The notes: generated from the sequence alone by a model not told the origin. DNA of 64,000 nt from a virus (IMGVR_UViG_3300005805_000070:1-64000), one strand, 5' to 3'; counted from the first letter of the stretch, positions 1 to 64,000 are shown. Translations and numbers: made by a program.

Positions 1-117
1 ATACAATGCAGGCACATCTGCACCCACAATTTCACTCACTTCGTCCCAATCATCATGAAACTCAATGAGTGCCAGGAGTGCATCCAGTTCCTCAAAAGTG
101 AGAGAAGTTAGAGTCAT
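1..117 (-). CDS. small hypothetical early protein (runs off the window end; MTLTSLTFEELDALLALIEFHDD...)
   Basis: Hand-translated open frame from ATG at 117, directly after the upstream ORF. Confidence 0.65.
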   Translation of the reverse strand, partial: MTLTSLTFEELDALLALIEFHDDWDEVSEIVGADVPALY

Positions 118-119
118 AA

Positions 120-248
120 TCAGTAGTCGTAGTTTCCGTTCAGGTACTCATTGACATCGAACTTTTCTTCATCACGAAGTTCGGGAATGTCAAGGTCAAA
201 AATCTCACCAGGAGCGTCTTGAATCTCCTGCCAGAGTTCATCAAACAT
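120..248 (-). CDS. 42-aa acidic early protein (MFDELWQEIQDAPGEIFDLDIPELRDEEKFDVNEYLNGNYDY)
   Basis: Hand-translated; directly downstream of the promoter at 275-333, with a GAGGA SD. Confidence 0.75.
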   Translation of the reverse strand: MFDELWQEIQDAPGEIFDLDIPELRDEEKFDVNEYLNGNYDY

Positions 249-274
249 GGTGGTTTCCTCAGGTGAACGAATGT

Positions 275-333
275 AATTTATCAGGGGGCGGAGCATCACG
301 CAACCGCCCTTGTGCCAGTTCTCAGAGTGTCAC
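275..333 (-). promoter_or_regulatory. early promoter: dyad 312-333, 8 nt, TTGCGT, N17, TAAATT
   Basis: -35 at 298-303, -10 at 275-280, upstream dyad GTGACACtctgagaACTGGCAC. Confidence 0.8.
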
Positions 334-497
334 AGATTAATGACACCTTCCTCTAGAAGTTGGTGCAGAACACGACCATAATGCCCCTGCAACCATTGGT
401 ATGCTTTGGTGTCCCAGATCTGCTGGAACAGTGTCACGAACTCATCATAAGTTACGTCACCTTCCTCATAACGAAACAGCAGGTCGTTGTCAAGCAT
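330..497 (-). CDS. 55-aa hypothetical early protein (MLDNDLLFRYEEGDVTY...)
   Basis: Hand-translated ORF between two promoter modules. Confidence 0.7.
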   Translation of the reverse strand: MLDNDLLFRYEEGDVTYDEFVTLFQQIWDTKAYQWLQGHYGRVLHQLLEEGVINL

Positions 498-535
498 TGG
501 TGCAAATCTCAGGAACGAATGTAGTGTGGCACGAA

Positions 536-805
536 TCAGGAACGTTTGGTGGTTTTACGTGCCACTTTACGAACTGGCACAGTCTCAACAACTGGCGGCA
601 GTTCGTGATTCAAACTAGCGTAAATCTTGCCAGTGAGTGTATTCACGAAGTGTAGAGTTTGTATCACAAACTGGCGAACTTTTTGGTCACCATTGTTTTC
701 TTTGTAGGCACGAACAGCAAACTGTACAATGCCCACAATGATTGCGGCGATGGTAGCAACATTGAAAATCAGAGTTTGAGTAAACTTCGAAGCGAAGAGT
801 TTCAT
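536..805 (-). CDS. small membrane protein with N-terminal TM helix and basic C-terminus
   Basis: ORF track; hydrophobic stretch IFNVATIAAIIVGIVQFAV. Confidence 0.7.
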   Translation of the reverse strand: MKLFASKFTQTLIFNVATIAAIIVGIVQFAVRAYKENNGDQKVRQFVIQTLHFVNTLTGKIYASLNHELPPVVETVPVRKVARKTTKRS

Positions 806-855
806 AACATTAGAGTGTGGGAGGTGAGTGTAGAGAATTCCTCAACCACGAATGA

Positions 856-951
856 AGTATGGCACGAATGCCGCACGAATGCCAGGGGTTTTGTGCCACT
901 TTCACAACTGGCACAGGGGGGCTTGACAAGATCGATATCCGTTGCTAGAAT
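856..951. promoter_or_regulatory. divergent promoter pair sharing one dyad (893-914); plus strand TTGACA-N17-TAGAAT, minus strand TGGCAT-N17-CATACT
   Basis: TTGACA 923-928 and TAGAAT 946-951; each -35 lies exactly 8 nt from the dyad. Confidence 0.75.
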
Positions 952-1076
952 AGGTTTGCTAAGGAAGATAAGAATATTAATTATAATATTCTAGAATATT
1001 ATATAATCTTAAGGGGTAAAGAGTAGATTATATAAAAGCACATCTAGATGGTGTGGGAAGGGGTGAGTGGGGTGAA

Positions 1077-1299
1077 GCACATATTCTTGCACATAAGGCG
1101 GGCTATACGTGCCGCGTATGTGTCGAGAACGTATGCACATATTCTTGCACATGTACATCTCGTAGTATGTGTCGAGTTATGCATCTAGATGTAATGTATC
1201 TCGTATAATGTGTCGAGATATGTGTCTAGATGTAATGTGTATCTCGACGAGATCGAGATGTAATCTCGTCGAGATTGTGTATGATGATCTCGTCGAGAT
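1077..1299. repeat. non-coding repeat array: GCACATATTCTTGCACAT x2, TGTGTCGAG x3, TCTAGATG repeats, ATCTCGWCGAGAT x3
   Basis: Read directly; palindromes at 1241-1253, 1263-1275, 1287-1299. Confidence 0.85.
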
Positions 1300-1779
1300 C
1301 TAGAAGTTCTTCGAGAACACGAACCCATCTTCGAAATCAAAATCATAACGAAGATTGGCATTCCAGGTTGCTTCCCAATCAACTACCACGAACGAAGGTG
1401 CATCGAAACCATACACATCAGTGGTAAACTGTTCGGCAAATTCTGCCTCATCATCATAACGACCCTGATATGCTTCCTCAAAGTACTCCAGCAGCGACTC
1501 ATCATCGTGCAATTCCAGGAAAGCATTTACGGCATCTTTACCATAAGAATCACACAAATTCTGATACACTTCCTGATATTCTTCGGAGATCTCATTGTCA
1601 TCCAGAACATCATTGTTGATCAGACCCTTCACAGTCAACAACTCAGTGTAGAATTCGGTATACTTGAGTTTACCGTCGCGCTCATACCCACAGGCACGAA
1701 CGATTTCAGACATCTTTGCAGGCGGGTTTTGTGCCTGCATTTCGTTAACCTTGTTCAGCAGGTTCGAACCAGTCAGCAT
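1300..1779 (-). CDS. ardA: cyanobacterial AbrB-like N-terminal domain fused to an ArdA-like antirestriction domain
   Basis: N-term LTGSNLLNKV...RACGY; acidic C-term EAYQGRYDDEAEFAEQF...VDWEATW...YDFDFEDGFVF resembles ArdA. Confidence 0.65.
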   Translation of the reverse strand: MLTGSNLLNKVNEMQAQNPPAKMSEIVRACGYERDGKLKYTEFYTELLTVKGLINNDVLDDNEISEEYQEVYQNLCDSYGKDAVNAFLELHDDESLLEYFEEAYQGRYDDEAEFAEQFTTDVYGFDAPSFVVVDWEATWNANLRYDFDFEDGFVFSKNF

Positions 1780-1888
1780 TGGATTCAGAAAGAAAGGTTG
1801 GAAAGGTTGAGGTTTGCCACCAGGCGAATGCCCAGTATACCAGTTGGTGGTGGCGGGGTGGTCTTATTGCCCCCCTCAACCTGAAACT

Positions 1889-1948
1889 AAGATAACAGGG
1901 ATCGATCAGGACCGCAAGGGGGGTCTGTGCCACTTCTCAGACTGGCAC
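1889..1948 (-). promoter_or_regulatory. early promoter: dyad 1927-1948, TTGCGG-N17-TATCTT
   Basis: -35 at 1912-1917, -10 at 1889-1894. Confidence 0.75.
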
Positions 1949-2131
1949 ATACCCGAACTCATCGATCATAATATCCCGCACGTGCTCACGATCGAAACTA
2001 TCACCACAGAAATCAGCACCTGATTGAATGTATTTAAAGGTTGCCTCAATGATATGATCATCAGTGGCACCCATATCATAGATGCCACCAGGACCATAGA
2101 ACGATTTGACATAACGAATGAATTCACTCAT
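1937..2131 (-). CDS. hypothetical early protein
   Basis: ORF track; last codons overlap the dyad. Confidence 0.75.
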   Translation of the reverse strand: MSEFIRYVKSFYGPGGIYDMGATDDHIIEATFKYIQSGADFCGDSFDREHVRDIMIDEFGYVPV

Positions 2132-2340
2132 TTGCCTACCTCAGCGAGCAACAGTTTGTGAATGCGATCTGCTTCTTCTAGGATATCACCATCCAAACGA
2201 TCCCATTCTACCCAATCATAGGCAGATCCTGCAGTTTCGTATGAACCATCAGGCAGCAGCGGAGCATACATCAGAACCCGTTGATTGTTTGCATCCAGAG
2301 TGTAAGTGCAATTGTTGAGTTTCGAAATGGCGAAAATCAT
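2128..2340 (-). CDS. hypothetical early protein
   Basis: ORF track; coupled to the next ORF and downstream of a promoter. Confidence 0.75.
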   Translation of the reverse strand: MIFAISKLNNCTYTLDANNQRVLMYAPLLPDGSYETAGSAYDWVEWDRLDGDILEEADRIHKLLLAEVGK

Positions 2341-2362
2341 CGGAAATCTCAGGAACGAATGT

Positions 2363-2420
2363 AATTTAACCCATCACGTGGCGATCCGCAACCCCCATTG
2401 TGCCAGTTCTCCAATTGGAC
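2363..2420 (-). promoter_or_regulatory. early promoter: dyad 2400-2420, TTGCGG-N17-TAAATT
   Basis: -35 at 2386-2391, -10 at 2363-2368. Confidence 0.8.
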
Positions 2421-2503
2421 TCATTCTCAACAAGACGCATTTATTGAGAATCAATAAGGTCCTTACAGTTGAGAATGAATCCAATCTCCAAACTGGCACA
2501 ATA

Positions 2504-2653
2504 TTAGAAGGGATCGATATCCTTGATGGTAACATCGACTTCCTCATCACCTTCGAGTTGGAGAATCTCTCTCCAATTCAGGTCTTCTAGATCTAGGTCA
2601 TCATAACATACAAGATCTAACGTAACACGTACTTGGCGCTTGAGTGCTAACAT
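2504..2653 (-). CDS. 49-aa acidic protein (MLALKRQVRVTLDLVCYDDLDLEDLNW...)
   Basis: Hand-translated. Confidence 0.65.
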   Translation of the reverse strand: MLALKRQVRVTLDLVCYDDLDLEDLNWREILQLEGDEEVDVTIKDIDPF

Positions 2654-2684
2654 GGTTCGTTATGTGTATGTGTACTAGATTATA

Positions 2685-2834
2685 TCATGCATAATGACGA
2701 TACGCAAGCGATTCATAATCTTGCCCATCACGCGCATAATCCTCATCTAGATCACGTGCATCTAGTGCGTACTCATCGAGATCGTATGTATAATCGTTCG
2801 AGAAAGCGTAATCGAGATCGTAGTCGTCGTACAT
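2685..2834 (-). CDS. 49-aa Asp/Tyr-rich, highly acidic protein (MYDDYDLDY...)
   Basis: ORF track with start trimmed to the second Met; the upstream extension overlaps the palindrome array. Confidence 0.65.
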   Translation of the reverse strand: MYDDYDLDYAFSNDYTYDLDEYALDARDLDEDYARDGQDYESLAYRHYA

Positions 2835-2837
2835 AAG

Positions 2838-3007
2838 CTCGTCGAGATTTGATGGTAGTGATATTATACTATGATTCTCGACGAGATGCAAGTCCTACGA
2901 TGCCCAATCTCGTCGAGATACTATGAGTATATATGTATTCTCGACGAGATTTGTTAAGAAATGCTTATAATTCTCGACGAGATTCTTATATGAGATCTCG
3001 ACGAGAT
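2838..3007. repeat. second array of the (A/T)TCTCGWCGAGAT palindrome, 6 copies
   Basis: Copies at about 2838, 2875, 2907, 2938, 2971 and 2995. Confidence 0.85.
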
Positions 3008-3053
3008 TTTTATGAGATGTGTGGGTCTGGAAATATTTTCGCGCCCCTGTGAC

Positions 3054-3082
3054 TTGACAAACTCCGCGTGTTATGATATGCT
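3054..3082 (+). promoter_or_regulatory. sigma70-like promoter TTGACA-N17-TATGCT upstream of the GIY-YIG-like gene
   Basis: TTGACA 3054-3059, TATGCT 3077-3082; a TATAAAT late-like element also lies at 3269-3275. Confidence 0.65.
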
Positions 3083-3298
3083 CGCTTAGCCCACAAGAAC
3101 CAGAACTATTCTCAACACAATACTCAATTGATTCTCAATTATACAAAACTATTGAGAATGTTATAATTCACACACATATATTATTTTTAACATTAGGTTA
3201 AAAGTACTCAGCTATACAAAACATTCAAAATTTGAAATACCTTGCAATAAATCACTTATACCATACTATATAAATCATTATAACACCATACTATAAAC

Positions 3299-4075
3299 AT
3301 GTCAAGAGGCATCATCTATCTCATTCTCAACAAACAAAATGGGCAGAAATTTGTAGGAAACACCACCTCTGCAATGAATAAAGAATGGGCACATCACATA
3401 GATCGCTCTAAAAGAATGTCATCTGAACCTCTACACAAAGCATTCAGAGACTATGGTGTACACAACTTTATGATGAAAGAACTTGACGAATGTGATTTAT
3501 CAGAAGTTACACAGAAAACAAACTATTGGATAGAGAAATATAAACCTGAATACAATCCTGCTGAAGATATAATCTCAGTTAAAGACATTCCTCAAGTCAA
3601 TGCAGAAAAAACGGAGATTCCAATGCAGGTTTTGCGGAATTCTAAACCAACAAAAAAGAAACCACCATCACCTCACCTTATAAAATGGAATGAGAACAAC
3701 AGAGGTGATGGTAAACACTTTGGTCTTAAGATAAGAGGTAAGAACTTAGAAACTGGTGTATGTACAGACTATGAATCTGCACGTGTTGCAGCAGAACAAG
3801 TCACAGGTAATCCGCGAAACAATTCTAACATTCTACTTGCTGCCAGAACTGGTCGCAAAGCATACGGACACAAGTGGCAGTTGTTAGAAGAGAAAGAAAA
3901 GAAAAAAGCGGTATTTGGTGTGAATAAAAAAACAGAGCAGATTGAAGTTCGTTATGAAAGTATTAACGCTGCCATTCGTGCATTTGAGGGTGCCGATAAG
4001 AACGGAATTCTCAAGAGTCTGAAGAACCCTGGGCGTTATAGTTGGAAGGGTTATTGGTGGTTTTATGTCCGATAA
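3299..4075 (+). CDS. GIY-YIG-fold protein with two C-terminal NUMOD1-like HTH repeats; catalytic residues appear degenerate
   Basis: GIIY...FVG motif, NF and PEYN; repeats YESARVAAEQV and YESINAAIRAF. Confidence 0.8.
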   Translation: MSRGIIYLILNKQNGQKFVGNTTSAMNKEWAHHIDRSKRMSSEPLHKAFRDYGVHNFMMKELDECDLSEVTQKTNYWIEKYKPEYNPAEDIISVKDIPQVNAEKTEIPMQVLRNSKPTKKKPPSPHLIKWNENNRGDGKHFGLKIRGKNLETGVCTDYESARVAAEQVTGNPRNNSNILLAARTGRKAYGHKWQLLEEKEKKKAVFGVNKKTEQIEVRYESINAAIRAFEGADKNGILKSLKNPGRYSWKGYWWFYVR

Positions 4076-4105
4076 GAAAAAAATCGGTCGCGCAAGTCTC
4101 GTATA

Positions 4106-4255
4106 TCAGAACACTGGTAGAATCTCTATCTCCTTGCATCCTTGTGAGATCATGAGTTTTTCCCAGAAGGAAGCATCTTCAATCGTAAGCAAAGTTGCGG
4201 TTTGTTTGGAATATCCTTTCTTCTTTGGTTTCAGGTAAACGACTTGGTACTTCAT
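4106..4255 (-). CDS. 49-aa hypothetical protein (MKYQVVYLKPKKKGYSKQ...)
   Basis: Hand-translated; overlaps the end of 4179..4445. Confidence 0.6.
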   Translation of the reverse strand: MKYQVVYLKPKKKGYSKQTATLLTIEDASFWEKLMISQGCKEIEILPVF

Positions 4256-4445
4256 AGATTTCAATCACAATAGGTGGTTTGTTCCAGTGTCTTATGACCC
4301 CCGCGACAATAAAACAATTAGTGATAAAATAGGTACAGAATAGAAAAGTCCGTATACCAGCCACGTGATCTGATTCTTTGTCATCTTTACTTGCTTTCTC
4401 TCCAAGTGCTTTCGCCCACAATCTCCATGGATTTTTAGTCCTCAT
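4179..4445 (-). CDS. small membrane protein (WRLWAKALGEKAS type)
   Basis: ORF track; one TM segment. Confidence 0.7.
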   Translation of the reverse strand: MRTKNPWRLWAKALGEKASKDDKESDHVAGIRTFLFCTYFITNCFIVAGVIRHWNKPPIVIEIYEVPSRLPETKEERIFQTNRNFAYD

Positions 4446-5862
4446 TGTTTTTGAATCTCAATGAAAACATAACTATCTGGTTCTTGATGATCAATTACAA
4501 ACTCTTGATAGATTGAGTGAGCATCATCAAATTCATCCTGATCAATCAATTGAGACAATCGCTCACAATAGAATGATTCCAGTTCATCAATCGTTTGTTG
4601 GCGTTGAGACAACTTTTCGGGTTTTAACATAGGTCAGTTCTTTCCATTGTTGAGGATAACAAACAACCAAAACTCTTTCATTACGATGAATTGAGCAGTG
4701 TTCGTAGTTTTCTTGATTCTTGGGGCGGACGAGGATTTCAATGGTAATATACCGCTTATCCTTAAAATAAACCCACCCCTCAATATGGTCTTTCCAGATT
4801 ACATAGTCATCAACTTGTGGTTCGTAACTCATACAAATGCAGATATCAGTGGATTAACTTTTAATTGCATTGCAGAATACGGAGTTGTATTCTCAATCTT
4901 TACTTGATCACCGATTGTTTTGGAGTTGATAGGGGCGTGGTAGCATTTGGTTTTGGTGTTGTAGAATCCCCAGATGCTACGAGCAGTCCCACCACTATTG
5001 TAAACAAACCTGTAATGATTATGAATCCAGATTGCAACAACATTGCGTTTAAAGTCAACTTGCTCATAAGAATAACCTTCGGGTGCAGTGTGTGGGAAAT
5101 CCATGAATCAGGTCGTAAATGCTTCCAGAATACCAGATTCGTATTCATCTACTAGTGCAAGTTTCTGTGCATTGACTACACGTTCCATAATTCGATTCTG
5201 ATAACGTTCATCAAACTGTTCTTCCGCTGCCAACAGAGCAAATGCTTCAGTATCGCTTTCTGCAATTAGAGTGACCAATCCACCATACTCAGAAGAAGGA
5301 AAGGGAACCCAATAATCAACCAGATAAATGTATTTCATCAGTAAAACTAAATTACTCCTCGATTTTAGTCGAATGATTTGCGTTTGTCAAGTTAGTGAGT
5401 TGGCGTTCAAGTTCACATTTCATTGGAATCAAATGAGAAACAAAGAACTGTTCATACTCATTGCCAGCGATTAGATTTGAGATGTTATCAATCTGATTTA
5501 ATGCGAAAATGAATTTGGTTTGATCGGTCATCACACAAACTCTGCAATGTAGTAATCGACCGTAATCTCCAGTTCTGCTGCTTTTTGTTCATAAAACAGT
5601 TCGGTATACTGTTTTGCTTCTTCCCACTTTTGATAGGAATCAATTTGCTCTTCAGAGTGCTTCATAAAATCTTGAAATGCTTGAATGAATTGGTGAATGT
5701 CGTCGTTGTTCATTTTGCGTAGCGACAATCGGGATGACCAGTTGGAAGTTCTGCACACGCCTGATCGTAGGCATCAAACAACCTTTGATCACGTTGAATC
5801 AGGAATCCATTCCAAAGAACTCCCAAAAGAAATCCACCAACCAGAATGTAACGCAGTTTCAT
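4442..5862 (-). CDS. run of 7 small coupled hypothetical ORFs (4442-4630, 4587-4832, 4829-5104, 5108-5338, 5352-5534, 5531-5713, 5710-5862)
   Basis: ORF track plus hand translation; several ATGA overlaps; downstream of the promoter at 5897. Confidence 0.7.
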
Positions 5863-5896
5863 TGCTTGAGAGGTTTCTCCTCTTGATTACAAAGTT

Positions 5897-5954
5897 ATTA
5901 TACTGGAAAAACCACCTCAGGAAAGAGGTGGTGTGCCAGTTTCAGAACTGTCAC
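5897..5954 (-). promoter_or_regulatory. early promoter (dyad 5933-5954, TATAAT 5897-5902) overlapping the terminator hairpin ACCACCTC/GAGGTGGT-TTTT
   Basis: Read directly. Confidence 0.75.
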
Positions 5955-6312
5955 CCAGGAACTTGTCCAGAGCATCCAGATCATCCTTTAATTCTTGCTC
6001 TCTCTTTTGATCGTGATAATATCCCCACAGAGCATTATGAACATCCATCAGTTCAGTTACCCAGAAACCAGCAGGATAAACTCCAAGTGCATCTTGCAGT
6101 CCACGATGACTCGTTCCTTCTTGCTCTGCCTTGCACATAATATAGCAGATTGCTTGAAGCATATCCAGTTTCTCAGATTCAGAAAGCATAAAATACTTTC
6201 CGACCGCACGTTGCAGTGCCTCTTCATTTGCCTTTTGCATTTCTTTGAATGATTCAGAGTCCCACCACTCTTGCAGTGCTTTACCAAGTTCGTTAGGTTG
6301 TTTTTCAGTCAT
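5917..6312 (-). CDS. hypothetical protein
   Basis: ORF track, start trimmed to MTEKQ. Confidence 0.7.
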   Translation of the reverse strand: MTEKQPNELGKALQEWWDSESFKEMQKANEEALQRAVGKYFMLSESEKLDMLQAICYIMCKAEQEGTSHRGLQDALGVYPAGFWVTELMDVHNALWGYYHDQKREQELKDDLDALDKFLGDSSETGTPPLS

Positions 6313-6313
6313 T

Positions 6314-6694
6314 TTAATCCCAGGCAACGTTTTGAACCAAGAAACCAGGCATCACATAAGTCCAGGCACCTAGCTCTTGATGTCCACCAACTTTATATTC
6401 CCATTTATACTCAAACTTATTGTGACTGTCCCAAGTCATATATCCTTTCTCTTTATCAAACCGACCTTTAATCGTTAAACCGTGCTTGTTGGAAAAGATA
6501 TTACGAGTCCGAAGTGCTCCACCTTTTTCACGAGTTTCAATCACCACACAGGTATCAGGATAGGTTGCCATACCCTTTTCAATCATACAAGCAGTTTCAT
6601 ATCGAAATGGGCGATATTCTTTTTTAGTTTCGGTCTGTGCGAATGCAGGAGATGCCGAAAGCAACAGAGAAGCAAGAACGATTAGTTTTTTCAT
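6314..6694 (-). CDS. secreted protein with signal peptide (MKKLIVLASLLLSASPAFA)
   Basis: Classical Sec signal with AFA cleavage site. Confidence 0.75.
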   Translation of the reverse strand: MKKLIVLASLLLSASPAFAQTETKKEYRPFRYETACMIEKGMATYPDTCVVIETREKGGALRTRNIFSNKHGLTIKGRFDKEKGYMTWDSHNKFEYKWEYKVGGHQELGAWTYVMPGFLVQNVAWD

Positions 6695-7002
6695 CCGATT
6701 ACACGATAACAAATAGTGGCATTACCCTTTCGGGTTGATTCGATGTGAGCAAATGCAGCGTAAGAAAGATCCAAATCTGCGTGAGAATATGGTCCCCTGT
6801 CGTTAATTCTCACAATCACTTGTTTTCCATTATCTTGGTTTGTTACCCTAATTTTACTACCCATAGGTAGATAAGGATGAGCTGCAGTCCAACGATAAGC
6901 ATCAAACCGTTCACCATTGGCGGTTTTCTGTCCATGAAATCCATCTCCAACTCCGTAGTATGTAGCAATACCACAAGTGAGACCAGCGATTAATCCAATC
7001 AT
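6691..7002 (-). CDS. rlpA: RlpA-family (DPBB) septal lytic transglycosylase-like protein
   Basis: TYYG..FHGQKTANGERFD..TAAHPYLPMGS..RINDRGP...LDLSYAAF signature. Confidence 0.9.
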   Translation of the reverse strand: MIGLIAGLTCGIATYYGVGDGFHGQKTANGERFDAYRWTAAHPYLPMGSKIRVTNQDNGKQVIVRINDRGPYSHADLDLSYAAFAHIESTRKGNATICYRVIG

Positions 7003-8036
7003 ACTCCTTTCAATACAATACGTTCAGAAATACACATTGCAAGTTCAGCGGCAACTTGATCATCAACATTACCAAGTTTATCAGAAATTGCTTCAGGAAT
7101 CAACTCTACCATCAGATCAAAGAAACGTGGATCATCCATAATATAATCGGCAACATCTTTGGAGAGTGCCTCAGAGAGTCTAATGATTGTGTTGTTAGAG
7201 AGTGCCATGATTAAGCGAAATGATTTTTGGAAGAGAGAATTGCTCTACGGGCAGAATATGCCTCAAATTGAGTTTTAAATGATGCAATGGTTTGATTTGT
7301 ATCGGTCCAAACCAAATACCATCGCCCATCAAATTCTCGGATATAAATTTCTTTCATCAGCAAGCACCTGCCATCGGATTTACATTCACTGCCTCAGTGT
7401 TGAAACCAGTGACTTCATAACCAAGTCCAATACGCTCTTCACACTCACGCTCAAAATCGCGCTTGGTGATGCACTTGGTGCTCATCGTATCCACACCTTG
7501 AAACTTCAGCACTTTGTAGATAAACTGAGTGCTGCCTTCGATGGGGAAGTAATCCACAACCATCGTGCCAGTGGTGGAGGTCAGTTGCATTGGGTGTCTC
7601 CCGATTACCTTGTAATTATAGGGCAGAACAACGGCACCGCGTGGCGCCGTGGTCCAGTTTACAAACTGTCCATCTGATCAAACAGAAGGACTTACCTCAA
7701 TCTCTTTAATATTCAGTCCACACAGTTGGTCATAAACACGCTTGCAGATAATATCAGTTGCTTTCTTTGCTTTGGATCTCTCATACCATATAGTTTGTAA
7801 TCCATCAAAAGTTTCAACACGGATGCGATAGTTTTTCATGATCAGAGAAGGCAAAAAGTACCACAGTAGTTACGAGCCCAATTAAGTGCTTCATTCAGAG
7901 GGCGAGGATTAGAAACAACCATCGTGTTTCCCTCAACCTCAGCAACACAAACGTATTCGGGATTCACAACAGACATAGAAGGCACAAGCGTCAGAGTGCC
8001 CTGCTTGCCGTTAGCAGCGTTGTAGTAGAAGACCAT
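6999..8036 (-). CDS. five small hypothetical ORFs (6999-7208, 7211-7357, 7357-7590, 7678-7839, 7842-8036)
   Basis: ORF track plus hand translation. Confidence 0.7.
7615..7671 (-). promoter_or_regulatory. early promoter with variant dyad GGACAGTTtgtaAACTGGAC and TATAAT
   Basis: -10 at 7615-7620, dyad 7651-7671, GC hairpin over the -35 region. Confidence 0.7.
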
Positions 8037-8059
8037 TGGGTTCCCTTGATTACTTTGTA

Positions 8060-8117
8060 ATTATAGGGGAAGAACCGCCTCGCTACGGGTTCTCTGTGCC
8101 AGTTTGCCAGCTGGTAC
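8060..8117 (-). promoter_or_regulatory. early promoter embedded in the 3' end of the MTase gene
   Basis: Dyad 8096-8117; TATAAT 8060-8065 contains the MTase stop codon. Confidence 0.75.
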
Positions 8118-8642
8118 ATCCAGTTTCTCCATTATGATTTGTTTTGGTAGAAAATTCCAGCAATAGTAACTGCTGCTGAACGTAATCTTATCATTTGGGC
8201 GTCCATCAGGACTATGAAACTTCATCCGCTTATCAAACATCAACAGTTGCAGATCCTTATCCTTGAACAACTGCTTCGGAGCACTATCATTCAACCAAGT
8301 ATTGGTCATAACCAGAGCAAATGGTTTGTTAAATGAGAGAGCACGTTCAAAGAACTTTCGCTTGTTTGTGAACGGTGGATTTGAAACAATCACATCCCAG
8401 TTATGGTATTCTGGTTCATATGTGAGAAAATCGCACCCATCGTTAATGTGTGAATAGATAACTTCATTCTGTTCACCAATTTGTTTGACAAACTCACTGT
8501 CAGCAGTGTCAAATGGGCACCAAACAACCGCTCCTTTGGGAATGTATTTGAGAATAGGAGTTACCCCGTATGCAGGAGTGTAGCATTCATCATTATTCCC
8601 TTCGGAATACATCAGTTTGCCGCTATCCAGGTCTTTACCCAT
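8061..8642 (-). CDS. orphan phage-type N6-adenine DNA methyltransferase
   Basis: DECYTP, WCPFD and VIVSNPPF (motif IV). Confidence 0.8.
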   Translation of the reverse strand: MGKDLDSGKLMYSEGNNDECYTPAYGVTPILKYIPKGAVVWCPFDTADSEFVKQIGEQNEVIYSHINDGCDFLTYEPEYHNWDVIVSNPPFTNKRKFFERALSFNKPFALVMTNTWLNDSAPKQLFKDKDLQLLMFDKRMKFHSPDGRPNDKITFSSSYYCWNFLPKQIIMEKLDVPAGKLAQRTRSEAVLPL

Positions 8643-8643
8643 C

Positions 8644-9120
8644 TCACGCCACCATCAAACGATTTGGAAAGTATTTTATCACATTCTCTTGCAATTTACA
8701 ACCACTTTTTTCACTCAGGTACTCAAGATATAGCGTTTCTTCTTGCTCTCGTGCCTCTATTTCGTGTGGTTGATGCCAATAATCGTACTTTTCCACTGGT
8801 TCTTTAGAATAACACAATTTTCCATAACGCAACTGCAGCGAACCCACCACCCACTGGCGCAGGTGAACCAGTTCATGCAAAAGAGTTTGTATATACAACT
8901 CTTTATCCATGTAGGTGTTAAGTTCAATCAGAAACTCACGGGGACGATAAGATCCCCCAGCAACATCACAATAACCATAAACACCTTCACGTCGTAGACC
9001 ACGATGTAGAATCTCTACATCAATCTTATGACGTGGAAGAAATCTATTCAGAAACCAAGTGGTAACGTCCTCACAGAGGCGTTTAGAATAACCGTATCCA
9101 GAATACGTGATGTAAGACAT
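8644..9120 (-). CDS. zincin/SprT-like metallopeptidase
   Basis: LLHELVHLRQ (HExxH) and downstream PHEIEAR. Confidence 0.75.
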   Translation of the reverse strand: MSYITYSGYGYSKRLCEDVTTWFLNRFLPRHKIDVEILHRGLRREGVYGYCDVAGGSYRPREFLIELNTYMDKELYIQTLLHELVHLRQWVVGSLQLRYGKLCYSKEPVEKYDYWHQPHEIEAREQEETLYLEYLSEKSGCKLQENVIKYFPNRLMVA

Positions 9121-9266
9121 TGACCCCAATGCAAAAACCAAATGAACGAAGAAATGAAGATGAGTTTATGAGTCGTAGTCATCAGGTGTTTCGATTAAGT
9201 TTCCAATAAAGACTCCTAGAGGAATGCCCAACAGAATCCATACAAATAACCAAGTCAGCATTGTCA

Positions 9267-9665
9267 TCAGCAAGCAAATGTTAAACCACCAATTGCACCA
9301 CCAAGTACAGTTGCCCAACCATAATTTTGGGGATGACCACTTGCAGCAGCGCGACCGATTGCTCCTCCCAAAGCAGTACCTAAAAGTGTTCTTGTAGGAT
9401 TGCAATTCGGATTGGTAGCACGACCATAACCACCACCGCCACCATAATACTGATTAGTGGAGCGATATCCCTGATTTACATTGTTGCAGGGAACATTGTA
9501 AGTTTGCACACTCACACCACCAGGAATGTAATTGCCGTAGCGATCATATCCGCCAGGTTGATAAACTTCTTGGTTCTGTGTACAAACTGCAAAATTATTT
9601 ACTTGCTGTGCTTGTACTGGAACAGAGAAAAGTGTAAGTGGAAGAAGTAAAAATAGTTGTTTCAT
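9267..9665 (-). CDS. secreted glycine-zipper 2TM protein
   Basis: Signal peptide; LLGTALGGAIG and VLGGAIGG motifs. Confidence 0.75.
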   Translation of the reverse strand: MKQLFLLLPLTLFSVPVQAQQVNNFAVCTQNQEVYQPGGYDRYGNYIPGGVSVQTYNVPCNNVNQGYRSTNQYYGGGGGYGRATNPNCNPTRTLLGTALGGAIGRAAASGHPQNYGWATVLGGAIGGLTFAC

Positions 9666-9668
9666 TGT

Positions 9669-10118
9669 TCAGCGAAGATAAAGATAACCACCTGCCCAAT
9701 CAGCGTGTTGCAGCAACCACTCACGTTGCTCAATGATGCGGAGGTCAAAGCGAACACCTTTAGCAGGTGCTTTCCAACTGGCAGACTTATAAACCTCACC
9801 AGTCTTTTTATCTATAAAAGCGTGAACGGAGCGAGAACCACCACCATCAACAAAGATGATTTTGTGATACTTGCGACCCGTTTCAGGATAGAAATTAACA
9901 GGAGAAATACCCTGCTTCAGTTTTTCAATCTGCTCTTGATGATAACCAGGAGTAGCATCAAACCGATGTTGCTCACGCTGATGCCCCCTGATGGCGGTTT
10001 CCAGGTAGTTCTGCCGTAGTGCCTCACAGAGGGCGTAGGTGTGTCCCAGAACGGCGTTGGCGATGTTCTGCCGCGCTTCTTGCTGGGCAGAGTAGTCAGC
10101 GAAGGTCGTGGTGGTCAT
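9669..10118 (-). CDS. conserved phage hypothetical protein (VHAFIDKKTGEVYK.ASWKAPAK)
   Basis: ORF track, start trimmed to lie downstream of the promoter. Confidence 0.75.
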   Translation of the reverse strand: MTTTTFADYSAQQEARQNIANAVLGHTYALCEALRQNYLETAIRGHQREQHRFDATPGYHQEQIEKLKQGISPVNFYPETGRKYHKIIFVDGGGSRSVHAFIDKKTGEVYKSASWKAPAKGVRFDLRIIEQREWLLQHADWAGGYLYLR

Positions 10119-10146
10119 CGGGGGTTGTTCCCTTGTGTATGTAAGT

Positions 10147-10204
10147 ATTATAGGGCGCCCAAGGGCACCCACAGGGTTCAGTATGCCAGTTCTTCGTCTG
10201 GCAC
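10147..10204 (-). promoter_or_regulatory. early promoter, dyad 10183-10204, TATAAT 10147-10152
   Basis: Read directly. Confidence 0.7.
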
Positions 10205-10303
10205 CCAGTAGTCATCGGAACCTAGATAACCCATCCAATCTGCAGGATCGGAACCATAGATTTCGATCTCACGGATTTCTTCAATCAACTCAGTCAGATT
10301 CAT
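10178..10303 (-). CDS. 41-aa acidic protein (MNLTELIEEIREIEIYGSDPADW...)
   Basis: Hand-translated; SD GAGGA. Confidence 0.7.
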   Translation of the reverse strand: MNLTELIEEIREIEIYGSDPADWMGYLGSDDYWVPDEELAY

Positions 10304-10327
10304 GGAGAGTTCCTCAACTACTTAATC

Positions 10328-10386
10328 ATCATAGCAAAAAACCCCTTCTTTGGGAAGGGGTCGTGTGCCAGTTAGTTTAGCGTCAT
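10328..10386 (-). promoter_or_regulatory. early promoter TTCCCA-N17-TATGAT with dyad, overlapping the terminator ACCCCTTC/GAAGGGGT-TTTTT
   Basis: -10 at 10328-10333, dyad 10365-10386. Confidence 0.75.
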
Positions 10387-10787
10387 TTATTCATTTGCAA
10401 AGTAGGAACGGGCATTCCACCTTCAGTGGGAACATAGATGGTTACATTACCATTTTTGCTACCATCTTCCAGACCAGTAATATACAGATACTGAAGATAC
10501 TCACGATTATCTTTCAGGCTATCACCAATGATTTGGTTTGCTTTAGCAACACCAGTAGCACGAATCACTTCAGCATCAGCAAGTTGTTGAGCACTATCTT
10601 TTTTTGCTTGTGCTTCAAGAACTGCAACCTGGCGAGTATATTCTGCCTTCTGCAGTTCTGCTTTACCTTGGAGAGATTGTGCCCACACATTGTAGAGAGG
10701 ACCAACCACTGCGTTAATTACAAACAATGAGAGAATAAACGAAGCACCAATAATCGTGGCGTTACGCATAGTATTGTCTTGTGTCAT
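10383..10787 (-). CDS. membrane protein resembling the SPFH/prohibitin C-terminal coiled coil
   Basis: TM helix plus AEVIRATGVAKANQIIGDSL...YLQYLYI...IYVPTE. Confidence 0.65.
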   Translation of the reverse strand: MTQDNTMRNATIIGASFILSLFVINAVVGPLYNVWAQSLQGKAELQKAEYTRQVAVLEAQAKKDSAQQLADAEVIRATGVAKANQIIGDSLKDNREYLQYLYITGLEDGSKNGNVTIYVPTEGGMPVPTLQMNK

Positions 10788-10972
10788 TTTGAAGATACGT
10801 TAGCTTTGAAAATAAGATTGGCAAGAAAGACCATAGCAAAAGTTTGCCAGATCGAAAAATTGAAACCAAACCAAGTCAGAATCAATTGTAGCAATGCTGC
10901 CTCAAAGAATAGACCAGCAACAGCAAGAACAACTATACCGAAGGCAAAACCAAGAGCAGTAGAAGTTTTCAT
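10784..10972 (-). CDS. small two-TM membrane protein
   Basis: Almost entirely hydrophobic. Confidence 0.7.
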   Translation of the reverse strand: MKTSTALGFAFGIVVLAVAGLFFEAALLQLILTWFGFNFSIWQTFAMVFLANLIFKANVSSK

Positions 10973-10975
10973 AAA

Positions 10976-11362
10976 TCAAGCAGCAAGGGCACCAGAGGGA
11001 ATTTCAACGATTTCGGGCAGTTTGCTATCATCAAACTGATTCATATTGTAGCACACCCATTCACCGTTACGGAAGACATAAGCATACTCTTCACTGTTAT
11101 CGGGAAGGAGATACTCACACAGGTCTTTATCAAGGCGAGGAGGGCAATTCTCACCACGAGCACTATAATACTCGGGTTGATTGTCTTCATTCCAGCACGT
11201 GCTCATATCACCACCATCAATCAGTTCGGCGGCAAGTTCTTTACTATTATAATGCGTTTTCAGGATACGACCCAACCAGGACTCATATCCATCCCAGTGG
11301 TGATAGGAAGAGAGAATAGAACCGTCAGACAGTTCGATACCAATGCGAGAGCGGGTTGCCAT
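10976..11362 (-). CDS. conserved phage hypothetical protein (TRSRIG...HWDGY)
   Basis: ORF track, start trimmed. Confidence 0.75.
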   Translation of the reverse strand: MATRSRIGIELSDGSILSSYHHWDGYESWLGRILKTHYNSKELAAELIDGGDMSTCWNEDNQPEYYSARGENCPPRLDKDLCEYLLPDNSEEYAYVFRNGEWVCYNMNQFDDSKLPEIVEIPSGALAA

Positions 11363-11388
11363 TGGGGGCGTTTGTTGATTACCCACAT

Positions 11389-11447
11389 ATTATAAGGGGT
11401 TCCCAGTGCCCTGAGAACCCCCTATGTGCCAGTTGTCAAACTGGATC
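11389..11447 (-). promoter_or_regulatory. early promoter, dyad 11426-11447, TATAAT 11389-11394, GGGG/CCCC hairpin
   Basis: Read directly. Confidence 0.7.
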
Positions 11448-11658
11448 AATCATCATAAACTCTACACTCAGAAGCATCAGGATGAGTGTCGCAATATAAC
11501 TCAAGTGGCGTTGGATCGTGAGTCTCTCCAGGATGATTGTCTTTATATGCCTTCAATGCTTCTAATTCTTCCTCAGTATGTCTCCTTGCCTGTGGAGAAA
11601 TAGTGGGATCACTCAAAAGATCTTCGTCCTTTTGGATGTGTTGATCGATGTTTTCCAT
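11446..11658 (-). CDS. cp12: CP12 Calvin-cycle inhibitor (auxiliary metabolic gene)
   Basis: C-terminal LELYCDTHPDASECRVYDD motif; ATAAATA at 11680-11686 upstream. Confidence 0.92.
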   Translation of the reverse strand: MENIDQHIQKDEDLLSDPTISPQARRHTEEELEALKAYKDNHPGETHDPTPLELYCDTHPDASECRVYDD

Positions 11659-11690
11659 AGTTTTGTAACGTGATGATAATATTTATTTAA

Positions 11691-12663
11691 TTAATCACTT
11701 AATTTAGAACCTCTCCAATTTCTTGGTTCTGGATCGGCACATTTTCCCTCTAAAGATCTTACCATCAATTCGGCAAATTTTTCCATTTTTTCTGCAGAAA
11801 CTGTCTGTGGTGCATATGTAATTGCATCTTTAAGGGCAACAAGTTCATTCCATTCTTCTTTTGTAAGAACTTCCGTACCAGTTTTTGCAAGAGTCATAGG
11901 TGATTTGCGATTTGACTCAATGTTAGCATTACAATACAATACTATCTAGAAACTTAATGTTTTCTTTGGGATCGTGTTACAAATCTTCATTAATTTCTTG
12001 AAAGATCATTTTATATATTTTACCATTTTTTGATCGATAAAACAATTGTTGAGATGGTTTATCATATCCAATGTTTTCAGGTTCAATACTTTCAACAAAT
12101 TCTGAAAGTAATCCTCTGTCAGTTTCTCTTCGATAGAACCAAACATCAAAATTTTCATCTTCTTTAGATCCAGGAAAGAATCGGAATGATCCTTTCCTGG
12201 TAACTGTGAATTTACCCTCAAAACCTTCAGGAATCATCACCGCCACCAAAAAATGTTCCGAAGAATCCAGAATCACCTGGTTTGCGTTCTTCCAACTTAT
12301 CAATTAACTTATCAGCACTGATAAGATTATCAATTTGCATCACCATATCAGCAATATGTTTAGCGATAAAAGGTTTTTCTTGGCGGGCAGCATATGCCAA
12401 TGCATTTCGAAGAGATCCTTCTGCTTCCCGCAAACTTGTTTCTACAGATTCAGATAATGCCATTAATACTTAACCTCAGGGCTATTTTCACATTTTTCAT
12501 AGAAAATTCCGTTTTTATAGCAGGATTTTCCAGGTTCATAATATTTTACCACAGATGGTGGTTCTTGTCTAAAGTTGCAAAGATCTCCTTGTTTTGTTAT
12601 GAAGTTATCAAAACAAAGACCAGCAACAAAAGGAGCGAGAAGTTGAATTGTATACATCAACAC
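11691..12663 (-). CDS. four small hypothetical ORFs (11691-11897, 11977-12237, 12227-12463, 12463-12663)
   Basis: ORF track with trimmed starts. Confidence 0.65.
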
Positions 12664-13379
12664 TCATCCATTTTAATAGTTTCCTTCATCCAGAAACCAT
12701 CAGCGGTCATAATATATCCAGCAGCAATCATTTCATCATAGGTTGGTGCTTTCTTTTCAACTTTTTTAAGAAGATAAGAACCATCACCTTGATCTACCCA
12801 CTCCACTTGGTCACCCTCTTTAAGATCCGCTGCCTCTAACAGGTCATCGGGAAATGCAACATAATACTCATCTTTACCAGTTTCAGCATCTTGAACTTCT
12901 TCAACGGGAAGAACCCACTTCTTTACTTTACTATTTTGAATATCCATCTCTGCTCGCTTATTGTAATATTCTGCCTCACGCAGATTATATTCACGACACT
13001 TATCTTTCTCTTGATCTGATGCCGCCTTATCGCACATCGCATTCAGTTCTTCTTCAGTATAACGAAGTGCTTCCATATCACTATGCCCCCAAGGAGGCAT
13101 AATATCTTCTACTTTATATTCTTCTGGATAATGAGTTGCTTCCCACTCATCCCATTTTGCTGCATTTTCATCTTTAACAGGACGATGACCACTCAATAGT
13201 TCCAGAAGACCATAAGCACGACTGCAATGGTCTTTATAATAGTAATAGTCTTCACGCACTGCTTCACGAATCGCAGAATAGATTTCGTGAGGTGATGCTT
13301 CACCAGTGCTCAATGCATCATGTACCCACTCTTGCAATTTTTCGAGTGAATACTTTTTATAATCAAAGTCGGAGGTCAT
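12657..13379 (-). CDS. protein with a C-terminal AbrB/MazE/SpoVT-like DNA-binding domain
   Basis: YYVAFPDDLLEAADLKEGDQVEWVDQGDGSYLLKK. Confidence 0.7.
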   Translation of the reverse strand: MTSDFDYKKYSLEKLQEWVHDALSTGEASPHEIYSAIREAVREDYYYYKDHCSRAYGLLELLSGHRPVKDENAAKWDEWEATHYPEEYKVEDIMPPWGHSDMEALRYTEEELNAMCDKAASDQEKDKCREYNLREAEYYNKRAEMDIQNSKVKKWVLPVEEVQDAETGKDEYYVAFPDDLLEAADLKEGDQVEWVDQGDGSYLLKKVEKKAPTYDEMIAAGYIMTADGFWMKETIKMDEC

Positions 13380-13818
13380 CGAGTTTGCTCTGAACTGCTT
13401 GCTGTACTATAACCTGAATCTCTTTAGAAGTCAATCCATTTAACCATTTCCAATTAGGATCTTGTTTGTCCCATTCCATTGTAAATGAACCATCTTCATT
13501 TTCTGTTATTTTAAGTGAATCTTCCATCAATCTCTTGGTTTTGGTTTGTTACATTCATTACAATAAAAAGAAAACCCAGACTTAAATGCTCTTACATCTT
13601 GGAAATACTTTATGCAAAGTGGTTTGACTTCACCACATTTACTGCACTTCCTTTCTGTATAACTTACGCACTCGTTTGAGTTCTTTGAGTTCCATTTTAA
13701 TATTCTTGTAAGCAGTTTCTGCATCTATCTTTCCTCCCATTTCTAAAGCACAGATAACATCTACTCTGGTTCCAAAGTGTGCAAGTGCTGTTTCGAGTTT
13801 GTCTAGATCTTCATACAT
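13363..13818 (-). CDS. three small ORFs: 13363-13527 (54 aa), 13527-13724 (CxxC..CxxC Zn ribbon, start uncertain), 13639-13818 (59 aa)
   Basis: Track plus hand translation. Confidence 0.6.
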
Positions 13819-14108
13819 TAAAGATTTTCCTCTTGTTCAGTGAGAATTACACAGTCGCTGGTGGGATATGCTACACAAGTTAGCACCCAACCATCAGCAA
13901 TCTGGTCATCATCAAGGAAGGATTGCTCCTCGTTATCAACAGTACCGCTAACAAGTTTGCCAGCACAGGCACTACAAGCACCAGCACGACAGGAAGAAGG
14001 AAGGTCAATACCCGCCTCTTCGGCAGCGTCAAGGATGTATTGGTCATCAGGGCACTGAATAGTTTGCTCAGTGCCGTCAGGGGATTGAAGAGTGATAGAA
14101 TAGTTCAT
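13818..14108 (-). CDS. petF: plant-type [2Fe-2S] ferredoxin
   Basis: [16 protein letters not shown]...LTCVAYP (Cx4Cx2C...C). Confidence 0.97.
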
Positions 14109-15770
14109 GAATCTTCAGGTGTAAAGTTTTTTAAATTATAAGGTTCTGATGCTAAAATGTCAATCCTTGCTTCCAAACTGTTGGCAATTTCATACAAAGA
14201 ATTAGTTTGTTCTATATTTTCTTCTTCTAAAACTTTAATGCGATCTTCTAATTCAATTAGTTTTTCATAAAAATTAGATCCATCACATATCATTTCCTTT
14301 TTAGATGGAGAAAAAAACCACTTAATAAATTTAATCATTATGATTAAGTCTCCTTATTTCACTTTGAACCCACATCATATCTTCTTGAAGTTTAATAATT
14401 CGCTCATCAAAAGATTTAATCCATTCTATGATCATATATTCTTCCCCAGTGTCATCATTTTTTATAGTGTAATAATAATCTTGAGTATCTTCAGATTCAT
14501 AAGGATACAAACGCGACTCTAAATCAGAAATTATATTCCAAAGCAATATTCTGATTTTTCTAATCATAATACACCTACAGACTTTAAATAATTTCTATAT
14601 GCCATATAACGTCTTATGCTTGGTTGATCTTTAACATTCAATTGATGACAGATCTCACAATAACATAACCACTCATACCAGGGGGTTGTAGGATCTAAAA
14701 CATGATAAGGATAATCAGAGTTTTCCATCTACTGTTCCCGAATGAACTTTTTCGGGTTCAGGCCAACCTTCCTGCCGTCCTTTAAGATAAAAACGGGTTC
14801 CTGATATACATTGGTCTTCAGTGAGAGCCGTGACCAATCCATTTCCCTCTTTGTCCCAGGAGTGCCAGAGTCCATACTTTTTTTCAGCAACATAGAAGCA
14901 TTCATCAATTAGTTTCGGTTCCATTCTTTTTATTAAATCCAAAGGGTAGATTCTCTGCTTCTTTTTCAGTACGAAGTTTTTGTGCTAGGGTACAAACATT
15001 CTCAGCAACTTTGAGAATGTCTTCTACCTTAGTGTCATCAGGCAGACGACCTTTCACATACTCATAGATGGGAAAGAATACATCTGCTGCTTCAGCAACT
15101 TCTTCAACTGTCAGTGGTTTTGTATTCATTGGGTCGTTTCAAATCAGGATGTTGTGAGTATAGTGGACCTTGATAGTCACCAGAATGAAGTTTTTTGAGT
15201 GCTTCAACAACTTCGGGAGTTTCTTCCCAATTCCACTCATTTCCATTCTTGTCTGTAAAAGTTCTAATCGTCATACTTGTAACTCAGTTTAATTTCATTC
15301 TTTTTGAGTTTGTAACGCTCAATGTGCTTCTTACGATGTTCTTCACTTTGAAAATAACACTTGCGAGTTTCTTTTCCATCTTTATGAACGAGTTTCCAGG
15401 GAAACTGATCAAATGGAAATTCTTCTGTGTAGTCCATTACCTTGGTTGTTCACGCCTTTGATCATAGCAAAGATCAAAGATTTCGTCAAGCACGGCACTA
15501 CACTCCCAATATTCTTTGGTATCGTGAAGGCATTTTTCAAGTTGATAACGACGAACGGCAGTTTGAATTAACCGCCACTGATCTGCTCTTAATTTCATTT
15601 TTTACCTACAATAAAATTTTTACCTTCATCAAATCCCAAATTATAAGCAATTTCCAACCATTTTTGTATGATTTTAGATTTTTCAAATGGATCTGGGCAA
15701 TTGAATTCCGTCCTAACTTTCGGTTGAATTTCATCAAACCAAGTTTGAAAATTTTTATAGTTCATTTTTT
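14105..15770 (-). CDS. cluster of about 9 small hypothetical ORFs (e.g. 14105-14338, 14331-14567, 14564-14728, 14715-14942, 14905-15129)
   Basis: Track plus partial hand translation; tightly coupled. Confidence 0.6.
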
Positions 15771-16278
15771 AAAAATAATTAAAGTTTATAACAACTCTAA
15801 CTTTTTCGTCAGTGCAAGTTGATCCTGTATGCATCAATCTAGAATCAAATATAGCCATTCTATTTTCAACACTGTCAACAACTGCACCATCCTCAAAAGC
15901 AGTATAACCATTATTTGTATTCATATACAAAATGGCAGTTTTGGATTTATTATCTTCTTTTAAGTTTAAAATATCAATATGATATCCATGCTCGATGTGC
16001 CTTTCTGTCCTAGTCAATAGATTTGCCTTGATACGCATAATAGAAGTTGGATTGATAACTTCTATTATGGGTACTATCTCATTATAATATTGGCTTCTGG
16101 GGGAAAACCCATCATAAAAAGTATGGGTGAATTGATAATTATTTGGGTGTTGATCATTATCATCAACTACACCATCATTATAATACCAAGGGAAATCACT
16201 TCCATTGATCATCAGGGTCTGAAGTTCTTTGAAATATTCTTCACTCAAATAATCATCGATTACTTTTATTAAGTCCAT
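15769..16278 (-). CDS. 2OG-Fe(II) oxygenase
   Basis: HxD (GYHID), MHTG and R-V-V-I-N-F-N. Confidence 0.85.
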   Translation of the reverse strand: MDLIKVIDDYLSEEYFKELQTLMINGSDFPWYYNDGVVDDNDQHPNNYQFTHTFYDGFSPRSQYYNEIVPIIEVINPTSIMRIKANLLTRTERHIEHGYHIDILNLKEDNKSKTAILYMNTNNGYTAFEDGAVVDSVENRMAIFDSRLMHTGSTCTDEKVRVVINFNYF

Positions 16279-16284
16279 ATTTTA

Positions 16285-19200
16285 TTAATGTAATTTTAGA
16301 TAAACTGGTTTATCAGTATCGAATGTCGTCCACTTTGCTATTTTAAGGCACATTAGCAAAGTTTGGTGTTCACGATTATATAGTTCCCAATCACCTTTGC
16401 ACATAGCATTATATCTACGTTGATAGGCACACTGCCAAACATTACGAAATATCTTATCTTTTTCAGTCATTGTCCCAAGGTGCTTTACGGTTCATAAGTT
16501 CTCTAACTCTCTCCACTATAGCAGGATCTGGTGGTTGATTCAAACGTTCCACAAGAGCATCAAAGTCTTTTTGTGGCAATACAATCCTCTCAGGTTTTGC
16601 ACCTTTACCCCAGAATTGTTCAAATGCCCATTGATAATTCATATCAAGATATCCACCATTCAATGAACTCCAGAATGAATTCCAAATATAGTAATCATCA
16701 AAACGGAATCCCTGATGAGACATTAACCTATACCACCACCAAAATGGCGTATAACGAAGAAACCTATTTGAGATAATCCACTTGTTGATTAAGACCATCT
16801 ACCCAACCTCAACTTGCGTTCAGGTGAAATATAAGGATTATATGGATCATCATAAGGAAAAATATACTCACACATCCATCCCCAACTGAGTGCCTCCCAG
16901 AAGTCATCATATCCAAAATGATCCATTGTAACACGACAATCAATAATATACTCAATATGACGAAAACCCTCAATAAACCATTCCCATTTGGTCATCTGCC
17001 AGTATTCTTTCCAGGTCATTTTTTACCCTCCAAGATGTCAAGTTGTTCAGAAGCATAAGAACAAAAGTCATACTCATCACCAACATCACATCGTCCTGCG
17101 GCAACATCAACATCAATCAGATAGTCATCAAATGCCAGAAATACCTGAATGGCACGGCGTTTGTCGTGCTCTGTGATGGCAGTATGAGGAGATGCAATAA
17201 TTTTGGTTACAATCTCAAAAAGTTCTTTTTTATCCACAATTAGGCATCCAGAGTGTAGAGAGTTTGTTCTTCTTTGCAGTGATGTTGAAGTGGTCAACCT
17301 GACCATTTTTATGATAGATTCCACACCAGAGGAACCCATCATCCATCATCTCAAAGTGTATCATATCTATGTCCTTGACGACAATCTCATCAGGGTTCTT
17401 TTCGTCGTTCATTGTTTTTCCATCGCAGCATTCTGGACAATCTGTGAGAGTTCCATCAGTTCCTGTTTCATTTCAGGTGTAGATGTCTTTGCGACCTCAT
17501 CATAAAACACTGTGAGTGCCGTTGTCAAGAGAATTAGTTGTCGGTATGTGAGGTTCATTGATAAGGATTCTTGAGATTATCTAGAATTGCACCAAAGAAA
17601 GCAATACGATCTTTGTCGTATTCTACATCAACTGAATGAGAATTGCAAAAATCTACAATAGATTTTTCAGTTTGAGTTGGAGAATAAGATTCACGGAACC
17701 TAGAATAAGTGATGTGTTCCTTAAACTCCCTTCGCATAATTTCAAAAAGAGTATGCAGTTCTTGTTGCGAGAGTTCTACTTCTCGTTCGGTTGGCGAATG
17801 CCCTTTGAATTTGATATTCATTTCAGTTCTCCATAAAGTTCCAGAATACGACGAGCAACAACGATAGAAAGTTGTTTGTTGCCGATAGACATATCTTCAG
17901 TAATGTTTTTAGAACCTTCTTCGTGTCTTTGTTCACTGGACTTGATATAAACTCCACCATTATCAGCATTGAGTTCTACACGATAAGTCATTCCTTCCAC
18001 TTCGTCACAAAGTTCATAAACATCAGTTAAACTATGAAGAATGTCGGTTCCAGGAACAATGTTGTAGGGTTGAAAAATCATCGTAATAATGGGTGTTTAT
18101 GGGTGTATTATAGGGTATTAACAAGGTTTGTGGAGTTCCCGTGTGCCAGTTTAGAAAGTGTCCTATGAGAGGTTAAAGTGTAAATGAGTTTGCCAAGTTC
18201 CAATAGTTTTATCCCGAAGCATATTTGCAATCAGGTGAGGAATAAATCGCGTATACTTATCCAGAAACTCTCGCTCTGTAAGTTCATCACATCCGCGTAG
18301 ATAATGATCATAACGAACAAAGTTTGCAAATCTTTCATACTCATAATCTCTTTCTCCATTAAGGTCATAACGGCAGATTTGTAACCAAATAGATCTACCT
18401 TCACCAGTCGCACAGTAATCAATCGCAAAGAAACGATAGAGTGGTTGTTCCCTTTCTTGTCGTTCAATTTCTGCAAGTTCTTTCATAGCATCATCATACT
18501 TGTGAATTGCTTCCATTCCACATTCAAGTGCTTTCTTCCGTGATTCTTCGTTCATTGTTTTGTCTCACTCGTTCAAGATATTCATTACCCTGTTGATGCA
18601 ATGCTTCAATCAGTGCGTTGATGTCATCAATAGAAACTACATCAAACTCATCATTGAGGTTCTCACACCGTATGGCATCAAGCATACATTCAAGTGTCAT
18701 TGCCTGCATATGTTCTGGTGTGATTGGTGTCCCGTGAGGAAGAGAAGCACATTCATCATTGTAGAAGGCATTATATCGTGAAAGAACTGTTCTACTTCTT
18801 TCCTCTCGTTCCCATTGATCCTTCTCAATTTCAGCAAGACGAAGCATAGCATCACCGTGCTTCTCATAGAGTTCATCAAGAGCATCAAGAGCCTTGCGTT
18901 CTGCTTCACGGCGTTCAGCTTCCTCAAACATTGCATCAGGGTATGGTTCTTGATTTCTCATAAGTTCTCTCAGCTTCTGTTTGCCGTATTCCGTTAATTC
19001 GTGTTTTTTGTTGCGGAGTTCTTCTACTTCCTCTTGTGTGAGATTGACCCACGGCATATCATCGTTCATTTGAGAAACTCTCCTGAAATGCTTTCCATCC
19101 TTCATCTAATTGTTTCTCTGCCCATCCCCATTGCCCGTGCTCAAATCCATCAATCTGGGCACATTCAATCTCATCTTTAATGAGACGGCGGAGCATTGTA

Positions 19201-21954
19201 ATTTGTTCTTCAGTCATCGCAACATCTCCTTCATTTTACGCAAACAATCGTTGAAACCATCCACAAGCAATTCAACATCTACATTTTGCGATCCAGCAGC
19301 AGATTGTTGTTCAGGCAACCATTGTTCAACGGCATCTACAATCTCATCACACATATCAATAGAGAAACCAAGTTTGTCTCTCATAATGTACCAAAGCTTT
19401 TGTGCCTTAAATTTCTCAACTTGTTTGAGGATTACGAGTTTATCTTGAAGAGTTTTGATCTCTACTTCTAGTTTTTCAATTTCAGTCATACTTTCCACCT
19501 TTTACCTCATTAAACCACAATCCTTCAAGAAGTCGTTCAGTTTCTTTATCAGTAATCATTACAAGTCTTGAAGTATCATCTTGTTTTTCTCGTCTCCACC
19601 ACACAACATATCCAAACTCATCAGTATATTCAATACGATAATAAGTTTTCTTATTATAAAAGACAATATGAACTTCACCAGACCTTTCTGCTTCCATTCT
19701 TGGTTGAGATTTATGTGTTTCAATCTCTTTGAGGAGGTCAAGTTTCTTTTGAAGCACTTTGATTTCTGCTTCTGTCTTTTCAATATCAGATTGGAAAGTC
19801 ATTTGTTTAAGATAAGGAGTAGCATCCATCACACCATCTTTCATTGCTTGTCTAAAAGCATTACGAAGTCCATCAGCAACTTGTTCTGGTGTTTGTGGTT
19901 TTGGTTGAAAGTCAGTCATCAAAACCTCTCCTTCATTTCTTTGATTGCTGTATTATATCCTTGAAGAACATCAGAGTGATACTTATTCACCAAAGGTTCT
20001 GGAATATTATCTTTAATCAAATCCATAACCCTATCAGTCAGTTGATCACAATCAATACCATATCCTACTTTCTTCCCAAGTTCTTCCCAGAGTTTATCAT
20101 AGAAACTTTTGGGTTCTACTACTTTCTGATACTTTTCTCCGTGATAGTAAATATGGTCATCATATTTGAGAATAAGTGAGGGGTCAATTTGATCCATTTT
20201 CAGTTCCACCATAATAATGTTGTGCGTTGAGTGTTCTCCACATTATAATCTGTTCAAAACATTCCCCAAGATTACGACAAACAAAACTGTCTTCATCCAC
20301 CCCATCTGGACCATCCCAGATAGTTGCAGTATATCCTTTCGTGGGATGTGGAGTATAAGTAATTTCAATTCTCATCGGTCTTGGAGCATCTCCCAGTATT
20401 ATAACCCGTCAAGAAGGCAGAATGCAACCACTTTCTCAACAAATCCTCACGGGTTTTCAGGTCTTCTACGGCACAATCACCATAGAACCATTCACAACGA
20501 AAGGTAAAAGGAGTATAAAGGTCGTTAAACCATTCCTGAAATGCGACTTCGGCAGTGTCTTCCCACTCCCAATCGTTTGCTGGATGAGTCATAGGTCTAA
20601 TGGTTGTTGTGGATCTTTCTTCCAAACTTCTTTGTATGTGATCCATCGTTCTACACCAGTTTCTTGTTGTGCAGTCCAATGGTATCCATTTTCATCAATC
20701 GCATCAAGATAATGAATACGGGTCTTGGGGCAGATGGTGCGGGTAATATGTGTGAATTTTACTCTTTCAGTCATTTAGAAACTCCCATTTACTATTGAAG
20801 AATACTCGTGTCCAAAATCGGATCCAACGATTAGGAATAAGATTATTCTCTGTAAAGTGAATACAAAATTGCCCTCCACCAAAGAAATCACAGGTACAAA
20901 TGTATTTTACGATTGGTTGAATGTTCATCGCACTTAAACGATCCCAATCAAAACGTTTATCGTCAGTCATTTCTCCTCCACCCATAAACAATCAAAACAA
21001 AACCGAACATTAGAGTGCCTCCCGATTGCTAATAAAAACTTTGAGAGTTCTTCCATCATCTTGAAAGGACAACTCTACCTTATTGTTGTCGTCCCAATTT
21101 ACATAAGACCTTCCATCTTGGTCAATTACTTCTACTCGGGTTACTTTATCGGTTGAGTAAGTCATTTCAGTTCCTCTTCTTCTTTCTCAATATCAAAAAT
21201 AGCATTTAGAAACTCCAGAGCATACTTACCTACAACCCAAGCGTCTTTATCCTCAAAGAACCTATCACCTATGGTTCTCATATCATAACCCTCTTTGTCT
21301 TTATCAAAGAAAGCAATCACATAACAATACTCTCTTTCTTCACAAGCATCTACCTCTGCTTTATACCACTTGACGAGTTCATACTTCTTGTTGCAGTTGC
21401 TCCAACGGAACTCTATGTTACGAAATCTCATTCATCAATCTCCATGATCTCTATGATAGATTTAATCTTTTCTAGATCTTCTAATCGTTGACTATGCTCT
21501 TCATACTCTTGTTTGAAGTCATCAAGATAAGTCTCATCTTTACAGTTTTTAATCTCCCAACTAACATCACCACAACGTTGTTTTGTGTCGTCAATGAAGT
21601 ATTCTATTGTATCAATTATTGCCATCTTTCACAATACAAGATGTGGTACATTTTAGATCACCAGAGGATCCAGAGACGGTAGATGTATGGTGTTGCGTCT
21701 TTTCTGGTGTAAGGTTATAGTATACCATACCACCAATACAAACTCCAATAAGAGTGAAAAAGATAAGATTACAGATTTTCATAGTTTTCCTCAAAATCAA
21801 ACCAAGTATCAAGAGAATTCATAATTTCGGACACAATAGCATCGGCGGCAACATCTACATCTGGATTGGGATTGTGTTTATGTGCGCGATTCCATCCAAA
21901 ACGGACTCCTTCTTCAAGTGCCATTTCAAGTACAGTGCGAAATTTGGGTTTCAT
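16285..21954 (-). CDS. about 20 small hypothetical ORFs (e.g. 16463-16798, 17555-17821, 17818-18081, 18163-18555, 18524-19105, 19482-19922, 21162-21431)
   Basis: ORF track; continuous minus-strand packing; no recognisable domains. Confidence 0.6.
18107..18164 (-). promoter_or_regulatory. early promoter, dyad 18143-18164, TATAAT 18107-18112
   Basis: Read directly. Confidence 0.7.
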
Positions 21955-22445
21955 TTTTTTAATTTATATGCGATGGTAATTCTTAAATCTGTAAAGTTTT
22001 TAGAAGGAGATTTTCCACAATGCCACCAATTTGAAGGGAACATTATAGCACTATTTGGAAATGGAGTTATGCTATTAATTTTACCATCTGGTTCAAGAAT
22101 TACAGTTTCTCCGCCCCAATCTAAACTCCAAGTTTTCATTGGATAATAAAGAAAAGTATATGCGTTTTCATCGGAATCGTCAATGTGAAAATCTCCATCT
22201 AAACCAAAGGTTTGACCATTTGCATAAACTCTTTCAATAGAAAAATCTTCACCAATTGTATTTTTTATACTTTTAAAGAGATTTTCAGTGAAGAAAGGAT
22301 TATCTTGTAACTGCATACACCAAAAAAAGTTTTTAGAATCTATAGTGCTAGATTGCCAAAATTCCCATTTTGGTTGAGATAGAAAATCCCAAATAATTTC
22401 TACTTGCCTCTCATCAAATACTTCCAAATACCTGGTTAATGGCAT
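21951..22445 (-). CDS. 2OG-Fe(II) oxygenase (prolyl-hydroxylase-like)
   Basis: GDFHID, WGGET, WWHCG and RITIAYK. Confidence 0.85.
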   Translation of the reverse strand: MPLTRYLEVFDERQVEIIWDFLSQPKWEFWQSSTIDSKNFFWCMQLQDNPFFTENLFKSIKNTIGEDFSIERVYANGQTFGLDGDFHIDDSDENAYTFLYYPMKTWSLDWGGETVILEPDGKINSITPFPNSAIMFPSNWWHCGKSPSKNFTDLRITIAYKLKK

Positions 22446-22595
22446 ACTATTTTAAATATAGATGAGGTTTGTTGTAGATCATATGATCTAAGATCATTCC
22501 AATCTTTTGGGCATAAGTTTCGTCATCATTTTTTACACATTCTTGATATGCATCAAATAGTTTAAGGTAAAGTTGCTCAAAGTGCTGTTTGGTCA

Positions 22596-23545
22596 TTAGA
22601 TCACCTCCCATTCAGTTTCCCAGAAGTCGTTGATATTCACCCAGAAGAAGTATTTGCCGTTCTCTGATGCGAGAAACAGCATACCATCACCCCTGTCCTG
22701 TTCCACAATACAGATAGGATTGTTGTCCATTACATTACACAGACGGTTTTTCGCTTTCTTGCTTTTCGGTCTTACGGTTACTCTTCTCATTTGCAATCTC
22801 CAGTTTCAGTTTGCGAATACCAGTAATAAAGTAAGCAAAGTCTCTTGTTTCAGTAATGGGTTTGATTTGCTCACACACATCACACTTAGACTCATAAACA
22901 GAGGAGCAACCTACGGAATAAACACCATAAGTTTTTCCACAGTCAAAACAAGTGTTGTAAGCAGTCTCAAGTTTCTTCAGAAGTGCTTTCTTCTCTTTGA
23001 GAGTCATCGCCAAGTCCTACGGGGAGTTGTTTGTCTATGAGGTAATCATACAGCATCTGGGCGAACCCGTAGTGGGGTCTTGTGCCAGTTTCGATACTGG
23101 TTGAGGTCGCCACCGTCCACATAATATCCAAGTCAAATTTATCAGGTAGTGGTTTCATTAGAATTTTTCATAATAATGAGTTTTCCAGTAAGCATTCCAT
23201 AGAATATTTCACACACTTTATCTTCACAAGACTTCATTTTCTCTTTAGAGAGAGAAATGAGAGCATTGAGTTCTTTTTCGCTTAAATTCCAGTCGGTTAA
23301 ATTATGTTCAGTTACTTTCATCGCCAATTACGTGCAAATAGATCAAAATCAAAACCAAATTTGTATGCCCAGAAAAGAGCTCCCATTAATCTACCATTAC
23401 CGAAATGAATTTGAAGATAGGGAAGACCCATAAAATCTGACCAATTTATCACTAATTGCAAAAGGGAATATTTTTTCCCTTTAAGGATATAAAAATAAAA
23501 ATCGTGTCCAAAATCATTTTCATATTTGAATTCAAATAGTTTCAT
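22596..23545 (-). CDS. five small hypothetical ORFs (22596-22796, 22735-23013 with CxxC pairs, 22967-23158, 23142-23327, 23318-23545)
   Basis: ORF track. Confidence 0.65.
23045..23103 (-). promoter_or_regulatory. intragenic early promoter (dyad 23082-23103, TATGAT 23045-23050) inside ORF 22967..23158
   Basis: Same 8-6-17 spacing as the other copies. Confidence 0.55.
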
Positions 23546-23551
23546 AAAACC

Positions 23552-24028
23552 TCACATTTCTCCTAGGGTATGAATTACGGGTTTTTCGTGTGCAAGAATT
23601 CGGTAAAGGTCTTCGTTTTGTGCTGCTGATATAGGAATAAATTCTGTCTTATCATCAAATTCATCATCCCGAATAGCCTGGTTAATTACGATAGATCCCT
23701 CTTCACCCGACCAAGAACGGTGATATGTTTTCTGAGGAATAACTAGAGCACCAGAGCTACGATTAAGATGAACAATATGATAAGGATATCTCCATTCGGG
23801 ATTCACAAGTTCAAATGTGCGGATACCTGAAAGGACACGGTTATGATCAATTTGATGATAGTGAATATAAAACTGTTTTGCACCAACAATATCATCAGGG
23901 GGAGAAATTGCTGGACCTTCGTGAACTACAAGATCAGATGCATTAGATCCTTCTACTGAAATATCATAGAAGATAACTGACTGAGTTTCACGGAATACTC
24001 TATGTTTTTTAAAAGTTACTTCGCTCAT
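23552..24028 (-). CDS. cupin-fold protein
   Basis: FYIHYHQIDHNRV...LVIPQKTYH two-motif cupin pattern. Confidence 0.65.
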   Translation of the reverse strand: MSEVTFKKHRVFRETQSVIFYDISVEGSNASDLVVHEGPAISPPDDIVGAKQFYIHYHQIDHNRVLSGIRTFELVNPEWRYPYHIVHLNRSSGALVIPQKTYHRSWSGEEGSIVINQAIRDDEFDDKTEFIPISAAQNEDLYRILAHEKPVIHTLGEM

Positions 24029-24218
24029 CAGTCGTAGGTGTTTTGCTCCTGGTTCAATCTATCTATATGAAAATATATTGTAGCATCTGAATATTCAAAT
24101 TCTTCAAATCTTTGAGGTTTTTTCTCCTTCATTTTAGTTAACATATTGATCCAATCGTAGCGTTTGTCTACAACCCACCCATAACGACGTTCATCTTGAT
24201 CTAAATCAAAAATTGTTT

Positions 24219-24740
24219 TCATTTTTCGTTCATTACAATATTACCAGCTAAAGAAATTCTCTCATCGGGAAATTTTTGTTCAGGAACAAAATGGTTTAGA
24301 TGAGATGGGAATAGAATTAGTTTACCCTCCTCTGGTTTTATTTTTAGTTCACTAGTAACAAAACATAGTGGTGAAGAATCCTCAGAACACTTTGTATAGT
24401 AAACAAAAGAATAATATGCGGGAGTATGGTTATGAGGTCTTGCATGATGATTTTTCCTCATCACAATTCCCCAAAAACAAGAAAACGAAAAAGAGCAAGT
24501 AAGATGGTGTGGATTTAAACTGTATAAATTTCTTAAGATCCAATCTTTTAAATTTTCTATTTCTGGAGAAGTTATACTCCAATCTGTCATTTCTGCTTGA
24601 ACATTGGTTGAATAATTCTGCTTATCCCCAATACTCAAAACATATTCAGATATTTTAGAATTTACTTTATGAGCGTAAGGATATTTTGCAATCAAAACTT
24701 TGACATCATCAGATCTGATGGTCAATTCATCAATGATCAT
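24219..24740 (-). CDS. putative 2OG-Fe(II) oxygenase
   Basis: HARPHNH, LILFPSHLNHFV and RISLAGN. Confidence 0.85.
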   Translation of the reverse strand: MIIDELTIRSDDVKVLIAKYPYAHKVNSKISEYVLSIGDKQNYSTNVQAEMTDWSITSPEIENLKDWILRNLYSLNPHHLTCSFSFSCFWGIVMRKNHHARPHNHTPAYYSFVYYTKCSEDSSPLCFVTSELKIKPEEGKLILFPSHLNHFVPEQKFPDERISLAGNIVMNEK

Positions 24741-24756
24741 TTAAAAAAAATTCAGA

Positions 24757-27451
24757 TTAGTAAGACAGGGATTTAATACCATCTAAAACTTCTTGAAATC
24801 TTTCTGCACGACTTTTGTGATGATTTACATTTTCTTCAAGAATACCCACAATATCATCCAGAATAACGTCTAGAGAAGCATTAGTATCAAAATATTGTTG
24901 GATTGCTTCAGCAAGATACCTCCGCCTACTCCATTCCATACTATAAGGTTTGTAATCCATAATAATGGGTGTATATGGGTGTATTATAGGGTGTTTACTT
25001 CTGATTGTCAAGATCTTGCAAATACTTAATCCACCAATCTGGATCTTTTTGCATCTGCCATCTGGGAACAGGAAGTCCTTTCTCAAAGTAATATTGCCAG
25101 ATAGCCTGTTCAATTATTTCCTTTGTCTCAAGAATCTTCGCCTTCTTCATCAAGGTCTCCATATGGGTCTTCCACATAAGGTCCGTGTGGTCGTTTGGCA
25201 TCCTCTCTGACATAAGTTTGTTCTTCGTTGACGGCAGCAATCCATAAAGATAGTTTCATCACCAACCATATCGTAACCAAAGGTAAAAAGCAAGCGATCA
25301 GGATTAAAGGTTTCATTCATCAACCTCCCAGCACTTTTCGAACTTATCTCTTAACTCATTCAGTTTCACCTGGTGTTGAAACTCCATAATGTGATCTTTT
25401 ATTTCCTTCTCCTCTTCTGTAAAGTCCATACGATATTTGAGTTTAGTATCAACAAGACGCACCATTTCCATATAGAACTGAGTGCCTTTATGAATAAACT
25501 CTTCGTAGGTCAATCTCTCTGCCTCCAGTCATCGGGTTTATCCCTATCTTCCGTCCACCAATCAACCATATCATCAACACTATCAAAACCACGCTTACCA
25601 AAGCGTTCGTGACCCAGACCACCAATATCAAGTTGGTTTAAAAAATCATCCATATCTCCTTCTTGCATATCAGGATTCTCTGCGGTCCTTCTTGCCTGAC
25701 GAAGCATTGTAGCAGCAGAACGATTTGCTTTTGCAAGTTTTTCTGCCCAAATCATATCTTCAAGACTGACCTCTTCGTGCAATGCAATCTTGTTGCAAAT
25801 ACCTTCCAAGCGTAAGCGATATTGTGTAGAGAGCATAAACTCCTCCGAGTATGTGATTATTTATTTTTGTCAAAATATTTTTGTAACTCTTTAGCGAGTT
25901 TCATAGATCGACGCCACATAAAGTATTTTACCACAGGATTTTTGGGATTGTTAAAAATCCACCATTTAATTTTTTCATATTGAAATTTTAGAAATTTAGT
26001 TCCATAATGAACCATCTTGGCAACACTATCATCTGTTATGATAAAATATGCTGCTACAACAAAAAGAAAAAACCAAAAATAATAGATTTCCATTTTAATC
26101 CCACCAGTGTTCTAAACATTTAATGGCATGATATAACTGCTCAGAATAGTATGTATCGGGATTTTCTATTTCTCTGAGTTCTTCTATGTATTGAATTATG
26201 CCTTTTGTAACAGAATTAATCTTGAAATACTCATAAAACTGGAAGCAATCAAACTTTTCAATATACTTAAACATACTATTCCAGTTCTCTTGATAACCAT
26301 TTGTATATACATCTTCTCTTTCTAAATTATTTTCATTCACAAATTTGATTGGAATATATTTTCTCTTATCTAATTCCTTTTCTTCTTCTGTTCTTCTCTC
26401 ACTAAGAATTTCTCTGCCAGTATCGGCATCTAACATTCTTAATCCATCTCTATATTTCTCATAGAGAGAAAGGTCAGTAACGATTTCTGTTTTTTTCCAC
26501 TCATTACATTCATCCAGAAATCTCTGTTTCATATAAGGATAATCTTCAACATCCCAAATACGAAAAATAAGATTCAAGTTATAGCAACCATCTTCATGAT
26601 AAGATTTCCAATGGCGATAGGAAAAATGAGTAATTTCAAAAGACTTATTCATTAGGTTCTCCGTAGTCTTTTTAGATATTCTAACACGTTTTCCCTAACT
26701 GCCATTAATTCATTATAGCACTTTTGATTATGAGCACATTGCCTCAATTCATTATCTGGTTTATGAACACTTTCAATAAAAAGATCCAATCCTCTGTTCC
26801 ATTTTTCATTATCATTCATTTTTTTAAGACCTAATTCAAATACTATTTAAAGCCTTTTTTATCAGTATCTTTTTTCTTACTACTTTTTTTATCCTTAATA
26901 ATCACAACATTAAGATAATTGGGTATTTGATAATGATCTCTCCAATAACCCATCAAATCTTGATAATATTCAAATGTAATGGTCTTACCGTTAAAAAGTT
27001 TTAATTCATAGTAATGATTGTCATATGGTTCTAAAGAAGTGTGAGTAAAACTAGGAACCTCGTTTGACATTTTTCTTTGGATTTTTAGATGTTGATTTTG
27101 AAGATTTTATTTCTTTTTGAATATAAGTTTTAGCAGATGCATAGTTGTTTGCGGTATGAACTTGCTGCCCATTGTGAATGATTACAAATTTTTTTCCCCA
27201 AGGAACTGCTGCCCACATACCATCATTGGTTACATAACCCTGTGGATCTCCTGGTGTGGGATCAAGAATACCAGGTCGATCGATGAAAGGTTTCTGAAAA
27301 CGTTCGCTCATCCGAATACAGCGGTTACGCCAACAACTTTAGCACTGGGATTACGTGCCAGAGCGGTCCTCTTAGCATCTTCATAATCACGTGCCTCAAC
27401 AATTTCGTCAAAAACTTTACCAGCGACGTAGAGTTGAACTTTGCAGCGCAT
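24757..27451 (-). CDS. about 11 small hypothetical ORFs (e.g. 24757-24960, 25510-25836, 26095-26652, 27051-27311, 27308-27451)
   Basis: Track plus hand translation. Confidence 0.65.
24983..25011 (-). promoter_or_regulatory. consensus sigma70 promoter TTGACA-N17-TATAAT (no dyad)
   Basis: -35 at 25006-25011, -10 at 24983-24988. Confidence 0.75.
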
Positions 27452-27492
27452 TGGGGGATTCCTCCTTGTGTGTAAATAGTTTAGCAGAAAAA

Positions 27493-28722
27493 TCAGCGTT
27501 TGACAACGCTGATGGCGGGTTGCCCCTGGTTGAACACGGTATCCACTACCGCTTGCACCTTCTTAGCGGTGCTGATGCCCACAGAAGAGTAGACAGGGAT
27601 GCAGACCAGTCCAAAGGACTTGGTGTAGTCCTGAAGGGCACCAGGGGCGATCCTGCCGCTGCTGAGACCCTCTGCGTCGTCCTTGTGCAGGCGGATCACC
27701 CGACCGATGGTCTGGGAGATGCCAATGTAATCCATAGACCGCATAAACAGCACTGCCTCCAAACCAGAAACGTTGATGCCCTCGCTAAGAATGCTGTGAT
27801 GCAGAACCACAAACTTCTTGTCGTTGTCCTTACCCCAGGCACTCAGAGTGTCAAAGAACACCTCACGGTTGACCTTCTGCCCATCAATCACGGCACCAGT
27901 CTTGGAAGTGATATACATCCAAGAGAACCCACGATCTTCCAGTTGCTGACAGAAATCGGTCTGAGAAACCAGAGAAACGATCTGTTTGGTTGCCTTAGAG
28001 CAGATGAGAACCTTGCCCACTTCCTGAGCATCGATAGTCTGAATCAGATTCTCACAGTCAACATCAGCAACGATCTGACCCTTACCAAGCATCTCAAACT
28101 TCTGCACCACAACCTTAGGAGGAACAATGAAACCACCATCCACCAGTTCGGGAGCGGGCACATTGCAGATCACCTGCCCATAAACTTGGGAATCGTTCAT
28201 CCCAGGTTTGGAAATAGTAGCAGAATGCTTAGGAGTAGCAGTGAAGAAATAGCAGCGGTCAGCAGTAGAAGCGAAATGCTCGGTGGCAGGGAAGAAATGG
28301 CGCTGGACAGAGTTGTGTGCTTCATCAAAGTAAATAGTATCAACGTGAATATCTGCCTGCTGAAGGCGCTGCAGAGAGTTGTAGGTGGTGAAGATAAGTT
28401 GGTGCTTGTAGGCACGACGAGACCAGTTGTAAATCTCAGCAGGTTTCGTGGTGCTTTGGTGATGAGTCTCACCACTATGAACGTGCAGAACAGCAACGTT
28501 AGTGATAAACTCAAGGTACTCAGCAGACAACTGCTCCGCCAGGAGGATTCTTGGACAGCACACCACAATGGTCTTTGGGGCATCGGACTGAAACTCACGG
28601 AGAGCATCACAAATTCCCACAAGGGTTTTACCCCCACCAGTTGGGATGACCACCTGACCTTTCAGGTACTTGGCAAGGGCATCCAGAGCACGTTGTTGGT
28701 GAGGTCGAAGTTGAATCATCAT
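27493..28722 (-). CDS. SF2 DEAH helicase (ResIII/type III restriction subunit-like), no nuclease domain evident
   Basis: PTGGGKT, FDEAH, FFTATP and ILSEGIN...QTIGRVIR; start trimmed to lie downstream of the promoter. Confidence 0.88.
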   Translation of the reverse strand: MMIQLRPHQQRALDALAKYLKGQVVIPTGGGKTLVGICDALREFQSDAPKTIVVCCPRILLAEQLSAEYLEFITNVAVLHVHSGETHHQSTTKPAEIYNWSRRAYKHQLIFTTYNSLQRLQQADIHVDTIYFDEAHNSVQRHFFPATEHFASTADRCYFFTATPKHSATISKPGMNDSQVYGQVICNVPAPELVDGGFIVPPKVVVQKFEMLGKGQIVADVDCENLIQTIDAQEVGKVLICSKATKQIVSLVSQTDFCQQLEDRGFSWMYITSKTGAVIDGQKVNREVFFDTLSAWGKDNDKKFVVLHHSILSEGINVSGLEAVLFMRSMDYIGISQTIGRVIRLHKDDAEGLSSGRIAPGALQDYTKSFGLVCIPVYSSVGISTAKKVQAVVDTVFNQGQPAISVVKR

Positions 28723-28741
28723 CAGGCGTTTCAATACAGAT

Positions 28742-28800
28742 ATTATACAGCAAAAAACAAGGGGACCGAAGCCCCCTTGTGCCACTAGAAGAACTGTTCC
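28742..28800 (-). promoter_or_regulatory. early promoter (dyad 28779-28800, TTCGGT-N17-TATAAT) overlapping a UUCG terminator ACAAGGGG-GCTTCGGT-CCCCTTGT-TTTTT
   Basis: Read directly. Confidence 0.8.
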
Positions 28801-29186
28801 ACTCCCACAGGATTTCCAAAGGAGTAATCATATGTAAGTGCATCATGGCAAACATAATGTGGATGGTCAAGTGGAATACCAATTCTTTGACACATCTCTT
28901 TATGATTATCTTCCATCAACTCAACAGAATAAACCATATTATCAATCACATATTGACGATCATGGTATTCGGAAAGTTTATCAATTAATGCAATAACAAA
29001 ATTTCCAGATCCAGCAGAATTATCAATAAATGTTGAAGATGGATCTCTCAACATATGCTCTGATATTTCAGAAACCATTTTTTCACAAAGTTCTGTTGGG
29101 GTGAATACTTCTTGAGTTTCTGCGATTCTTTCATCAGAACGTTCAATGTTAGATCCAACATCTTGATTATGTTTATTTTTACTCAC
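28785..29186 (-). CDS. half DNA methyltransferase: SAM-binding part only (motifs X, I-III), no NPPY
   Basis: TQEVFTP, FIDNSAGSGNF, VELMEDN and HDAL. Confidence 0.8.
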   Translation of the reverse strand: MSKNKHNQDVGSNIERSDERIAETQEVFTPTELCEKMVSEISEHMLRDPSSTFIDNSAGSGNFVIALIDKLSEYHDRQYVIDNMVYSVELMEDNHKEMCQRIGIPLDHPHYVCHDALTYDYSFGNPVGVEQFF

Positions 29187-29955
29187 CTTTGTCCTCCAAG
29201 CATTTGATGTAAGTTGTAATCAAATCATTTTTGCCAAAATGATAGCGTCCATTGCACTGATTTGCAACTTCCCTAAACCTATCAGCAAATTCTAGAAAAT
29301 TTTGAATTACTTGAGGGTCACGTACTTTAATAAAATGATGTCCCTTTGCATAATGAGTGAAATTTTCGGTTTTTACTCTACCACTCGGTCCACAACCATA
29401 CTCTCCAATAAAAACATCTGCATCAAATCTTTTTTCATAAGCAAGAAATTCAAAATCTGGGTGAGATGTGTGCATATGAATTTTTTCACGTTTCTCATCC
29501 TTCACAACCCAACGTTGTTTTACTGCATTGATTCCACCAGGAAAAGTTTTAGGATCACAGTCTACATCTTCAATGCAATGAAGATTGGGTGAAATTTTAT
29601 TCAAAGAAGATGGTTTACGCACAGAAGTGGGTAAAACAAATCGAATGTCATCAGTAAGTTCTGATGTTTTATTCAGAAATTTGATTGCAAGATTTCCACC
29701 AACACCATATGGAGGATTGCCAATTGCCAATGTAAAACGCATCTTCTGTTGAATTAATAGATCTAGATCTTTTACTATGTTTATTTTAGCATGTTGTTGA
29801 CGAATTGCATAGATGTGCGCTTCGTTATCTTCCCAAACCCAAATATTTTCTGGTTTAAATCCTTTTTTAAGGGATCTAAGAATATGTGAACCTACAGGAT
29901 CACCAACTACAAGAATTTTACTTGTAATAGTTTGGAATGAAATTGTTGATTGCAT
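29179..29955 (-). CDS. Eco57I-like amino-MTase catalytic/TRD subunit 2
   Basis: FTLAIGNPPY; N-terminus paralogous to 29918..30913. Confidence 0.8.
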   Translation of the reverse strand: MQSTISFQTITSKILVVGDPVGSHILRSLKKGFKPENIWVWEDNEAHIYAIRQQHAKINIVKDLDLLIQQKMRFTLAIGNPPYGVGGNLAIKFLNKTSELTDDIRFVLPTSVRKPSSLNKISPNLHCIEDVDCDPKTFPGGINAVKQRWVVKDEKREKIHMHTSHPDFEFLAYEKRFDADVFIGEYGCGPSGRVKTENFTHYAKGHHFIKVRDPQVIQNFLEFADRFREVANQCNGRYHFGKNDLITTYIKCLEDKGE

Positions 29956-30913
29956 CCTTTTGCTGTTGGTTCAAACCATAATACTCCATAATGCTATCAT
30001 CTGTCCATTTCTGATCCAGTGGTGGAAGTGGCACATTCTCAATGTAACGGGAAACATTATTACGATTGGTTGCTTTATTCAAAGCAAGAGCAAATCTTGC
30101 ATACTTTGTCTTCAAATAAGAAACCAAACTATCTCTCTCCTCTTCAGAATTCAATGAATAGAACTTTCCTTCATTATTTTCCGATGTATAAATGTTGCTG
30201 TTGTGATAAAAAAATGTGTAGAAATCGTCAGCAAACAGCTTATTCTCATTGTTAACTACTGGATGCCCACAAATAGTGGGGAGATTGAGAGGTACAGAAT
30301 TTATATTTGATGTTCTAATGGACAGTAAATTTGTTTTGGAAGATTCTGCTCTTATTAAATCTCTCAATTCATAATTTAGTTCTGTTGGTTCCCAATATCC
30401 ACTTGGGAAATCCTCAAGAGAATTAATATAGTATGTATTTCCTGTGGTTTTATAAAAAACCTCAATAGGACCTGTATGATTTTCCTTTGCCTTTGTGATT
30501 ACAAGAGGTGCCTGGAACTGTGCATTAAAGACAGGATTTCCATTAAAAATAGTAAGTTTACAAACCCTATTCTTAAGAGATTTTCTTACATCTTTTTCTA
30601 TCTGTTTTTCAGATCGAGTCAACCATCCAGATGGGTGAATCAGATTAACGTTTTTTGACCTTTCAAGAGCAATTTGAAGGAATTCAAGATGAAGTTGCCC
30701 CTTAAATGGGGGATTTCCTATGGTTAACGTGAAATCCATATCTATATTTTTATAATCCTCCACAATATTAATTCTATCATCAATTTGTTTAATTGAATAC
30801 AGATGAGTTGGATCATTCTCCCAAACGTATATATTCTCTGGATTAAATCCCTTTTGAATCGATCTAAGAGAATGAATCCCATTTGGATCCCCAAAAATGC
30901 AGAGATTAGACAT
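29918..30913 (-). CDS. Eco57I-like amino-MTase catalytic/TRD subunit 1
   Basis: FTLTIGNPPF, IHPSGW and a TRD-like C-terminus (SYLKTKYARFAL...VPLPPLDQKWTD). Confidence 0.8.
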   Translation of the reverse strand: MSNLCIFGDPNGIHSLRSIQKGFNPENIYVWENDPTHLYSIKQIDDRINIVEDYKNIDMDFTLTIGNPPFKGQLHLEFLQIALERSKNVNLIHPSGWLTRSEKQIEKDVRKSLKNRVCKLTIFNGNPVFNAQFQAPLVITKAKENHTGPIEVFYKTTGNTYYINSLEDFPSGYWEPTELNYELRDLIRAESSKTNLLSIRTSNINSVPLNLPTICGHPVVNNENKLFADDFYTFFYHNSNIYTSENNEGKFYSLNSEEERDSLVSYLKTKYARFALALNKATNRNNVSRYIENVPLPPLDQKWTDDSIMEYYGLNQQQKDAINNFIPNYYK

Positions 30914-33039
30914 TAGAAAAAATCGCCCAGAAGATCATCAATCAATTCTACAGGCATCGACTGCTGACTCTGCCGTGAGCAGGACAGTTTCTCAAGTGTC
31001 TTACACTCATCAATGTTCATAGAATGTTGAATGTCTACGACTGCTTGATTGATTCGATAAGAAAAAGATTTTGCATCAATAACTTCATCAAAAACCAATT
31101 CCTCAATGATCTTTTCCGTATCAAGAGTGTTATAAATGTAGTGATCTGTATTAATCAGACTATGAACACTATTAGGAATAACCCCACTCTTAATGCAGTG
31201 GTAAATCGTAAGAGGAACTCTCTCTAGAATTGCACGAATCGTCTCTTTTTTAGTAAGAACAAGTGAATTATCTTGTTTTTCGGAGGATTCACCATCGCGT
31301 TGAATGTTTCCTTTACCATTAGCACCATTGTCGTTCACCACTCTCTTACTACCATTGTTCTTTTCTTTTGAACGAAGGGAGAAATTGAATTGATAATTTG
31401 CAAGTTTTTCCATATCCATGCTGTTCACGATGTTAGAAATCAGGGATATGGTGTTAGTGGCATCAGAAGCAAGAATTGAAGCGATCTGATCTTGAGACAT
31501 AATCTCAAAACCATTTGCCCACTCAACAATCGAAACAAAATCGAGCATAATGTACTCTGAAATCATTGGATTGTTTTCACACGCAGCAATATAAATCTCA
31601 CGGAGAGTTTTAAGACAACGTTGTGGACAAAAATCAATCACATCCCAATCACGATCAGAGGATCCACCACGGAAAGCAAATTGAGTCCAAAAATTAATCG
31701 ACTCACCTTCACTAGCATTGATAACAGTATCAATTTCAGGAATGGTAACGCCAAGAACATTAGCAGAAACAGTCAGAATAATAGTGTATTCATTCTCTGC
31801 AATGTGCTTTTTAATCGTGTCAGCATCTTCTTTTGTGTCTCCAGTTACAACTAAAGGAGCAAACTTAGTCTTCTCCAAATACTTAACAGAAGCATGGCAA
31901 GATGCAACAGAAGGAAGTGTCATAAAGATATGAAACTTACCATTCAAAAGTCGATCTTTTGGTTTTAGGTGCTTTTGATCTCCAAAGGTTTCGGAGTAGA
32001 AGTCCTGCACCAGAGAAGGTTCGACAAAATCAGTCTCATCCTTTCTAATGGAAAAAAGATTCTTCATCGCATCAGGATCATCTCCAAACAACTTCTTGTA
32101 TGCATCCGACTCATACTTTCGAAGAATAACTCTCATCGCAGGGGCATTATTCAAACCCAGTTTCTTATTCAGTTGCTCTTCAAAATAAGAGTAGGTATAA
32201 GAATTAGACTCGGAGAAGTCCCAAACCATAGAAAAAGCAGTACCAGTTACATACAGAACCTGACAATCAAACTTCTTACGGAGTTTCTTAAATTGAGTTG
32301 AATTGTAACCCTGGTGTGCTTCATCATAGACGATCAGATCTACATCACATGGAATCTTGCTCCAGCGATTGTTACCCTGAATCGTGGTCCACAAAACCAG
32401 TTGTTTGTCAGTATTATACCAATATTCAATCTGCTCCAGATAGTCTTTATCTGCGAGATTGATGAATACAATATTGTTGAAATCTGAAAAGTTTTTACTA
32501 TCTGCTCTCCAGGATTGAATTGGAGAAGTGTAACGAGAAACAATCAAACTTACCTTAATACCTTTACGTGCAATTGCTGACAAAACCATGATGGACTTAC
32601 CAGCACGGCACTTAGCAAACAGAAGAAATTCTTTCCACTCTTCCCAAGTAGATAGGACCTTATTAATAAATTCTTGTTGATGCTTTTTGAGAGTCAGATT
32701 CTTTTTCTTCGGAGAATTCTTAGAGAAAAAAGTTTCTTGAATGAATTGAGTGACCTTTTCATGAGTCATCCCAAAACCAGTAATCTCAAAAGATTCTGTA
32801 CCAACCTGCTTGATTCCAGGAAGTTTTGCAACCTCTTTATGAATCTGCTTATCACGACCGTCAAAACCTTCCCAGAAAGCAAACTCCTTATAAATGATGC
32901 CCGCATCACGTGCTTTGTTGTAATCAGCACCACGACGAGGAATACCATACTCCTCAATCATCAAAGGACCATCAGTCTGACCAATACCAAACCAATTAGG
33001 ATTGTTATTATGACCGACGTGATAAATGTTCGTTGCCAT
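30913..33039 (-). CDS. restriction-like nuclease-helicase: putative GIY-YIG/T5orf172-like N-terminus plus SF2 helicase
   Basis: IY...IGQT...R...D..IH...ESF; AKCRAGKS, YDEAH, VTGTA and QFAFRG. Confidence 0.75.
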   Translation of the reverse strand: MATNIYHVGHNNNPNWFGIGQTDGPLMIEEYGIPRRGADYNKARDAGIIYKEFAFWEGFDGRDKQIHKEVAKLPGIKQVGTESFEITGFGMTHEKVTQFIQETFFSKNSPKKKNLTLKKHQQEFINKVLSTWEEWKEFLLFAKCRAGKSIMVLSAIARKGIKVSLIVSRYTSPIQSWRADSKNFSDFNNIVFINLADKDYLEQIEYWYNTDKQLVLWTTIQGNNRWSKIPCDVDLIVYDEAHQGYNSTQFKKLRKKFDCQVLYVTGTAFSMVWDFSESNSYTYSYFEEQLNKKLGLNNAPAMRVILRKYESDAYKKLFGDDPDAMKNLFSIRKDETDFVEPSLVQDFYSETFGDQKHLKPKDRLLNGKFHIFMTLPSVASCHASVKYLEKTKFAPLVVTGDTKEDADTIKKHIAENEYTIILTVSANVLGVTIPEIDTVINASEGESINFWTQFAFRGGSSDRDWDVIDFCPQRCLKTLREIYIAACENNPMISEYIMLDFVSIVEWANGFEIMSQDQIASILASDATNTISLISNIVNSMDMEKLANYQFNFSLRSKEKNNGSKRVVNDNGANGKGNIQRDGESSEKQDNSLVLTKKETIRAILERVPLTIYHCIKSGVIPNSVHSLINTDHYIYNTLDTEKIIEELVFDEVIDAKSFSYRINQAVVDIQHSMNIDECKTLEKLSCSRQSQQSMPVELIDDLLGDFF

Positions 33040-33071
33040 TGGGAGTCTTCTAGGAACTCTGAATAAGGGTT

Positions 33072-33127
33072 ATTATAGCAGAAAAGGAACCCTTGTGAGG
33101 TTCCTTATCCACTTTATAAACTGTCAC
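33072..33127 (-). promoter_or_regulatory. early promoter with dyad (33106-33127) and terminator hairpin, driving the R-M-like cluster
   Basis: TATAAT 33072-33077 and AAGGAACC/GGGTTCCTT; a second TTGACA-N18-TAAAAT at 33156-33185. Confidence 0.7.
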
Positions 33128-33188
33128 AGCCCTTGTTTCCAACGACCACAAAGGTATTTTAGCGATAATTATGGGGTCTTGTCAAGTA

Positions 33189-35258
33189 TTAGAATAGGAG
33201 CAATGAAGTTGCTCCAACACCAGCAACTGTAAATACAATTCTTGCAGGTGATGTTGCATATGAAATTTGAATACCATCAGAACCACTTGAATTGAATCCA
33301 CCAGTTGCTGTCAATACAGCAGTGTTTGCATTGTATGCAAGGTTGCCATTATCAATTAATGGTTGTTGAGCACCAGTTGCGTTATTTGGTGCCAACATTG
33401 GATATGTTGTTGTATCTGTTGATGTAGTTGCACTGATGTTTACGTTAGTTGCAATACCAGCAGTCGCAGCATATCCAATATTTGTTAGATCTCTCCAAAT
33501 AGATCCATTATGAATTTGGTGAGAGTTTGTTGTACTGTTAAATATAAGTGCTCCAGGATTCAAACTCAAACTATTTCTTTGAGCTCCTGTTACTGTTGGT
33601 GGGATTAAATATCTACCAGTGTCATCAACACCTCTTCCTGCAGAAGAGAAGTCTGCATAAGATAGTGGGGTCGTAGATCCAACACCAACACCACCAAGTA
33701 AACAGAATACTTGATTTGCATCAAAACCAGATCCAAATGAAAGTTCAGTTGTTCCAATACCAACTCCACCCTCACTGATGAAAACTGAGTTAACGATGCC
33801 TGGTTGACCAACTTGAATTGGATAGATTGGATTATTATTTCTAATACCAATTTTATCAGTAACAGTAACTTTTCCTTCAACTTGAAGGTCATTCACCGTT
33901 GAAATTCCAGTCAGAACATAAACGTTTTTTCCAGAAATATCAATATCGTTCGCCCCAGTAACTGATAAACCACCAAGTACTGTTAATGATTGTTTAACGG
34001 TTAAATTTTGGTCAATAAAAGTATTACCAGTAATTGATGTTACGCCAACAACTTTTAATTTTTCTGGTGCATTACTTACTCCAATACCAAGATTTCCTGT
34101 ATAGGAAAGTGTCATTAATGGTGTAAGAGGATCTTTACCCCAGAGCCAATTGAATCCGCCAGTTGCTACTCCAGTTGTTGATCCAAAGTGCAAATAACTA
34201 TTGATATTTCCTCGATCATAGTTTATAATATCAAAAGAATTTGTATTACTATATGGATAAATGATGCTAGAATTACCAAATTTAAGTCCAGCGGTATTTG
34301 CCAATTGGTTTACACTTCTACCCAATGTAAAAGTAGATTCCGTAGTTCCAGTAAGTTGAATCGATGAAATTCCTGTCTTTGTGATATGAATATCACTTTG
34401 AGGACTTAATGTGTTAAATCCGATTCTTCCAGTAATATTCGCTCTTGTTGGTACAGTAAGAATACCCGCATTAATAACATTAGCAGTAAAACTATTAATT
34501 CCAAGATTAGTAGTTGCTGGAAGTGTAATTGCAGTTGATGCAATACCAATAACATTACCAGTAACGTTACCAGTTAAATTACCACTAAATCCAGAAAGTG
34601 CAGTTATTACACCAACAACTTCGAAAGAATCTGGAATTTTTGCTGGAGGAATAACTGGTAATCTATCAGAACTGATTGTTCCTGTTGCAATATTTGCTGC
34701 TGCAATATTTGTTACATTTGCACCATTTCCAGAGAAAAATCCAGCAGTTATAATTCCAGTAGCAACAATACCACCTGCGGAATTAATTCCTACCCCATTT
34801 TGGAAGAATACAGTACTGTTATTACCACCAATTTGAAGAACAAATCTTGGATCATTAGTTGCAATACCAACAAATCCTTGGGCATATATGCTAGTAAATC
34901 CAAGACCTACATCAACATCTAACCATTGAGATGTTGGTAGGTTTAAAAGTCTTCCACCATCTCCAAAATAAGTAATTACTCCTGATGTTGAAGTTGCGGT
35001 TACGATTCCACTAGATGTAACTGATAAAATTCCAATGGAAGCAGATCTTACCGTGGCAAATCCAGTTGCGATTAGATCATTAGTATAATATTGAGATGCA
35101 GTGATAACACCGACAACCTTAACTGTACCCCTAACGTCCAGTGCTTCTGTTGGAACAGTCGTGCCAATTCCAACCAGACCTAACGGGTTTACAATTAGAT
35201 TATCGTCATCAACTTGAACACCATTACGAAAATTAAAGGTCTTTCTGATATTTGCCAT
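33189..35258 (-). CDS. tail fibre / virion structural protein
   Basis: Repeated GIGT/VGV beta motifs, G/T/S-rich; ATAAATA late promoter at 35278-35284. Confidence 0.75.
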   Translation of the reverse strand: MANIRKTFNFRNGVQVDDDNLIVNPLGLVGIGTTVPTEALDVRGTVKVVGVITASQYYTNDLIATGFATVRSASIGILSVTSSGIVTATSTSGVITYFGDGGRLLNLPTSQWLDVDVGLGFTSIYAQGFVGIATNDPRFVLQIGGNNSTVFFQNGVGINSAGGIVATGIITAGFFSGNGANVTNIAAANIATGTISSDRLPVIPPAKIPDSFEVVGVITALSGFSGNLTGNVTGNVIGIASTAITLPATTNLGINSFTANVINAGILTVPTRANITGRIGFNTLSPQSDIHITKTGISSIQLTGTTESTFTLGRSVNQLANTAGLKFGNSSIIYPYSNTNSFDIINYDRGNINSYLHFGSTTGVATGGFNWLWGKDPLTPLMTLSYTGNLGIGVSNAPEKLKVVGVTSITGNTFIDQNLTVKQSLTVLGGLSVTGANDIDISGKNVYVLTGISTVNDLQVEGKVTVTDKIGIRNNNPIYPIQVGQPGIVNSVFISEGGVGIGTTELSFGSGFDANQVFCLLGGVGVGSTTPLSYADFSSAGRGVDDTGRYLIPPTVTGAQRNSLSLNPGALIFNSTTNSHQIHNGSIWRDLTNIGYAATAGIATNVNISATTSTDTTTYPMLAPNNATGAQQPLIDNGNLAYNANTAVLTATGGFNSSGSDGIQISYATSPARIVFTVAGVGATSLLLF

Positions 35259-35285
35259 CGTATATGGGATTTTTAGTTATTTATC

Positions 35286-35774
35286 CTATTTTTGTATCTG
35301 AACTTCTGAATTCTTTTTAACATCAATCATTAAAAACTCCATAGGTTGATCAGATAGATTTCCACCATCATGAATATGGTCCATTACTGGGAATACTTGA
35401 GAAACTCCTTCTTCCCAATAAATTTTTTCACCCTGCCAAGTCATATAACATTTTTCTCTATCTGGAATTATTAATGGTATTTGAATTCTCTTATATGGTT
35501 CTCTATAAACATTAGGATCACGATGTGGTTTTAATATCGTTCCCTCAGAAAAAACTGAATAAGTTGCATACAAAATATCCTCATTTTCAAATATATGATA
35601 AACCATATCAGTCATTAATTTTTTACGGATGTTGACAGTTTTGCCAACACCCTTTAACCAGGAAATAAAGATATCTTTATTAGTATACCCTTCCGTTGTT
35701 GGTGCTTTTTTTAGAGGAAATTCAGTTTGTTTTGCCCAATTATAAAGAATATTTAAATCTTTTTCCGTAATCAT
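35286..35774 (-). CDS. aspartyl/asparaginyl beta-hydroxylase-like 2OG oxygenase
   Basis: LKPHRDP, RIQIPL and HDGGNLS. Confidence 0.8.
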   Translation of the reverse strand: MITEKDLNILYNWAKQTEFPLKKAPTTEGYTNKDIFISWLKGVGKTVNIRKKLMTDMVYHIFENEDILYATYSVFSEGTILKPHRDPNVYREPYKRIQIPLIIPDREKCYMTWQGEKIYWEEGVSQVFPVMDHIHDGGNLSDQPMEFLMIDVKKNSEVQIQK

Positions 35775-36301
35775 TACCAGTGTCCTACTTGACTGAATAA
35801 AATTAGAGTATCATTCTCATTTAAAATTAATTTATAATCTTGTTCTGGGTGAACGTGAGAATAATCATATCTTTTAAATCTTTTCATATTTACAATTGGA
35901 TTTCCATTTAAACAAACTAGATATGATTTTAAATACATCACTTCCAATTTACTTTCATTTTTATCTATTACTCTAGCTTCCCATTTGATCCTTTTATCTG
36001 AAGTATTAAATCCTACAATATAAAAGTCTTCCGTTGCCTCAAATAGAACCTTATCATTAACATATTTTTGCACATCTACAACTTCATTTTTTGAAGAATC
36101 TAGAATTATTGGATCTTCTTTATCAAATACTCTACCAAAAATTCCAGATCCATAAATGCCATAATAAAAAATAGTATATCTTTCATTAGGATGTTCTGCT
36201 AAAACATATCCCTTTTCTCCCATATTTACACACAGATTAAAATCATCACACTGGCGAAAAAATCTTTTACACTTTGGGTCTTTTAGTTCGTACATAATCA
36301 T
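35774..36301 (-). CDS. hypothetical protein
   Basis: ORF track. Confidence 0.75.
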   Translation of the reverse strand: MIMYELKDPKCKRFFRQCDDFNLCVNMGEKGYVLAEHPNERYTIFYYGIYGSGIFGRVFDKEDPIILDSSKNEVVDVQKYVNDKVLFEATEDFYIVGFNTSDKRIKWEARVIDKNESKLEVMYLKSYLVCLNGNPIVNMKRFKRYDYSHVHPEQDYKLILNENDTLILFSQVGHW

Positions 36302-36630
36302 AAACTTATCTGATTAAGGGGGAAAGATTCAGTATATTCATTTTCAACTACAATATCGACAAGATCATCAAGTTCAATTGTATCGATGGGTTTTTGTTGA
36401 ATATTACTTTCTAATACGGGTTCTTTCTCAAATTGTTGGTCTACAATACCAACTCCACAATCTGATATACTGTTTACCAAACTTTGATAATTTGAAAAAT
36501 CTAAATTTCTATAACTTATGGCATAAGAATCATACTCATCAATGGGTTTTGGTGCATTTTTTCTACAATACTTGATTAATATTTGTTGGTTTTCTGGTAA
36601 ATTTTTTATAATTTTAAAAATAATTTTCAT
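36298..36630 (-). CDS. hypothetical protein
   Basis: ORF track. Confidence 0.7.
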   Translation of the reverse strand: MKIIFKIIKNLPENQQILIKYCRKNAPKPIDEYDSYAISYRNLDFSNYQSLVNSISDCGVGIVDQQFEKEPVLESNIQQKPIDTIELDDLVDIVVENEYTESFPLNQISL

Positions 36631-36635
36631 AAAAG

Positions 36636-37607
36636 TTACTGCGGATCTTGATTGACTGTTCCTCCATAAACAGTTCCATTGTTTGTGTAGGAGACAAAAG
36701 ATCCAGAAGCAGAAATAACAAAGGCTCTTCCTCCTCCGCCTCCTCCACCACCAGGATTTCCACTTTGTCCACCATTACCATTTGATCCCCCAGGACCACC
36801 AGGACCAGCTTCGGTTCCTCCTCCGCCTCCTCCACCACCATTGGTGAATCCACCAGGAGAACCATCTGAACCTGCGCTACCTCTTCCAGTTACACCGCTA
36901 TTTGTGCTATTTCCACCAGTTCCAAATGGATATCCAGAACCTCCACCTCCTCCACCACCAGTGGAATACGAATAAACACTAGATTTTTTACCAGTTTGTA
37001 CATTTCTACCACGTGCATCACCGCCGCCGCCACCGCCGCCGCCAGCCTGTATATAACCAAGATTTCTAAAGATTAGTGGATATTCAATGCCAATTGCACT
37101 TGTTCCATTAGAACCTCCACCACCATTTGCATTTCCCCCATTACCACCAGCACCAAAAATTTGTCCACTTGGACCGACTTCCAATCTTAAATCTGTATTT
37201 GCATCCCAATTTCCAGTTCTTAATGCAACGTTATTGATATTTCCCTTTGCCGATCCTAATCTTGTATTAACATTAATAAAAACTTTTATATTACTAGAGT
37301 TTGTTGGTCTTCCCCTAAAATTACCGACAACAACTACATTTTGATTATCGTATCTGTTTCTAGCATTTACTCTTGTCGATAAATCTGCAATACTGAAAAA
37401 ATCGACAACAACATTGAGACTTTTGCTATAAAAATCACTAAACCTTATAGTTCCAGATTGTGGAATTCCAGCATCTAGAGGTAAATTGGGTAGAGATCCT
37501 ACAGTTTGACTAACTCTAAACGCACCTAAGTTTTTATTAGGCGGAAGACCAAATTCTGCAGTTATATCCGAAAAAGAAATTGGATTTCCCGATGCTTGAA
37601 GTGCCAT
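36636..37607 (-). CDS. glycine-rich tail-fibre-tip-like structural protein
   Basis: MALQASGNPISFSDI N-terminus and poly-Gly loops; ATAAATA at 37627-37633. Confidence 0.75.
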   Translation of the reverse strand: MALQASGNPISFSDITAEFGLPPNKNLGAFRVSQTVGSLPNLPLDAGIPQSGTIRFSDFYSKSLNVVVDFFSIADLSTRVNARNRYDNQNVVVVGNFRGRPTNSSNIKVFINVNTRLGSAKGNINNVALRTGNWDANTDLRLEVGPSGQIFGAGGNGGNANGGGGSNGTSAIGIEYPLIFRNLGYIQAGGGGGGGGDARGRNVQTGKKSSVYSYSTGGGGGGGSGYPFGTGGNSTNSGVTGRGSAGSDGSPGGFTNGGGGGGGGTEAGPGGPGGSNGNGGQSGNPGGGGGGGGRAFVISASGSFVSYTNNGTVYGGTVNQDPQ

Positions 37608-37638
37608 TTATAACTTCTTTTATTTTTATTTATTTGTA

Positions 37639-38361
37639 TTAAACAAATTTTTTCCAATATTTCTCGTTTATGTATCCGTAAGAATATGAAAGATATTCCT
37701 CTTTTAATACTAAAGTAATATCTCCAACTATTGCCAACCTTTCTCCTTTAAAATATTCGCACGCAGATTTTGTACAGTGTGGTATTTTACTTGGGAATAA
37801 AACTAAATTTCCTTCAAACGGAGTTAAACCGAAAATTTCTGCATTTGTTTGGGTAAATTCTTCAACAATATTGTATTCCTCACCAGATGGATCATCAAAA
37901 AATAAAGATTTAAAAAATGCATTTGGGGAATTTTCGTTTGAAAATTCTAAAATATGAGAGTTTTCTGGAATATTCAGATAATAAACGAATGATATGTGAC
38001 TAGTTGAGTGAATATGCCAAGGAATCTCATGATCTGATTCTCTAGATCTAGATATCCAACTTTTAGTAAATACAATATCAAAAACGTCCTTTAACCTAAG
38101 AACTTCTTGGCAATAAGATTTTGCGTGTCTAGAAATCTCAGCAAATAGAGGTGCTAAACTATCTTCTAAATGAATTAAAGGATTACCCTCATTCTCACTA
38201 ATCGTATTAATAGTTTTAATATTTCCTTGCTTATTTAATTTTACTTGAGGGTAATCAAACTTAGTATATACCTTATAAAATTCTTCTTTGTGCCGATCAT
38301 GATCTTCCATCTTCCCAACATAAATGGTAGTTGGGAAGATGTTTACTGTTTCAAACTTCAT
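37639..38361 (-). CDS. putative 2OG-Fe(II) oxygenase
   Basis: PWHIHS, LFPSKIPH and RLAIVGD. Confidence 0.8.
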   Translation of the reverse strand: MKFETVNIFPTTIYVGKMEDHDRHKEEFYKVYTKFDYPQVKLNKQGNIKTINTISENEGNPLIHLEDSLAPLFAEISRHAKSYCQEVLRLKDVFDIVFTKSWISRSRESDHEIPWHIHSTSHISFVYYLNIPENSHILEFSNENSPNAFFKSLFFDDPSGEEYNIVEEFTQTNAEIFGLTPFEGNLVLFPSKIPHCTKSACEYFKGERLAIVGDITLVLKEEYLSYSYGYINEKYWKKFV

Positions 38362-38379
38362 AACAATTACATAACTAAG

Positions 38380-41300
38380 TTATTTAGATCCCTTCAGTTC
38401 ATCAATTTCTGCTTTGAGTTCCTTAATTGCTTCAATAAGTAGAGGAACAAGTTTTTCATACTTAACAGTTAAGTAATCTCCATTTACAGGTGCAGGAGCA
38501 ACTGCTTCAGGAAGAACTGCTTGAACTTGTTGAGCAGAAACACCAACATGTCTATCTTTGGTATAGAATCCTAGGGATTCACCAAGTTCATTGAAGTTGT
38601 ATGTAAATCCACTAAGGCTTAGAACTTTGTTTAGAGCACCTTCAATTGGTTCGATATTAGTTTTTAATCTTTCATCAGAAGCAAATGCTGTGATGTCACC
38701 AGTTGATGTGATTTCACCAGTGATAGAAATGCCAGTATTTGTAGTTGCAAATTTCTGAGAATTATCAAAGAACAATTGAACAGAACTATTTTCATTGAAA
38801 ATAGCGTAATTTTCTGTTGCAAGAGGAGATGTAATTCTTACTGCACTTGATCCCTGTAGGTATAGATCTCCAGTTCCAGTGTCTTTGATAATACTATTAG
38901 AACCATCATGAACAATTTCTAAATCATCATTGTTCCCTAAGAACAGGCTATCATTATCTTCAAGTCTAACATCATTCTGGAAATAAGCATTTCCAACATA
39001 TGTTGAAACTCCAGTTACATTAAGATTTCCACCAATGTAAACATTCTTCTCAATACCAACTCCACCTTCAAATATAATAGATCCAGTATCTTTACTGTTT
39101 GATTGTAGAGTATTTGTGCAAGTTACAACACCAGTAATGTTGAGATTTCCACCAATGTAAACATTCTTCTCAATACCAGCACCACCATCTAAGATAAATG
39201 CTCCCGTATCTTTACTGTTAGACTGTGTGCCATCAGTAATTTCTACAGTATTGTTTACCTTTAAGGTATCATTCATAATAGTTGAATCATTAATCTTCAA
39301 CTCTTTATTGAATGTTACAGGACCATCAAATTGAGATAGAACAGTTCCTGAGTTACCACCTTCAACAAGAAGTCTTTCTTTGATGATAACCTCATCATAA
39401 ACGACACTCAAACGAGAAGGATCTTGTCCAGTTACAGTTGAAACGGGAATTGCAAACGTAACTTGTTGACCAGATGATGCAGAATACTTGGTGTTACCCA
39501 CGAAGAAATCACCATCACTATTCATACCAGTGTAGATAGCACTACCGCAAGAACTACTTTGTGCCTGTGCTAAGAAATCCTCTCTTTCGTTGAGTGTTCT
39601 ATTTTGGATCTGTGGTAAACCTGTAGAATAGTTACCAGGACCATAACCAAGATATTCAAATGTATGACCTGATGCGCGAAGGACAGAAGGTCTGCGAAGT
39701 TCAACTGGAAGAGGTCTAATCTTTTTAATTAATGAAGTCGCACCGTGATTTTCAATTAATGTTCCTAGAGATCCTCTGATTACAGTAATTTCATTATTAC
39801 CTGATCCAGATAAAGTACTGGATACAATTCTCATTATTTCATTATCGACTTGAATATATGAACCTAATTCAAATCTTCTTGTTGTTCCAATTCCAGAGTT
39901 AGGAACTCGAATTGGGAAACTTGTTTGGCTAGTAATATCTGATAGTAGTATTGCCGTTTCATTTTGATAGAATGAAACAGATCTTGATCCTAGATTCTCT
40001 CCAGATGAGTCTGCGGTTAGCTCATTTGAAGATAAAACATTTTTAAGAACAAATTTTACTGATCCAACATTTTTACCAGTTACAGAAGTAAATGTATTAA
40101 TTCCTACTTTTTCATCGACCAAGAAAGATCCAACATTATTATTATTTGAATCTAATACATCAAATCTATTACCAGAAACTAATCCATGAGCTGAAGCACA
40201 AACAAAGGTTGTTACCCCAGTTAATGTGTCATATGTGTTAGAATTTACAACGATTGATGGACCACCATTTATAATATATTGACCAACAACTGGGGATCCA
40301 TCACCAGCTGTTTTTGCAATTGATATTGTTGTTGATGATGGAACTGAAGTTATTCTATAATGATTACTTGCGGTTGTTCCAATACCAGTTAATTGAACAA
40401 CATTTCCAACTGAGGTAGAAATACCTGCAGTTGTAATAGTCATTCTACCACTTGGAGTTCCACCAATTTGTGTACTGTCAAAATATAGAGTTTCTCCAGT
40501 AGCATATGCTGATCCACCAGTAATTACGTCAGCTGATGTTACAGCACCTGAAGAATTAACTGTTACTCTTGCAGTGGCACCTTTCCAACTTGTTAAGATG
40601 CTATCACTATAGAGTTTAACATTCTGGTATGTTCCTTGTGAATGTCCACTTCCACCGATCAGTGAAGTATAAGTCACAACTCCAGATAAACCGTGCTCTC
40701 TGCTAAAAGTAAGAGTTGCTGAAGTACCACTATCTGATACACCAGATACAATGGGAACAATTCCAAAATAAGTATGAATTTTATCAGCAGTTTCTCTGGT
40801 AATACTCTTCTTAAGATCACTGGTAACTACATCACCAAGAGGAGCTCTTTTTGCAAAGGATGCTGCAGCAGGTGGATTATCATCAATATTGTCATTATCC
40901 AATTGTGGATATAGATCAACGATACTTTGACTAAATTTTAGATCTGTAAATTCTTCTGGTACTGCATTAGAAGAGTTTACAACATACAGGTAGTATACAC
41001 CATCTTGTACACTGTAAATATATGGTGTAATAGTTTCATTACGATAAATGTAGAAATTACCTTTATGATCTTTTCTTTCAAATCTAGGTAAAGTAGTACT
41101 CCTGTTTGTTACATTATTTGTAAATACTCCAGGAACATGTAAAACATCAAAAATATCTGTTGAAGAATGTGTAAATGTTTTATCGTTGGTTATTGATAGA
41201 ACTTTAAATGTTCCATTATAACCTTTATTTAATGTTGCGGGAGTATTTGTTGTACTAGATACATTCTTAATTGCAATAATATCATTAACTTTGAGATTAT

Positions 41301-43923
41301 GTGGAATTTCAGAAGTAACTGTAATAATATTAGTTACTGCATTAAACGAGCAAGTTGAAATAAATCTTGGATTTCTATTATAAAGGTAATCACTTGTCGT
41401 TAAAGAACCAAGTGTGAAATCAGAATCGCTTCTTGCACCAGTTGCACTAGATTCCTGGATTACAAAAGCTTCATTTGGATCTCTTGCATTTACAACTTCC
41501 TTAGGAATTACAAGTCTAACTTTATAAATTTTCTCATCCAAACTTCTTGGATCATTAAATCTCTTGAAGAATGAAACCTGAGTTCTTTCAGTTAGTACAG
41601 ATGGTCCTAGAATATTAATAGTTTGATAAATTTGGTTTCCAGCATTTACGTGCAAGTACCAAGCAGAATTGGGAATATCAAATTGAATTGGGGAACCAAC
41701 ATCACCTGGATTTTTATCTGATACTCTACTTACAATCTTTAGCTTTGTTCCCTTATAAATTGTAAGAGTTACTGGAGTTGCCGCCTCAGCATTAGTTCTT
41801 GAAGATGCAATTTTAATCTGGTTGGCATTAAGTCTAACCGCATAGTAAACCGTATTTTCTTCAACGTTTTCTGGTAAATCTCCATCATCACTAATGATTC
41901 TAATTTTTTCACCAGTCTGAATATCGTGTGCTGGGATGGTAAAAATACTACTGGAAGGTTCAGAAGTTGGATATAGTTTTTCTGAATTAATGGTTCCTAA
42001 CGCAACAGTTGATCCTGCTCCGATTAGGTTATTTACCATGTAAACGTTTGCTTCACTAATTCCGTATCCAACATTAGTGGAGAAATCTACATAGAGTTTA
42101 TCATTTTTTCTTGCACCAACTCTATATCCCTGTGTAATGACAGGTGGTGGAACATCAGAATTATTAAATCCAAAGAGATATAAGTGACTTGAAATACCTA
42201 CTGTTTTTGTTTTATTAACATCGAGAGCAATCCAGTCAATATTATTTTCTACTAAAGTAATTGCTCTTGGTGGAATAATTGATGTAATGAAAGCTTTATT
42301 ATCTTTATCAAATGCATCTGCTTTGAATCCATCTGCAGAAAGTGAGAATTGACCAAAGTTTGAGTTTGAGTTGGTAATCGATGCGTCACCACCAGATCTT
42401 ACATCGAAGTGTTTGTTAAATCCAATAGCAAAAACAGAAACGACCTGAATGAATGAATCGTTCGAAATTTTAATATGGCTTGGTTGCCAACCCTCTCTAT
42501 AAACTGCTTCAGAATCTAAGTGATAAACCGTATTAATATTGGTAGAAGAAGATTGTGCAGAAAGATCAGCTCCTGTTACTTTTGTGACTGTAATTCCATC
42601 ATATACTCTATTTGATTCATTATATTTTACAAATGCACGGTCGTCTTTTTGTAGAGACACAGCAGTAAACTGTGCAACAACCATAGAACGGAAACCTGAT
42701 GCTTTACTACCATCGGCATGCATACCCTGCATACCCCAAACAGATCTTAGAGATACGTTAAAGACATATGGTGATGCACCAGATACAGTATCAGTTTCAA
42801 TAGTAACTGATGCGGATGCGGCACTTAATCCTGCTGCAGATCCTGCAGGAAGATTATCTCTTACGAATGGTAATAGATATGTGAATTTCTTAGGATCATT
42901 ATCATCGACAGTTGCGACTTTTGTTGAGATATTATAATCGTCTACGTTTACTCCACGAATCTTAATTGGTGTTCCAGCGGTTAATCCATGAGCAACTGCA
43001 GTTGTAACAGTAACAATTTGCCCAGGTGTTGCACCATCACCAGAGATGATTGCAGAAATGTTTACTGGGTCTGTTGCAAATGCACCAACAATTTCCCATT
43101 CTGGGCGCTGTTTTGCAAATCCACCCGATTGGTTTGGATACTTTTGATCAATATCTCTACCAGATGCCAAGTTAAAAGCATTTGATAGTTTGCTATAGTA
43201 CATATCAAGATCAGTGATGTCATATCCAGTTGGGATATTGACACCATCAGCATACTCAAAGCAAGTTAGCTTATGGTGAGAGAATGTTGGTGTTGATTGA
43301 TTATTTTCTGAAAAATCAATAGGGTCAGTATAAACTAAACCACTTTCATTACCATCAAAAATAGAGAACTGCCAGAAATAACAAGCACCAGTAATTCTGA
43401 AAATGCAACTAGGATCAACTATAGAATCAGTTGGATTTGGTACATATTTTGCACGAATTTTTGTTTTTCTTAAGTCTAATCCAACAAGAGAAGTTCCACG
43501 TGGAACTACAATACCACCATATATGCTATTAAACTTATAAAGAATATTAGAAGACTGGTTTAAATCAAAATTAGAAGTGAGGGTTAAACTTAATTCATCT
43601 GAAGCAACTGTTTCTGATCCATTAGGAGCAACTGCTTTAGCAACACCAGAAACCGATTTAATACCATAACCAGGTCTGTTATCAATTACGTGTTCTCCTG
43701 GGAACAAGAGAATTGTTGTTTTTTCGGTAACGTCGTTATCGTTACCTCTAAAATATGAAAATCTTGCCGATTCTAAAAGAGCTCTTTGAATCGTTTTGAA
43801 AGGTTTCGTTAATGAGTTGCCCTGATTATCAATACTGTCAGTAGCATCGAGGTCATTAGGATTTACATAAAGAATACGTCCTTCTGTATTCTTAATAAAG
43901 TTCTCTAGTTTATTCAGTGGCAT
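38380..43923 (-). CDS. large tail fibre/baseplate protein with C-terminal peptidase S74 intramolecular chaperone
   Basis: SDERLKTNI...GVSAQQV...YEKLVPLLIEAIKEL; ATAAATA at 43957-43963. Confidence 0.85.
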   Translation of the reverse strand: MPLNKLENFIKNTEGRILYVNPNDLDATDSIDNQGNSLTKPFKTIQRALLESARFSYFRGNDNDVTEKTTILLFPGEHVIDNRPGYGIKSVSGVAKAVAPNGSETVASDELSLTLTSNFDLNQSSNILYKFNSIYGGIVVPRGTSLVGLDLRKTKIRAKYVPNPTDSIVDPSCIFRITGACYFWQFSIFDGNESGLVYTDPIDFSENNQSTPTFSHHKLTCFEYADGVNIPTGYDITDLDMYYSKLSNAFNLASGRDIDQKYPNQSGGFAKQRPEWEIVGAFATDPVNISAIISGDGATPGQIVTVTTAVAHGLTAGTPIKIRGVNVDDYNISTKVATVDDNDPKKFTYLLPFVRDNLPAGSAAGLSAASASVTIETDTVSGASPYVFNVSLRSVWGMQGMHADGSKASGFRSMVVAQFTAVSLQKDDRAFVKYNESNRVYDGITVTKVTGADLSAQSSSTNINTVYHLDSEAVYREGWQPSHIKISNDSFIQVVSVFAIGFNKHFDVRSGGDASITNSNSNFGQFSLSADGFKADAFDKDNKAFITSIIPPRAITLVENNIDWIALDVNKTKTVGISSHLYLFGFNNSDVPPPVITQGYRVGARKNDKLYVDFSTNVGYGISEANVYMVNNLIGAGSTVALGTINSEKLYPTSEPSSSIFTIPAHDIQTGEKIRIISDDGDLPENVEENTVYYAVRLNANQIKIASSRTNAEAATPVTLTIYKGTKLKIVSRVSDKNPGDVGSPIQFDIPNSAWYLHVNAGNQIYQTINILGPSVLTERTQVSFFKRFNDPRSLDEKIYKVRLVIPKEVVNARDPNEAFVIQESSATGARSDSDFTLGSLTTSDYLYNRNPRFISTCSFNAVTNIITVTSEIPHNLKVNDIIAIKNVSSTTNTPATLNKGYNGTFKVLSITNDKTFTHSSTDIFDVLHVPGVFTNNVTNRSTTLPRFERKDHKGNFYIYRNETITPYIYSVQDGVYYLYVVNSSNAVPEEFTDLKFSQSIVDLYPQLDNDNIDDNPPAAASFAKRAPLGDVVTSDLKKSITRETADKIHTYFGIVPIVSGVSDSGTSATLTFSREHGLSGVVTYTSLIGGSGHSQGTYQNVKLYSDSILTSWKGATARVTVNSSGAVTSADVITGGSAYATGETLYFDSTQIGGTPSGRMTITTAGISTSVGNVVQLTGIGTTASNHYRITSVPSSTTISIAKTAGDGSPVVGQYIINGGPSIVVNSNTYDTLTGVTTFVCASAHGLVSGNRFDVLDSNNNNVGSFLVDEKVGINTFTSVTGKNVGSVKFVLKNVLSSNELTADSSGENLGSRSVSFYQNETAILLSDITSQTSFPIRVPNSGIGTTRRFELGSYIQVDNEIMRIVSSTLSGSGNNEITVIRGSLGTLIENHGATSLIKKIRPLPVELRRPSVLRASGHTFEYLGYGPGNYSTGLPQIQNRTLNEREDFLAQAQSSSCGSAIYTGMNSDGDFFVGNTKYSASSGQQVTFAIPVSTVTGQDPSRLSVVYDEVIIKERLLVEGGNSGTVLSQFDGPVTFNKELKINDSTIMNDTLKVNNTVEITDGTQSNSKDTGAFILDGGAGIEKNVYIGGNLNITGVVTCTNTLQSNSKDTGSIIFEGGVGIEKNVYIGGNLNVTGVSTYVGNAYFQNDVRLEDNDSLFLGNNDDLEIVHDGSNSIIKDTGTGDLYLQGSSAVRITSPLATENYAIFNENSSVQLFFDNSQKFATTNTGISITGEITSTGDITAFASDERLKTNIEPIEGALNKVLSLSGFTYNFNELGESLGFYTKDRHVGVSAQQVQAVLPEAVAPAPVNGDYLTVKYEKLVPLLIEAIKELKAEIDELKGSK

Positions 43924-43962
43924 TGGAATATATTATTCTGGAGGATGTCTATCCTTTATTTA

Positions 43963-44265
43963 TCAAGTCAGATCTTCCTCATCATAGACATAATAATCAT
44001 CGTCGGGCATATCTTCTGGGTTCTCCAACTCAATTGAAAAAAGGCAAGGATGTACCTGTTCGTCTATAAGATAAAAAGAGTTTTTATATAGATCATCTGG
44101 TTCAAATGTGCGATTCTTATCTGCTTCTCTACAAAGATCTTGATCGTACAAATGTCCGTCAGGAAGTTCGTCAAACGTGAAAGGAACGTGATTGATAAAG
44201 TACATCTTCACAATCATACTGCCGTTATTGTACCAGCAGTATGCGTGATCGATACGATAAGACAT
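43963..44265 (-). CDS. conserved cyanophage hypothetical protein
   Basis: Track, start trimmed to MSYRID; ATAAATA at 44286-44292. Confidence 0.75.
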   Translation of the reverse strand: MSYRIDHAYCWYNNGSMIVKMYFINHVPFTFDELPDGHLYDQDLCREADKNRTFEPDDLYKNSFYLIDEQVHPCLFSIELENPEDMPDDDYYVYDEEDLT

Positions 44266-44298
44266 AGGAAACTTCCCATATCTTATATTTATTTTTGA

Positions 44299-44373
44299 TA
44301 GCGGTGGCGAGATTCGAACTCGCACTGTATTGATTTTAAGTCAACTGCCTGCTGCCGATTGGGCTACACCGCC
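44299..44373 (-). tRNA. tRNA-Leu(TAA) with short variable loop
   Basis: Acceptor GGCGGTG/CACCGCT, anticodon arm GTTGA-ctTAAaa-TCAAT, T-loop TTCGAAT. Confidence 0.85.
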
Positions 44374-44412
44374 GATGGGACCATCATAACTCTTGGAGTC
44401 GTAATGGTCAAG

Positions 44413-44485
44413 TGCCCGTTGCGTGGATCGAACACGCCTAAATTCGATTATGAGTCGAGTCCTTTCACCAGATAGGTAAACGGGC
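44413..44485 (-). tRNA. tRNA with CAT anticodon (elongator Met or Ile2)
   Basis: GCCCGTT/AACGGGC, CTCGA-ctCATaa-TCGAA; lacks the initiator GGG/CCC stem. Confidence 0.85.
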
Positions 44486-44488
44486 AGG

Positions 44489-44576
44489 TACGAGTGCCTG
44501 GATTCGAACCAGGTCAAAGCCGCTAATCTGGCGGAAAGAGTTTATAAGACTCCTCTGACTACCAAGTCTCACTCGC
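44489..44576 (-). tRNA. tRNA with TAT anticodon (Ile), long variable arm and atypical D arm
   Basis: GCGAGTG/CACTCGT, GGAGT-ctTATaa-ACTCT, CCTGG-TTCGAAT-CCAGG. Confidence 0.75.
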
Positions 44577-44584
44577 TTCTGCGT

Positions 44585-44758
44585 TTATGATGCTTCGTTA
44601 TTACACTCAGTGTGTATTCGTACAAAGTCATCATCCGCAGGTATCATAACTGCTGCCTGCCCATTCTCGTTGATTATACCTAATCGCTCTCCGTTCTCAA
44701 CACGTTCCATCAGTTCATCAAACCTCTCTTGAAATTCTTCCACCGTGAAAACTTCCAT
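44585..44758 (-). CDS. 57-aa Phd/YefM antitoxin-like protein
   Basis: Hand-translated MEVFTVEEFQERFDELMERVENGERLGII...AVMIP. Confidence 0.6.
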   Translation of the reverse strand: MEVFTVEEFQERFDELMERVENGERLGIINENGQAAVMIPADDDFVRIHTECNNEAS

Positions 44759-44789
44759 TCGTTTCTTTTTCGATATTTATATTATAGCA

Positions 44790-44990
44790 TCACTCGCCGT
44801 AAATGGCAAGATCAGCATACTCAATCTGTTCAGGGTCAAGTTGAGCAGTGACAACTTCCAGTACGTTCATAAACTCTTCAACAGTATCACATTCAACCAG
44901 GCGCTCATTACCTTCATCACTAATCAGTAGGAAAGTACGAGTACAAACATCAATTACAATACCCAGTACGCTTTCTTGTGTGATGCTCAT
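44790..44990 (-). CDS. conserved small hypothetical protein
   Basis: ORF track; downstream of a promoter. Confidence 0.75.
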   Translation of the reverse strand: MSITQESVLGIVIDVCTRTFLLISDEGNERLVECDTVEEFMNVLEVVTAQLDPEQIEYADLAIYGE

Positions 44991-45016
44991 TAGGTGGTTC
45001 CGTTGATTACCCCCAT

Positions 45017-45045
45017 ATTATAGAGGGTCTTGGGTGAGGTGTCAA
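45017..45045 (-). promoter_or_regulatory. consensus sigma70 promoter TTGACA-N17-TATAAT for the small-ORF/tRNA operon
   Basis: -35 at 45040-45045, -10 at 45017-45022. Confidence 0.8.
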
Positions 45046-45049
45046 GTCT

Positions 45050-45766
45050 TCAGTTAAGAGCTTTAACTTCAACGGCAAAGTCCAACGCATCAGCACCTGG
45101 TTCGTTAATAGTCACCACTTGAGTTGTATTATAGTTTCTATAATAATCTCTCCAAGCACCACCACTAAAAATAAATCCATTAGTAACAGTTCTCCAAGAT
45201 CCCAAATGAAAAACATTATTTGTAGTTATAGTTCTCCATGCACTTAGGTGAAAAACAAATAAACCTCTTTTTATCCTCTGCCCAAAAACTGAAGCAGCAT
45301 AAGGATATAAAGTAGCTCCACCCAAAACTGTTGATCCTGCATTGATTGTTGCTTGGGCAGCTTGTGGATTTAATGGCGAAAAAGAAGCAATTGGAAATGG
45401 ATTAGCAATTGGATTAACAAGACCTTGAAATCGAATATCTTGCCATTCAATAACATAGTCTGTATTTGTGGTTGCAGTAACGTTAACTTCAGTTCCAGTA
45501 AATCTTGTTGGTGAATTATTTCTCTGTGGTGCTGGATCTGGTAAAACACTTATGTTTGTTGTGTAATGAGATGTTCCAGTAGCACTACTTGCATCAACAT
45601 AATTTTTGTAAATATTATAAGTCGTACCACCAGGTCCTAATCCCTGAAACCCCATTCGATAAAAATTACCAGCACTACTACAAGCAGAAAATCGAATGCT
45701 AGTTGTTCCAGCGTTAACTCTTAATCTAAAGTTACCTGCTGTTGGTTCGTAAAAAAATGCTGCCAT
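45050..45766 (-). CDS. fibre-associated protein with repeated W-R motifs (HLSAWRT, HLGSWRT, GGAWRD)
   Basis: ORF track and context. Confidence 0.65.
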   Translation of the reverse strand: MAAFFYEPTAGNFRLRVNAGTTSIRFSACSSAGNFYRMGFQGLGPGGTTYNIYKNYVDASSATGTSHYTTNISVLPDPAPQRNNSPTRFTGTEVNVTATTNTDYVIEWQDIRFQGLVNPIANPFPIASFSPLNPQAAQATINAGSTVLGGATLYPYAASVFGQRIKRGLFVFHLSAWRTITTNNVFHLGSWRTVTNGFIFSGGAWRDYYRNYNTTQVVTINEPGADALDFAVEVKALN

Positions 45767-45768
45767 TA

Positions 45769-46350
45769 TTAAACGTAATAATTTTCAGGAGATGGTTCTT
45801 CTGGCCAAAAAGCATCATCTATTTGCCATTCATATTCATCAATATTAATCGTTTCTGGCATATCTCTTAATGCCTGGCGATAATTTTTAAATTCTTCACT
45901 TAATGTTAATCCCTTTTCTAATGCTACGGTGACAACCCAATCAGTTGAATTCAACAAAAGTAGTCTTTTTGATTTTATAACTTCAATTTTAGTAATTCTT
46001 TCTTGAATTTTTTCTTCTTCAGTGAATTCGACATGAGAATATGTTTTTGTAACACTATTATCTGAATTAATAATCCATTCTTCAAATGGATTAGTCACGA
46101 TTTTATATCCTTTTCTTTGCTCTATGTGAGACTCGTGAATTCTTCTCCACCCCTCATTATAGAAGAGGTAGTCATCACAAACATAAGCTTTATTTTCGTA
46201 ATACCATCCAGGATGTGGTAATTCTTTTTCTTGTTCTGGATTCCAATAAAATTTAGAACCTTGTTCGTAATTATATTCTTGAGTATATGCTGGGAGAATA
46301 TCTGGTTTCCAATATTTTTGTTGTAATTGTTGATCAAACTGCCAAGACAT
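45769..46350 (-). CDS. tail fibre assembly chaperone-like protein
   Basis: C-terminal RLLLLNSTDW...YRQALRDMP motif. Confidence 0.8.
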   Translation of the reverse strand: MSWQFDQQLQQKYWKPDILPAYTQEYNYEQGSKFYWNPEQEKELPHPGWYYENKAYVCDDYLFYNEGWRRIHESHIEQRKGYKIVTNPFEEWIINSDNSVTKTYSHVEFTEEEKIQERITKIEVIKSKRLLLLNSTDWVVTVALEKGLTLSEEFKNYRQALRDMPETINIDEYEWQIDDAFWPEEPSPENYYV

Positions 46351-46396
46351 TTATATACCTCAAAATTATAATTTTAACATATTTATTGAATAAAAA

Positions 46397-49300
46397 TCAA
46401 TACTGATACCAAATATCACCATTGTTTCCACCACTTGCACCTGCTGTAGAAACCGTTCTTGTTCCGTAAGCATTACTTGTTGATGCAATATTAATGGTTG
46501 TTCCAGAAGAAACAGTAATTGGGTTTGTTCCACCATAACTGGTTTGGTTAACTGTAATCGTAACGTTTGTTGAACCTTGTAGACCCTGGTTTCCAAATGA
46601 TCCCTGAGCACCTTGAGTTCCTTGTCCACCAACTCCACCAAAAGCACCTTGTAAACCTTGAAGACCTTGACGTCCTTGAGTTCCTTGAGCACCTTGAGCA
46701 CCATTTCCACCAAATAAACCTTGAGTACCTTGAGCACCTATTCTTCCTTGAGCACCTTGAGCACCTTGTGCTCCAGTGCCACCAAATTGGCCTTGAATAC
46801 CCTGAGCACCTATTAAACCTTGAGCACCTTGAGTTCCTTGTCCACCAACTCCACCAAAAGCACCTTGAAGTCCTTGAGCACCTATAGAACCTTGAATACC
46901 TTGAGCACCTTGTGCTCCAGTGCCACCAAATTGGCCTTGAATACCTTGTCTTCCTTGAGCACCTTGAGCACCTTGAGCACCTTGAGCACCAGCACCTGGA
47001 GATCCTTGTAAACCTTGTCTACCTTGAGCACCCTGAAGTCCTTGAATTCCTTGAGCACCTTGAGCACCAGAACTACCAAGTATGCCTTGAAGTCCCTGTA
47101 ATCCTTGAGTTCCTTGAGCACCCTGAGCACCAACACCACCAAACGTTCCTTGAACACCTTGAAGACCTTGAGCACCTTGAGCACTTAAACCACCTTGCAG
47201 TCCCTGAGCGCCTTGTCTCCCCTGAGCACCTTGAGCACCTGCACCTTGAAGACCTTGTAATCCTTGACGTCCTTGAAGACCTTGAGCACCTTGGGTTCCT
47301 TGAGCACCAATATTTCCTTGAATACCCTGAGCACCTTGAGTGCCCTGAGCACCTTGGGCACCCACACCACCAAATGTTCCCTGAGCACCTTGTAAACCTT
47401 GAGAACCTTGAGCTCCCTGTGCTCCCTGTGCTCCCTGAACACCCGAACCTTGTACACCTTGAGCACCCTGTCTTCCTTGAAGACCCTGAGCACCTTGAGT
47501 GCCCTGAGCACCTTGAGCACCACCAGATCCAGATAAACCTTGAAGACCTTGTAAACCCTGAGATCCTTGTGCTCCTTGGGCTCCTTGAATGCCTTGAGCA
47601 CCCTGTCTTCCTTGAAGACCTTGAGCACCTTGGGTTCCTTGAGAACCTTGCATTCCTTGAGTTCCTTGAGCACCTTGCCCACCAACACCACCAAATTGCC
47701 CTTGGATACCTTGAGCACCCTGTAGACCTTGGGTTCCCTGCAATCCTTGAATGCCTTGAGCACCCTGTCGTCCTTGAAGACCCTGAGCACCTTGAGTTCC
47801 TTGAGCACCTTGTAGTCCTTGTGTGCCTTGAGCACCCTGGGCACCTACACCACCGAAAGTTCCTTGTAATCCTTGAGCACCCTGTAGACCTTGAGTTCCT
47901 TGAGCGCCTTGTGCTCCTTGAGTTCCTTGTGCTCCTTGAGTTCCTTGGAGTCCCTGGAAACCTTGAGTTCCTTGAAGACCCTGCAATCCTTGGCGACCTT
48001 GAGCACCCTGTAAACCTTGAGATCCCTGAAGACCCTGTAATCCTTGAAGACCTTGAGTTCCCTGAGCACCTTGAGCACCTATAGAACCAAAAGTACCTTG
48101 TGATCCTTGAGCACCTTGAAGTCCTTGATTTCCTTGTAACCCCTGAGTTCCCTGAGCACCTTGGGTTCCCTGCAATCCTTGTAATCCCTGATTTCCTTGT
48201 AAACCTTGAGTACCTTGAGCGCCTTGAGCACCAGTTCCACCAAAAGTGCCTTGAGTTCCCTGTAAACCTTGCAATCCCTGAGTTCCCTGGGCACCCTGCA
48301 ATCCTTGGCGACCTTGAGCACCCTGTAAACCTTGAGTTCCCTGAGCACCTTGTAGTCCTTGCAACCCTTGAGTTCCCTGAGCACCTTGGGCACCAGTAGT
48401 ACCATCTGTTCCTTGTAAACCTTGTCTACCTTGTAAACCTTGTAATCCCTGAGTTCCCTGAGCACCCTGAAGTCCTTGAGTTCCCTGCAATCCCTGGAAT
48501 CCTTGAGTTCCCTGAAGACCCTGCAAACCTTGGCGACCTTGAGAACCCTGAAGACCTTGAGTTCCCTGCAATCCTTGGAAACCTTGGACTCCTTGGAGAC
48601 CTTGGAGACCTTGGAGACCTTGGGTTCCCTGTAATCCTTGTAATCCCTGATTTCCTTGTAAACCTTGAGTTCCTTGAGCACCTTGGGCACCAGTTCCACC
48701 AAAAGTTCCCTGTAAACCTTGAGCACCCTGTAAACCTTGAGAACCCTGAAGTCCCTGTAATCCTTGAAGACCTTGAGTTCCTTGAGTTCCTTGCAATCCT
48801 TGGAAACCTTGAACACCTTGAAGTCCCTGTAATCCCTGAAGACCTTGAGTTCCTTGTAATCCTTGTGCTCCTTGTAAACCTTGAACACCTTGCAATCCTT
48901 GGGCACCTTGAGAACCTTGAAGACCAGTAAATCCGCTAAGACCTTGAGTTCCTTGAGCACCTTGCAATCCTTGAATGCCTTGTAATCCCTGAAGACCCTG
49001 AGTTCCCTGAGCCCCTTGTGTTCCTTGAGCTCCTTGTAGCCCCTGAGAACCTTGAAGTCCTTGTAATCCCTGAAGACCTTGAGTTCCTTGAGTACCCTGT
49101 AATCCTTGGGCGCCTTGAGTTCCCTGAGCACCTTGTGTTCCTGTATCTCCACCTAGACCTTGAGTTCCTTGAAGACCTTGTAAACCTTGGGTTCCTTGTA
49201 AACCTTGAGTTCCTTGTAAACCTTGAGTTCCTTGAGCGCCTTGTGCTCCCTCCATTCCTTGAACACCTTGTGTTCCTTGAGCACCTTGCGCTCCCTCCAT

Positions 49301-51829
49301 TCCTTGAACACCTTGTGTTCCCTGAAGACCTTGTAAACCTTGTAAACCTTGTGCTCCCTGGAGACCTTGACCAGCGAATAATCCATCAAGACCCTGGACA
49401 CCTTGCAATCCCTGGATTCCTTGTAAACCTTGAATTCCCTGCAATCCCTGAACACCTTGGGCACCTTGAAGACCAGTTTCTCCGAGTGCTCCTTGAAGAC
49501 CCTGTAGACCTTGAATTCCCTGCAATCCCTGAACACCCTGGCCACCCTGTAAACCAGTATTTCCAGATTCTCCTTGTACTCCAGTTCTTCCCTGAGTTCC
49601 TTGAAGACCTTGTGTTCCTTGCCCACCAACACCACCAAATAAACCTTGAGAACCTTGGAATCCAGCTAAACCTTGAGATCCCTGAGTTCCTTGTGCTCCT
49701 TGAGCTCCAACAGCACCAAAAGTTCCTTGAGAACCTTGAGCACCTATAGATCCCTGTAAACCTTGAGCACCTACACCACCAAAAGTTCCTTGATTCCCCT
49801 GTAAACCTTGGGTTCCTTGTCTACCTTGAGTTCCTTGAGCACCCTGAGCACCTACACCACCAAATAATCCTTGAATTCCCTGAAGACCTTGAGTTCCTTG
49901 AGTTCCTTGAGCGCCTTGTGCTCCAGTGCCACCAAAAGCACCTTGAAGACCTTGTAAACCTTGAAGACCTTGAGTTCCTTGAGCCCCAACACCACCAAAT
50001 AAACCTTGAGTACCTTGAGCACCCTGTGTTCCTTGTGCTCCTTCTGTTCCTTGAGTTCCTCCAGCACCTTCTGTTCCTTGAATTCCTGTTCTACCCTGAA
50101 CACCTTGAGTTCCTTGGGTTCCTTGTGCGCCTTGAGCTCCACTATCTCCAAAAGTTCCTTGAAGACCTTGGGCACCTTGCATACCTTGTAGACCTTGAGT
50201 TCCCTGTGCTCCAAGAGCACCAGATAAACCCTGAGATCCTTGAGAACCTTGCAATCCTTGAGTTCCTTGTGCTCCTTGAGTGCCTTGTGCCCCAGTTCCA
50301 CCAAAAGTACCTTGTGATCCTTGAGCACCTTGTGATCCTAAAGTTCCTTGGAGACCTTGCGTTCCTTGAGTTCCTTGGAGTCCCTGAAGACCTTGAGCAC
50401 CTTGTAATCCCTGAACACCTTGAGTTCCTTGAGTACCTTGTGCCCCAGTTCCACCAAAAGTACCTTGTGATCCTTGAGCACCTTGTAAACCTTGGCGTCC
50501 TTGTCCTCCCTGAAGACCTTGCAAACCTTGAACACCTTGAGTTCCTTGGGCACCTTGCATTCCTTGAGTGCCTTGAGTTCCCTGAGTTCCTTGTGAACCT
50601 GTTGAACCGCTAGAACCCTGAGTTCCTTGTCTTCCTTGAGTTCCTTGTAAACCTTGGTTTCCTTGAGTTCCTTGAGACCCCTGAGCACCGTCAGCCCCTT
50701 GTGTTCCCTGATTACCTTGTAATCCTTGAGCACCCTGACCACCAACTCCACCAAATAATCCTTGAGATCCTTGAGTTCCTTGGGCACCCTGTAATCCTTG
50801 AGTGCCTTGAGCACCTTGCAAACCTTGCAGACCCTGAGTTCCTTGTCTTCCTTGCAATCCTTGAAGACCTTGAACACCCTGAAGACCTTGAGCTCCCTGA
50901 AGACCTTGTAAACCTTGCAGACCTTGAACGCCCTGAGGACCAGGATCTCCAATATTTCCTTGGACACCTTGAGCACCCTGAATTCCTTGAGCTCCTTGAA
51001 TACCTTGAGCACCCTGAGCACTTTGTGGTCCTTGAAGACCCTGAGTTCCCTGAAAACCTATACCTTGAGAACCCTGTAAACCTTGAGCACCTTGTAAACC
51101 TTGAGTTCCTTGAGCACTTAATCCACCCTGAGTTCCCTGAGCACCCTGAGCACCTTGCAGACCCTGTAATCCTTGGAGGCCAGTCCCGCCAAATTGACCT
51201 TGAGTTCCTTGGGCGCCCTGTAAACCTTGCCCAGCAAAATCACCAGGAATACCTTGAGCACCCTGGGTTCCTTGCCCACCTTGCGCTCCTTGTGCTCCTT
51301 GTGCTCCTTGAGCACCCTGCGCTCCTTGAATACCTTGTGCGCCTATCCTCCCCTGCGCTCCTTGTGCTCCTTGTGCTCCTTGTGTTCCTTGAGTACCCTG
51401 ACCTGCAAATTCACCAGGAATACCTTGAGCACCTTGGGTTCCCTGTGCTCCCTGCGCCCCAGCAGAACCTTGAGTACCCTGAGCACCCTGACGACCTTGA
51501 ATACCTTGTGCGCCTTGAGCACCTTGTGTACCTTGTGCTCCTTGTGTACCTTGAGCACCCTGCGTTCCCTGTAGACCTTGAACCGTTAGTTCTAAACTAG
51601 GAACCCAATATCTTTTTCCAGTATAAAAATTATTATTTGTACCATCATCAACTGCAGTGAGAACATACTGATCTCCTGCAGGATATGGATTTGCTCCAAC
51701 AGAAGATACTCCAACACGAGGATCTCCTAAGTCTGGTTCTGCTTGTTCCAGGCCAAGAAATTCGTATCTATCCGAAGTGATACCTGTTTGTGGTAATCTT
51801 TTTTCTCTTCCAGAAACAAGTCTTCCCAT
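46397..51829 (-). CDS. 1810-aa collagen-like (Gly-X-Gln) fibre protein
   Basis: About 1670 aa of Gly-X-Y triplets (mostly GAQ/GTQ/GLQ) between short globular ends; C-terminal GNNGDIWYQY. Confidence 0.9.
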   Translation of the reverse strand: MGRLVSGREKRLPQTGITSDRYEFLGLEQAEPDLGDPRVGVSSVGANPYPAGDQYVLTAVDDGTNNNFYTGKRYWVPSLELTVQGLQGTQGAQGTQGAQGTQGAQGAQGIQGRQGAQGTQGSAGAQGAQGTQGAQGIPGEFAGQGTQGTQGAQGAQGAQGRIGAQGIQGAQGAQGAQGAQGAQGGQGTQGAQGIPGDFAGQGLQGAQGTQGQFGGTGLQGLQGLQGAQGAQGTQGGLSAQGTQGLQGAQGLQGSQGIGFQGTQGLQGPQSAQGAQGIQGAQGIQGAQGVQGNIGDPGPQGVQGLQGLQGLQGAQGLQGVQGLQGLQGRQGTQGLQGLQGAQGTQGLQGAQGTQGSQGLFGGVGGQGAQGLQGNQGTQGADGAQGSQGTQGNQGLQGTQGRQGTQGSSGSTGSQGTQGTQGTQGMQGAQGTQGVQGLQGLQGGQGRQGLQGAQGSQGTFGGTGAQGTQGTQGVQGLQGAQGLQGLQGTQGTQGLQGTLGSQGAQGSQGTFGGTGAQGTQGAQGTQGLQGSQGSQGLSGALGAQGTQGLQGMQGAQGLQGTFGDSGAQGAQGTQGTQGVQGRTGIQGTEGAGGTQGTEGAQGTQGAQGTQGLFGGVGAQGTQGLQGLQGLQGAFGGTGAQGAQGTQGTQGLQGIQGLFGGVGAQGAQGTQGRQGTQGLQGNQGTFGGVGAQGLQGSIGAQGSQGTFGAVGAQGAQGTQGSQGLAGFQGSQGLFGGVGGQGTQGLQGTQGRTGVQGESGNTGLQGGQGVQGLQGIQGLQGLQGALGETGLQGAQGVQGLQGIQGLQGIQGLQGVQGLDGLFAGQGLQGAQGLQGLQGLQGTQGVQGMEGAQGAQGTQGVQGMEGAQGAQGTQGLQGTQGLQGTQGLQGLQGTQGLGGDTGTQGAQGTQGAQGLQGTQGTQGLQGLQGLQGSQGLQGAQGTQGAQGTQGLQGLQGIQGLQGAQGTQGLSGFTGLQGSQGAQGLQGVQGLQGAQGLQGTQGLQGLQGLQGVQGFQGLQGTQGTQGLQGLQGLQGSQGLQGAQGLQGTFGGTGAQGAQGTQGLQGNQGLQGLQGTQGLQGLQGLQGVQGFQGLQGTQGLQGSQGRQGLQGLQGTQGFQGLQGTQGLQGAQGTQGLQGLQGRQGLQGTDGTTGAQGAQGTQGLQGLQGAQGTQGLQGAQGRQGLQGAQGTQGLQGLQGTQGTFGGTGAQGAQGTQGLQGNQGLQGLQGTQGAQGTQGLQGNQGLQGAQGSQGTFGSIGAQGAQGTQGLQGLQGLQGSQGLQGAQGRQGLQGLQGTQGFQGLQGTQGAQGTQGAQGAQGTQGLQGAQGLQGTFGGVGAQGAQGTQGLQGAQGTQGAQGLQGRQGAQGIQGLQGTQGLQGAQGIQGQFGGVGGQGAQGTQGMQGSQGTQGAQGLQGRQGAQGIQGAQGAQGSQGLQGLQGLSGSGGAQGAQGTQGAQGLQGRQGAQGVQGSGVQGAQGAQGAQGSQGLQGAQGTFGGVGAQGAQGTQGAQGIQGNIGAQGTQGAQGLQGRQGLQGLQGAGAQGAQGRQGAQGLQGGLSAQGAQGLQGVQGTFGGVGAQGAQGTQGLQGLQGILGSSGAQGAQGIQGLQGAQGRQGLQGSPGAGAQGAQGAQGAQGRQGIQGQFGGTGAQGAQGIQGSIGAQGLQGAFGGVGGQGTQGAQGLIGAQGIQGQFGGTGAQGAQGAQGRIGAQGTQGLFGGNGAQGAQGTQGRQGLQGLQGAFGGVGGQGTQGAQGSFGNQGLQGSTNVTITVNQTSYGGTNPITVSSGTTINIASTSNAYGTRTVSTAGASGGNNGDIWYQY

Positions 51830-51838
51830 ATTTACCTA

Positions 51839-52192
51839 TTATTGCTTTGCTGTTTCAAGAACACTCAAAACGAGTTCTAATACATTATTAGCATTACACT
51901 GAATCTTTATAACATCATTAGTTTCTAAAACAAGTCTTCCATCAGGAACTAAATTTAAACTATCACTAGCTGGAATTGGTGCAGAACTAGCAAATTTATA
52001 ATCCGCTTTTGGCTCTGAACTTCTAGAATGTACCGCAGTTACATTAAATGTAGTACCTGCAGTTGATACATTTGTTACTTGTGAAAGAATAATAATTGAA
52101 GCAACACCAATAGGGCAAGTATAAATTCCAACAAGGTCTGTTGTAACTCCTACTCTAAGTGTTCTAAATTTATTAAGTGCAATTGCTGCCAT
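51839..52192 (-). CDS. small conserved virion structural protein
   Basis: ORF track; beta-rich, lies between fibre genes. Confidence 0.75.
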   Translation of the reverse strand: MAAIALNKFRTLRVGVTTDLVGIYTCPIGVASIIILSQVTNVSTAGTTFNVTAVHSRSSEPKADYKFASSAPIPASDSLNLVPDGRLVLETNDVIKIQCNANNVLELVLSVLETAKQ

Positions 52193-52193
52193 A

Positions 52194-55100
52194 TTATCTA
52201 CTTAATCCAAGAATTAAAGGTGTTACTGTATTTAATAGACTTTGACTAAATGCTCTACCAGAAATAGTACCTGTTAATTGGTTAATAACGATATCATCTC
52301 CAATTTGGAAGTTTCCTGCTTGGTTTGTACTTGTATAAACAACTTGACCACCGTTTACTTTTGTTACTTCATTTTCTTGAATTGTAACTCCACCCAGAGC
52401 AGGTTTTGCTGTGAAGATATTTGTTCCAGCACCAACCCACTCAAGTGATATAGAAGTTGCAATTTGAAGACTTAATCTAGAAAAATAAACTGTAGTTCCA
52501 GCACCTAGTGTATTATTTAGATTGGTATTCAGAACGATAGTGGAGATACCAGCACTAGGTAAAGTTGCAGATTCAATAGTATAATAAATTGGACTCATTA
52601 TAGATGTAGCAGCTGCTCCTACACCACCTCCACCAGTAAAAGTAACTATTGGTGGATTTAAATATTGATTACCTGTACTAATTACATCAACCGAAACCAC
52701 TCTTCCAGTCTCATCAATATTAGAAACAGCTTCTGCAGTAATTCCATTAGGACCTTCTGGAGCAGAAAGTGTTACATTTGGTGGAGTTGTATATCCACTA
52801 CCACCATCATTAACCTTTACACTTTGAACAGAATAGAATAAGTCCCCAAAATAAAGTGCTTGTCCGTCATATGGTCTTTGTGATCCTATTCCTGTAACAA
52901 CTATTACATCTTGTTCTAATTCCGCTTCTTGGACAATTTCGCCAGTATAACGATATATTGACTTAGTGTTACTATCTCCAACACCATTTGAGTATAGACC
53001 ATAATTTCCAAAAGATGCGTTTGAGTTTGTAATATCGCATTGTCCACCAGATGATGTGTAAATTGCAATATCATCACAAATAGTAAAGATGGAAACCAAC
53101 TGAGAATATGCACCGTTGGTAATTGAAACTCCAATACCACCTTGATTGTATTGAGTGTAAGAGTCAACTGACATTGTTCCAGTAACACCAATATCAGTTT
53201 CATCGCCAGGTTCTGCATTAAAACCATCAACTTTCATTCCAATACTATCTTGGATAAAATTAGTTGCGTTTCTAATATATGGACCTTGCGTAATTGGACC
53301 AACACCTTTTGAGAATGGAGGATACACAACACCACCAGCAACATAAGTATGTGGAATTGTAGAAGCACCAACTCTTACTGTGAACTCATCTATTCCTGGA
53401 GTTTTCAGAACTTCAAACGCATATCCTTCGTTACCTGTAGGATATATTGTTGTAGTTCCTGCACCACTTGAGCAAGCAAACTCAAGATTATAGAGAGTCA
53501 TAAAGTCACCCTTTCTAACTCTAATACCAGGTGCCGTAACTGTTGTTAATCCAGTAATATGATCGTATTGTGCATTGAATACATCAAATGCTCTATTAAC
53601 AACATATCCACCATATTCATAAATGTGTGGAATTGTTGAAACACCAACGTAAATATCAAAAGAACCGTCTGGATATAGTTTTTCTACATAAAACTCATAT
53701 CCGTTTGCTCCCGATGGGAATGCTTGAGTTGAAGTTGTAATTCCATTTGAAGAGCAGGAGAATATTAAATCTCTTATTTCAACAACATCACCTTTCTTGA
53801 CGTAGAAGTTGGGGCAGAAAACTTGCGTTCTTCCACTTGTATTATCATAATATGCAGTAGAAACTCCAGCAACTCTTTCAAATCCAGCGCCACGATTTCC
53901 TGGATATGAAGTTGTGATGCCTGCTTCAGATCCCAGTCCAACAATTGTTGTAACAACCCCAACACAAGAACGTAATGCAGATGTTACATCTTGGCAAGAA
54001 TTAATTGCATTATTAAATCCTGTAAGAGGATCTGCTTGCATTGCAAGATCTTTGACTTGGAAGAATTCTTTCTGGAAGTTTTCATACTTTTGAACAGTTC
54101 CACCAGAAAGATATGCATGAGGAATTACTGTCTTACCACCAACAAAACTAAATGTATTTGGTCCAACTACAGATTTAACTGGGAATACATATCCAAATGT
54201 TCCGTCTGGGAAAATATTAGTTGTATAATTTGCAATTAGTTCACCACCAGTGACATAATTATGTGCTATAGAAGAAACTCCAACGTTGATTTTAACCTTA
54301 TTAGAAGTATAAAGAGTTGGGAAACTACTTAAGTTACCGTTGGTAATAGTATTTGTAAGAATACCAATTAGATTATCAATATTGCTTCTGACATCAGCAC
54401 AAGATGCAGGATCTGTATTAAATCCAGTTGCTGGATCTGGTGTAATGGTTAGATCTTTTTTGTTAAGGAGATTATTGATTGCCAATTTGGCATAATCCCT
54501 AACAGCATTAAATGCTGTAATTGATTCCGCTTCTTCTCCAACTAAACCATTAGAAATTGGAGACCCGTTGGCATCAAAATATGCTCTAGCTGCTTCACGA
54601 ATATGCTTATTAGTTCCAAACCTAAGATCTTTTATAAGAGCATCAACAATGTATCCAATATCCCTTCTACACTTATTTTCACCAGCAACAAAAATACCAC
54701 GATTGATTGTGATGCCATTTAGATAAGTTGTTGTACCATAGAACAGAGTATTAGTAACAATTTCAGTTAAAGTATTCAGAGCTGCTTGAACGTTTGCACA
54801 AGAAGATGGGTTTACATTACTGTTTGTTAATGGATCTGGAGTGATGGTTAAATCTTTAATTGTCAATTGATTAGTGAGAGCTTGTTTCATCAACTCCCTA
54901 GCTTGGGCAAAAGCATAGTTTGATTCTGTCACTTCTCCTTGCAAACCATTGGAAATTAAATTGCCAGTTGTTGCATTAAAATACTGCTTAATAAACTCAA
55001 TAGTGTAAGAATTACCACCAGTAAATAGGTCTATTGATAGTGCATCAACAAAATATCCAAGATCTCTCTTACACTTATTTTCTGTTGTGCCAATTGATGG

Positions 55101-58100
55101 ATAGTTTGCAACAGTTGCATTCCAAGCACTGTTTACAATCTCAGTTTTATTTTGCTGAATTAATCTATAAGCATCTCTATATCTGGAGAATCTTGTAGTT
55201 TGAACATCATTTGGGAAATAGAAATCTGAATGAGCAATGGCAATTGCTGCCAGTGATTTATCCATAATCTCAATTTTGTTCGCTTGAATCAAATTAGAAG
55301 CATCAACATACCTATTATCATTTGTGGCAATTACTTGGAAATCATATCCATTGTTACCTGATGGGAAGTATGAAGTTGAAGGTCCGCCGCCACTATCACA
55401 AACCCAAACAAGATTTTCAATTCTAACTTTCTTACCTGGTTCAATATACATTCCTGGGTCAGTATTTGTCCCCAATCCAACAGTTACAATAGTAGTGATT
55501 CCTGTTGATGCATCATAAGATGCTGTGGAAATTCCAAACTTGGGAGTGTAAACTCTAGCGGCGGTTCCACCAGTTACATAAGTATGAGGCAATGTAGAAG
55601 TTCCTACATTAACAGTAAATGTATTTGAATCAATAATATCAAGAACTGTAAAATCATAACGATAGTTTCCTGATGGGAAGTATGAAGTTGAAGGTCCGCC
55701 ACCACTATTACATTCAAAGACTAAATTCTCTAATTTAACTCTATTACCAGATTGAATTGGTAATGGGCTTTCTGTAGTAATAGAAGTAATCCCAGAAATT
55801 TCATTATAAACTGCGGTTACAACTCCAATAGATATTCCTGGAGAATTTTCTGGGCAGTGGAACAGTAAATTCTCAATTTTAACAGGGTTATTAACAGACA
55901 ATCCGTGATTAATTGCAGTGATTGTAGTAATACCAGTTGCAAAATCGTAGGTGGCATCTACAACAGTTGTTCCTAAGCCAACAGGATAACCACCCCAAGT
56001 ACAATTATTAATAACAGCTCTTGCAACATTGAAAGAATAATCAAAAGTTGCGATTGTTTGGTCAACTTCACCAGGATTTTTGAGGATCTGTGGGATTAAA
56101 TTCCAATTATCATCAAAATATGATTTTGCTGCCCCAACACACTTAGAATTACCACCTCTAGTAATATCAAAAATTACTGCTTTCCAAACATCTTTTACAT
56201 CATCCGAACAATCTTTACTTTCTAGTGTAACTCCAAAACGTACACCTGGAGCAACAGATGTTGATGCTGCCCCAATCATTTCTGTTACAATTCCAACCAA
56301 TTGCTTAACAGTTGTTCCAACACCAACACATCCACCAGAAACTTGAATAACTGATGGGTTCTTAAATTGTGTAATACTACCAACTCCAGATTGATAAGAA
56401 ATTGTTGGGGTTAGGTTATTAATAACATGAGTTGCAATACCAGCAGCATAGTCAAGTGCAGCAATAGTTGCTTGTTGAGTTGCAATTCCAGTAATATGAA
56501 TTAAACCACCACTGCTATTAAAATATGAATATCCAGCACCAATAGATTTTTTGTTACTATTTGCCTTAAGGTCGTTTGATACTGCAGTAAAAACACTTAC
56601 AATATCTTCTTTGCAGTTAGTATAATCACCACTCGAAAGAGTGAATCCATATCCAACTGGAGATGTTAAGAATCCGACTGCCTCTGCTGCAATATAATTT
56701 AAGTTATTATCAATTAATCTAGCAGCATCCTGCTCTCTGTGACTACCTGCAAAACCACTGAATCCACTTGTTAGGAATCCAACTGATTCTCTAGCGATGT
56801 AATCAAGATTCAAACGAAGCATTCTAGCACCATCAAAGAATCTATCGGTTGCCACACCAGAAAGTGCTTGAAGAGCAATAATAGCGGCACCATTAGTCAT
56901 TGGTTGACCAATAAAACTTACGTCAGTAATATGGCACCCATTGTTTACATAGAAGAAATCTCTATCTGGGAATCTTGGGGTTAATACACAGTTACGGAGT
57001 TCAGTACCTTCAACAGCAACTGTTTTTTTAAGAACAATCGGATTATCTTCAATGTAAGTTCCTGGGAAAACTTTAATCGTGTCTGCAAACTGTGCAACTG
57101 CCGCTGCTGCTTTAATAGTTCTCTTTGGATAATTTTCGGCTAAACCAGTGTTATTATCATTACCAGTCTGAGAAACATAAATTGTTTTTCCAACTGGGCG
57201 ATAAGCATCTACTTTTACAACACCCTTTCCTGGATTTTGAGTTCCTGTAATATCAACACCGATCCCAGGAACTAATTGTGTAACAATGCCAACTAAATTA
57301 ACACCATCTCCAAAATATGCATTAGCCTGTACATTATTTCTAGATTCTAATTCACCAGCGATGATTAAACCTGTTGCATCCACTTGTACTGCTTCTACAG
57401 TAGAGACTGTTGAAGGTCCAGTAACACTTAATTGTGTTACAGATGCAATACCACCAATAACATCAATAGATGTGGAAGCAATACCAACTAAAGATCCAAC
57501 AAACTGTGAAGCAGTTGCAACTCCAGTTAATGATAATGAAGTTGCGTTAATAATATTTTGAGTAGATACTCCACTTACACTTAAGGAAGTGACAGATGCA
57601 ATACCACCAATAACATTAACAGATGTTAAAGCAGTTCCTGCAAGATTTCCGACAAAGTTTGTTGCGGTTACTACACCAGAAACATTAATTCCTGTTGCGT
57701 TAGTTGCGGTTAAAGTTGAAACACCACTTACGTTTAGACCAACTACATCAGCAACTCCACCAATAACATTAATCGATGTTAATGCAGTTCCTGCAAGATT
57801 TCCAACAAATTCTGTTGCAGTTACTACACCAGAAACATTAATGCCAGAAGATTCAACTGCAGTTAATGTACTTACCCCAGATACGGTTAATTCTGATACA
57901 TATGCTACTCCACCAATAACATCAATAGAAGTAGTTGCCGTTCCTACAAGATCACCATAGAATTGTTGTGCAGTTGCAATTCCAGTTACAAATAATTCAG
58001 AAGCTGTAGTTAATCCTAAAGTTGTAACTCCACTAACACTTAATTGAGTTACTGAAGCAATGCCACCAATAACATCTATTGCTGTTGAAGCAATACCAAC

Positions 58101-59930
58101 AAGATTGCCATAAAATTGAGATGCTGTGGCAATACCTGTTACAAATAATTGAGATGCTGTAGTTAATCCTAAGGTCGTAACTCCACTAACACTTAATTGA
58201 GTTACTGAAGCAATGCCGCCAATAACATTAATCGATGTAGTTGCAGTCCCAAGAAGATTGAAAGCATCAATTGCAGTTAATGCTGTGCCTACAAGATCTC
58301 CATAGAATAAAGATGCAGTTGCAACCCCACTTATAAAAAGTTGATTTGCACTTGCAATCCCAAGTGTAGAGAAACCAGATACATTTAGATTTGTTATATC
58401 AGCAAATCCACCAATAACATCTATTGCTGTTGAAGCAATACCAACAAGATTGCCATAGAAATCTTGTGCTGTAACTATTCCTACAAAGAAACCGTTATTT
58501 CCTACATCTAAATTATCACCAACATCCAAACTATTGCCAACATTTAAGAAGTTTGCAATATTCGCACTTCCACCAATGTTTAAATTCTTTTCAATGCCAA
58601 CACCACCCTCTACAACTAAGGCACCAGTGTCTTTATCAATTGATTGAGTTACGCTCTCAACTTTTGTATCACCAGTAACTCTCAATATATCATCAATGAT
58701 TGTAATTCCTGATGTGGAGTTTAGATTAAGATCTCCAATACTAGTATCAATAGTGTTATCGTTACCAACACCTATTCTTATATTACCAATATATGATTCA
58801 CTAAATGGGAGTCCATTAATACCAAGATATGCCCCATATGCAGTATCTGGAATAATTCCTGTAGCAAAAGTAACTTGCTGAGTAAATGTAGATATACCAG
58901 CAACGGTTAGATTTGTTAAAATATTAGTTTCATTTTCAGAAGAATTGAGAACCAAATTGCCATTTGAAGTCGTAATGACATTTGGGTCGAATCCAACACC
59001 TAACTGAAGATCTGCAGCATATACACCTTTATCTGCATAAACTTCATTATTAAATGTTCCAACTCCAGCTACATTTAAATTCCCAGTTACATCAAGACTA
59101 TCATCAATTAAAGTTAATCCGCCAATATAAGTTTCACCTTTAATCGAAGCACCAAGACCAACTCTAAGTGAAGCTCCAATAATTGCTGCTCCACCAACAT
59201 CAAGGTTTGTGGAAAATCTACCATCACCAATAACTTCTAATGAATATTGTGGGTTATTGGTGTTAATACCAACGTTAGAAAATCTGTAAACGTTTAATCC
59301 ATTGTAATCCCAATAATCTGTTACAAGGATATCAGCAATGTCTACATTTGATGGATTTACAAAAGCCTCTACACTATCTATTGAGACTCCATTACTTCTT
59401 CCCGTTCTAAAATTTAATCCCCTATAAGAAGAAATTCCAAGTAAAATTCCATCATTGTAAACAAAAATACCCTGGTTAATTGATGGAGTAATAGTTGTCC
59501 ATCTGATTCCATTGGAATCTTTTGATAGATAGGCACCAATAACACCATCATCATTAGAAGAATCGAAAATATCATTTTTAATTTTTATACTTCCACCAAT
59601 ATCCAGATTTTGTTCTGGATTTGTCGAACCAATGCCAACCTTACCAGTTAGACCATCAGCATTAAATTTTGAAATTCCTCCTTTTGGTCCTACTGTAAAT
59701 AATTCAGATACATTTAAAAGTCTAACTGCTAAACTATCATCAATCGTTACATCATTTTGGAAAAAAGCATTTCCTTGGAATGTTGCAATTCCAGAGACGT
59801 TAATATTATTGAACCTTGTCTGCTCTTCTTTTTCAAAGTCATAATATAATCTACCGTAAATATAAACGTCTTTATAAAAACGGGAATTTTCGTTGAAAAA
59901 TGTTTCTTGACCAAAAGTAGATTCTGCCAT
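52194..59930 (-). CDS. 2578-aa baseplate wedge/fibre-like structural protein with internal repeats
   Basis: About 50-aa DVIGGIASVTQLSVSG repeats and repeated FxCxSGGG..FPSG domains. Confidence 0.8.
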   Translation of the reverse strand: MAESTFGQETFFNENSRFYKDVYIYGRLYYDFEKEEQTRFNNINVSGIATFQGNAFFQNDVTIDDSLAVRLLNVSELFTVGPKGGISKFNADGLTGKVGIGSTNPEQNLDIGGSIKIKNDIFDSSNDDGVIGAYLSKDSNGIRWTTITPSINQGIFVYNDGILLGISSYRGLNFRTGRSNGVSIDSVEAFVNPSNVDIADILVTDYWDYNGLNVYRFSNVGINTNNPQYSLEVIGDGRFSTNLDVGGAAIIGASLRVGLGASIKGETYIGGLTLIDDSLDVTGNLNVAGVGTFNNEVYADKGVYAADLQLGVGFDPNVITTSNGNLVLNSSENETNILTNLTVAGISTFTQQVTFATGIIPDTAYGAYLGINGLPFSESYIGNIRIGVGNDNTIDTSIGDLNLNSTSGITIIDDILRVTGDTKVESVTQSIDKDTGALVVEGGVGIEKNLNIGGSANIANFLNVGNSLDVGDNLDVGNNGFFVGIVTAQDFYGNLVGIASTAIDVIGGFADITNLNVSGFSTLGIASANQLFISGVATASLFYGDLVGTALTAIDAFNLLGTATTSINVIGGIASVTQLSVSGVTTLGLTTASQLFVTGIATASQFYGNLVGIASTAIDVIGGIASVTQLSVSGVTTLGLTTASELFVTGIATAQQFYGDLVGTATTSIDVIGGVAYVSELTVSGVSTLTAVESSGINVSGVVTATEFVGNLAGTALTSINVIGGVADVVGLNVSGVSTLTATNATGINVSGVVTATNFVGNLAGTALTSVNVIGGIASVTSLSVSGVSTQNIINATSLSLTGVATASQFVGSLVGIASTSIDVIGGIASVTQLSVTGPSTVSTVEAVQVDATGLIIAGELESRNNVQANAYFGDGVNLVGIVTQLVPGIGVDITGTQNPGKGVVKVDAYRPVGKTIYVSQTGNDNNTGLAENYPKRTIKAAAAVAQFADTIKVFPGTYIEDNPIVLKKTVAVEGTELRNCVLTPRFPDRDFFYVNNGCHITDVSFIGQPMTNGAAIIALQALSGVATDRFFDGARMLRLNLDYIARESVGFLTSGFSGFAGSHREQDAARLIDNNLNYIAAEAVGFLTSPVGYGFTLSSGDYTNCKEDIVSVFTAVSNDLKANSNKKSIGAGYSYFNSSGGLIHITGIATQQATIAALDYAAGIATHVINNLTPTISYQSGVGSITQFKNPSVIQVSGGCVGVGTTVKQLVGIVTEMIGAASTSVAPGVRFGVTLESKDCSDDVKDVWKAVIFDITRGGNSKCVGAAKSYFDDNWNLIPQILKNPGEVDQTIATFDYSFNVARAVINNCTWGGYPVGLGTTVVDATYDFATGITTITAINHGLSVNNPVKIENLLFHCPENSPGISIGVVTAVYNEISGITSITTESPLPIQSGNRVKLENLVFECNSGGGPSTSYFPSGNYRYDFTVLDIIDSNTFTVNVGTSTLPHTYVTGGTAARVYTPKFGISTASYDASTGITTIVTVGLGTNTDPGMYIEPGKKVRIENLVWVCDSGGGPSTSYFPSGNNGYDFQVIATNDNRYVDASNLIQANKIEIMDKSLAAIAIAHSDFYFPNDVQTTRFSRYRDAYRLIQQNKTEIVNSAWNATVANYPSIGTTENKCKRDLGYFVDALSIDLFTGGNSYTIEFIKQYFNATTGNLISNGLQGEVTESNYAFAQARELMKQALTNQLTIKDLTITPDPLTNSNVNPSSCANVQAALNTLTEIVTNTLFYGTTTYLNGITINRGIFVAGENKCRRDIGYIVDALIKDLRFGTNKHIREAARAYFDANGSPISNGLVGEEAESITAFNAVRDYAKLAINNLLNKKDLTITPDPATGFNTDPASCADVRSNIDNLIGILTNTITNGNLSSFPTLYTSNKVKINVGVSSIAHNYVTGGELIANYTTNIFPDGTFGYVFPVKSVVGPNTFSFVGGKTVIPHAYLSGGTVQKYENFQKEFFQVKDLAMQADPLTGFNNAINSCQDVTSALRSCVGVVTTIVGLGSEAGITTSYPGNRGAGFERVAGVSTAYYDNTSGRTQVFCPNFYVKKGDVVEIRDLIFSCSSNGITTSTQAFPSGANGYEFYVEKLYPDGSFDIYVGVSTIPHIYEYGGYVVNRAFDVFNAQYDHITGLTTVTAPGIRVRKGDFMTLYNLEFACSSGAGTTTIYPTGNEGYAFEVLKTPGIDEFTVRVGASTIPHTYVAGGVVYPPFSKGVGPITQGPYIRNATNFIQDSIGMKVDGFNAEPGDETDIGVTGTMSVDSYTQYNQGGIGVSITNGAYSQLVSIFTICDDIAIYTSSGGQCDITNSNASFGNYGLYSNGVGDSNTKSIYRYTGEIVQEAELEQDVIVVTGIGSQRPYDGQALYFGDLFYSVQSVKVNDGGSGYTTPPNVTLSAPEGPNGITAEAVSNIDETGRVVSVDVISTGNQYLNPPIVTFTGGGGVGAAATSIMSPIYYTIESATLPSAGISTIVLNTNLNNTLGAGTTVYFSRLSLQIATSISLEWVGAGTNIFTAKPALGGVTIQENEVTKVNGGQVVYTSTNQAGNFQIGDDIVINQLTGTISGRAFSQSLLNTVTPLILGLSR

Positions 59931-59931
59931 A

Positions 59932-60486
59932 TTAGAAAAGTTTCAAAGCTCCGCCTGTTAATTCCCCAATAATATCTGCACCCACATAAGTTCCAGCAAA
60001 AACTTGCTCTAAAAATGTAGATCCTTTTGGTGCAAGATTTCCCGTTAAAGCATCACACGATGCTTCATTTCCTTGTATTAGAAATCTTCCACCAGTCTTT
60101 ATTTTTACATCCTTACCAGCATTTAAATTGATATCTTCATCAGCATCAATTGCAATTTTACTTCCCCTAATTCTAACCTGCCCATTTTTTTCTGCTGTTA
60201 TACAAATATCACCATTTCTACCAACAATGGTGATATCAACACCAGTTGATTTCGATTTTTGACCAGCAATGATTTCAATCGATTGGTCATTATAGATTTT
60301 ATACAGTCCCCCTTCACTTAAACCAGTAATACAAACATCTTTGTTATCAGTAACCGCATATAAGTTATAAATGTCAGTACCATTTGCCCCCATAGAGGGA
60401 TTATTCATGTCCAACCTAAATTTTGGACCAAAAGATTGTATACTTCTTTGATGCCAATTTTGTTTTGATAGGGGTCTTTGTGCCAT
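59932..60486 (-). CDS. baseplate hub/spike-associated protein (similar to the gp5 C-terminal beta-helix)
   Basis: Short beta repeats (IAIDADEDINLNAG); directly downstream of gp5. Confidence 0.6.
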   Translation of the reverse strand: MAQRPLSKQNWHQRSIQSFGPKFRLDMNNPSMGANGTDIYNLYAVTDNKDVCITGLSEGGLYKIYNDQSIEIIAGQKSKSTGVDITIVGRNGDICITAEKNGQVRIRGSKIAIDADEDINLNAGKDVKIKTGGRFLIQGNEASCDALTGNLAPKGSTFLEQVFAGTYVGADIIGELTGGALKLF

Positions 60487-62496
60487 TTATTTCGTAATAC
60501 AATCGATAACTTGTTTGATATCTCCTTGGGGTTTTGTATCAAGATTTGGTTTAAGTATTGCCCCAGTTCCAGTTGCACTTAACACTGTAAGTACTGGAGA
60601 ATCATTTAGATCTACAGTATTTATTGGAGTAACTTTAATGATAGAACCATTAAAGATTTGAGCACTATAAGTATTTCCAAGATTATCAATTACACTATCC
60701 CCATCACCATATCCACTACCAGGATCAATAACATCAACACCTGTTACAACATACGAATCAACATCTCCAACTGGATAATTTTCTCCTTCAGAAATTAGGT
60801 AAATTGCAACTACTTTTCCATTATCATCAATAATAGATCTTGCAACCGCGCCATATCCTTGATTGCAATTATCAACAATTTCAACAAATGGTGGGAACTC
60901 GTAACCAGATCCAGAATTAGTTACTCTTATTCCAATTAAACTACCAGTTCTATTTCTACCTGTTCCAACGATAGCACCTAATAATGGAATCGCAGTACAT
61001 CCTTCTCCACCCCCACCAAAGATATTAATAGTTGGTGGACTACAAACTAATGGCGGTCCAGTGTAGCATCCACCAAGAGGACTAGTGGTTTTTGGATTTT
61101 TAGTTCCAGAATTAAATATATCAAATCCCGAAGTTAAGCTAGAAGCAGCATTGGCGGCAGAAGATGCTAACGATGCTGCAGTGTTAGCACTTTTGAGAAT
61201 CTCAGAAAAAGGTGTTGGTGGAACATTTTTTGGACCAGACCCAATAACCCATTGAGAAACTCCCCCTCCACCTGATTTTGAAGCAGATTGACCACAATTT
61301 AGGGCATCTGAAATACCAGCGATTCCTCCAATCCCAGATCTTAATGTATTTCCAACACTAAATCCACCAAAGAATTTTAAAATATTTTGAACTCCACCGA
61401 TTGCTGAAGATAATCCACTTGAAATCTTTCCAATAATATCATTAATCATTGATCCAACAAATTGATTTGCGGCACACGTAACAAAGTTTGAAACATTATC
61501 AACCAGTGATTTCAAGATAGATTTAACAACATTACCTAATCCACCAATAATTGAATTTGTTATACAGGGTATTGTTCCTTCCAATGCTTTTACAGGAGGA
61601 ACCATTGCAGTTTGTGCAGCAACACCAGCTAAATGAGCAGCTGCTGGATTTGCTGTAGCAGCAAGAACAATTGCATAAACTTGCTTGTAAAGAAGTTGCA
61701 ACCCTTTATTTAATAGTGGAGCGATCTTTTTGAAAAGATCATTTACCATTCCACCAACCAACCCACTTGCAATACCTTGAATTTTTGTGGTTACTCTATC
61801 AATTTCTCTATTGATAACTCCTTTAACATAATCAACAGAATTTGAAATATTTGTAGTTAAATTTTGAACAGTGTTTATTAAACTACTAACTTCAGATCCA
61901 ATTTTATTCACTGCAGAAGGTGCGGTGCTTGCCAACTGTACTGTATCACCAATGGCACTAAAATATGAAATTTCACCTTGCCCTAAAGATGATGCTTGTT
62001 TTGGTGAAACGTGTCGTGGTGATTTTTGAGAATCTGCATTCTGCTCATTTGATTCACCTTTCTTCAAAGTTCCATTTGGTGCTTTTATTTTATCAGTGTA
62101 ACCAGTAAAAGCTTGGAATGGATTTGCATAATCTTTTGATGGAACTTGGGAAGTTCTACCAAAGGTTCCCATAATAACTGGCAATTGTGCATTATCACCA
62201 TCTAAGAAAAATCCAAATACAACATCTCCTGGTTGCAATTTAACGTCTGTTGCCACGTTTGCTGCACCAGACCCAGCGGTTGTGGGAATCAAGCATTGTG
62301 CATATGGCAGATCTTCATTTGGTAAATCTACTTCACTATATGGATGATATCCCATAATGCGAACTTTATATCTATTCCCCCACCCAGATCCAGATGCTTG
62401 CCCTCCCTGAGATCCTATAGGTGGAATTTGACCGATCCACCAACGAAACCCGTCTCTTCCTAAAAAATTACTTTTAAGCAGCGATTCATCAATCAT
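60487..62496 (-). CDS. gp5: T4 gp5-like baseplate hub subunit (N-terminal OB fold)
   Basis: FRWWIGQ...RYKVRIMGYHP...LPYAQ...VFGFFLDGDNAQLPVIMG. Confidence 0.85.
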   Translation of the reverse strand: MIDESLLKSNFLGRDGFRWWIGQIPPIGSQGGQASGSGWGNRYKVRIMGYHPYSEVDLPNEDLPYAQCLIPTTAGSGAANVATDVKLQPGDVVFGFFLDGDNAQLPVIMGTFGRTSQVPSKDYANPFQAFTGYTDKIKAPNGTLKKGESNEQNADSQKSPRHVSPKQASSLGQGEISYFSAIGDTVQLASTAPSAVNKIGSEVSSLINTVQNLTTNISNSVDYVKGVINREIDRVTTKIQGIASGLVGGMVNDLFKKIAPLLNKGLQLLYKQVYAIVLAATANPAAAHLAGVAAQTAMVPPVKALEGTIPCITNSIIGGLGNVVKSILKSLVDNVSNFVTCAANQFVGSMINDIIGKISSGLSSAIGGVQNILKFFGGFSVGNTLRSGIGGIAGISDALNCGQSASKSGGGGVSQWVIGSGPKNVPPTPFSEILKSANTAASLASSAANAASSLTSGFDIFNSGTKNPKTTSPLGGCYTGPPLVCSPPTINIFGGGGEGCTAIPLLGAIVGTGRNRTGSLIGIRVTNSGSGYEFPPFVEIVDNCNQGYGAVARSIIDDNGKVVAIYLISEGENYPVGDVDSYVVTGVDVIDPGSGYGDGDSVIDNLGNTYSAQIFNGSIIKVTPINTVDLNDSPVLTVLSATGTGAILKPNLDTKPQGDIKQVIDCITK

Positions 62497-63845
62497 TTAC
62501 TCTCTCTTGCCTCTACGTTTTGCCCAAAAGTATCACGAACTAATTTCAACGAAGTATATGAATTTTCAGTGTCAAAATGATGACACAATTCCTTTATCAT
62601 ATATAGACCGCTTTGCTCCTTGTCGAATTCTTTTGCATCTGATCTAGAGACTCTGGGAAATTGACATTCAATAATATCACCTGCTCTCAAATTAGTATTT
62701 AATGGGACCATCATATTAAGAGTTTGTGTGAATAATGTGTTGTATCTCATCAATACCTGAGATTGGTATTTAAATGGATCGCCGTTTGTATCAAAAGAAA
62801 CATCTTTTTCTAAAGTTCCTACATCCAGGCATTGTGTAATAATCCTCGTTGGTACATTACCCAAATCAACGTTCGCACTATTTGAAATTTTTGGAAGAAC
62901 TATTTCTTGTCCTAATGTTTTACTTTTACCCTGATAGTCTTCTAACTTAAAAACTCCAAGTTTTTCATTTGTAAATTCAAAAGTTAATGGGTTGAAAAAC
63001 ATCCTGTAACTACAATATGTTCCCAATCTTAACTTCTCTATAAGATTTTGATTTTTCTCAGTTGAGTAGTTTAAAATTTTAAAATCGTTATTTGCTTTTT
63101 TATCCTTCTCATCGTATGATTGTTGAACTTCACTGTAAATATAAACTGCTTTTGGTTCTTGAAGTATTAATTTATCAATCGATCTAAATTGAAATCCATC
63201 TCGATTTTGAAAGAAAACAAATCCAGCACTAGCATCTTTAGAAATATCTGGAACTGCTTTTGATGCTAACCAAATTAGAACAGTAAATGGTTTTCTCTGA
63301 TTACCAATAAAAGAATATGAATTTAAAGAAGGATCTATTGTGCCTATTTTTTCTGTCTTTAACACATCTTTTAATATTAACCTGATCGATTCTGATATTG
63401 GTGCTTTTTTATACTTCTTTACAACTCTTGAAGTCTCATTTGTAATTGCTTCTCTTGAAGTTAAGTGAAGAGTAAAACTTTCTCTTTGTGCTTCAGAAAT
63501 AACATCTGTAATACTAGAAACATAAAAATAATCTCTTTGATTTTCAGAAAAATCAAATGCTTGATTTGATTTACTATTAGCAGAGATTTTTAAAGCAACT
63601 CTTTCTCCACCTCTCAAAGGAAGACCATTATAAATGGACATTTTAGTACCATCTGCATTCCCTTCGGAGTTTGGTGCAGATACGGTATTTCCAGTATTGA
63701 TGACTTTAATTTTAGCAGTAACTGTGGGAGAGAATATATCTTCATAATATTCAACCGCAACAGTTCCACCCCTAATGTCAACTGTTCTTTTTTGATCATT
63801 AGATTCAACAAATAATGTTTCTATAACCGACTTTTTTATTGACAT
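62493..63845 (-). CDS. baseplate hub protein (gp27/gpD-like)
   Basis: YEDIFSPTV, LTSRE, FVFFQNRDGFQF, LRAGDII and SGLYMIKELCH; lies immediately before gp5. Confidence 0.7.
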   Translation of the reverse strand: MSIKKSVIETLFVESNDQKRTVDIRGGTVAVEYYEDIFSPTVTAKIKVINTGNTVSAPNSEGNADGTKMSIYNGLPLRGGERVALKISANSKSNQAFDFSENQRDYFYVSSITDVISEAQRESFTLHLTSREAITNETSRVVKKYKKAPISESIRLILKDVLKTEKIGTIDPSLNSYSFIGNQRKPFTVLIWLASKAVPDISKDASAGFVFFQNRDGFQFRSIDKLILQEPKAVYIYSEVQQSYDEKDKKANNDFKILNYSTEKNQNLIEKLRLGTYCSYRMFFNPLTFEFTNEKLGVFKLEDYQGKSKTLGQEIVLPKISNSANVDLGNVPTRIITQCLDVGTLEKDVSFDTNGDPFKYQSQVLMRYNTLFTQTLNMMVPLNTNLRAGDIIECQFPRVSRSDAKEFDKEQSGLYMIKELCHHFDTENSYTSLKLVRDTFGQNVEARESK

Positions 63846-64000
63846 CAGAGATATGCTAGGTCTAAAAGTAATTTTTTCTTGATAAAGGTATTTAACACTT
63901 CACCTTCAGGCATCTCAATCATTTGTGGTTGAGATTGACCTCCACCATAAACAACACTTGGTTCTGTAGCTTGTCTATCATCAATAAAGATCATTTTTCT
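63845..64000 (-). CDS. 3' end of an upstream baseplate/tail gene (partial)
   Basis: Hand-translated open frame ending LLLDLAYL*. Confidence 0.55.
   Translation of the reverse strand, partial: RKMIFIDDRQATEPSVVYGGGQSQPQMIEMPEGEVLNTFIKKKLLLDLAYL

What the first reader, a model, noticed from the sequence alone, without database searches (positions are those of the whole stretch)
27493..33127. Phage-encoded multi-subunit restriction-modification-like cassette under early-type promoters
Seen: one operon, bounded by dyad promoters, encoding a 708-aa protein (GIY-YIG/T5orf172-like N-terminus plus SF2 helicase), two paralogous NPP(Y/F) MTase-TRD genes and a 133-aa SAM-binding half-MTase. A second ResIII-like helicase follows with its own promoter. 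Known: nuclease-helicase plus gamma-class MTase plus TRD is the parts list of ATP-dependent R-M (Type ISP/III-like), which is normally a host defence. Inference: a lytic T4-like phage carrying an early-expressed, apparently complete system could use it for inter-phage competition, superinfection exclusion or host DNA degradation, with self-protection by methylation and two specificities.
Basis: partly seen in the sequence, partly recalled or inferred. Interest (0 to 1): 0.85.

Follow-up and report, generated by a model that had tools for sequence, protein, structure and literature searches.

The report
Phage-borne split Type ISP-like restriction-modification cassette
A marine T4-like cyanophage carries a four-gene cassette that looks like a compact, split ATP-driven restriction-modification enzyme, with an unusual nuclease domain and a puzzling half-methyltransferase partner that turns up wherever this family was examined in phages and bacteria; no activity has been shown.

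Summary
Four translationally coupled minus-strand genes (28785-33039) lie between hairpin-plus-TATAAT elements.

- **p708** is a T5orf172 (GIY-YIG superfamily) domain, an SF2 ATPase and a helical region. It ends in the methyltransferase (MTase) motif X helix.
- **p331 and p258** share a small head carrying motifs I-IV (GDPxGxH, VWE, NPPF/Y). Their C-terminal target-recognition domains (TRDs) are unrelated.
- **p133** is a free-standing X-I-II-III half-MTase.

In 33 related cyanophage cassettes the order p708, MTase-TRD, p133 is conserved, and in 13 of them p708 and the MTase are one ~1050-aa protein. An AlphaFold model of such a fusion finds the Type ISP enzyme LlaBIII as its best PDB match.

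Distant relatives are numerous in phage contigs and in bacterial genomes, where they form a three-gene system. They match a PADLOC "Type IIG REase-MTase" model. A p133-like gene accompanies them nearly everywhere I looked.

The fifth gene, helicase p430, is a common cyanomyovirus gene and not part of the system.

My reading is a new phage-borne split variant of a catalogued but, as far as I found, uncharacterised ATP-dependent R-M family. Restriction activity, methylation and biological role are inferred. The role of p133 is unexplained.

The scan noted the same system on two other genomes.

The parts
33156..33185 (-). sigma-70-like promoter candidate (TTGACA-N18-TAAAAT) just after the upstream tail gene
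   Evidence: 11 of 12 consensus positions; sequence. Function not shown.
33072..33104 (-). hairpin (GGAACC..GGTTCC) + T-run + TATAAT directly upstream of p708
   Evidence: The same composite element recurs at 28742-28780 and 27476-27513.
32725..33039 (-). p708 residues 1-105: T5orf172 / GIY-YIG-superfamily domain (candidate nuclease)
   Evidence: Homologs hit PF10544 at residues 5-110. hhalign gives 93% probability, E 3.5e-7. ESM features score 0.91 to T5orf172 clusters. Y6, G20/T22, R35-36, D63, H67 and E82 are conserved. The model shows beta-beta-alpha-alpha-beta-alpha topology.
31630..32697 (-). p708 residues ~115-470: SF2 ATPase/translocase core (AKCRAGKS, DEAH, GTA, QFAFRGGS)
   Evidence: ResIII and Helicase_C in Pfam. 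Motif residues are invariant. VIA-align gives Z 26 to INO80 and Z 25 to DEAD-box cores over model residues 115-510.
30976..31629 (-). p708 residues ~471-688: helical linker region with a disordered loop, in the position of the Type ISP coupler
   Evidence: AF2 model of fused homolog. The global Foldseek alignment to LlaBIII spans the whole chain. No family hit of its own.
30916..30975 (-). p708 C-terminal tail (..SMPVELIDDLL..): MTase motif X helix, left on the helicase subunit by the split
   Evidence: Aligns with the helix at 692-700 (pLDDT 91) that precedes beta-1 of the MTase domain in the fused model. The p708 profile ends where N6_Mtase begins in P0051.
29918..30913 (-). p331: gamma-order N6-adenine MTase core (motifs I-VIII, NPPF) + TRD class 2
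   Evidence: Start overlaps the p708 stop (TAATG).
29179..29955 (-). p258: paralogous MTase core (NPPY) + TRD class 3
   Evidence: PADLOC MTase_II E 1.3e-9. This type sits directly after p708 in L008, L018, L026 and ACG-2014f.
28785..29186 (-). p133: free-standing half-MTase (motif X helix, beta1-3 with motifs I-III, disordered pseudo-motif IV tail)
   Evidence: AF2 pLDDT 88. Best folds are the N-terminal halves of CamA, HsdM, BsaXI and LlaBIII. PDB profile hit CamA E 1.4e-3. A p133-like gene is present in 31 of the 33 related cassettes; one of the two without it (L034) is cut off inside the p708 gene. It is also present in distant phage and bacterial versions.
28742..28780 (-). intrinsic terminator hairpin + TGTATAAT between p133 and the next gene: end of the cassette
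   Evidence: 10-bp stem with 6 GC pairs and a T-run.
27493..28722 (-). p430/409-aa SF2 helicase: neighbour, NOT part of the system
   Evidence: Found in 430 phage records, mostly cyanomyoviruses lacking the cassette. It lies elsewhere in L009, L016 and ACG-2014f. It has its own terminator/promoter elements.

Best explanation
The cassette p708-p331-p258-p133 is a phage-borne, split member of a large family of ATP-dependent restriction-modification-like enzymes. These are built like Type ISP enzymes but carry a T5orf172 (GIY-YIG superfamily) domain in place of the Mrr nuclease.

Shown:
- p708 is T5orf172 + SF2 ATPase + a helical linker, and ends with the MTase motif X helix.
- p331 and p258 each supply a compact gamma-order N6-adenine MTase core (motifs I-VIII) and a different TRD.
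- In 13 related cyanophage cassettes p708 and the MTase-TRD are one polypeptide.
- p133 is a separate X-I-II-III SAM-binding half domain. It accompanies the system in nearly all loci examined, in phages and in bacteria.

Inferred:
- The C-terminal motif X helix of p708 docks on the MTase core of p331 or of p258. One nuclease-motor subunit would then serve two alternative specificity subunits.
- The TRD reads an asymmetric site and SAM-dependent methylation marks the phage's own DNA.
- On unmethylated sites the ATPase translocates along DNA and the T5orf172 domain cuts, as in the translocation-collision mechanism of LlaGI/LlaBIII.
- In a lytic cyanophage the likely targets are co-infecting phages and perhaps host DNA.

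p133 is probably an obligate SAM-binding accessory subunit. It may complete headless catalytic-TRD modules in trans, or couple activity to SAM. Which of these applies is open.
For: - **Synteny.** p708, then one or two NPPY genes, then p133, in 30 IMG/VR loci and 3 isolate phages, with overlapping stop/start codons.
- **Fusion.** 13 of 33 cassettes encode a single 1043-1097-aa protein.
- **Fold.** The AF2 model of fused P0002 (pLDDT 79, pTM 0.64) has Type ISP LlaBIII 4xqk as best PDB match (E 2.5e-18, ~1047 columns), with LlaGI 5ffj at rank 4.
- **Nuclease domain.** Transitive Pfam T5orf172 hits, hhalign 93%, conserved Tyr/Arg/Glu positions. A T5orf172 domain is an active nuclease in ICP1 Odn, where mutating the conserved Glu was used as the catalytic knock-out (PMC8263062).
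- **ATPase.** Motif residues are invariant.
- **MTase.** NPP(Y/F), D9, P10, G12 and E32 are invariant in 22 proteins. PDB profile hits run over motifs III-VI to N6A MTases, including TaqI. The heads align with canonical motif I of distant relatives.
- **Modular specificity.** Six TRD classes occur, and they are shuffled within the closest clade.
- **Family breadth.** 827 representatives at E<=0.001. 34 of 40 distant members match PADLOC REase_MTase_IIG PDLC03626. At least 593 bacterial loci match.
- **p133-like partner.** Present after distant phage homologs and in 56 of 80 bacterial loci.
Against: - No activity data exist for any member that I could find.
- The window's own p708 gives no direct Pfam T5orf172 hit and no PADLOC hit. 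The assignment rests on profile and transitive evidence.
- An analogous parts list (DnmA-YeeB-YeeC) shows no restriction in B. subtilis (PMC9973331).
- Motif I of the heads is non-canonical (GDPxGxH), so SAM binding by p331/p258 is not certain.
- Because the MTase looks complete without p133, the model does not explain why p133 is conserved.
- Subunit docking through motif X is inferred from a single-chain model of a fused homolog. It was not predicted for the split proteins.
Confidence: 0.6

Rival explanations
1. Modification-only device. The ATPase moves a methyltransferase along phage DNA so that it is methylated quickly and evades host restriction. The T5orf172 domain binds DNA or is inactive. 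There is no restriction.
For: - Phages commonly carry orphan MTases. This window has another small one at 8061-8642.
- The B. subtilis DnmA cluster behaves as an orphan MTase.
- There is no direct evidence of cleavage.
Against: - The Tyr, Arg and Glu positions of the T5orf172 domain are conserved across phage and bacterial members, which is hard to explain for a dead domain.
- The best structural analog is a restriction enzyme.
- TRD shuffling among close relatives fits conflict better than simple evasion.
Confidence: 0.2
2. Selfish mobile cassette. The T5orf172 nuclease acts mainly as a homing-type endonuclease, or the R-M pair as an addiction module, spreading or stabilising the cassette in cyanophage genomes with little benefit to the phage.
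For: - Distribution is sporadic: 8 of the phage records that carry the neighbouring helicase, and only 2 ACG-2014f isolates.
- The insertion context differs between phages.
- T5orf172 domains occur in putative homing endonucleases of ICP1.
Against: - Homing endonucleases need neither a translocase nor an MTase-TRD.
- The whole multi-domain architecture and p133 are conserved from bacteria to phages.
- This reading does not exclude R-M activity.
Confidence: 0.1
3. Split beta-order methyltransferase. The real MTase is the NPPY-TRD protein completed in trans by p133, as in the headless cassettes. The N-terminal heads of p331/p258 are only adaptors to p708.
For: - Headless NPPY-TRD proteins are followed by, or fused to, a p133-like module in other marine phage contigs (P0001, P0252; 626 relatives).
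- L006 has a headless p258-type gene next to p133.
- The heads have a non-canonical motif I while p133 keeps the canonical one.
Against: - AF2 places the head as beta1-beta3 of a complete Rossmann fold at pLDDT >90.
- The head's acidic and glycine positions are invariant.
- Distant relatives with a fully canonical in-cis motif I still keep a p133-like gene, so p133 is not simply a replacement.
Confidence: 0.25
4. Decaying relic. The cassette is a non-functional remnant.
For: The enzyme is split into pieces and has a minimised motif I.
Against: - All ORFs are intact and translationally coupled in 30+ loci.
- p133 is 55-88% identical across cassettes in which p708 is 39-82% identical.
- Catalytic motifs are invariant.
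Confidence: 0.03

Closest known systems
Type ISP restriction-modification enzymes LlaGI / LlaBIII (PDB 5ffj, 4xqk)
   Same: Same domain order: nuclease, SF2 ATPase, linker, gamma-class N6-adenine MTase, TRD. Best whole-chain structural match of the fused homolog.
   Different: - The nuclease is T5orf172/GIY-YIG-like, not Mrr/PD-(D/E)xK.
- About 1050 aa rather than ~1550 aa.
- Split into two or three polypeptides in the window.
- An extra half-MTase partner.
- Encoded by lytic phages.
- No detectable sequence-level hit to Type ISP chains in the PDB profile search.
PADLOC/REBASE-derived model PDLC03626 'Type IIG REase-MTase' and the bacterial three-gene system [half-MTase][Eco57I-type MTase-TRD][T5orf172-helicase]
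   Same: Homologous family. 34 of 40 distant relatives of p708 match the model. The bacterial loci carry the same three components, including the p133-like gene.
   Different: - The window proteins themselves fall below PADLOC thresholds.
- Gene order differs: phage nuclease-helicase, MTase, half-MTase; bacteria half-MTase, MTase, nuclease-helicase.
- The cyanophage MTase head is minimised.
- I found no experimental characterisation.
DnmA (YeeA)-YeeB-YeeC cluster of Bacillus subtilis and Vibrio crassostreae
   Same: Same parts list: MmeI/Eco57I-like N6A MTase, SF2 helicase, T5orf172 protein (PMC9973331).
   Different: - Three separate proteins, with T5orf172 at the C-terminus of YeeC.
- No half-MTase is reported.
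- No restriction in B. subtilis, but a defence effect is reported in Vibrio.
- Sequence relationship not tested here.
ICP1 Odn (Gp88), a T5orf172 nuclease
   Same: A phage-encoded T5orf172 domain used as an active DNA nuclease in inter-element conflict. The catalytic Arg and Glu are conserved (PMC8263062).
   Different: Targeting is by a RepA-like DNA-binding domain. There is no ATPase and no MTase.
Circularly permuted / split amino-MTases (beta-order IV-VIII, TRD, X, I-III)
   Same: The p133 module is the X-I-III block of such enzymes. Natural fusions (P0001) and splits (P0252 + a 151-aa protein) occur in related phage contigs.
   Different: In the window the MTase already has its own I-III block, so p133 is a second copy. 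The arrangement looks like a duplication intermediate of permutation, yet it is conserved.

Membership tests
Type ISP R-M (LlaGI family) | N-terminal Mrr-type PD-(D/E)xK nuclease | tested here: not met
   The N-terminal domain is T5orf172/GIY-YIG-like.
Type ISP R-M (LlaGI family) | SF2 ATPase followed by gamma-class N6A MTase and C-terminal TRD in one chain | tested here: met
   Met in 13 fused cyanophage homologs and in the model. In the window the chain is split after motif X.
Type ISP R-M (LlaGI family) | ATP-driven translocation and collision-dependent cleavage; one-strand methylation of an asymmetric site | not testable with these tools
   Needs biochemistry.
T5orf172 / GIY-YIG superfamily (PF10544) | Direct match to the Pfam model above its cut-off | tested here: not met
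   No hit for p708 or in the six-frame search of the whole record.
T5orf172 / GIY-YIG superfamily (PF10544) | Homology by profile, and conserved core positions (Tyr in strand 1, G-x-T in strand 2, Arg, D..H helix, Glu-x-Phe) | tested here: met
   hhalign 93%, E 3.5e-7 to Pfam-positive relatives. Alignments. Pfam hits at residues 5-110 of relatives. Topology in the model.
Gamma-class N6-adenine DNA MTase (Eco57I/TaqI-like) | Motif order X, I, II, III, IV (NPPY/F), V-VIII, then TRD | tested here: met
   X sits on the p708 tail and I-VIII + TRD on p331/p258. PDB profile hits to N6A MTases, including TaqI.
Gamma-class N6-adenine DNA MTase (Eco57I/TaqI-like) | Canonical motif I (D/E-P-x-x-G-x-G) for SAM binding | tested here: inconclusive
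   The heads carry GDPxGxH, one residue shorter. p133 carries the canonical DNSAGSGNF.
PADLOC REase_MTase_IIG (PDLC03626) | HMM match | tested here: inconclusive
   No match for the window proteins or the fused L020 protein. 34 of 40 distant homologs and the bacterial subunits match.
Type III R-M | Beta-class Mod plus Res with a C-terminal PD-(D/E)xK nuclease | tested here: not met
   The nuclease-like domain is N-terminal and T5orf172-type. The MTase is in gamma order.
DnmA-YeeB-YeeC cluster | Sequence homology of each component | not tested
   No reference sequences were at hand. Only the parts lists were compared.

The most novel reading that the evidence does not exclude
A widespread, experimentally untouched class of ATP-dependent R-M enzymes uses a GIY-YIG-type (T5orf172) nuclease and needs a free-standing half-methyltransferase as an obligate third, SAM-binding subunit that acts as a switch or sensor. 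Lytic cyanophages carry a miniaturised, split form in which one nuclease-motor subunit is shared by interchangeable MTase-TRD subunits. They use it offensively against co-infecting phages or host DNA.
Probability: 0.3. Interest if true: 0.8.

Novelty: new variant of a known kind. Interest (0 to 1): 0.62.

Why it matters
If the cassette is active, lytic marine cyanophages would carry their own ATP-dependent restriction system with swappable specificity subunits. That bears on phage-phage competition, on host DNA degradation in ocean cyanobacteria, and on reading cyanophage methylomes.

More generally, the family is large: hundreds of bacterial loci, many phage contigs, and structural look-alikes in giant viruses. 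It is catalogued only by homology.

A half-methyltransferase alongside an apparently complete methyltransferase is unexplained. It also looks like a preserved intermediate of the duplication route to circularly permuted methyltransferases.

The compact phage versions (about 1050 + 133 aa) would be convenient for biochemistry and structure work.

Tried and rejected
- **p430 as a fifth subunit: rejected.** It is a common cyanomyovirus helicase (430 records) with its own regulatory elements, and is often located elsewhere.
The T-run is unique to the window.
- **p133 compensating only for the degenerate head: rejected.** Relatives with a canonical in-cis motif I still have a p133-like gene.
- **Natural fusion of the large protein with p133, which would have allowed a single-chain fold of the complex: none found among 150 representatives.** The p133 profile hits only the internal X-I-III region.
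- **Direct sequence searches that gave nothing useful:**
  - The p708 profile against the PDB.
  - p430 against the PDB.
  - PADLOC and NCBIfam on p708 and p331.
  - Pfam on the 373-aa gene of the headless cassette.
- **VIA-align on the 1041-residue model reported only the helicase core.** The N-terminal domain was therefore not tested by structure search on its own.
- **Literature searches found no description of this cassette in cyanophages.**


Full report
**Source and layout**

The window is part of a 78.9-kb IMG/VR virus record, about 35% complete. Its nearest isolates are T4-like cyanomyoviruses of the family Kyanoviridae: S-CAM7, MA01 and its relatives, and ACG-2014f. Baseplate and tail genes in the window agree with this.

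All genes of the finding lie on the minus strand:
- p708: 30913-33039
- p331: 29918-30913
- p258: 29179-29955
- p133: 28785-29186
- p430: 27493-28785

The first four overlap at their stop and start codons. A hairpin followed by a T-run and a TATAAT-like hexamer stands before p708, after p133 and after p430. A near-consensus TTGACA-N18-TAAAAT also stands before p708. The hairpin after p133 lies inside the long reading of p430, so p430 probably starts at 28722. 'Early promoter' is plausible but not demonstrated.

**p708**

Pfam sees only ResIII and Helicase_C. A profile of 22 cyanophage homologs finds 827 representative proteins at E<=0.001. Among 40 distant ones:
- all have ResIII;
- 21 have an Eco57I methylase domain;
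- 14 hit T5orf172 and 9 hit MUG113, at residues 5-110.

Profile-profile comparison of the cyanophage N-terminal domain with Pfam-positive relatives gives 93% probability, E 3.5e-7. It aligns the IY strand, the G-x-T strand, an Arg, the D..H helix and the E-x-F motif. Language-model features point the same way.

The Pfam model itself does not hit the window, so membership rests on profile evidence. A T5orf172 domain is an active nuclease in ICP1 Odn, and the Arg and Glu positions kept here are the ones regarded as catalytic there (PMC8263062). Walker A, DEAH, motif III and motif VI residues are invariant.

**The methyltransferases**

p331 and p258 share a head of about 70 residues with invariant D-P-x-G, an acidic residue after strand 2, and NPP(F/Y). 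After about residue 100 they are unrelated. A family profile matches N6-adenine MTases over motifs III-VI, including TaqI. p258 matches small REBASE-type MTase models.

The C-terminal parts of 37 such proteins from 33 cassettes fall into six classes. The complement differs within the closest clade:
- window and L007: classes 2 and 3
- L005: classes 4 and 3
- L008: class 3 only
- L006: class 2 plus a headless class 3 gene

The p258 type sits directly after p708 in several phages. Either paralog can therefore be the partner of p708.

**Fusion and fold**

In 13 of 33 cassettes p708 and the MTase-TRD are one protein of 1043-1097 aa. AlphaFold2 on one of them (P0002, 39% identical to p708) gave pLDDT 79 and pTM 0.64. 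The model shows, in order:
- a beta-beta-alpha-alpha-beta-alpha N-terminal domain;
- two RecA lobes;
- a helical region with a disordered loop;
- a confident helix at 692-700;
- a complete Rossmann fold (beta1 to beta4 at 708-768, pLDDT above 90);
- a partly uncertain TRD.

Foldseek against the PDB puts the Type ISP enzyme LlaBIII first (E 2.5e-18, alignment across about 1047 columns) and LlaGI at rank 4. VIA-align confirms the SF2 core (Z about 25-26).

In the viral structure library, whole-chain matches include an uncultured phage 'Eco57I methylase' of 1138 aa and a Hokovirus protein of 1324 aa.

The helix at 692-700 corresponds to the last 20 residues of p708. It sits where motif X sits in canonical relatives, and the heads align with their motif I. 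The window's enzyme is thus split between motifs X and I. This suggests how the subunits hold together, but that step is inference.

**p133**

p133 carries motif X (EVFTP), canonical motif I (DNSAGSGNF), and motifs II and III. It ends in a degenerate FGNPVG. Its model (pLDDT 88) is a three-stranded half Rossmann fold with a disordered tail. The best matches are the N-terminal halves of CamA, HsdM, BsaXI, DrdV and LlaBIII.

A p133-like gene follows the MTase gene in all but two of the related cassettes, and one of those two is cut off inside p708. It is better conserved than p708.

It also follows distant relatives whose in-cis motif I is fully canonical (L041, L043, L044). In bacterial genomes the family appears as three genes: half-MTase, Eco57I-type MTase-TRD, T5orf172-helicase. 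I saw a p133-like ORF in 56 of 80 fetched loci, out of at least 593 matching loci across many phyla.

The p133 profile also hits the internal X-I-III block of the large proteins (E down to 3e-18). p133 is therefore a paralog of that block.

**A second context for the p133 module**

Marine phage contigs carry an unknown 373-aa gene, followed by an NPPY-TRD protein with no head, followed by a 151-aa p133-like protein. In some contigs the last two are fused as a 462-aa beta-order MTase (P0001). This group has 626 relatives.

There the module must supply SAM binding. Here the MTase looks complete without it, so its conserved presence is unexplained. I consider a SAM-binding accessory or regulatory subunit most likely.

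The arrangement also resembles the duplication intermediate proposed for circular permutation of MTases. That comparison is from my own knowledge and was not tested.

**p430**

This SF2 helicase occurs in 430 phage records, nearly all cyanophages. p708 occurs in 8. In several relatives it lies kilobases away. It is a neighbour, not a component.

**What it most likely is**

The cassette is a phage-borne, split variant of a Type ISP-like ATP-dependent R-M family with a T5orf172 nuclease. PADLOC, from REBASE, already models the family as 'Type IIG REase-MTase'. I found no experimental work on it.

The nearest studied parts list is DnmA-YeeB-YeeC. It is inactive as R-M in B. subtilis but reported to affect phage sensitivity in Vibrio (PMC9973331).

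Restriction, methylation and the biological role in a lytic phage are all inferred. TRD shuffling and the sporadic distribution fit conflict between phages, or a selfish cassette, better than simple evasion of host restriction.

**Earlier notes**

The scan had noted the same system on two other genomes.

The same note proposed a frameshift at the p708/p331 junction, and I found no conservation to support it.

Noticed in passing
L035:4883-7389; L039:2877-5330: A second, helicase-free cassette in marine phage contigs: an unknown 373-374-aa protein (no Pfam hit), an NPPY-TRD protein that starts right at motif IV, and a p133-like module. The last two are either fused (462 aa, beta-order MTase) or separate (298 + 151 aa). 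This group has 626 relatives.
   Followed up: partly
L006:10133-10702: In a close relative the second (p258-type) MTase gene is intact but lacks the whole motif I-III head. It starts M-R-F-T-L-A-I-G-N-P-P-Y, next to p133. This looks like a natural case of a catalytic-TRD module that would need a trans SAM-binding half.
   Followed up: partly
window 30913-30922: The T-run at the p708/p331 junction (GATTTTTTCTAATG), proposed earlier as a -1 slippery site, is not conserved. Seventeen split junctions in relatives show ATGA or TGATG-type overlaps or short gaps, so plain translational coupling is the simpler reading.
   Followed up: yes
window 8061-8642 (-): A separate small (193 aa) amino-MTase with YTP, SNPPF and phrog_799 'DNA methyltransferase' hits. 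It is an orphan MTase elsewhere in the same phage.
   Followed up: partly
window 27391-28788 (+): A 465-aa open frame antisense to the helicase gene with no family hits. Most likely a shadow ORF.
   Followed up: yes
window 3299-4075 (+): An HNH/GIY-YIG-type homing endonuclease gene on the opposite strand to most of the neighbouring genes listed.
   Followed up: no
window 46397-51829 (-): An 1810-aa ORF in a stretch of raised G+C (0.46-0.49 against about 0.36) with many long overlapping shadow ORFs. It lies among giant tail-fibre-like genes (1847 and 2578 aa).
   Followed up: no
BFVD A0A1V0SG34 (Hokovirus HKV1), A0A6J5KT33: Whole-chain structural look-alikes of the fused enzyme exist in a giant virus (1324 aa, TMq 0.55) and in uncultured tailed phages.
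   Followed up: no
L046-L125: In bacteria the gene order is half-MTase, MTase-TRD, T5orf172-helicase. In phages the nuclease-helicase comes first and the half-MTase last. The half-MTase stays adjacent to the MTase gene in both.
   Followed up: partly
P0143 (1534 aa): One distant relative shows two tandem hits of the p133 (X-I-III) profile inside one chain, at 862-925 and 987-1079.
   Followed up: no
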